In this document: piece after piece, positions 1 through 64,000 of the stretch | Layout of the letters: each line of letters starts with the position of its first letter | Position numbering within the stretch: the first letter of the stretch is position 1 | Assembly (NCBI RefSeq): GCF_030013595.1 | Contig: NZ_CP122768.1 | Origin: Escherichia coli | GTDB lineage: Bacteria; Pseudomonadota; Gammaproteobacteria; Enterobacterales; Enterobacteriaceae | Reading direction: 5' to 3' (one strand) | Length of the DNA stretch: 64,000 bases | Translations under genes and position numbers: made by a program | Notes under the pieces: model-generated | The model's input: only the letters and a program-made list of their open reading frames with translations | What the model was told of the DNA's origin: nothing | Databases searched by the model: none

Positions 1-476
1 GCCGTAAACTGAACGCCAACCGCGCCGAGTTCCGCGATAAAAACGTCCTGCTGGTCGACGACTCCATTGTCCGTGGCACCACTTCTGAGCAGATTATCGA
101 GATGGCACGCGAAGCCGGAGCGAAGAAAGTGTATCTCGCTTCTGCGGCACCGGAAATTCGCTTCCCGAACGTTTATGGTATTGATATGCCGAGCGCCACG
201 GAACTGCTCGCTCACGGTCGCGAAGTAGATGAAATTCGCCAGATCATCGGTGCTGACGGGTTGATTTTCCAGGATCTGAACGATCTGATCGAAGCCGTTC
301 GCGCTGAAAACCCGGATATCCAGCAGTTTGAATGCTCGGTGTTCAACGGCGTCTACGTCACCAAAGATGTTGATCAGGGCTACCTCGATTTCCTTGATAC
401 TTTACGTAATGATGACGCCAAAGCCGTGCAACGTCAGAACGAAGTGGAAAATCTCGAAATGCATAACGAAGGATGA
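1..476 (+). CDS. purF: amidophosphoribosyltransferase, C-terminal portion (5' end lies outside the window; in-frame codons begin at position 3)
   Basis: Frame of ORF 102..476 stays open to the window edge; translation ...[49 protein letters not shown]...NLEMHNEG recognised as the PurF C-terminus; followed by ubiX as in the cvpA-purF-ubiX operon. Confidence 0.9.
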
Positions 477-570
477 TGCCTTCGCTCAGGGTGCCGGTCT
501 GGCACCCTGACTTGCAACTCCTGCTGAAATCCTGCAAAGTCTGCCTGCAAGTCTGACAGGGCAACTATTT

Positions 571-1140
571 ATGAAACGACTCATTGTAGGCATCAGCGGT
601 GCCAGCGGCGCGATTTATGGCGTGCGCTTATTACAGGTTCTGCGCGATGTCGCAGATGTTGAAACGCATTTGGTGATGAGCCAGGCCGCGCGCCAGACCT
701 TATCCCTCGAAACGGATTTTTCCCTGCGCGAAGTGCAGGCATTAGCCGATGTGACGCACGATGCGCGCGATATTGCTGCCAGCATTTCTTCCGGTTCTTT
801 CCAGACACTGGGGATGGTGATTTTACCCTGTTCAATCAAAACCCTGTCCGGCATTGTCCATAGCTATACTGATGGCTTACTGACCCGTGCGGCAGATGTT
901 GTGCTGAAAGAGCGTCGCCCGCTGGTGCTCTGCGTGCGTGAAACACCATTGCACTTAGGCCATCTGCGTTTAATGACGCAGGCAGCAGAAATCGGTGCGG
1001 TGATTATGCCTCCCGTTCCGGCGTTTTATCATCGCCCGCAATCCCTTGATGATGTGATAAATCAGACGGTTAACCGTGTACTCGATCAATTCGCCATAAC
1101 GCTTCCTGAAGATCTCTTTGCCCGCTGGCAGGGCGCATAA
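571..1140 (+). CDS. ubiX: flavin prenyltransferase UbiX (189 aa)
   Basis: ORF 571..1140; N-terminal MKRLIVGISGASGAIYG flavoprotein motif; synteny after purF. Confidence 0.92.
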   Translation: MKRLIVGISGASGAIYGVRLLQVLRDVADVETHLVMSQAARQTLSLETDFSLREVQALADVTHDARDIAASISSGSFQTLGMVILPCSIKTLSGIVHSYTDGLLTRAADVVLKERRPLVLCVRETPLHLGHLRLMTQAAEIGAVIMPPVPAFYHRPQSLDDVINQTVNRVLDQFAITLPEDLFARWQGA

Positions 1141-1321
1141 CTCCGCTGTTGCCCTGTTTCAGGGCAATTTTGCAACCGCGATCAAATCCTCGACATTTTG
1201 TTTCTGCCATTCAATCGAAACGCTGCGATTCAACCGCTATACCTGCTATCTTCAACTTCAGGACAATAATGCAACGTCTTATTAACATATTTAACGTTGA
1301 ATGTTACTGTTGTCGTCAAGA

Positions 1322-1337
1322 TGGCATAAGACCTGCA
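1322..1337 (+). promoter_or_regulatory. candidate sigma54 (-24/-12) promoter upstream of argT: TGGCAT-N5-CTGCA
   Basis: GG and GC dinucleotides at the consensus spacing of TGGCAC-N5-TTGCA, about 70 bp upstream of the argT ATG; argT is known to be nitrogen (NtrC/sigma54) regulated. Confidence 0.45.
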
Positions 1338-1405
1338 TGAAAGAGCCTGCAAACACACAACACAATACACAACATAAAAAAGCCATTTTCACTTGAGGGT
1401 TATGT

Positions 1406-2188
1406 ATGAAGAAGTCGATTCTCGCTCTGTCTTTGTTAGTCGGTCTCTCCGCAGCGGCTTCCAGCTATGCGGCGCTACCGGAGACGGTACGTATCGGAAC
1501 CGATACCACCTATGCGCCGTTCTCATCGAAAGATGCCAAAGGTGACTTTGTTGGCTTTGATATCGATCTCGGTAACGAGATGTGCAAACGGATGCAGGTG
1601 AAATGTACCTGGGTTGCCAGTGACTTTGACGCGCTGATCCCCTCACTGAAAGCGAAAAAAATCGACGCCATTATTTCGTCGCTTTCCATTACCGATAAAC
1701 GTCAGCAGGAGATTGCCTTCTCCGACAAGCTGTACGCCGCAGATTCTCGTTTGATTGCCGCCAAAGGTTCGCCGATTCAGCCAACGCTGGATTCACTGAA
1801 AGGTAAACATGTGGGTGTGCTGCAGGGATCAACCCAGGAAGCTTACGCTAACGAGACCTGGCGTAGCAAAGGTGTGGATGTGGTGGCCTATGCCAACCAG
1901 GATTTGGTCTATTCCGATCTGGCTGCAGGACGTCTGGATGCTGCGTTACAAGATGAAGTTGCTGCCAGCGAAGGATTCCTCAAGCAACCAGCCGGCAAAG
2001 AGTTCGCTTTTGCTGGCTCATCAGTGAAAGACAAAAAATACTTCGGTGACGGCACCGGTGTAGGGCTACGTAAAGATGATGCGGAACTGACGGCTGCCTT
2101 CAATAAGGCGCTTGGCGAGCTGCGTCAGGACGGCACCTACGACAAGATGGCGAAAAAGTATTTTGACTTTAATGTCTACGGTGACTGA
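1406..2188 (+). CDS. argT: lysine/arginine/ornithine-binding periplasmic protein (260 aa)
   Basis: ORF 1406..2188; signal peptide [22 protein letters not shown]; close paralog of the downstream hisJ product; synteny. Confidence 0.93.
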
Positions 2189-2408
2189 TACGTCGCAGGG
2201 AAGCTGTACCTGATGGAATGATCATCATGGTGCACGCCAGGTTTGTTGCACTATCGTGGTGCATTGAAATGCATACTTAAGCATTTTTAATGAAAAATAA
2301 TACGTCTAACGGGGCGGGATATTTTGCCTTGATGGTCAATTTTATGGCACGATAAGTGTAACAAACCTGTAAATATTCCCTATAAAAAGACTGTCAGTTG
2401 AGGACATT

Positions 2409-3191
2409 ATGAAAAAACTGGTGCTATCGCTCTCTCTGGTTCTGGCCTTCTCCAGCGCAACTGCGGCATTTGCTGCGATTCCGCAAAACATCCGCATCGG
2501 TACCGACCCGACCTATGCGCCATTTGAATCAAAAAATTCACAAGGCGAACTGGTTGGCTTCGATATCGATCTGGCGAAGGAGTTGTGCAAGCGCATCAAT
2601 ACGCAATGTACGTTTGTCGAAAACCCACTGGATGCGTTAATCCCGTCCTTAAAAGCGAAGAAGATTGACGCCATCATGTCATCGCTTTCCATTACGGAAA
2701 AACGTCAGCAAGAAATTGCCTTCACCGACAAACTGTACGCTGCCGATTCTCGTCTGGTGGTGGCGAAAAATTCCAACATTCAGCCGACAGTCGAGTCGCT
2801 GAAAGGCAAACGGGTAGGCGTATTGCAGGGCACCACCCAGGAGACGTTCGGTAACGAACACTGGGCACCAAAAGGCATTGAAATCGTCTCTTATCAGGGG
2901 CAGGACAACATTTATTCTGACCTGACTGCCGGACGTATTGATGCCGCGTTCCAGGATGAGGTCGCTGCCAGCGAAGGTTTCCTCAAACAACCCGTCGGTA
3001 AAGATTACAAATTCGGTGGCCCGTCTGTTAAAGATGAAAAACTGTTTGGCGTAGGGACCGGCATGGGCCTGCGTAAAGAAGATAACGAACTGCGCGAGGC
3101 ACTGAACAAAGCCTTTGCCGAAATGCGCGCTGACGGTACTTACGAGAAATTAGCGAAAAAGTACTTCGATTTTGATGTTTATGGTGGTTAA
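2409..3191 (+). CDS. hisJ: histidine-binding periplasmic protein (260 aa)
   Basis: ORF 2409..3191; signal peptide; same length as and highly similar to ArgT; followed by hisQMP. Confidence 0.93.
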
Positions 3192-3215
3192 TCGCCATCG
3201 GTGAAAGAAAGTCCG

Positions 3216-3239
3216 CTCCCTTCGGGTAACCGGAGGGAG
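3216..3239 (+). promoter_or_regulatory. intercistronic stem-loop between hisJ and hisQ (10-bp stem with one G-U pair, GTAA loop, no T-run)
   Basis: CTCCCTTCGG-GTAA-CCGGAGGGAG inverted repeat read directly; the position fits an mRNA-stabilising or differential-expression structure between the binding-protein gene and the permease genes. Confidence 0.4.
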
Positions 3240-3280
3240 ACAAGAGGCGGTAATTCACCACACACGACAGGACAGGCAGC

Positions 3281-3967
3281 ATGTTGTATGGGTTTTCAGG
3301 TGTTATTTTACAGGGTGCGCTCGTCACGCTGGAGCTGGCTATCAGCTCTGTAGTGCTCGCTGTAATCATCGGTTTAATTGGCGCTGGCGGTAAGCTCTCG
3401 CAAAATCGGCTTTCGGGGCTGATTTTCGAAGGCTACACCACGCTGATTCGAGGCGTGCCGGACTTGGTGTTGATGCTGCTGATTTTCTACGGTTTGCAGA
3501 TTGCACTAAACACGGTGACGGAGGCGATGGGCGTCGGGCAGATTGATATTGATCCAATGGTCGCAGGTATTATTACTCTCGGTTTTATCTACGGTGCTTA
3601 TTTTACCGAAACGTTCCGTGGTGCTTTTATGGCAGTGCCGAAAGGACATATAGAGGCGGCGACGGCGTTCGGTTTTACTCGTGGGCAAGTGTTTCGGCGG
3701 ATCATGTTTCCGGCGATGATGCGTTACGCCCTGCCAGGCATTGGCAACAACTGGCAGGTGATCCTCAAATCTACCGCACTCGTTTCGTTACTCGGCCTGG
3801 AAGATGTGGTCAAAGCCACGCAGCTGGCAGGCAAAAGTACCTGGGAACCGTTCTATTTCGCCATCGTCTGTGGCGTGATTTACCTGGTTTTCACCACTGT
3901 TTCCAATGGTGTGCTGCTGTTCCTTGAGCGCCGCTACTCCGTGGGTGTGAAGAGGGCTGACCTGTGA
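3281..3967 (+). CDS. hisQ: histidine ABC transporter permease (228 aa)
   Basis: ORF 3281..3967; polytopic membrane protein; synteny hisJQMP. Confidence 0.92.
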   Translation: MLYGFSGVILQGALVTLELAISSVVLAVIIGLIGAGGKLSQNRLSGLIFEGYTTLIRGVPDLVLMLLIFYGLQIALNTVTEAMGVGQIDIDPMVAGIITLGFIYGAYFTETFRGAFMAVPKGHIEAATAFGFTRGQVFRRIMFPAMMRYALPGIGNNWQVILKSTALVSLLGLEDVVKATQLAGKSTWEPFYFAIVCGVIYLVFTTVSNGVLLFLERRYSVGVKRADL

Positions 3968-4680
3968 TCGAAATCTTACATGAATACTGGAAACCGCTGC
4001 TGTGGACCGACGGTTATCGCTTTACTGGTGTGGCGATCACCCTATGGCTGCTGATTTTGTCGGTAGTGATAGGCGGAATTCTGGCGCTGTTTCTGGCGAT
4101 TGGTCGCGTCTCAAGTAATAAATACATCCAGTTTCCAATCTGGTTATTTACCTATATTTTTCGCGGTACGCCGCTGTATGTTCAGTTGCTGGTGTTCTAT
4201 TCTGGCATGTATACGCTGGAGATTGTTAAGGGGACCGAGTTCCTTAACGCCTTTTTTCGCAGTGGCCTGAACTGTACCGTGCTGGCGCTGACGCTTAACA
4301 CCTGTGCTTACACCACCGAGATTTTTGCCGGAGCGATCCGTTCAGTGCCGCATGGGGAAATCGAAGCCGCCAGAGCCTATGGCTTCTCGACCTTTAAAAT
4401 GTATCGCTGCATTATTTTGCCATCGGCGCTGCGTATTGCGTTACCGGCCTACAGCAACGAAGTGATCCTGATGCTGCACTCTACTGCGCTGGCTTTCACC
4501 GCTACTGTGCCGGATCTGCTGAAAATAGCCCGCGATATTAACGCCGCCACGTATCAACCTTTTACCGCCTTCGGCATTGCCGCGGTGCTCTATTTAATCA
4601 TCTCTTATGTCCTGATCAGCCTCTTTCGCAGAGCGGAAAAACGCTGGTTGCAGCATGTGAAACCTTCTTCAACGCACTGA
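3964..4680 (+). CDS. hisM: histidine ABC transporter permease (238 aa)
   Basis: ORF 3964..4680; start overlaps the hisQ stop by 4 bp (translational coupling); membrane protein. Confidence 0.92.
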
Positions 4681-4687
4681 GAATACG

Positions 4688-5461
4688 ATGTCCGAGAATA
4701 AATTAAACGTTATCGATTTGCACAAACGCTACGGCGAACACGAAGTGCTGAAAGGGGTCTCACTGCAAGCGAATGCCGGAGATGTCATAAGCATCATCGG
4801 ATCGTCGGGATCGGGGAAAAGTACCTTTCTGCGCTGCATTAACTTCCTCGAAAAACCGAGTGAAGGATCGATCGTGGTCAATGGCCAGACGATCAATCTG
4901 GTGCGCGACAAAGACGGTCAACTCAAAGTCGCCGATAAAAATCAGCTGCGCTTACTGCGCACACGCCTGACGATGGTATTCCAGCACTTCAATCTCTGGA
5001 GCCATATGACGGTGCTGGAAAACGTCATGGAAGCGCCGATTCAGGTGTTGGGCCTGAGCAAGCAGGAAGCGCGCGAGCGGGCGGTGAAGTATCTGGCAAA
5101 AGTTGGGATAGACGAACGTGCGCAGGGTAAATATCCGGTGCATCTTTCCGGCGGTCAACAACAGCGTGTTTCTATCGCGCGGGCGCTGGCGATGGAACCG
5201 GAAGTTTTACTGTTTGATGAACCTACTTCGGCGCTCGATCCTGAACTGGTAGGCGAAGTGTTGCGTATTATGCAGCAACTGGCAGAAGAGGGGAAAACGA
5301 TGGTGGTGGTGACCCACGAAATGGGCTTTGCTCGCCATGTTTCTACTCACGTCATTTTCCTCCATCAGGGGAAAATAGAAGAAGAGGGCGCGCCAGAACA
5401 GTTATTCGGTAACCCGCAAAGTCCTCGTCTGCAACAGTTCCTTAAAGGTTCGCTGAAATAA
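4688..5461 (+). CDS. hisP: histidine ABC transporter ATP-binding protein (257 aa)
   Basis: ORF 4688..5461; Walker [13 protein letters not shown] signature LSGGQQQR, Walker [12 protein letters not shown]. Confidence 0.95.
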
Positions 5462-5467
5462 TTTCCT

Positions 5468-5499
5468 CTCCGGTGGCTAACGCTGCCGGAGTATTTCAT
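5468..5499 (+). terminator. possible terminator after hisP (CTCCGG...CCGGAG stem, weak T-tract)
   Basis: Inverted repeat 5468-5473/5486-5491 followed by TATTTCAT. Confidence 0.35.
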
Positions 5500-5656
5500 G
5501 GGGAATTTGCGAGTCCGCTTCCGCTGAAATGTAAAAGTTGCAGTCCGCTAAAAATACTTCTGAATTCGCTGTCCAAAGATAAAAACTGCCTGCTGCATTG
5601 GGTGTAAATCGTGGTTATTGTCGCGTCATCTTAAATTTGAGGGGTGACGGAACGCC

Positions 5657-6547
5657 ATGACAATATCGACAACTTCCACGCCGCATGATGCGGTATTTAA
5701 ATCTTTTTTACGCCATCCAGACACCGCGCGGGATTTTATTGATATTCATCTTCCCGCGCCGCTGCGCAAACTGTGTGATTTAACAACGCTTAAACTGGAA
5801 CCAAACAGTTTTATTGATGAAGACCTGCGGCAATATTATTCCGACCTCTTGTGGTCTGTGAAAACGCAGGAGGGAGCGGGTTATATTTATGTAGTGATAG
5901 AGCACCAAAGTAAGCCGGAAGAATTAATGGCTTTTCGCATGATGCGCTATTCCATTGCGGCGATGCAAAACCATCTTGATGCAGGCTATAAAGAGCTTCC
6001 ATTGGTGATCCCGATGCTGTTTTATCATGGTTGCAGAAGTCCTTATCCTTATTCACTCTGCTGGCTTGATGAATTTGCCGAGCCTGCGATTGCCCGCAAA
6101 ATTTATTCATCGGCTTTTCCGCTGGTGGATATTACCGTGGTGCCGGATGACGAGATTATGCAACATCGCAAAATGGCGCTGTTGGAGTTAATTCAGAAAC
6201 ATATTCGTCAGCGCGATCTGTTGGGATTAGTCGACCAAATTGTTTCGCTGCTAGTTACAGGGAACACTAATGACAGACAGCTAAAAGCCCTGTTTAATTA
6301 CGTATTACAAACGGGGGATGCCCAGCGTTTCCGTGCATTTATTGGTGAGATAGCGGAACGCGCACCACAAGAAAAGGAGAAACTGATGACCATTGCTGAC
6401 AGATTACGTGAAGAAGGCGCAATGCAGGGCAAACACGAAGAAGCTCTGCGTATTGCTCAGGAGATGCTGGAAAAAGGATTTGACCACGAAGTCATCCTGA
6501 CGCTGACCCGACTTTCACCAGACGATCTTATCGCGCAAAGCCACTAA
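5657..6547 (+). CDS. rpnB: Rpn-family recombination-promoting nuclease / transposase-like PD-(D/E)XK protein (296 aa)
   Basis: ORF 5657..6547; translation recognised as YfcI; N-terminal DAVFKSFL... region typical of the Rpn/YhgA-like family. Confidence 0.85.
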
Positions 6548-6594
6548 CCCTGTAACACCGGGAGTTAACTGGCGGATGTTTGTAGTAAACCACA

Positions 6595-7488
6595 TCAGCG
6601 AACGACATCCGCCAGCGCCTCTTCTAAATCGTACCAGCGAAACGCAAAACCCGCTTCTTCCAGCCGTTTAGGCAGCGCGCGTTGTCCACCTAATACCAGT
6701 ACTGAAGATTCGCCCATTAACAGTCGAATGGCGGTCGCGGGGACGCGCAAAATGGCCGGGCGATGCAGCGCATGACCGAGCGCATGGGCAAATTGTTCAT
6801 TGCGTACCGGGTAGGGCGAAACCATATTAAATGGTCCACGCAGCTCGTTATCCAGCAGCCAGAGAATGCCGTTGACCATATCATCAATATGAATCCAGGC
6901 CAGATACTGCCGACCGGAGCCAATCGGCCCGCCCAGGCCAAGACGAAACGGCGGCAGCATTTTACCGAGAATACCGCCATCCGGTGCCAGCACTACGCCG
7001 GTACGCAGCAGGCACACTCGCGTTTTGTCACTTTGTGCCCGACAGGCAATTTCTTCCCAGCGGGCGCAGAGTTTATGGGTAAATTCGTTATGCGGCGGTT
7101 CCTCTTCGGTAACCACCACTTCACCTAAGTCGCCATAAAAGCCCGTTGCCGAGCCGGAAATGAGTACCGACGGTGGCGTGTCGCTGGCATTAATCAAATC
7201 GACCAGTTTTTGCGTGATATTCCAGCGGCTTTGGCAGAGACGCTCTTTTTGCTCGTGAGTCCAGCGTTTATCAGCAATCGGTTCTCCGGCCAGGTTGATT
7301 ACCGCATCAACGTCGTTGAGGTTACTTTGATCGGCAAGCCCTTGCCATAGTGTCACCCGAGGGCCGAGAACGGAACTGGCTTTCTGCGGGTTACGCGTCA
7401 CTACTGTGATTTGATGGCCCAGATCCAGCAAACGCGGAATCAAATGGCGACCAATTAATCCCGTCCCTCCGGTGATCACTATCTTCAT
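6595..7488 (-). CDS. yfcH: NAD-dependent epimerase/dehydratase-family protein YfcH (297 aa)
   Basis: ORF 6595..7488; N-terminal Rossmann motif [16 protein letters not shown]. Confidence 0.88.
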
Positions 7489-7508
7489 GCAGCCTCCCGA
7501 TATGGCGG

Positions 7509-7871
7509 TTAACGCTGCCAGCTTAAGGTCATGGATACCGAATCGGCGTAGCGCAGCGCGTGCAGTTTATCGATCTCCACTTCAGCATACGTCACCCAGT
7601 GATGTTCACGTGCGATATCGAGCACATCCTGCGTTAATTTTTCCAGCAAAGAGAAACGGTTATTCTCTACATGCTGAATAATGTTTTTCGTTACAGTGCG
7701 ATAATTCAGCGCATCGTTGATATCTTCGCTGGTGCGCGCTTTATCGGCGGGATAGTGGATAGTCACATTGATAACAATATCCTGACGGTTGTTAATTTCT
7801 TCTTGCTTAATTCCGATAAACGTACGTAAACGAAGGTTCTTTATACGAATAATAGCGGCAGGTTGTGCCAT
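7509..7871 (-). CDS. folX: dihydroneopterin triphosphate 2'-epimerase (120 aa)
   Basis: ORF 7509..7871; length and sequence recognised as FolX; synteny between yfcH and yfcG. Confidence 0.9.
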
Positions 7872-7927
7872 TGCAGGTTCTCCGTTGTTTTACTTAGGAT
7901 GAAATAATACACGAGAACCTGTTTCTG

Positions 7928-9404
<1,477 letters not shown>

Positions 9405-9407
9405 TGA

Positions 9408-9962
9408 GTGATGAAACTGATGTTTGCATCGGACATTCATGGGTCGTTACCGGCGACGGAACGTGTTCTGGAGTTGTTTGCCCAAAGCGGTGCCCAGTGG
9501 CTGGTGATCCTTGGCGACGTGTTGAATCACGGCCCGCGTAATGCTTTACCGGAGGGTTACGCGCCAGCCAAAGTCGCTGAACGGCTTAATGAAGTGGCAC
9601 ATAAGGTTATCGCTGTGCGCGGCAACTGCGACAGCGAAGTGGATCAAATGCTTTTGCATTTCCCGATAACCGCGCCGTGGCAACAGGTATTACTGGAAAA
9701 ACAACGTCTGTTTTTGACGCATGGCCATCTTTTTGGCCCGGAAAACCTACCTGCTTTAAACCAGAACGATGTGCTGGTGTACGGTCATACCCATCTGCCA
9801 GTGGCAGAACAGCGGGGGGAGATTTTCCACTTCAACCCCGGCTCGGTGAGTATTCCGAAAGGCGGTCATCCGGCGAGTTATGGCATGCTGGATAATGACG
9901 TACTTAGTGTAATCGCACTCAATGATCACAGTATCATTGCGCAGGTCGCGATTAATCCGTAA
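9408..9962 (+). CDS. yfcE: metallophosphoesterase (phosphodiesterase) YfcE (184 aa)
   Basis: ORF 9408..9962; calcineurin-like motifs DIHG, GD..NHG, GNCD, GHTH. Confidence 0.9.
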   Translation: MMKLMFASDIHGSLPATERVLELFAQSGAQWLVILGDVLNHGPRNALPEGYAPAKVAERLNEVAHKVIAVRGNCDSEVDQMLLHFPITAPWQQVLLEKQRLFLTHGHLFGPENLPALNQNDVLVYGHTHLPVAEQRGEIFHFNPGSVSIPKGGHPASYGMLDNDVLSVIALNDHSIIAQVAINP

Positions 9963-10019
9963 TTTACCCACAACTCAAAATGCGCCGTAAGAGCGCCAGA
10001 AAAAGAAGGTTTCCTGATA

Positions 10020-10562
10020 ATGGAACAGCGTCGTTTGGCAAGTACTGAATGGGTGGATATTGTCAATGAAGAGAACGAAGTCATTGCACAAGCCAGCCGG
10101 GAACAAATGCGGGCACAGTGTCTGCGTCATCGTGCAACTTACATCGTCGTGCATGATGGCATGGGCAAAATTCTGGTCCAGCGTCGTACCGAGACAAAAG
10201 ACTTTTTACCCGGCATGTTAGATGCGACCGCAGGCGGTGTGGTCCAGGCCGATGAGCAACTGCTGGAATCCGCGCGTCGCGAAGCGGAAGAAGAGTTGGG
10301 CATTGCCGGTGTCCCCTTTGCCGAGCACGGGCAGTTCTATTTCGAAGATAAAAATTGCCGTGTCTGGGGCGCGTTGTTCAGTTGCGTCTCTCACGGTCCC
10401 TTCGCCCTACAGGAAGATGAAGTCAGTGAAGTTTGCTGGTTGACGCCGGAAGAAATCACCGCACGCTGCGATGAGTTCACTCCAGACTCGCTGAAAGCGC
10501 TGGCGTTGTGGATGAAGCGCAATGCCAAAAATGAAGCCGTAGAGACTGAAACGGCAGAATGA
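10020..10562 (+). CDS. yfcD: Nudix hydrolase YfcD (180 aa)
   Basis: ORF 10020..10562; Nudix-box-like [10 protein letters not shown]. Confidence 0.88.
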
Positions 10563-10595
10563 AAAAAGAGCCGCAATTGCGGCTCTTAACATTTT
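10562..10595. terminator. bidirectional rho-independent terminator between convergent yfcD and yfcC
   Basis: Perfect palindrome GAGCCGCAATTGCGGCTC (10568..10585) flanked by an A-run upstream and a T-run downstream. Confidence 0.7.
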
Positions 10596-12115
10596 TAGTG
10601 GTAGCCCATCAACTGAGCGCCGATCACTACGACGCTGGACATAATAAACAGCAGTCCAAGCAGGGTCGCGCCCACCTTCAGCCAGTTACGGAAGTCCACC
10701 CGGCACACACCGAGCGTCGCCATTAACGAAGCTGAGGTTGGGTAAATGATGTGGCTGAAGCCATCACCAAACTGGAACGCCAGCACGGTAACCTGACGGT
10801 TAACACCGACCAGATCGCCAAGCGGTGCCAGTAACGGCATGGTTAACGCCGCCTGACCAGAACCGGACGTCACGAAGAAATTAAATACTGCCTGGAAGAG
10901 CAACATAAACCAGGCCGCGACCGCATTGTCCAGACCGCTAATGGCATTGGCAATGCTGTTGAGGATGGTATTTAACACGCTGGCATCACCCGCTTCACCA
11001 TTACCGACCAGCAGCAAAATCCCTTTGGCGAAACCCACCAGCAGGGCAGGGGCGATCATCATTCGCGCCCCTTCGGTAAAGGATGAAGCCATGGTATTAA
11101 CCGTCATGCCGTTAAGGCGGAAAACAACGCCGATGATGCCAATCACCAGACCCATGGTGAAGAACTGGCTGGCAATTTCTGGAATAAACCAGGCATTAAC
11201 GATCACGCCCCAAATCACCCAGACCATTACGGCGGTCAGGACAATCAATACCAGCCAGTCACCAAAGGTAAACGGACGTTGTTCAACATCCGCCTGCTTT
11301 TCACGAAAGAAGCGGTCGGACTCATGAACGCGTGACAGAAGAGGATTCTTTTTCACTCGTGAGGCGTACACCATGGTAAAGATCAGGCCAATCAGAGTGG
11401 CGATAACCCACACCACGATGCGCAACCCGGAGCCAGAAAGCACCGGAACGCCGGCAATCCCCTGAGCAACAACCACACAAAACGGGTTCATCCACGAACT
11501 GGCAAAACCGATTTGCGTGGCGATATAGGTCACCAGGACGGTGGTAATACTGTCATAGCCTAGCCGGACCATTAGCGGTGCGATGATAATGGCAAAGGCG
11601 ACGGCCTCTTCTCCCATACCAAATACCGCGCCGCCAAGTGAAAACAGAATAAAGAGCGCAGGAATAAAGAGAATTTCATTTCCGCGGGTATGACGAATAA
11701 GCGCCAGGATACCGTTATCAATGGTTCCTGTACGCATCACAATGCCAAACGCGCCGCCAATCACCAGCATAAACATGATGATGCCAACGGCTGTCCCGTA
11801 TTTCGATCCTGAGGTTAACCCTTCAAACGGGAAGTTCATCAGACCCGGGCGTTCATCGCCCGTCGTGAACAGCTGTACGCGGTGATACTCAGGTTCGCCT
11901 GCTTCGTTAGTCAGAATGCGAAAAGAGTGTGGATCTACGACTTTGCGAGTTTTTGTTTGACCATCAACCTGATACTGCACTTCCTGACTGTCAAACATCC
12001 CCACCGGAACTACCCAGGTGGCAAGGCTGGTTAAAATAGCAACAAAAAAGATAATCACCAACGTATCGGGCATTGCCCATCTTCTTGTTGGTTTAGATTC
12101 AGTGATTGCGGACAT
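10595..12115 (-). CDS. yfcC: putative C4-dicarboxylate-type inner-membrane transporter YfcC (506 aa; alternative upstream start at 12136 would give 513 aa)
   Basis: ORF 10595..12136; polytopic membrane protein; start chosen at the MSAITESKP methionine to match the known length. Confidence 0.85.
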   Translation of the reverse strand: MSAITESKPTRRWAMPDTLVIIFFVAILTSLATWVVPVGMFDSQEVQYQVDGQTKTRKVVDPHSFRILTNEAGEPEYHRVQLFTTGDERPGLMNFPFEGLTSGSKYGTAVGIIMFMLVIGGAFGIVMRTGTIDNGILALIRHTRGNEILFIPALFILFSLGGAVFGMGEEAVAFAIIIAPLMVRLGYDSITTVLVTYIATQIGFASSWMNPFCVVVAQGIAGVPVLSGSGLRIVVWVIATLIGLIFTMVYASRVKKNPLLSRVHESDRFFREKQADVEQRPFTFGDWLVLIVLTAVMVWVIWGVIVNAWFIPEIASQFFTMGLVIGIIGVVFRLNGMTVNTMASSFTEGARMMIAPALLVGFAKGILLLVGNGEAGDASVLNTILNSIANAISGLDNAVAAWFMLLFQAVFNFFVTSGSGQAALTMPLLAPLGDLVGVNRQVTVLAFQFGDGFSHIIYPTSASLMATLGVCRVDFRNWLKVGATLLGLLFIMSSVVVIGAQLMGYH

Positions 12116-12235
12116 AGCGCAAATATTCCCTTGCACAAAACAAAGTGGTAAGTATGCAAAGTGAGATGGCGCAATTCATTGATGCAGCGCAGTTAAGCAA
12201 GATAATCAGAAAGGATTAATGCAAATTAAGAGAAT

Positions 12236-12264
12236 AAAAAACCGGAAATAGTGACTATTTCCGG
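12236..12264 (-). terminator. rho-independent terminator downstream of pta
   Basis: Minus strand reads CCGGAAATAG-TCA-CTATTTCCGG followed by TTTTT; located 40 bp past the pta stop. Confidence 0.7.
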
Positions 12265-12304
12265 TTCCGATATCCGCAGCGCAAAGCTGCGGATGATGAC
12301 GAGA

Positions 12305-25336: not shown

Positions 25337-27139
25337 ATGGTGAACAATATGACCGACTTAACCGCGCAAGAACCCGCCTGGCAGACCCGCGATCATCTTG
25401 ATGATCCGGTGATTGGCGAACTGCGCAACCGTTTTGGGCCGGATGCCTTTACTGTTCAGGCGACTCGCACCGGGGTTCCCGTTGTGTGGATCAAGCGTGA
25501 ACAATTACTGGAAGTTGGCGATTTCTTAAAGAAACTGCCGAAACCTTACGTCATGCTGTTTGACTTACACGGCATGGACGAACGTCTGCGCACACACCGC
25601 GAAGGGTTACCTGCCGCGGATTTTTCCGTTTTCTACCATCTGATTTCTATCGATCGTAACCGCGACATCATGCTGAAGGTGGCGCTGGCAGAAAACGACC
25701 TGCACGTACCGACCTTCACCAAACTGTTCCCGAACGCTAACTGGTATGAGCGTGAGACCTGGGATCTGTTTGGCATTACTTTCGACGGTCACCCGAACCT
25801 GCGCCGCATCATGATGCCGCAAACCTGGAAAGGTCACCCGCTGCGTAAAGATTACCCGGCGCGCGCTACCGAATTCTCGCCGTTTGAGCTGACCAAAGCC
25901 AAACAGGATCTGGAGATGGAAGCCCTGACCTTCAAACCGGAAGAGTGGGGGATGAAGCGCGGAACCGAAAACGAGGACTTCATGTTCCTCAACCTCGGCC
26001 CGAACCACCCGTCGGCGCACGGGGCTTTCCGTATCGTTTTGCAGCTCGATGGCGAAGAGATTGTCGACTGCGTACCAGACATCGGCTACCACCACCGTGG
26101 CGCGGAGAAAATGGGCGAGCGCCAGTCCTGGCATAGCTACATTCCTTATACCGACCGTATCGAATACCTCGGCGGCTGCGTTAACGAAATGCCTTACGTA
26201 CTGGCGGTAGAGAAACTGGCAGGGATCACCGTGCCGGATCGCGTTAACGTCATTCGCGTAATGCTTTCTGAGCTGTTCCGCATCAACAGCCACCTGCTGT
26301 ATATCTCGACCTTTATTCAGGACGTCGGCGCGATGACGCCAGTGTTCTTCGCCTTTACCGATCGTCAGAAAATTTACGATCTGGTGGAAGCAATCACTGG
26401 TTTTCGTATGCACCCGGCGTGGTTCCGTATTGGCGGCGTAGCGCACGACCTGCCGCGCGGCTGGGATCGCCTGCTGCGTGAGTTCCTCGACTGGATGCCG
26501 AAACGTCTGGCGTCTTACGAGAAAGCGGCGCTGCAAAACACCATTCTGAAAGGTCGTTCCCAGGGCGTTGCCGCCTATGGCGCGAAAGAGGCGCTGGAGT
26601 GGGGCACCACTGGCGCGGGCCTGCGCGCCACCGGGATCGACTTCGACGTGCGTAAGGCGCGTCCTTATTCTGGCTATGAAAACTTCGACTTTGAAATCCC
26701 GGTGGGTGGTGGTGTTTCTGACTGCTACACCCGCGTAATGCTGAAAGTGGAAGAGCTGCGCCAGAGTCTGCGCATTCTTGAGCAGTGCCTCAACAACATG
26801 CCGGAAGGCCCGTTCAAAGCGGATCATCCGCTGACCACGCCGCCGCCGAAAGAGCGCACGCTGCAACATATCGAAACCCTGATCACCCACTTCCTGCAAG
26901 TGTCGTGGGGTCCGGTGATGCCAGCCAATGAATCTTTCCAGATGATTGAGGCGACCAAGGGGATCAACAGTTACTACCTGACCAGCGACGGTAGCACCAT
27001 GAGTTATCGCACCCGTATCCGTACGCCGAGTTATGCGCATTTGCAGCAAATTCCGGCGGCGATCCGCGGCAGCCTGGTGTCTGACCTGATTGTTTATCTG
27101 GGCAGTATCGATTTTGTTATGTCAGATGTGGACCGCTAA
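25337..27139 (+). CDS. nuoC: NADH-quinone oxidoreductase fused subunit C/D (600 aa from ATG 25337; alternative start ATG 25349 gives 596 aa)
   Basis: ORF 25337..27139; single polypeptide carrying both the NuoC-like and NuoD-like halves. Confidence 0.93.
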
Positions 27140-27141
27140 TT

Positions 27142-27642
27142 ATGCACGAGAATCAACAACCACAAACCGAGGCTTTTGAGCTGAGTGCGGCAGAGCGTGA
27201 AGCGATTGAGCACGAGATGCACCACTACGAAGACCCGCGTGCGGCGTCCATTGAAGCGCTGAAAATCGTTCAGAAGCAGCGTGGCTGGGTGCCGGATGGC
27301 GCGATCCACGCGCTCGCCGATGTGCTGGGTATTCCGGCGAGCGACGTCGAAGGCGTGGCAACGTTCTATAGCCAGATCTTCCGCCAGCCGGTTGGTCGCC
27401 ATGTGATCCGTTATTGCGACAGCGTGGTCTGTCACATCAACGGTTACCAGGGTATTCAGGCGGCGCTGGAGAAAAAGCTGAACATCAAACCAGGGCAAAC
27501 GACATTTGATGGCCGCTTTACGCTGCTGCCAACTTGCTGCCTGGGGAACTGCGACAAAGGGCCAAACATGATGATCGATGAGGACACTCACGCGCATCTG
27601 ACCCCGGAAGCGATCCCTGAACTGCTGGAGCGGTATAAATGA
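27142..27642 (+). CDS. nuoE: NADH-quinone oxidoreductase subunit E (166 aa)
   Basis: ORF 27142..27642; 2Fe-2S cysteines. Confidence 0.95.
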
Positions 27643-28976
27643 AAAACATTATCCGTACTCCCGAAACGCATCCGCTGACCTGGCGTCTGCGCGATGACAA
27701 ACAGCCAGTGTGGCTGGACGAATATCGCAGCAAAAACGGTTACGAAGGCGCGCGTAAGGCGCTGACCGGGCTGTCTCCGGACGAAATCGTTAATCAGGTA
27801 AAAGACGCTGGTCTGAAAGGGCGCGGCGGCGCGGGCTTTTCTACCGGCCTGAAATGGAGCCTGATGCCGAAAGACGAATCCATGAACATCCGTTACCTGC
27901 TGTGTAACGCCGATGAAATGGAGCCGGGCACCTATAAAGACCGCCTGCTGATGGAACAACTGCCGCACCTGCTGGTGGAAGGTATGCTCATCTCCGCGTT
28001 TGCGCTGAAAGCGTACCGTGGCTACATCTTCCTGCGCGGCGAATATATCGAAGCGGCAGTGAATCTGCGCCGTGCCATTGCCGAAGCCACCGAAGCAGGC
28101 CTGCTTGGCAAAAACATTATGGGAACAGGTTTCGATTTCGAACTGTTCGTCCATACCGGGGCTGGGCGCTACATCTGCGGTGAAGAAACAGCGTTAATCA
28201 ACTCCCTGGAAGGGCGTCGCGCTAACCCACGCTCGAAGCCTCCATTCCCGGCAACCTCCGGTGCATGGGGCAAACCGACCTGTGTCAATAACGTCGAAAC
28301 CCTGTGTAACGTTCCGGCGATCCTCGCTAACGGCGTGGAGTGGTATCAGAACATCTCGAAAAGTAAAGATGCTGGTACCAAGCTGATGGGCTTCTCCGGT
28401 CGGGTGAAAAATCCGGGCCTGTGGGAACTGCCGTTCGGCACCACCGCACGCGAGATCCTCGAAGATTACGCCGGTGGTATGCGTGACGGTCTGAAATTCA
28501 AAGCCTGGCAGCCAGGCGGCGCTGGCACCGACTTCCTGACCGAAGCGCACCTTGATCTGCCGATGGAATTCGAAAGTATCGGTAAAGCGGGAAGCCGTCT
28601 GGGTACGGCGCTGGCGATGGCGGTTGACCATGAGATCAACATGGTGTCGCTGGTGCGTAACCTGGAAGAGTTTTTCGCCCGTGAGTCCTGCGGCTGGTGT
28701 ACGCCGTGCCGCGACGGTCTGCCGTGGAGCGTGAAAATTCTGCGTGCGCTGGAGCGTGGCGAAGGTCAGCCGGGCGATATCGAAACACTTGAGCAACTGT
28801 GTCGATTCTTAGGCCCGGGTAAAACTTTCTGTGCCCACGCACCTGGTGCAGTGGAGCCGTTACAGAGCGCCATCAAATATTTCCGCGAAGAATTTGAGGC
28901 GGGAATCAAACAGCCGTTCAGCAATACCCATTTGATTAATGGGATTCAGCCGAACCTGCTGAAAGAGCGCTGGTAA
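27639..28976 (+). CDS. nuoF: NADH-quinone oxidoreductase subunit F (445 aa)
   Basis: ORF 27639..28976; overlaps the nuoE stop by 4 bp; FMN/NADH-binding GxGGAGF motif and [10 protein letters not shown] 4Fe-4S motif. Confidence 0.96.
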
Positions 28977-29028
28977 CCGAATTTCGATTAACGCTCAGTC
29001 TCTGACTGAGAAAACTGGAAGCATGCTA

Positions 29029-31755
29029 ATGGCTACAATTCATGTAGACGGCAAAGAATACGAGGTCAACGGAGCGGACAACCTGCTGGAAGCTTGTCTG
29101 TCTCTGGGCCTTGATATTCCTTACTTTTGCTGGCATCCGGCGCTGGGAAGCGTCGGTGCTTGCCGCCAGTGTGCGGTGAAGCAATACCAAAACGCGGAAG
29201 ACACGCGTGGTCGCCTGGTGATGTCCTGTATGACACCGGCTTCCGATGGCACCTTTATTTCCATTGACGACGAAGAAGCGAAACAGTTCCGTGAAAGTGT
29301 GGTCGAGTGGTTAATGACCAACCACCCGCACGACTGTCCGGTATGTGAAGAGGGCGGTAACTGCCATCTTCAGGATATGACTGTGATGACCGGACACAGC
29401 TTCCGTCGCTACCGTTTCACCAAACGTACCCACCGTAATCAGGATTTGGGGCCATTCATCTCTCACGAAATGAACCGCTGCATCGCCTGCTACCGCTGCG
29501 TGCGTTACTACAAAGATTACGCTGACGGCACGGATCTGGGCGTTTACGGTGCGCACGACAACGTCTACTTCGGTCGCCCGGAAGACGGCACGCTGGAAAG
29601 CGAATTTTCCGGTAACCTGGTCGAAATTTGCCCGACCGGCGTATTCACCGACAAAACGCACTCCGAGCGTTACAACCGTAAATGGGATATGCAGTTTGCG
29701 CCGAGCATCTGCCAGCAATGTTCCATCGGCTGTAACATCAGCCCCGGCGAGCGTTATGGCGAACTGCGTCGTATCGAAAACCGTTACAACGGTACGGTAA
29801 ACCACTACTTCCTCTGCGACCGTGGTCGTTTCGGTTACGGTTACGTCAACCTGAAAGATCGTCCGCGTCAGCCAGTACAGCGTCGTGGCGATGATTTCAT
29901 TACCCTCAATGCCGAACAGGCAATGCAGGGCGCAGCAGATATTCTGCGCCAGTCGAAGAAAGTGATCGGCATCGGTTCTCCGCGTGCCAGCGTAGAAAGC
30001 AACTTTGCGCTGCGTGAACTGGTGGGCGAAGAAAACTTCTATACCGGTATCGCTCACGGTGAGCAGGAACGTCTGCAACTGGCGCTGAAAGTGCTACGTG
30101 AAGGCGGCATTTATACTCCGGCACTGCGCGAAATCGAATCTTACGATGCGGTACTGGTGCTGGGCGAAGACGTTACCCAGACCGGCGCGCGCGTCGCGCT
30201 GGCAGTTCGTCAGGCGGTGAAAGGTAAAGCGCGCGAAATGGCGGCAGCACAGAAAGTGGCTGACTGGCAGATTGCGGCAATCCTCAACATCGGTCAACGT
30301 GCGAAGCATCCGCTGTTTGTTACCAACGTTGATGATACCCGTCTGGATGATATCGCGGCGTGGACTTACCGCGCACCGGTTGAAGATCAGGCGCGTTTAG
30401 GTTTTGCCATCGCCCATGCGCTGGATAACTCCGCGCCAGCGGTTGACGGTATCGAACCTGAGCTGCAAAGCAAAATCGACGTCATCGTGCAGGCACTGGC
30501 TGGTGCGAAGAAACCGTTGATTATCTCCGGGACGAACGCTGGTAGCGCTGAAGTGATTCAGGCTGCGGCTAACGTGGCGAAAGCCCTGAAAGGTCGCGGC
30601 GCTGACGTCGGTATCACCATGATTGCCCGTTCCGTCAACAGCATGGGGCTGGGCATTATGGGCGGTGGATCGCTTGAAGAAGCGTTAACCGAACTGGAAA
30701 CCGGACGCGCCGACGCGGTGGTGGTGCTGGAAAACGATCTGCATCGTCACGCTTCCGCTACCCGTGTGAATGCTGCGCTGGCTAAAGCGCCGCTGGTGAT
30801 GGTGGTTGACCATCAACGCACAGCGATTATGGAAACCGCCCATCTGGTACTTTCTGCTGCCAGCTTTGCTGAAAGCGACGGTACGGTGATTAACAACGAA
30901 GGCCGTGCCCAACGTTTCTTCCAGGTTTACGATCCGGCTTATTACGACAGCAAAACTGTCATGCTGGAAAGCTGGCGTTGGTTACACTCGCTGCACAGCA
31001 CCTTGCTGAGCCGTGAAGTGGACTGGACGCAGCTCGACCATGTGATTGACGCTGTTGTGGCGAAAATCCCGGAACTGGCAGGTATCAAAGATGCTGCGCC
31101 GGATGCGACATTCCGTATTCGTGGGCAGAAACTGGCCCGTGAGCCGCACCGTTACAGCGGTCGTACCGCCATGCGCGCCAATATCAGCGTTCATGAGCCG
31201 CGTCAGCCGCAGGATATTGACACCATGTTCACCTTCTCGATGGAAGGTAACAACCAGCCGACCGCGCACCGTTCGCAAGTGCCGTTTGCCTGGGCACCGG
31301 GCTGGAACTCCCCGCAGGCGTGGAACAAATTCCAGGACGAAGTGGGCGGCAAACTGCGCTTTGGCGATCCGGGCGTGCGTCTGTTTGAAACCAGCGAAAA
31401 TGGTCTGGATTACTTCACCAGCGTACCGGCACGCTTCCAGCCGCAGGACGGGAAATGGCGTATCGCGCCGTACTACCACCTGTTTGGCAGCGATGAATTG
31501 TCACAGCGTGCTCCGGTCTTCCAGAGTCGTATGCCGCAGCCGTACATCAAACTCAACCCAGCGGATGCCGCGAAGTTGGGTGTGAACGCGGGTACCCGCG
31601 TCTCCTTTAGTTACGATGGCAACACGGTCACGCTGCCGGTTGAAATCGCCGAAGGACTGACGGCAGGGCAGGTGGGCTTGCCGATGGGTATGTCCGGCAT
31701 TGCTCCGGTGCTGGCTGGCGCGCATCTTGAGGATCTCAAGGAGGCACAACAATGA
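29029..31755 (+). CDS. nuoG: NADH-quinone oxidoreductase subunit G (908 aa from [11 protein letters not shown] extends 2 codons further upstream)
   Basis: ORF 29023..31755; N-terminal ferredoxin-like Fe-S cysteine clusters. Confidence 0.95.
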
Positions 31756-32729
31756 GTTGGATATCACCGGAACTGATTGAGATCCTGCTGACCATCCTCA
31801 AAGCGGTGGTGATCCTGCTGGTGGTTGTCACCTGTGGGGCATTCATGAGCTTTGGCGAACGTCGCCTGCTGGGTCTGTTCCAGAACCGTTACGGACCTAA
31901 CCGTGTTGGCTGGGGCGGTTCGCTCCAGCTGGTCGCGGACATGATCAAGATGTTCTTCAAAGAAGACTGGATCCCGAAATTCTCGGATCGCGTCATCTTT
32001 ACCCTGGCACCGATGATTGCCTTTACCTCGCTGCTGCTGGCCTTTGCGATTGTGCCAGTCAGCCCAGGTTGGGTGGTTGCCGACCTGAACATCGGGATTT
32101 TGTTCTTCCTGATGATGGCCGGTCTGGCGGTCTACGCGGTGCTGTTTGCGGGCTGGTCAAGTAACAACAAATACTCGCTGCTGGGGGCGATGCGTGCTTC
32201 TGCGCAGACTCTGAGCTACGAAGTGTTCCTCGGGCTTTCCCTGATGGGCGTGGTGGCGCAGGCCGGTTCATTCAACATGACCGACATCGTCAACAGCCAG
32301 GCGCATGTGTGGAACGTCATCCCGCAATTCTTTGGTTTTATTACCTTTGCCATCGCGGGCGTGGCGGTGTGTCACCGTCACCCGTTTGACCAGCCGGAAG
32401 CCGAGCAGGAACTGGCGGATGGTTACCACATTGAATATTCCGGCATGAAGTTCGGTCTGTTCTTCGTGGGCGAATACATCGGGATTGTGACCATCTCTGC
32501 ACTGATGGTGACGCTGTTCTTCGGTGGCTGGCAAGGCCCGTTGTTACCGCCATTCATCTGGTTCGCGCTGAAAACCGCGTTCTTTATGATGATGTTCATT
32601 TTGATTCGTGCGTCGTTACCGCGTCCGCGTTATGACCAGGTAATGTCCTTCGGCTGGAAAATCTGCCTGCCGCTGACGCTGATCAACTTGCTGGTAACGG
32701 CGGCTGTCATTCTCTGGCAGGCGCAATAA
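31752..32729 (+). CDS. nuoH: NADH-quinone oxidoreductase subunit H (325 aa)
   Basis: ORF 31752..32729; overlaps the nuoG stop; membrane subunit. Confidence 0.95.
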
Positions 32730-32743
32730 GGGGCAATAAGACC

Positions 32744-33286
32744 ATGACCTTAAAAGAATTGTTAGTAGGTTTCGGCACCCAGATTCGTAGTATCTGGATG
32801 ATCGGCCTGCACGCGTTCGCCAAACGCGAAACGCGAATGTACCCGGAAGAGCCGGTCTATCTGCCGCCCCGTTATCGTGGTCGTATCGTTCTGACCCGCG
32901 ACCCGGACGGCGAAGAGCGTTGCGTAGCCTGTAACCTCTGTGCGGTAGCCTGCCCGGTCGGCTGTATCTCGCTGCAAAAAGCAGAAACCAAAGACGGTCG
33001 CTGGTATCCGGAATTTTTCCGCATCAACTTCTCACGCTGCATTTTCTGTGGCCTGTGCGAAGAAGCCTGTCCGACCACGGCGATTCAGTTAACCCCGGAT
33101 TTCGAAATGGGGGAATACAAGCGCCAGGATCTGGTTTACGAGAAAGAGGATCTGCTGATCTCCGGTCCGGGCAAATACCCGGAATATAACTTCTACCGGA
33201 TGGCAGGTATGGCAATCGACGGCAAAGATAAGGGCGAAGCAGAGAACGAAGCCAAGCCTATCGACGTCAAGAGCCTGTTACCGTAA
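32744..33286 (+). CDS. nuoI: NADH-quinone oxidoreductase subunit I (180 aa)
   Basis: ORF 32744..33286; two CxxCxxCxxxCP 4Fe-4S ferredoxin motifs. Confidence 0.95.
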
Positions 33287-33297
33287 GGAGAGGGGCA

Positions 33298-33852
33298 ATG
33301 GAGTTCGCTTTTTATATCTGTGGCCTGATAGCCATACTTGCGACCTTGCGAGTGATCACCCATACCAATCCGGTACACGCACTGCTGTACCTGATTATTT
33401 CGCTGCTGGCGATCTCTGGGGTGTTCTTCTCACTGGGCGCTTACTTTGCCGGTGCGCTGGAAATTATCGTCTACGCGGGTGCCATTATGGTGCTGTTCGT
33501 GTTCGTGGTGATGATGCTCAACCTGGGCGGTTCAGAAATTGAACAGGAACGCCAGTGGCTGAAACCGCAGGTGTGGATTGGTCCGGCGATTTTGTCGGCC
33601 ATCATGCTGGTGGTGATTGTTTACGCCATTCTCGGTGTTAACGATCAAGGTATCGACGGTACGCCAATCAGTGCTAAAGCAGTGGGTATTACGCTGTTCG
33701 GGCCTTACGTACTGGCGGTGGAACTGGCTTCTATGCTGCTGCTCGCGGGTCTGGTTGTGGCCTTCCACGTCGGTCGTGAAGAGCGTGCGGGTGAAGTGCT
33801 GAGCAATCGTAAAGACGACAGCGCGAAAAGAAAAACGGAGGAGCACGCATGA
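33298..33852 (+). CDS. nuoJ: NADH-quinone oxidoreductase subunit J (184 aa)
   Basis: ORF 33298..33852; membrane subunit. Confidence 0.94.
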
Positions 33853-34151
33853 TCCCCTTACAACATGGACTGATCCTCGCGGCAATCTTATTCGTTCTTG
33901 GCTTAACTGGTCTGGTTATCCGTCGCAATCTGCTGTTTATGCTGATTGGTCTGGAAATCATGATTAACGCCTCTGCGCTGGCCTTTGTGGTCGCCGGAAG
34001 CTACTGGGGCCAGACCGACGGTCAGGTGATGTATATTCTCGCCATCAGCCTCGCGGCGGCAGAAGCGAGTATCGGCCTTGCGCTGCTGCTGCAACTTCAC
34101 CGTCGTCGCCAGAACCTGAACATCGATTCAGTAAGTGAGATGCGCGGATGA
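33849..34151 (+). CDS. nuoK: NADH-quinone oxidoreductase subunit K (100 aa)
   Basis: ORF 33849..34151; overlaps neighbours by 4 bp on each side. Confidence 0.94.
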
Positions 34152-35989
34152 ACATGCTTGCCTTAACCATTATTTTGCCATTGATTGGCTTTGTCCTGCT
34201 GGCGTTCTCCCGTGGGCGCTGGTCTGAAAACGTCTCGGCGATCGTTGGCGTTGGCTCTGTAGGCCTGGCGGCGCTGGTAACTGCCTTTATTGGCGTCGAC
34301 TTCTTCGCTAACGGCGAGCAGGCATACAGCCAGCCGCTGTGGACATGGATGTCGGTAGGCGACTTTAACATCGGTTTTAACCTGGTGCTGGACGGCCTGT
34401 CGCTGACCATGCTTTCGGTGGTCACTGGTGTGGGTTTCCTTATTCACATGTACGCCTCCTGGTATATGCGCGGTGAAGAGGGCTACTCTCGCTTCTTCGC
34501 TTACACCAACCTGTTCATCGCCAGCATGGTAGTTCTGGTGCTTGCCGACAACCTGCTGCTGATGTACCTCGGCTGGGAAGGCGTGGGCCTGTGCTCCTAT
34601 CTGCTGATCGGTTTCTATTACACCGATCCGAAGAATGGCGCAGCGGCAATGAAAGCGTTCGTCGTGACCCGTGTGGGTGACGTGTTCCTCGCTTTCGCGC
34701 TGTTCATTCTTTACAACGAACTGGGCACCCTGAACTTCCGCGAGATGGTGGAACTGGCACCAGCGCACTTTGCTGACGGCAATAACATGCTGATGTGGGC
34801 GACGCTGATGCTGCTGGGCGGTGCGGTCGGTAAATCTGCGCAGTTGCCGTTGCAGACATGGCTTGCCGACGCGATGGCGGGCCCGACGCCTGTCTCCGCG
34901 CTGATCCACGCCGCAACCATGGTAACCGCGGGTGTCTACCTGATCGCCCGTACCCACGGCCTGTTCCTGATGACGCCGGAAGTTCTGCATCTGGTGGGCA
35001 TTGTTGGGGCGGTTACGCTGCTGCTGGCCGGTTTTGCCGCGCTGGTACAGACCGATATCAAACGTGTTCTCGCTTACTCTACCATGAGCCAGATTGGCTA
35101 CATGTTCCTCGCGCTTGGCGTACAGGCATGGGATGCGGCGATTTTCCACTTGATGACTCACGCGTTCTTTAAAGCGCTGCTGTTCCTGGCATCCGGTTCC
35201 GTCATTCTGGCCTGCCATCACGAACAGAACATCTTCAAGATGGGCGGTCTGCGTAAATCTATTCCGCTGGTTTATCTCTGCTTCCTGGTGGGTGGCGCAG
35301 CACTGTCGGCACTGCCGCTGGTCACTGCGGGCTTCTTCAGTAAGGATGAGATCCTCGCGGGTGCGATGGCGAATGGTCATATCAATCTGATGGTGGCAGG
35401 TCTGGTCGGTGCGTTTATGACCTCGCTCTACACCTTCCGTATGATTTTCATCGTCTTCCACGGAAAAGAACAAATTCACGCTCACGCCGTGAAAGGGATA
35501 ACTCACAGCCTGCCGCTGATTGTGCTGCTGATCCTTTCCACCTTCGTTGGCGCACTGATTGTACCGCCGCTGCAGGGCGTGCTTCCGCAAACGACGGAGC
35601 TGGCGCACGGCAGCATGTTGACCCTGGAAATTACCTCTGGCGTGGTCGCGGTGGTCGGCATTCTGCTGGCAGCCTGGCTGTGGCTGGGTAAACGTACTCT
35701 GGTGACCTCCATCGCCAACAGTGCTCCGGGCCGTCTGCTGGGCACCTGGTGGTACAACGCCTGGGGCTTTGACTGGCTGTATGACAAAGTGTTCGTCAAG
35801 CCGTTCCTGGGTATTGCCTGGTTGCTGAAACGCGATCCGCTGAACTCAATGATGAACATCCCGGCTGTCCTTTCCCGCTTTGCAGGTAAAGGTCTGCTGT
35901 TAAGCGAGAACGGTTATCTGCGCTGGTATGTGGCATCCATGAGCATCGGTGCGGTCGTGGTGCTGGCACTGTTGATGGTACTGCGTTGA
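34148..35989 (+). CDS. nuoL: NADH-quinone oxidoreductase subunit L (613 aa)
   Basis: ORF 34148..35989; antiporter-like membrane subunit. Confidence 0.95.
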
Positions 35990-36030
35990 GTTAAGGATTG
36001 TGGGCTTGCCCCTGGGCATATAAGAACGTA

Positions 36031-36065
36031 GGTCGGATAAGCCGCATTCGCGGTGCATCCGACAC
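36031..36065. repeat. REP-like palindromic element in the nuoL-nuoM intergenic region
   Basis: GGTCGGATAAGCCGCATTCGCGGTGCATCCGACAC resembles the REP/PU family core. Confidence 0.5.
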
Positions 36066-36152
36066 TACCCCCAATCCGAAGAGAATTTTCTGTCGTGAGA
36101 ATTCGTTGAAAATCCGGTCCTGACGGGACTTTTACAAGGAATAAAGATCGCC

Positions 36153-37682
36153 ATGTTACTACCCTGGCTAATATTAATTCCCTTTATCGGCGGCTTCCTG
36201 TGCTGGCAGACCGAACGCTTTGGCGTCAAGGTGCCGCGCTGGATCGCGCTGATCACCATGGGATTGACGCTGGCGCTGTCGCTGCAACTGTGGTTGCAGG
36301 GCGGTTATTCACTGACGCAATCCGCCGGAATTCCGCAGTGGCAGTCTGAATTCGACATGCCGTGGATCCCGCGTTTTGGTATCTCTATCCATCTCGCCAT
36401 TGACGGGCTATCGCTGCTGATGGTCGTGCTGACCGGTCTGCTCGGTGTGCTGGCGGTACTCTGTTCGTGGAAAGAGATCGAAAAATATCAGGGCTTCTTC
36501 CACCTCAACCTGATGTGGATCCTGGGCGGCGTTATCGGCGTGTTCCTTGCCATCGACATGTTCCTGTTCTTCTTCTTCTGGGAAATGATGCTGGTGCCGA
36601 TGTACTTCCTGATCGCACTGTGGGGGCATAAAGCCTCTGACGGTAAAACGCGTATCACGGCGGCAACCAAGTTCTTCATTTACACCCAGGCGAGTGGTCT
36701 GGTGATGTTGATCGCCATCCTGGCGCTGGTTTTTGTTCACTACAATGCGACTGGCGTCTGGACCTTCAACTATGAAGAGCTGCTGAATACGCCAATGTCT
36801 AACGGCGTGGAATATTTGCTGATGCTGGGCTTCTTCATCGCGTTTGCGGTGAAAATGCCGGTGGTACCGCTGCATGGCTGGCTGCCGGATGCGCACTCAC
36901 AGGCTCCGACCGCCGGTTCCGTGGACCTCGCGGGGATCTTGCTGAAAACCGCCGCTTACGGTCTGCTGCGTTTCTCCCTACCGCTGTTCCCGAACGCGTC
37001 GGCAGAGTTCGCGCCAATCGCTATGTGGCTGGGTGTTATCGGCATCTTCTACGGTGCGTGGATGGCCTTCGCCCAGACCGATATCAAACGTCTGATCGCC
37101 TACACCTCGGTTTCCCACATGGGCTTCGTGCTGATTGCTATCTATACCGGCAGCCAGTTGGCCTACCAGGGCGCGGTAATCCAGATGATTGCGCACGGCT
37201 TGTCGGCGGCGGGTCTGTTTATTCTCTGCGGTCAGCTTTATGAACGTATCCATACCCGCGACATGCGCATGATGGGCGGTCTGTGGAGCAAGATGAAATG
37301 GCTGCCAGCACTGTCGCTGTTCTTTGCGGTGGCAACGCTTGGGATGCCTGGCACCGGTAACTTCGTCGGCGAATTTATGATTCTGTTCGGCAGCTTCCAG
37401 GTTGTCCCGGTGATTACCGTTATCTCTACCTTTGGGCTGGTCTTTGCATCTGTTTATTCGCTGGCGATGTTGCATCGCGCTTACTTCGGTAAAGCGAAAA
37501 GCCAGATTGCCAGCCAGGAACTGCCAGGGATGTCGCTGCGTGAGCTGTTTATGATCCTGTTGCTGGTGGTGCTGCTGGTACTGCTGGGCTTCTATCCGCA
37601 GCCGATTCTGGATACCTCGCATTCCGCGATTGGCAATATCCAGCAGTGGTTTGTTAATTCCGTTACTACTACAAGGCCGTAA
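36153..37682 (+). CDS. nuoM: NADH-quinone oxidoreductase subunit M (509 aa)
   Basis: ORF 36153..37682. Confidence 0.95.
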   Translation: MLLPWLILIPFIGGFLCWQTERFGVKVPRWIALITMGLTLALSLQLWLQGGYSLTQSAGIPQWQSEFDMPWIPRFGISIHLAIDGLSLLMVVLTGLLGVLAVLCSWKEIEKYQGFFHLNLMWILGGVIGVFLAIDMFLFFFFWEMMLVPMYFLIALWGHKASDGKTRITAATKFFIYTQASGLVMLIAILALVFVHYNATGVWTFNYEELLNTPMSNGVEYLLMLGFFIAFAVKMPVVPLHGWLPDAHSQAPTAGSVDLAGILLKTAAYGLLRFSLPLFPNASAEFAPIAMWLGVIGIFYGAWMAFAQTDIKRLIAYTSVSHMGFVLIAIYTGSQLAYQGAVIQMIAHGLSAAGLFILCGQLYERIHTRDMRMMGGLWSKMKWLPALSLFFAVATLGMPGTGNFVGEFMILFGSFQVVPVITVISTFGLVFASVYSLAMLHRAYFGKAKSQIASQELPGMSLRELFMILLLVVLLVLLGFYPQPILDTSHSAIGNIQQWFVNSVTTTRP

Positions 37683-37688
37683 ATCGCC

Positions 37689-64000: not shown

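Follow-up and report, generated by a model that had tools for sequence, protein, structure and literature searches.

The region analyzed here is, with a probability that we put at about 0.9, the canonical E. coli argT–hisJQMP locus, which encodes two periplasmic binding proteins and one translocator. It lies in a stretch of 64,000 nucleotides of E. coli DNA (contig NZ_CP122768.1; hereafter the window, numbered from its first letter). The layout of this locus and the nitrogen-regulated sigma-54 promoter at argT are already known and well studied; what we add concerns mainly the control of the genes, which are arranged as follows:

1406–2188, plus strand: argT, lysine/arginine/ornithine-binding periplasmic protein, 260 aa with a 22-aa signal peptide (RefSeq annotation)
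2409–3191, plus strand: hisJ, histidine-binding periplasmic protein, 260 aa (RefSeq annotation)
3281–3967, 3964–4680, and 4688–5461, plus strand: hisQ, hisM, and hisP, two permease subunits and the ATPase, common to both binding proteins
5468–5491, plus strand: hairpin 3' of hisP, the likely operon terminator (fold of 5462–5500, −17.7 kcal/mol)

The gene set for a polar-amino-acid ABC importer, comprising a pair of secreted class-3 binding proteins, a pair of permease subunits, and the ATPase, is complete, with equivalog or subfamily models scoring above their cutoffs for ArgT (NCBIfam equivalog NF011586, 582.8 bits versus a cutoff of 440), HisJ (NCBIfam equivalog NF011965, 597.8 bits versus 459; PDB matches 1HSL/1HPB), and HisQ, HisM, and HisP (all NCBIfam scores above cutoff). 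HisP carries the Walker A motif GSSGSGKS, the signature LSGGQ, and the Walker B motif VLLFDE. The chains of the LAO-binding protein in the PDB align with ArgT from residue 23 onward, which indicates a signal peptide of 22 aa. The window matches an E. coli chromosome at 100% identity; of 5426 complete genomes, 5425 contain the argT–hisJQMP segment, and the gene order ubiX–argT–hisJ–hisQ–hisM–hisP was found at all of the loci compared from other species (80/80). K-12 MG1655 has essentially the same sequence (b2310–b2306): the intergenic regions are identical at 271/271, 225/226, and 94/95 bases, and the differences, namely A2197 (T in K-12), T3212 (C in K-12), and a few coding changes, all fall outside the motifs described here. 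Because of this match, the ChIP-seq, gSELEX, and GcvB data obtained for K-12 apply directly. An Rfam scan of positions 1100–5700 (E ≤ 1), which included the hisJ–hisQ spacer, matched no family, so that neither the spacers nor the hairpin are covered by any known family of riboswitches, leaders, or sRNAs.

The earlier note on this DNA described argT and hisJ as tandem paralogs, and the pairwise alignment agrees: both ORFs encode 260 aa, the peptide stretch quoted in that note occurs in both proteins, and BLASTP aligned the two without gaps at 163 identical residues out of 236 (69%; E = 4e-129). The accompanying description, “near-identical over long stretches,” suits the proteins but not the DNA, which has a nucleotide identity of 68.5%. 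At identical codons, the third positions agree in 51% of cases, and no identical run exceeds 14 nt; on these values, a recent gene conversion event involving the two genes was rejected.

As had also been stated, hisQ, hisM, and hisP lie 3' of hisJ alone. The deduction drawn from this, that the upstream paralog “must use” the same permease, arrives at the experimentally correct outcome, but the gene order does not force it because artQMP is present elsewhere in E. coli. Docking of both binding proteins on the same HisQM is stated in PMC6640053, according to which HisJ and ArgT are 70% identical and both associate with HisQMP2 (citing Kerppola 1991 and Ames 2001), and is mirrored by the RefSeq product names in K-12, where HisQ, HisM, and HisP are subunits of the lysine/arginine/ornithine and histidine transporters. 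ArgT and HisJ are old tandem paralogs, of which ArgT binds lysine, arginine, and ornithine and HisJ binds histidine and, weakly, arginine, and each hands its ligand to a single HisQ–HisM–HisP2 ABC translocator. The artPIQM–artJ system is similar in that ArtI and ArtJ are thought to share ArtQMP2, like ArgT and HisJ with HisQMP2; ArgT and HisJ match the ArtI/ArtJ models at E values of about 1e-52.

Two features upstream of argT bear on its transcription:

1149–1167, plus strand: ubiX terminator-like hairpin, TTGCCCTG-TTT-CAGGGCAA followed by TTTT (fold, −13.2 kcal/mol)
1321–1337, plus strand: argT sigma-54 promoter, ATGGCATAAGACCTGCA, with GG at −24 and GC at −12

Candidate sigma-54 promoters were judged by the presence of GG at −24 and GC at −12 at fixed spacing (TGGCAC-N5-TTGCW) and were scored with a position weight matrix built from 103 K-12 ChIP sites, for which real sites range from 9.6 to 20.1 bits. 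The −24/−12 element that the earlier note had seen before argT, TGGCATAAGACCTGCA (TGGCAT-AAGAC-CTGCA), is an exact match at 1322–1337 and scored 13.0 bits, within the range of real sites. Transcription is predicted to start 19 bp 3' of the motif centre, at a distance of 58 nt from the ATG. The identical 17-mer is sigma-54 ChIP-seq site OS22 of K-12 (FAT 12; EcoCyc status “predicted”), and its GG/GC core is invariant in 81/81 Enterobacteriaceae species, whereas the flanking bases vary. An in vitro gSELEX peak of the RpoN holoenzyme falls within the ubiX/argT spacer, and argT is described as sigma-54/NtrC dependent from older work (PMC6640053). In a glnK mutant, expression of argTp–lacZ rises 3.2-fold at the native locus and still 2.4-fold when the fusion is moved to the lac locus. 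No sigma-54-dependent mapped start for E. coli argT was found in the literature examined, the EcoCyc entry being a prediction only.

No NtrC-consensus site (three mismatches or fewer) was found upstream of argT in Escherichia, and the NtrC ChIP-seq peak there is weak (5.4-fold). Relative to argTp, there is a weak dyad at 1150–1166, and strong NtrC sites occur only at 2218–2263, approximately 0.9 kb downstream. The weak dyad is the ubiX hairpin itself (TGC-N11-GCA, about −190 from the argT start, six mismatches to the NtrC consensus), which belongs to a block conserved across the 81 species. Klebsiella and Raoultella have NtrC-consensus sites at this same position, −190 from the argT start; in E. 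coli, the dyad may act as an NtrC site.

The spacer between argT and hisJ contains the following elements:

2218–2263, no strand assigned: NtrC enhancer before hisJ, with a strong site, TGCACTATCGTGGTGCA, at 2247–2263 and a weaker one, ATGATCATCATGGTGCA, at 2218–2234
2264–2291, plus strand: hisJ sigma-70 promoter, TTGAAA-16-TTTAAT, overlapped by an ARG-box-like pair at 2270–2304
2344–2360, plus strand: sigma-54-like element before hisJ, ATGGCACGATAAGTGTA, with TGGCAC conserved and the −12 box GTGTA in Escherichia

In a consensus scan, TGCACTATCGTGGTGCA has one mismatch of 14 and ATGATCATCATGGTGCA has four, and the enhancer includes a GCAC-N7-GTGC match. NtrC ChIP-seq gave a 23.7-fold peak before hisJ versus 5.4-fold at argT, the former at K-12 positions 2424941–2425021, which correspond to 2198–2278 of the window by our own coordinate conversion. 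NtrC-consensus sites precede hisJ in 75/81 species (0.01 expected per shuffled spacer) and argT in 32/81; those before hisJ have their centres near −116, −136, and −165 relative to the sigma-54-like element. The genes hisJQMP are also listed as NtrC-regulated on the basis of expression data. The proposal of separate nitrogen control for the upstream copy is not borne out in that wording, as both the stronger NtrC peak and the commoner consensus sites are those before hisJ.

What sets hisJQMP apart is a sigma-70 promoter with literature-stated repression by ArgR (PMC6640053); the RpoD gSELEX study gives identical hexamers and spacing for these genes. The resemblance of the overlapping pair to ARG boxes is weak, with 3 + 3 mismatches of 20, and the window contains three such pairs versus 1.85 expected by chance. 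The sigma-54-like element scored 9.8 bits in Escherichia, near the lower limit for real sites, with GT replacing GC at −12, and 15.6 to 16.5 bits in Citrobacter and Franconibacter. Its TGGCAC is found in about 79/81 species and TGC at −14 to −12 in 27/81. The K-12 sigma-54 ChIP-seq tables and supplements, comprising both the high- and the low-stringency lists, hold no entry for hisJ. Comparison of the 81 species shows that the argT sigma-54 promoter is invariant and suggests that the one at hisJ is decaying in several lineages, Escherichia included.

How nitrogen control is distributed over the locus depends on how these elements are read. It is highly improbable that TGGCAT-N5-CTGCA at argT is a chance likeness and that argT has a standard sigma-70 promoter instead. 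The degenerate pattern TGGCAY-N5-YTGCA, with two matches in 64 kb versus 0.26 expected from shuffles, is only mildly improbable (at least two matches occurred in 4 of 100 shuffles), and EcoCyc lists the promoter as predicted. Yet both matches are published in vivo K-12 sigma-54 sites (argT OS22 and arnT IS28), and while the pattern statistic alone is modest, the weight for the argT promoter is carried by the conservation of its core against variable flanks and by ChIP-seq. Binding of the RpoN holoenzyme in vitro and the response of argTp to Ntr signaling argue in the same direction. A sigma-70 consensus scan of 1100–3400 also returned no promoter; the scan accepts only A as the second base of the −10 hexamer and, for that reason, missed the published hisJ promoter as well, so that its negative result is uninformative.

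We lean, by a narrow preference, toward the view that nitrogen control belongs to the whole locus, with the hisJ-proximal NtrC enhancer as the main Ntr input, hisJQMP responding either by read-through that starts at argTp or by means of a weak sigma-54 element of its own, and sigma-70/ArgR control as the special feature of hisJ. The difference in peak height and in the frequency of NtrC-consensus sites, the high-scoring hisJ element of several genera, the expression data, and the treatment of argT–hisJQMP as one operon in published papers all favor this view. Against it stand the low score of the Escherichia element, its GT at −12, and its absence from the sigma-54 ChIP-seq lists, as well as the division made in PMC6640053, which gives sigma-54/NtrC for argT and sigma-70/ArgR for hisJQMP. 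A rather doubtful variant is that the hisJ sigma-54 promoter has decayed in Escherichia while the adjoining NtrC enhancer was kept and put to new use: the argT sigma-54 promoter could be activated from approximately 0.9 kb downstream, the adjoining sigma-70 promoter of hisJ could be shut off, by analogy with NtrC at glnAp1, or both. Nitrogen induction of hisJQMP would then come mainly by read-through from argTp. The variant extends to an Escherichia-specific inverted repeat (2238–2252/2355–2369), which could be contained in the read-through transcript only and so be a marker of that RNA. Activation of argTp by a downstream enhancer is weakened by the argTp–lacZ fusion at the lac locus, which retains 2.4-fold of the 3.2-fold native response (fragment boundaries not given).

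The tandem promoters glnAp1 and glnAp2 of glnALG belong to the Ntr system. The hisJ region resembles them in that its NtrC sites, centred near −116 and −145 from the predicted start of the sigma-54-like element, overlap or abut a sigma-70 promoter that is followed approximately 55 bp downstream by a −24/−12 element. Unlike glnAp2, the −24/−12 element at hisJ is degenerate in Escherichia and has no detected sigma-54 occupancy.

A further layer of control, which the earlier note missed, is exerted by the sRNA GcvB, through pairing with the argT leader and a reported repression of hisQ through the hisJ–hisQ spacer. Two leader regions are concerned:

1348–1405, plus strand: argT 5' leader, 58 nt from the predicted start, with the CA-rich GcvB R1 target at 1348–1373 and the RBS GAGGG at 1397–1401
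3246–3285, plus strand: hisQ leader and start region, with CA-rich CACCACACACGACAGGACAGG, a reported GcvB R1 target

Duplexes were computed with the R1 region of GcvB only, full-length GcvB giving meaninglessly long duplexes with long targets. Positions 1348–1373 pair with GcvB nt 63–92 over 26 bp at −36.8 kcal/mol, about 4 sd beyond random (mean −20.0, sd 3.9), and the argT leader is unstructured (median z of +1.0 over 81 species). That argT is an R1 target is supported by RIL-seq, CLASH, MAPS, and TRIC-seq. The hisQ duplex, at −23.7 kcal/mol, is within the random range, so that the link between GcvB and hisQ rests on the published reporter assay, in which GcvB represses hisQ through R1 in a hisJ–hisQ fusion (Miyakoshi et al. 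2021). A conserved region lies just upstream of the hisQ ATG. The E. coli locus gltI–sroC–gltJKL, likewise for a polar-amino-acid ABC system, is comparable, as gltI is a GcvB target and a structured RNA lies 3' of the binding-protein gene, as here. Unlike gltI–sroC, the hisJ–hisQ spacer has no Rfam match, and no stable sRNA from it is reported in the literature examined.

The structured element in this spacer is a single hairpin:

3216–3239, plus strand: hisJ–hisQ intercistronic hairpin, 10-bp GC-rich stem, GUAA loop, without a U-tract

The hairpin proposed from the letters is indeed there, with the stem formed by 3216–3225 and 3230–3239 and a fold energy of −19.9 kcal/mol. The spacer folds with z = −3.4 relative to dinucleotide shuffles; over 81 species, the median z is −2.36, with six above −1, and hairpins of unrelated sequence occupy the same position in each of the 26 loci that were folded (26/26). 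A REP element was taken to be a palindrome of the GCCGGATG or GCCTGATG ... CATCCGGC type, usually paired, and the E. coli hairpin is not one, since its spacer contains no REP-like motif. Salmonella and Citrobacter do have such motifs, in 15 loci whose spacers measure 144 to 196 nt, and REP pairs replace the hairpin in Salmonella and the Citrobacter freundii group. Identity as an intrinsic terminator was likewise rejected: the stem is followed by ACAAGAGGCGG, which is no U-tract, and a terminator scan made no call.

Work on REP elements in Salmonella provides a precedent for a role of the hairpin in hisJ versus hisQMP expression. A contribution to producing binding protein in excess over permease, as the earlier note had suggested, is plausible by this analogy and because a hairpin was present in every locus folded. 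No E. coli experiments on the hairpin were found, including in a literature search for hisJ and Term-seq. We consider it unlikely that the hairpin is instead an intrinsic or partial terminator, that is, an attenuator that lowers hisQMP transcription rather than a barrier to decay. The hairpin is strong, GC-rich, and immediately 3' of hisJ, comparable hairpins occur in several genera, and transcription attenuation has been reported at BIME elements, all of which would suit an attenuator. Weighing against it are the lacking U-tract and terminator call, and the fact that the 89-bp hisJ–hisQ spacer contains no separate promoter for hisQMP, so that full termination would leave the locus without a transporter.

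The argT–hisJQMP locus of Salmonella enterica (LAO/histidine permease; control regions argTr and dhuA) is the system that G. Ames and colleagues made classical. It is like that of E. coli in gene order, in having two 260-aa binding proteins, and in their common HisQMP2. The argT element TGGCATAAGACCTGCA also occurs in the loci of subsp. arizonae and diarizonae, and an NtrC site precedes hisJ in S. enterica too, with a perfect consensus, TGCACCATTTTGGTGCA, in subsp. diarizonae. The hisJ–hisQ spacer differs, being 187 to 188 nt with a REP pair in Salmonella and 95 nt with a single non-REP hairpin in E. coli. In addition, the sigma-54-like element of Salmonella hisJ keeps GC at −12 (ATGGCACGATAGCCGCA, 10.9 bits), whereas Escherichia has GTGTA (9.8 bits).

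Taken together, these features point to the following scheme, in which the gene identities, the binding of sigma-54 at argT and of NtrC, the sigma-70 promoter, and targeting by GcvB come from the present analysis or the cited K-12 data. Under nitrogen limitation, NtrC would activate the argT promoter. As there is no intrinsic terminator 3' of argT, read-through into hisJQMP is possible. The genes hisJQMP have a control region of their own, in which two NtrC sites (2218–2263) abut the sigma-70 promoter (2264–2291) reported to be repressed by ArgR, with the sigma-54-like element (2344–2360) apparently having lost the GC at −12 in Escherichia; glnA-like switching at hisJ is what we infer from this arrangement. 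When amino acids are plentiful, base pairing of GcvB R1 with two leaders, the CA-rich one of argT and that of hisQ, reduces post-transcriptionally the amounts of binding protein and permease made. The function proposed for the hisJ–hisQ hairpin is most likely that of a block to 3'-to-5' decay, perhaps also acting in part on transcription; the hisJ message would thereby outlast the hisQMP message, which would help to keep the binding protein in excess.

The argT–hisJQMP locus is among the founding models for ABC transporters; it helped to establish that two binding proteins can share a membrane complex, it advanced studies of Ntr and sigma-54, and work on it in Salmonella helped to discover REP elements. 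As a locus, its copy in this E. coli window adds nothing new to that picture, and our additions are minor details of how its regulation evolved: nitrogen control extends beyond argT, control of the locus includes a GcvB layer, and hairpins 3' of hisJ recur from genus to genus despite turnover of their sequence or of the REP insertion in their place.

The segment at window positions 1141–3300, with the RefSeq genes purF, ubiX, argT, hisJ, hisQ, hisM, hisP, and rpnB, matches E. coli strain HCP5S3_I2 with 100% identity, and 5425 of the 5426 complete E. coli genomes carry it. The order ubiX–argT–hisJ–hisQ–hisM–hisP is kept in 80/80 other Enterobacteriaceae species retrieved. Because the intergenic regions almost exactly match those of K-12 MG1655 (identical bases: ubiX–argT, 271/271; argT–hisJ, 225/226; hisJ–hisQ, 94/95), experiments in K-12 can be transferred to window coordinates (window = 2427219 − U00096.2 position). 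The published center of the argT sigma-54 motif (2425890) thus falls at 1329, the midpoint of 1321–1337. The sigma-54 site in arnT lies at 52816 rather than at the 56895 predicted from K-12, that is, approximately 4 kb nearer argT, which implies that this strain and K-12 differ by an insertion or deletion at some point between hisP and arnT.

Features of the argT–hisJ region and the second sigma-54 match (window coordinates)
1406–2188, argT, 260 amino acids
2218–2234, weaker NtrC-type site, also beneath the 23.7-fold NtrC peak
2247–2263, TGCACTATCGTGGTGCA, NtrC-consensus site beneath that peak, one mismatch to TGCACCA-N3-TGGTGCA
2264–2291, TTGAAA-16-TTTAAT, hisJ sigma-70 promoter immediately 3′ of the strong NtrC site
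2344–2360, ATGGCACGATAAGTGTA, sigma-54-like element about 55 bp downstream of the hisJ sigma-70 promoter
2409–3191, hisJ, 260 amino acids
52808–52823, minus strand, CTGGCATGGAGCCTGCA, second exact TGGCAY-N5-YTGCA match, inside arnT

The observation made on argT–hisJQMP in the earlier note is accurate, and its main interpretation is textbook knowledge and already known. ArgT and HisJ, described there as tandem paralogs alike over long stretches, align without gaps with 163 of 236 residues identical, and the ORF positions place hisQMP downstream of hisJ only. Each binding protein passes the curated cutoff of its own NCBIfam equivalog model and falls short of the other's; HisQ, HisM, and HisP also exceed their curated cutoffs, and HisP carries the Walker A, signature, and Walker B motifs. 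Alignment to the solved structures of LAO-binding protein and HisJ begins at residue 23, implying a 22-residue signal peptide in both binding proteins. At the DNA level, the two genes share 68.5% nucleotide identity, with a longest identical run of 14 nt and 51% third-position identity at identical codons, so that the long shared peptide stretches reflect protein constraint. The last two values rule out recent gene conversion and, judging from the sequences, the duplication is old.

The −24/−12 element proposed before argT (TGGCAT-N5-CTGCA) is present as an exact match (TGGCATAAGACCTGCA, 1322–1337). The degenerate pattern matches twice in the window (0.26 expected), and each match has been published as an in vivo sigma-54 site of K-12: ATGGCATAAGACCTGCA upstream of argT is ChIP-seq site OS22 (fold-above-threshold 12), whose predicted start lies 58 nt ahead of the argT ATG (window 1348), and the arnT match is intragenic site IS28, which is upstream of arnE and in the sense orientation. 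In vitro, RpoN holoenzyme likewise picks out the ubiX/argT spacer, and an argTp–lacZ fusion, reporting on this promoter, responds to loss of GlnK. With a weight matrix built from 103 other K-12 ChIP sites, the argT site scores 13.0 bits (real-site range, 9.6–20.1). Its TGGCAY-N5-NTGC core is conserved in 81/81 species (this locus and the 80 others), the spacer bases being variable. EcoCyc lists the promoter as “predicted,” and no mapped rpoN-dependent argT start in E. coli was found in the accessible literature.

The top weight-matrix match in the window is ATGGCACTGAATATGCT (63926–63942, plus strand, 16.1 bits), whose sequence is that of published intragenic site IS27 (yfaY); further matches lie at 48261 (plus, 15.6 bits) and 43932 (minus, 14.8 bits). 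Upstream of argT, block TGCAACCGCGATCAAATCCTCGACATT (1171–1197), directly 3′ of the ubiX terminator hairpin, is nearly invariant across the 81 species and matched none of the NtrC, ARG-box, and promoter consensuses tried. A second conserved, AT-rich block, TGCAACGTCTTATTAACATATTTAACG (1270–1296, about −65 relative to the argT start), is a possible IHF-type bending site.

The proposal that argT is under separate nitrogen control does not stand in that form, since the stronger NtrC peak and the conserved sites lie before hisJ. NtrC ChIP-seq of nitrogen-starved K-12 gave two peaks at the locus, one of 5.4-fold over the argT promoter itself (window 1278–1358) and one of 23.7-fold at hisJQMP (2198–2278). 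Counted at ≤3 mismatches to the consensus, NtrC sites precede hisJ in 75/81 species (0.01 expected per shuffled spacer) and argT in 32/81, with none before argT in the Escherichia, Citrobacter, or Salmonella loci scanned.

The hisJ promoter hexamers, TTGAAA and TTTAAT, are those published for the constitutive sigma-70 hisJQMP promoter, which is reported to be repressed by ArgR (PMC6640053); overlapping it is an ARG-box-like pair, spaced by 21 bp, that is a weak match. The control-region layout resembles that of glnAp1/glnAp2, the tandem glnALG promoters. TGGCAC of the sigma-54-like element occurs in ~79 of 81 species, 63–67 nt from the hisJ ATG. Its −12 box has the canonical form in Citrobacter, Franconibacter, and others (15.6–16.5 bits) and reads GTGTA in 7/7 Escherichia sequences (9.8 bits), so this downstream sigma-54 promoter looks weakened in Escherichia; the sigma-54 ChIP-seq study has no hisJ entry in its main tables or its supplements. 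Nitrogen induction of hisJQMP may then proceed via read-through from argTp, since a terminator scan found none 3′ of argT, or via residual activity of the weak site.

A terminator-like GGCCCGG...CCGGGCC hairpin directly follows argT in Klebsiella, Raoultella, Pluralibacter, and Franconibacter (loci L038, L046, L049, L062, and L065) and is missing in Escherichia, Citrobacter, and Salmonella; the extent of argT–hisJ read-through may thus vary between genera. The argT–hisJ spacer (2186–2411) also holds an Escherichia-specific inverted repeat, CAGGTTTGTTGCACT/AGTGTAACAAACCTG (2238–2252/2355–2369), which can be lengthened to about 22 nt if one bulge is allowed, makes the spacer fold much more strongly than shuffled sequence (z = −5.96), and pairs the sigma-54-like element before hisJ with the left half of the NtrC site. 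E. albertii has the repeat, Citrobacter and Salmonella do not, and both arms would occur together only in a read-through transcript from argTp.

The small RNA GcvB is a regulatory layer missing from the earlier note. From the predicted start, the argT leader TGCAAACACACAACACAATACACAACA (1348–1374) can form 26 nearly continuous base pairs over 1348–1373 with GcvB nt 63–92, at −36.8 kcal/mol (random 80-nt mean −20.0, SD 3.9). argT is an established target of the GU-rich R1 region, and hisQ is repressed through R1 in a hisJ–hisQ fusion assay (Miyakoshi et al. 2021); a proximity-ligation preprint also places GcvB on argT. Because the estimated energy at hisQ (−23.7 kcal/mol) is unremarkable, support for that link comes from the published assay.

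The hairpin previously noted between hisJ and hisQ (3216–3239) was borne out by folding, 3216–3225 pairing with 3230–3239 around a GUAA loop (−19.9 kcal/mol; spacer z = −3.4). It has no U-tract and no terminator-scan call, which argues against an intrinsic terminator, and no REP motif, which excludes a REP element; Rfam gave no match, and a literature search returned no E. coli experiment on it. A strong GC-rich hairpin occurs in this spacer in 26/26 loci folded, with unlike sequences: the Enterobacter group, for example, has arms CCCCTCCCG/CGGGAGGGG and Klebsiella has GCCATTGCGTGCG/CGCGCGCAATGGT, whereas 15 Salmonella and Citrobacter loci (Salmonella and the C. freundii and C. amalonaticus groups; L008–L011, L013–L019, L022, L024, L025, and L042) have REP/BIME motifs instead, in spacers of 144–196 nt. 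Other genera have one short hairpin at this place, and that of Citrobacter sp. R56 (L012), CTCCCTCCTGC/GCGGGAGGGAG, is also of the short type, its stem being related to that of E. coli. Over 81 species, the median spacer z was −2.36 (55/81 below −2), and that of the argT leader, as a control, was +1.0. That a hairpin keeps recurring here with a changing sequence points to a structural role. The Salmonella REP work of Stern, Prossnitz, and Ames (1988) reportedly offers a model for a barrier to 3′-to-5′ decay. By analogy, the likeliest role of the hairpin would be such a barrier, favoring the hisJ message over that of hisQMP.

Follow-up and report, generated by a model that had tools for sequence, protein, structure and literature searches.

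The Escherichia coli contig NZ_CP122768.1 carries, between hisP and yfcH, an open reading frame of a family with a transposase label, which raises the question whether this gene is a domesticated mobile element or something else. We addressed this question in a stretch of 64,000 nucleotides (hereafter, the window), for which an initial annotation had described a transposase-like Rpn-family nuclease gene that looked domesticated rather than mobile. The coordinates, the ATG start and the length of the product given there were confirmed (Table 1). As had also been described, the gene has its own upstream region of 195 bp (5462-5656, hisP ending at 5461), and the convergent yfcH follows directly, with 47 bp between the rpnB stop codon and the 3' end of yfcH. 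The wider neighborhood consists of the hisJQMP transporter genes on one side and yfcH, folX, and yfcG on the other.

Table 1. Features of the rpnB locus, with positions counted in the window
Feature	Position	Strand	Basis or remark
hisP, left neighbor	4688..5461	+	NF007908, 577.6 bits (cutoff 466)
hisP terminator-like hairpin	5468..5491	+	10-pair stem; kept with and without rpnB
rpnB-specific upstream region, presumed promoter and 5' UTR	5567..5656	+	lost with the gene in the deletion allele
rpnB (yfcI) CDS	5657..6547	+	ATG start, 296 aa = RpnB_L; ORF, PF04754/TIGR01784, RefSeq, K-12 identity
N-terminal nuclease part, residues 1-243, PD-(D/E)XK/Transposase_31	5657..6385	+	alignment to K-12 RpnA, dN/dS
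Internal rpnB segment, the only part retained in E. coli lacking the gene	6101..6130	+	28/30 nt identical
Candidate internal promoter for an rpnB_S transcript	6270..6298	+	ATGACA-17 nt-TTTAAT; predicted
Shine-Dalgarno AAGGAG	6374..6379	+	6-nt spacer to the internal ATG; from sequence, same layout in K-12 rpnA
rpnB_S, nested in-frame gene, 53-aa antitoxin	6386..6547	+	ATG 6386-6388 = codon 244 (M244)
12-bp (4-aa) length polymorphism, RpnB_S helix 1	6416..6435	+	allele comparison; window = short form
Dimorphic tract: end of helix 1, turn, helix 2 of RpnB_S	6472..6503	+	15 differences in 32 bp, two allele classes
Perfect 11-nt inverted repeat CTGGCGGATGT / ACATCCGCCAG	6569..6615	.	arms 6569-6579 and 6605-6615; spans the yfcH stop codon
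yfcH, right neighbor, convergent	6595..7488	-	TIGR01777, 364 bits (cutoff 207)

The product had been named YfcI/RpnB, a Rpn/YhgA-like protein of the PD-(D/E)XK type, and a search with the Transposase_31 model had been proposed as a check. This search gave a significant match: PF04754 (Transposase_31/YhgA-like) aligned over profile positions 1-202 of 203 with an E value of 2.1e-91 and 305.5 bits (cutoff 21). TIGR01784 ([quoted passage not shown]) reached 190.3 bits with a cutoff of 52.1. Both models represent the Rpn/YhgA-like proteins, which are also grouped as COG5464. Identical DNA carries the rpnB label in RefSeq, the 1.5 kb around the gene being 100% identical in two pig isolates, and 5,425 of the 5,426 complete E. 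coli genomes match this 1.5-kb region at an identity of at least 90%. The RpnB of strain K-12 (YfcI, b2305) is encoded at the same hisP-rpnB-yfcH locus, has the same length and shares 96% identity with the window protein, 241 of the 243 N-terminal residues being identical. The equivalog models for RpnA (NF007361, 468.8 bits) and for the RpnE “ISNCY” proteins (NF007418, 461.9 bits) both scored below their cutoffs of 583; the window protein is thus no member of either group but a paralogue of both. RpnA (YhgA) is 66-67% identical to it with the catalytic residues at the same positions, whereas it is encoded at another locus (feoC-rpnA-bioH) and its RpnA_S leaves RpnB uninhibited. RpnE (YfaD; annotated as “ISNCY family transposase”) is the nearest paralogue when DNA sequences are compared (70.6% across the N domain) and is built in the same way; it differs, however, by an extended series of 4-aa repeats within helix 1 and showed no activity in any published overexpression assay. 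The locus is the already characterized E. coli rpnB, of which the window carries a natural allele; K-12 RpnB and the RpnB_S nested in it have been studied before (Kingston et al. 2017, PMC5350276; Zhong et al. 2023, PMC10400941).

The initial annotation overlooked this second, nested product, which starts within the reading frame and turns the locus into a toxin-antitoxin pair of the gene-within-gene type. An internal start, from which the C-terminal domain is made as a separate protein, RpnS, has been reported for each of the five E. coli rpn genes, the full-length RpnL being toxic and RpnS acting as its specific antitoxin (Zhong et al. 2023, PMC10400941). For rpnB, chromosomal tagging in K-12 detected both RpnB_L and RpnB_S, a variant with the internal start removed (RpnB_L*) inhibited growth more than the wild-type gene, and the RpnB-dependent SOS induction was blocked by RpnB_S but not by RpnA_S (Zhong et al. 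2023, PMC10400941). The window allele has the internal start M244 and its AAGGAG site in common with K-12 rpnB, and K-12 rpnA shows the same AAGGAG-6 nt-ATG arrangement at the same codon. A mutant changing K240, E241, and M244 abolished RpnA_S (Zhong et al. 2023, PMC10400941). Counted from M244, residue 29 is D in K-12, in agreement with the published “RpnBS D29 stop” construct. RpnB, RpnA, RpnE, and an Erwinia homologue all share the sequence M244-T-I-A without change, and positions 6362-6400 are unchanged among 12 Escherichia alleles save for one substitution 3' of the ATG in AF14. The full-length start is preceded only by GAGGGG, 12 nt upstream; this weaker ribosome binding site would fit the reported excess of RpnS over RpnL. 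On the structural level, the RpnB tail matches the crystal structure of RpnA_S (7th0), a three-helix bundle. An internal transcription start has been reported for all rpn genes, the coordinates not being given (Zhong et al. 2023, PMC10400941). A candidate for the corresponding promoter of rpnB_S, a weak match, came sixth when the + strand was scanned for sigma-70 promoters under relaxed settings; it is invariant in the 12 Escherichia alleles and was not detected in the stricter scan.

For the N-terminal part, a direct alignment to K-12 RpnA, whose sequence was taken from the feoC-rpnA-bioH locus, placed D11, D63, E82, Q84, R94, and the D164-D165-E166 of the PDDE motif at equal positions; R94 and D165, like D11, D63, E82, and Q84, are residues that have been mutated in RpnA. 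This active-site set is of the PD-(D/E)XK type, with the K replaced by Q (Q84). In published work, the RpnA mutants D11A, D63A, E82A, and Q84K lost recombination, toxicity, and SOS induction altogether, and D63A abolished the in vitro nuclease activity; RpnA itself was described as a nuclease that depends on Mg, is stimulated by Ca, and shows little specificity for sequence, a chemistry that RpnB presumably shares. An AF2 model built from a shallow alignment of nine sequences (mean pLDDT 65, core 70-90) gave the order alpha-beta-beta-beta-alpha-beta, as expected for PD-(D/E)XK enzymes, with D63 and E82 on neighboring strands. Given the moderate confidence of the model, which was also used in a fold search with the N domain, the PD-(D/E)XK fold is regarded as putative. 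In a PDB sequence search, the top 15 matches were designer and natural pentatricopeptide-repeat proteins with E values to 2e-16. These were rejected as homology since every single stretch had an i-Evalue above 20 and the score sums many weak matches of a helical-hairpin motif.

The two parts of the gene evolve differently. Residues 1-243 show dN/dS values of 0.02-0.10, the comparison with a cryptic-clade genome included, versus 0.25-0.6 for residues 244-296; among six E. coli alleles, nucleotide diversity (pi) is 0.0155 in the nuclease part versus 0.075 in the RpnB_S part. The low dN/dS of the N-terminal residues shows that the nuclease domain is maintained by selection and is not decaying.

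Taken as a whole, we consider it highly probable that rpnB is a single-gene toxin-antitoxin module in which the antitoxin gene lies within the toxin gene. Translation of the full-length mRNA would yield RpnB_L with 296 residues, whose N-terminal PD-(D/E)XK domain would cut DNA as judged from RpnA; its overproduction damages DNA, induces the SOS response, kills cells, and leads to RecA-independent recombination. RpnB_S would be made from the internal ATG with its strong AAGGAG ribosome binding site, probably from its own internal transcript. It is identical to the three-helix domain that forms the RpnB_L tail, and would bind RpnB_L via the shared long helix and block the toxin, in a cognate-only manner. 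Because toxin tail and antitoxin are encoded by the same DNA, they would co-vary automatically, which would allow a fast diversification of this domain. For the window allele, such behavior is extrapolated from the K-12 allele, since 9 of the 53 RpnB_S residues differ, all of them within residues 272-283. The module resembles a classical type II toxin-antitoxin system in that a toxic enzyme is bound by a small, largely helical protein acting on its cognate toxin only. The classical antitoxin is, however, encoded by a separate gene, whereas the Rpn antitoxin is an in-frame internal product identical to the C-terminal domain of the toxin.

How does this compare with the mobile origin that the family label suggests? 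According to this alternative, rpnB would be a domesticated or eroded transposase or a homing-type element whose product formerly mobilized its own gene, or on rare occasions still does, with the nuclease, recombination, and toxicity phenotypes being side effects. The legacy name “putative transposase” of the PF04754 family speaks in its favor, as does the plain insertion of the gene into a once-tight hisP/yfcH junction described below. Furthermore, Rpn homologues are frequent on plasmids (4,844 records, 3,052 of them conjugative), each E. coli genome has 4-9 copies of the Rpn family, and self-mobility has been raised for rpnC (Kingston et al. 2017, PMC5350276). Nevertheless, rpnB itself was found at one place per genome, on the chromosome; the plasmid collection contained hits of more than 90% identity, but these turned out to be misfiled chromosome records. 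In approximately 4,750 genomes and in five further Escherichia lineages, rpnB occupies one fixed locus between hisP and yfcH, and its 3' part was not found a second time at the DNA level in any genome. The inverted-repeat search proposed at the outset retrieved no terminal inverted repeats around the gene; the best gene-spanning inverted or direct pairs are 16-20 nt long with 75% complementarity or identity, which we judged to be at chance level. The absence of a target duplication stated initially holds for the rpnB-less junctions, but these are deletion products (see below), and the Salmonella site is too diverged for the original ends to be located exactly; a recognizable duplication was not found at any of these junctions. 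Strong purifying selection on the nuclease domain does not agree with an eroding relic. Moreover, no autonomous transposase of the PD-(D/E)XK fold is known according to the published view, and published work concluded that rpn genes are not autonomous transposons and that the ends of rpn-containing regions vary. Thus, rpnB is an ordinary, fixed gene and not mobile, as had been noted from the sequence, and an origin of its present properties from a domesticated transposase is very improbable. The description “transposase-like” is justified only in so far as the family name carries it; it is a legacy term, and in the published view Rpn proteins are not transposases.

The comparison of presence and absence at this locus allowed its history to be traced. 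In the relatives outside the genus, the junctions were read from fragments of chromosomes that had been filed wrongly among the plasmids, the contig search for relatives having reached just Escherichia and one Erwinia MAG. In these fragments, hisP and yfcH are directly adjacent and convergent, 51 bp apart in Salmonella enterica and 40 bp apart in Serratia proteamaculans, whereas the Escherichia junction spans 1,133 bp and holds rpnB; the term “wedged” used initially was therefore literally true. In Klebsiella pneumoniae, a GNAT acetyltransferase gene lies between the two. The order hisP-rpnB-yfcH is kept in E. albertii, E. whittamii, two cryptic-clade genomes, and E. coli, with an intact ORF in E. 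albertii and E. whittamii. From the tight junction in Salmonella and Serratia, we conclude that approximately 1.08 kb including rpnB was inserted in the ancestor of Escherichia and inherited vertically thereafter. The best homologues in Salmonella (67%) and Klebsiella (62%) were considered as positional orthologues and rejected, both being located at other loci.

Within E. coli, counting by junction-spanning sequence showed that rpnB is missing in 670 of the 5,426 genomes (12%), e.g., in Nissle-type strains, where the junction measures 159 bp. In this allele, homology to the window stops at 5566 and is followed by six unrelated bases and a 30-nt remnant of rpnB. The remnant joins the 3' flank at a microhomology of 9 nt, CTGGTGGAT (6122-6130) with CTGGCGGAT (6569-6577); its local alignment score of 18 compares with a maximum of 12 in 1,000 shuffles. 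The presence of this remnant at the junction shows that the rpnB-less strains lost the gene by deletion and do not represent a virgin site. Further structural variants affect the 3' end of the gene: AF14 has an insertion of 3 kb there, and ST2747 shows a two-gene truncation. The hisP-rpnB region is mosaic. That 12% of E. coli do without rpnB was counted against regarding it as a toxin-antitoxin module.

One might read these losses as the mark of a dispensable, decaying relic without current function, given that truncated rpnB alleles occur occasionally as well and that no loss-of-function phenotype of rpnB has been reported. This reading was already disfavored and appears extremely unlikely. 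It is opposed by the constraint over all 243 codons of the nuclease part, other Escherichia species included, by the ORFs left intact in E. albertii and E. whittamii, by the invariance of both the catalytic residues and the internal start, and by the detection of RpnB_L and RpnB_S in K-12.

The regions flanking the gene were analyzed for signals of transcription. The spacer behind hisP contains the stable terminator-like hairpin, the folding of 5462-5510 reaching -21 kcal/mol (z -3.8). The rpnB-specific part of the spacer is well conserved with a pi of 0.006, its last ~30 nt being unchanged in 10 of 11 other Escherichia alleles; neither strict nor relaxed scans gave a convincing consensus sigma-70 promoter upstream of rpnB. 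Downstream, the inverted repeat folds on the + strand with -25.1 kcal/mol (z -2.6). A T-run following it is absent on both strands, and the right arm of the repeat belongs to the yfcH coding region and is conserved in Salmonella. In a published RNA-seq survey, yfcH-rpnB is one of the convergent gene pairs whose transcripts overlap.

The tail of the gene, coding for RpnB_S, is polymorphic in two ways. Eleven to 12 residues past M244, the window has the short form EEGA-MQGKH, found in 3,526 genomes, versus the long form EEGRNDGLILGKR in 1,227 genomes. We identify this 4-aa indel with the published hypervariable 4-aa site in helix 1 of Rpn proteins, which lies 8-20 residues past the internal Met; the long 4-aa repeats of RpnE are found at exactly the same position. 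The second polymorphism is the dimorphic tract, in which nine residues are changed and K-12 has the version DRGLDRELVMMV. Identity of the last 108 nt to the window is bimodal, with 893 genomes at 95% or above, 3,859 at 80-90%, and a single one between. High values of both dS (~0.5) and dN (~0.38) in the tract point to an old or imported allele and not to a recent burst of change. The window tail belongs to the minority type and is common to O157:H7. Both tails are identical, although the two alleles differ at 15 sites of the N domain and their hisP genes at 28 sites within the terminal 300 bp, indicating that recombination transfers the tail between backgrounds. An origin of the tract by gene conversion from a paralogue in the same genome is unsupported: a search for a donor yielded no second DNA-level copy of the rpnB 3' part in any E. 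coli genome.

With regard to the meaning of this dimorphism, we tentatively raise the idea that the two tract types are distinct specificity types, either in toxin-antitoxin pairing or toward a phage trigger, kept by balancing selection and spread by cassette exchange, although we regard this as rather unlikely. If true, the tract types would form a second axis of diversification beside the published number of 4-aa repeats. A related possibility is that the RpnB nuclease itself generates the rearrangements clustered at its 3' end, in the deletion allele as well as in AF14 and ST2747.

These rearrangements lead to another view of the function, in which the main role of rpnB would be RecA-independent recombination and gene acquisition, serving housekeeping or horizontal transfer, with RpnB_S as a brake rather than a defense antitoxin. 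In published experiments, overexpression of RpnB increased RecA-independent recombination 19-fold, with 98.7% killing and the earliest SOS induction. Together with the natural variation of the 3' end and the mosaic hisP-rpnB region, this would support such a role, and housekeeping roles have been allowed for (Zhong et al. 2023, PMC10400941). Yet deletion of rpnA-D left the basal recombination unchanged and gave no reported loss-of-function phenotype, the effect was observed only on overexpression and with RpnS unknowingly co-expressed, and toxicity and recombination are uncorrelated in the published data. As nothing ties the structural variants to RpnB activity either, we consider recombination as the main role to be quite improbable.

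For rpnB as a toxin-antitoxin module, the likely role would be an anti-phage defense triggered by release of the antitoxin. The plasmid-borne RpnP2 of ECOR13 is the only Rpn protein shown to be phage-protective; it shares the family and the published L/S arrangement with RpnB, but is plasmid-encoded and was likened to the chromosomal RpnB by description. Neither RpnB_L nor RpnB_S matched a model of PADLOC-DB v2.0.0 (2023 release), which holds only for the models of that release. The gene is not located in a defense island, its neighbors being housekeeping genes, and this, in combination with the lack of a reported loss-of-function phenotype, points against a defense role at rpnB.

The finding itself is of little consequence, since rpnB has already been named and experimentally studied, and the locus history and the two-allele tract are only mildly new material, being covered by what has been published on the high variability of Rpn C-terminal domains. 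It corrects the annotation in that the ORF encodes two overlapping products, a toxin and an intragenic antitoxin, and should not be read as the relic of a transposase. The genome comparisons provide the natural history of one chromosomal Rpn module, comprising its insertion, retention, loss in approximately 12% of E. coli, a constrained nuclease, and a tail in two alleles. They also identify natural allele pairs usable for testing what sets the specificity between RpnL and RpnS.

Nucleotide diversity is unusually high in the last 300 bp of hisP, the gene upstream of rpnB, with a pi of 0.054 and 41 segregating sites among the E. coli compared. The O157:H7 strain differs from the other E. coli at 28-33 sites over this stretch. 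The five non-K-12 strains show no amino-acid change at all, the sole one (Q/R) being found in K-12. The hisP 3' end adjoining rpnB looks like an imported recombination tract.

The other flank has been rearranged in further E. coli strains. In AF14 (NZ_OZ546925.1), an insertion of ~3 kb, which includes nhaC and a gene for a trans-sulfuration enzyme, separates rpnB from yfcH and replaces the final rpnB codons, the AF14 RpnB tail ending in ...SPEELLNQKQ. In ST2747 (NZ_CP007394.1), rpnB and yfcH have each lost their 3' end to a deletion and now abut as two pseudogenes; this makes a third type of rearrangement affecting the 3' end of rpnB.

The low-coverage 380-bp contig NZ_VIRF01000009.1 (L017, filed as ‘Novosphingobium sp. 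BW1’; coverage 0.9) contains the 3' ends of E. coli rpnB and yfcH at 90-100% identity; E. coli DNA has almost certainly contaminated this Novosphingobium assembly. Several PLSDB ‘plasmid’ and INPHARED ‘phage’ records with RpnB-like proteins (H56, H58, H60, H61, H71, H180-H187) are in fact chromosomal, being either complete chromosomes or large pieces of them, from E. coli, Klebsiella, and Salmonella. Because of these misfiled records, plasmid-borne RpnB-like genes are overcounted; the same records served as outgroups.

A helix pair within RpnB_S, the antitoxin domain translated from an internal start, is similar to the consensus pentatricopeptide-repeat (PPR) motif GKLDEALKLFEEMVEKGIKPDVVTY. 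Against designer PPR proteins, summed E-values reached down to 2e-16 with zero individually significant stretches; the resemblance is probably a helical-hairpin convergence combined with an artefact of scoring against repeats.

Two structured RNAs were also matched in the window. RNA-OUT, the antisense RNA of IS10, was matched at full length, therefore indicating an IS10/Tn10-type element close to the distal end of the window. The nuoG RNA motif lies within the nuo operon, where expected.

Coordinates of the features and comparison loci
Feature	Sequence	Position	Strand	Score
hisP, last 300 bp	window	5162-5461	+	
hisP, last 300 bp	O157:H7 (L007)	1-300		
RpnB_S helix pair (RpnB residues 256-283)	window	6422-6505	+	
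nuoG RNA motif (Rfam RF01748)	window	28979-29021	+	50.3 bits
RNA-OUT (Rfam RF00240)	window	59240-59309	-	98.8 bits
Region with the rpnB/yfcH insertion	AF14 (L018)	1018-4940		
Region with the rpnB/yfcH deletion	ST2747 (L019)	1706-3238		
STM3766	Salmonella Infantis (L022)	3501-4418		
hisP/yfcH junction	Klebsiella pneumoniae (L025)	4374-5137		

The closest Salmonella homologue of RpnB is STM3766 (67% identity; Salmonella Infantis AFYI01000003.1), annotated as a hypothetical protein and nothing more. Its locus is not hisP/yfcH; mgtC and a gene for a magnesium-translocating P-type ATPase lie a few genes away from it. In Klebsiella pneumoniae NZ_CP129873.1, the hisP/yfcH junction holds a GNAT acetyltransferase gene and a hypothetical ORF of 117 bp; different genera have therefore taken different insertions at this convergent gene boundary.

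Follow-up and report, generated by a model that had tools for sequence, protein, structure and literature searches.

The nuoC gene in an Escherichia coli nuo operon of 13 cistrons: a continuous fusion of NuoC and NuoD

The analyzed DNA, hereafter the window, is a stretch of 64,000 nucleotides of Escherichia coli (RefSeq assembly GCF_030013595.1, contig NZ_CP122768.1). It carries a nuo operon located downstream of lrhA, and the gene under study, nuoCD, sits between nuoB and nuoE, as in the collinear locus of RefSeq. The assignment of the neighboring genes as NuoA, NuoB, and NuoE was supported by Pfam. The features of the operon and of nuoCD are listed below.

24122..39146, plus strand: nuo operon, nuoA-B-CD-E-F-G-H-I-J-K-L-M-N, 13 cistrons (ORFs and the collinear RefSeq locus)
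24122, 24581, 25337, and 27142, plus strand: starts of nuoA, nuoB, nuoCD, and nuoE (ORF map)
27639, 29023/29029, 31752, and 32744, plus strand: starts of nuoF, nuoG, nuoH, and nuoI (ORF map)
33298, 33849, 34148, and 36153, plus strand: starts of nuoJ, nuoK, nuoL, and nuoM, followed by nuoN at 37689..39146 (ORF map)
25337..27139, plus strand: nuoCD coding sequence (gene name nuoC), 600 codons and a TAA stop (PGAP/RefSeq call, ORF, NF008728, PDB 7p61_C)
25349..25351, plus strand: alternative and probably true start codon, the ATG of codon 5, giving the 596-aa form of the K-12 MG1655 annotation and UniProt
25349..25864, plus strand: NuoC domain (30-kDa, Nqo5, or NDUFS3-like; PF00329), limits mapped from PMC8357420; carries no cofactor and is needed for assembly and stability
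25748..25765, plus strand: codons of E138, E140, and D143 of NuoC; residues present, role from PMC7050243
25865..25981, plus strand: linker between the C and D domains, residues 177-215 of the 600-aa form (39 residues), mapped from PMC8357420
25886..25930, plus strand: linker helix contacting NuoB, mapped from PMC8357420
25982..27136, plus strand: NuoD domain (49-kDa, Nqo4, or NDUFS2-like; TIGR01962, PF00346, and Nqo4/NDUFS2 chains with E of about 1e-96 to 1e-103)
26018..26020, plus strand: His228 (H224 in UniProt), present; ligand of the quinone head group (PMC11627005)
26165..26167, plus strand: Tyr277 (Y273 in UniProt), present; ligand of the quinone head group (PMC11627005)
26321..26323, plus strand: Asp329 (D325 in UniProt), present; ion-pair partner of the His (PMC11627005)

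The preliminary description of this DNA counted 13 rather than 14 cistrons in the operon, and both the ORF map and the RefSeq annotation agree with that number: a separate nuoD was absent from the operon among the ORFs of the window as well as in the collinear RefSeq annotation. Of the 5,426 complete E. coli genomes, 5,423 contained the segment 24000-27700, in each case on the chromosome, and the segment was 100% identical to that of strain HCP5S3_I2. From nuoA to nuoF, the DNA of the same segment was about 98.5% identical to a genome of K-12 size.

The ORF listing of the window contained an ATG-started frame of 600 amino acids at 25337..27139 on the plus strand. Its direct translation held one stop codon only, the terminal one, and the two remaining plus-strand frames of the interval contained 24 and 25 stops. 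The chance of 600 successive sense codons, calculated from the base composition of the window, is about 9e-13. The DNA of the domain junction (25820-26060) was uninterrupted, and neither a stop codon nor a frameshift was seen when the sequence of the linker DNA (25865..25981) was read. The RefSeq coding sequence “nuoC, NADH-quinone oxidoreductase subunit C/D” has identical coordinates (14338..16140 of the collinear locus L001, with an offset of +10999).

A long open frame also exists on the minus strand, an ORF of 480 amino acids at 25607..27049, which could be proposed as the real gene. However, no Pfam family matched it at E <= 0.01, and the sense frame exactly matches a protein of solved structure, so that an antisense gene at this position is vanishingly improbable. 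The GC3 value of nuoCD is 0.67, and the antisense ORF is read as the “shadow” of a GC3-rich gene. A similarly long antisense ORF (34163..35608, 481 amino acids) lies opposite nuoL.

The domain search that had been proposed as a check of the translation gave matches to the 30-kDa and then the 49-kDa model of complex I, in the expected order. Residues 50-178 matched Pfam Complex1_30kDa (PF00329, E = 9e-43) and residues 329-600 matched Complex1_49kDa (PF00346, E = 2.5e-104); the corresponding NCBIfam models were TIGR01961 for NuoC (residues 49-176) and TIGR01962 for NuoD (residues 215-600, 590 bits). The model NF008728, “NADH-quinone oxidoreductase subunit C/D,” aligned residues 3-600 with positions 2-598 of its 598 and scored 1218.2 bits, the cut-off of this curated equivalog (NCBIfam; also PRK11742) being 840 bits. 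The translation was identical over 600 of 600 residues (1414 bits) to PDB chain 7p61_C, described as “NADH-quinone oxidoreductase subunit C/D” of E. coli complex I, and the 596-residue chain 7awt_D matched it from residue 5 on. In comparison with NuoCD of K-12 MG1655, 598 of the 600 residues were identical, the window having I561 instead of V and Y566 instead of F. The UniProt entry for K-12 NuoCD (b2286) is P33599. Thus, the earlier proposal that a single ORF of about 600 codons carries a NuoC-like and a NuoD-like half is borne out by the ORF itself, by the domain models, and by the identity with 7p61_C.

Two other families with related architecture were considered. The curated model of the NuoBCD triple fusion (NF009808) was rejected: it scored 710.5 bits, below its cut-off of 1156, its alignment began only at profile position 220, and nuoB is a separate ORF. 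The ORF might also be taken for HycE or HyfG, the fused large subunit of a membrane-bound [NiFe] hydrogenase (formate hydrogenlyase), since these paralogs share the same layout, a NuoC-like N-terminal domain fused to a NuoD-like C-terminal domain (PMC7050243), and since PDB chain 7z0s_E, “formate hydrogenlyase subunit 5,” matched with E = 7e-39. However, this match reached 137 bits versus the 1414 bits at 100% identity obtained for NuoCD, and the gene lies within a full nuoA-N operon, in the nuoB-nuoE interval, with no hyc or hyf context. In addition, CxxC cysteine motifs ligate the metal in the large subunits of [NiFe] hydrogenases, and no such motif occurs in the 600 residues, which contain four isolated cysteines only (IVDCV, GGCVN, SDCYT, EQCLN). 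A hydrogenase identity for this ORF is therefore next to inconceivable.

The identical protein forms one chain in cryo-EM models (PDB 7p61_C) and has already been visualized at a resolution of about 2 Å. In the description of the entire complex, NuoCD is listed with 596 residues, of which 1-172 make up domain C and 212-596 domain D, and residues 9-596 were built, the linker included (PMC8357420). These data bear on the possibility that the fusion is an artefact of sequencing or assembly, in which, for example, a missed base in the linker joined separate nuoC and nuoD genes. No evidence for such an artefact was found, and it is plausible in general terms only, as separate nuoC and nuoD genes are the state in most organisms (PMC7050243). 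The uninterrupted frame appears in the annotation of thousands of genomes that were assembled independently, the protein sequence of the linker is identical to that of chains traced as one polypeptide by cryo-EM, and colinearity extends through the linker in the orthologs of Salmonella, Enterobacter, Intestinirhabdus, and Rosenbergiella. An artefact is accordingly extremely unlikely, and the independent assemblies together with the chain traced through the linker exclude a stop codon or frameshift between the two halves, which the preliminary description had named as the finding that would overturn its reading.

The full-length score with NF008728, the presence of both domains in one frame, the position between nuoB and nuoE, and the quinone-site residues place the product among the NuoCD proteins. 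It is practically certain that 25337..27139 is the E. coli nuoCD gene, a natural fusion of the core subunits NuoC (30-kDa) and NuoD (49-kDa) of respiratory complex I, the proton-pumping NADH:quinone oxidoreductase, and no finding spoke against this identification. This fusion is already known and ordinary, and there is nothing new in the feature.

The nuoCD product was further compared with known systems. E. coli K-12 NuoCD (b2286; 7p61_C, 7awt_D, 7nyr, and 7z7s) shares the operon position, the linker, and the catalytic residues, and differs by two conservative substitutions and by an annotated start four codons apart. The domains are homologous to those of Thermus thermophilus (2fug and 4hea), Paracoccus (8qby), and mitochondria, where they have the same role at the quinone site; the separate-subunit chains matched the product with E of about 1e-96 to 1e-103 for NuoD and about 1e-21 to 1e-25 for NuoC. 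In these systems, the two domains are two polypeptides encoded by separate genes among 14 core subunits, whereas in E. coli they are joined by a covalent linker with a helix on NuoB. A natural fusion of C and D is also present in Aquifex aeolicus (7q5y_B, “subunit C/D 2,” 586 amino acids), which aligned with residues 96-600 of the query (E = 7e-101). The C and D modules are likewise fused in the NuoBCD proteins of NF009808, which aligned over residues 18-600. Both of these fusions belong to other lineages, and nuoB is a separate gene in the window.

The arrangement had been called a known enterobacterial one. That it is known proved right, but the limit to enterobacteria is too narrow, given its occurrence in clade E, Aquifex, and Bacteroides. 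The fusion is almost exclusive to the “clade E” complex I (Spero et al., PMC4453560), which is found in many Gammaproteobacteria and has reached some Alpha-, Beta-, and Deltaproteobacteria and Bacteroidetes by horizontal transfer (PMC4453560). E. coli and Aquifex aeolicus were named among the few bacteria with fused nuoC and nuoD and thus 13 subunits (PMC1959517), and a fused form was reported in Bacteroides fragilis (PMC3144371). Going by the reference to Friedrich (1998) given in PMC4453560, the fusion was noted in print by 1998 at the latest.

The view that annotations are commonly unfused found no support for this gene. All 12 annotation records in an even sample taken down the ranking of the 5,423 matching genomes read C/D, and so did all the named members of NuoCD length that were read in the NuoCD protein cluster (90% identity, 11,576 members). 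The 600-aa and the 596-aa sequences of NuoCD were each found on at least 1,000 contigs, both with C/D names; the K-12 annotation uses “subunit CD.” The original nuo sequence of 1993 reportedly gave 14 genes and is said to have been corrected later by Braun, Bungert, and Friedrich in 1998. The practical value of the present result lies in annotation, as the gene labeled “nuoC” is the whole C/D fusion. Consequently, no nuoD is missing, and tools that assess the completeness of pathways should count 13 genes rather than 14. The same 90%-identity cluster also lists members of 364 amino acids named “D-alanine--D-alanine ligase” (P0004 and P0010), which look like an oddity of database clustering or look-up and not like a feature of the window.

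The position of the start codon differs between annotations. PGAP places it at the ATG at 25337 (MVNNMTDL..., 600 amino acids), whereas nuoC of K-12 (b2286; 1791 nt, 596 amino acids) starts with MTDL..., 12 nt downstream of the PGAP start. The second ATG (25349) is preceded by GGTGA at 25339-25343, 5 nt upstream, whereas only a weak CGGA lies 9 nt upstream of the first ATG (25337). In addition, the Erwiniaceae orthologs begin at MTD.... On the basis of the GGTGA spacing and of these orthologous starts, the sequence would favor 25349 over 25337 as the start of nuoCD, a position on which PGAP and the curated K-12 annotation disagree. The structures leave the choice unsettled, as residue 9 is the first one in the cryo-EM models; the chain lengths in PDB are 600 residues for 7p61 and 596 for 7awt. 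Owing to the difference of four codons (600 versus 596 amino acids), residue numbers shift between papers and PDB entries, for example H224 and H228.

At the border of the NuoC and NuoD domains, a Shine-Dalgarno-like GAGGA (25973-25977) was observed 4 nt 5' of the ATG of Met216 (25982). Met216 and its surrounding motif were conserved in all the orthologs that were looked at. Judging from the sequence, this start may be a remnant of the ancestral start of nuoD, or the GAGGA may be a mere by-product, as the conserved Glu-Asp codons also dictate it. It is very unlikely that nuoCD would yield more than one product, be it some free NuoD from an internal start at Met216 or two N-terminal isoforms from 25337 and 25349.

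Translation of the polycistronic nuo mRNA would yield NuoCD as a single fused chain of about 68 kDa. The NuoC domain, which is free of cofactors, serves as a scaffold for the assembly and stability of the connecting module; residues E138, E140, and D143 of NuoC are conserved and were reported as necessary for the stability of NuoCD and of the complex (PMC7050243). The linker, which is about 35-39 residues long and contains one helix, packs against NuoB, and the NuoD domain together with NuoB builds the quinone cavity beside the Fe-S cluster N2. Electrons from N2 reduce the quinone bound near His228 and Tyr277. The aspartate numbered D325 in UniProt is protonated and deprotonated in the course of quinone chemistry (PMC11627005), and the change in protonation of this Asp329 is thought to set off proton pumping in the membrane arm.

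The requirement for the fusion was addressed in a published experiment, in which the splitting of nuoCD into nuoC and nuoD reduced the NADH oxidase activity to 4% of that of the parent (Skorupa et al., PMC7050243). The split strain also lacked the peak of NADH/ferricyanide activity that marks the assembled complex I (PMC7050243). Complementation of the split strain was partial, and polar effects on the operon were not fully excluded by the authors (PMC7050243). Thus, in view of possible polar effects, the existence of the fusion is more firmly established than its essential character. The paralogous HycE, which has a [NiFe] site, tolerates genetic splitting, whereas NuoCD, which has no metal site and binds quinone, did not (PMC7050243). 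We infer that the fusion may have been kept because it aids ordered assembly.

Several further features of the operon were recorded. The stop codon of nuoB (TAA, 25241-25243) is in frame with nuoCD, and the spacer of 93 nt consists of 31 open codons. A latent read-through to a NuoBCD product was considered and rejected; the shared frame was judged a coincidence, its chance being about 8% by our own estimate (1/3 × 0.95^31 ≈ 8%). Within the same spacer, an inverted repeat of 8 bp (CTGTCGGC/GCCGACAG) was noted, as was a small hairpin over the first ATG. A regulatory fold in this region (25238-25352) was also rejected: the predicted energy of -28.4 kcal/mol was not significant (z = -1.8), and 12 of 200 shuffled sequences were as stable. 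At 28979..29021, the Rfam “nuoG RNA” (RF01748), a known cis-regulatory motif, was detected with 50.3 bits (gathering score, 33) and occupies the 46-nt spacer between nuoF and nuoG. The longest spacer of the operon, with 163 nt, is that between nuoL and nuoM (35990..36152), where Rfam gave no match at the gathering threshold; the other gaps are from -4 to 93 nt.

Strains differ in the region that follows nuoN (39147..41228). In the window, yfbM follows 67 nt after nuoN, and yfbK is absent from the interval between yfbL (39820..40791) and elaD (41229..42404). Strain HCP5S3_I2, although 100% identical elsewhere, has a tnpA of the IS200/IS605 type downstream of nuoN, and in strain DSM 103246 this region contains three extra hypothetical genes, ISVsa5, and a yfbK pseudogene.

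The most unusual item in the window is unrelated to nuoCD and consists of a complete IS10 of 1,329 bp (59195..60523) next to arnB, with the following features.

58051..59190, minus strand: arnB
59186..60532: IS10 with the flanking target duplication
59240..59309: IS10 RNA-OUT (Rfam)
59302..60510: ORF of the IS10 transposase, 402 amino acids

The element is flanked by a target duplication of 9 bp, GACATTGCT, which overlaps the start codon of arnB. As the duplication includes this codon, IS10 lies upstream of the arnB ATG at a distance of 4 nt. The insertion separates the arn operon (L-Ara4N and polymyxin resistance) from its native Shine-Dalgarno sequence and promoter; the end of IS10 with the outward promoter (pOUT) faces arnB, and an ATG within IS10, in frame with arnB, lengthens the arnB ORF by 20 codons. 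The junction of IS10 and arnB was found in 0 of the 5,426 complete E. coli genomes searched, and no description of an IS10 insertion at arnB was apparent in the titles and abstracts of the top-ranked literature. Deletion of the element together with one of the two duplication copies in silico yielded exactly the unoccupied site present in strain DSM 103246.
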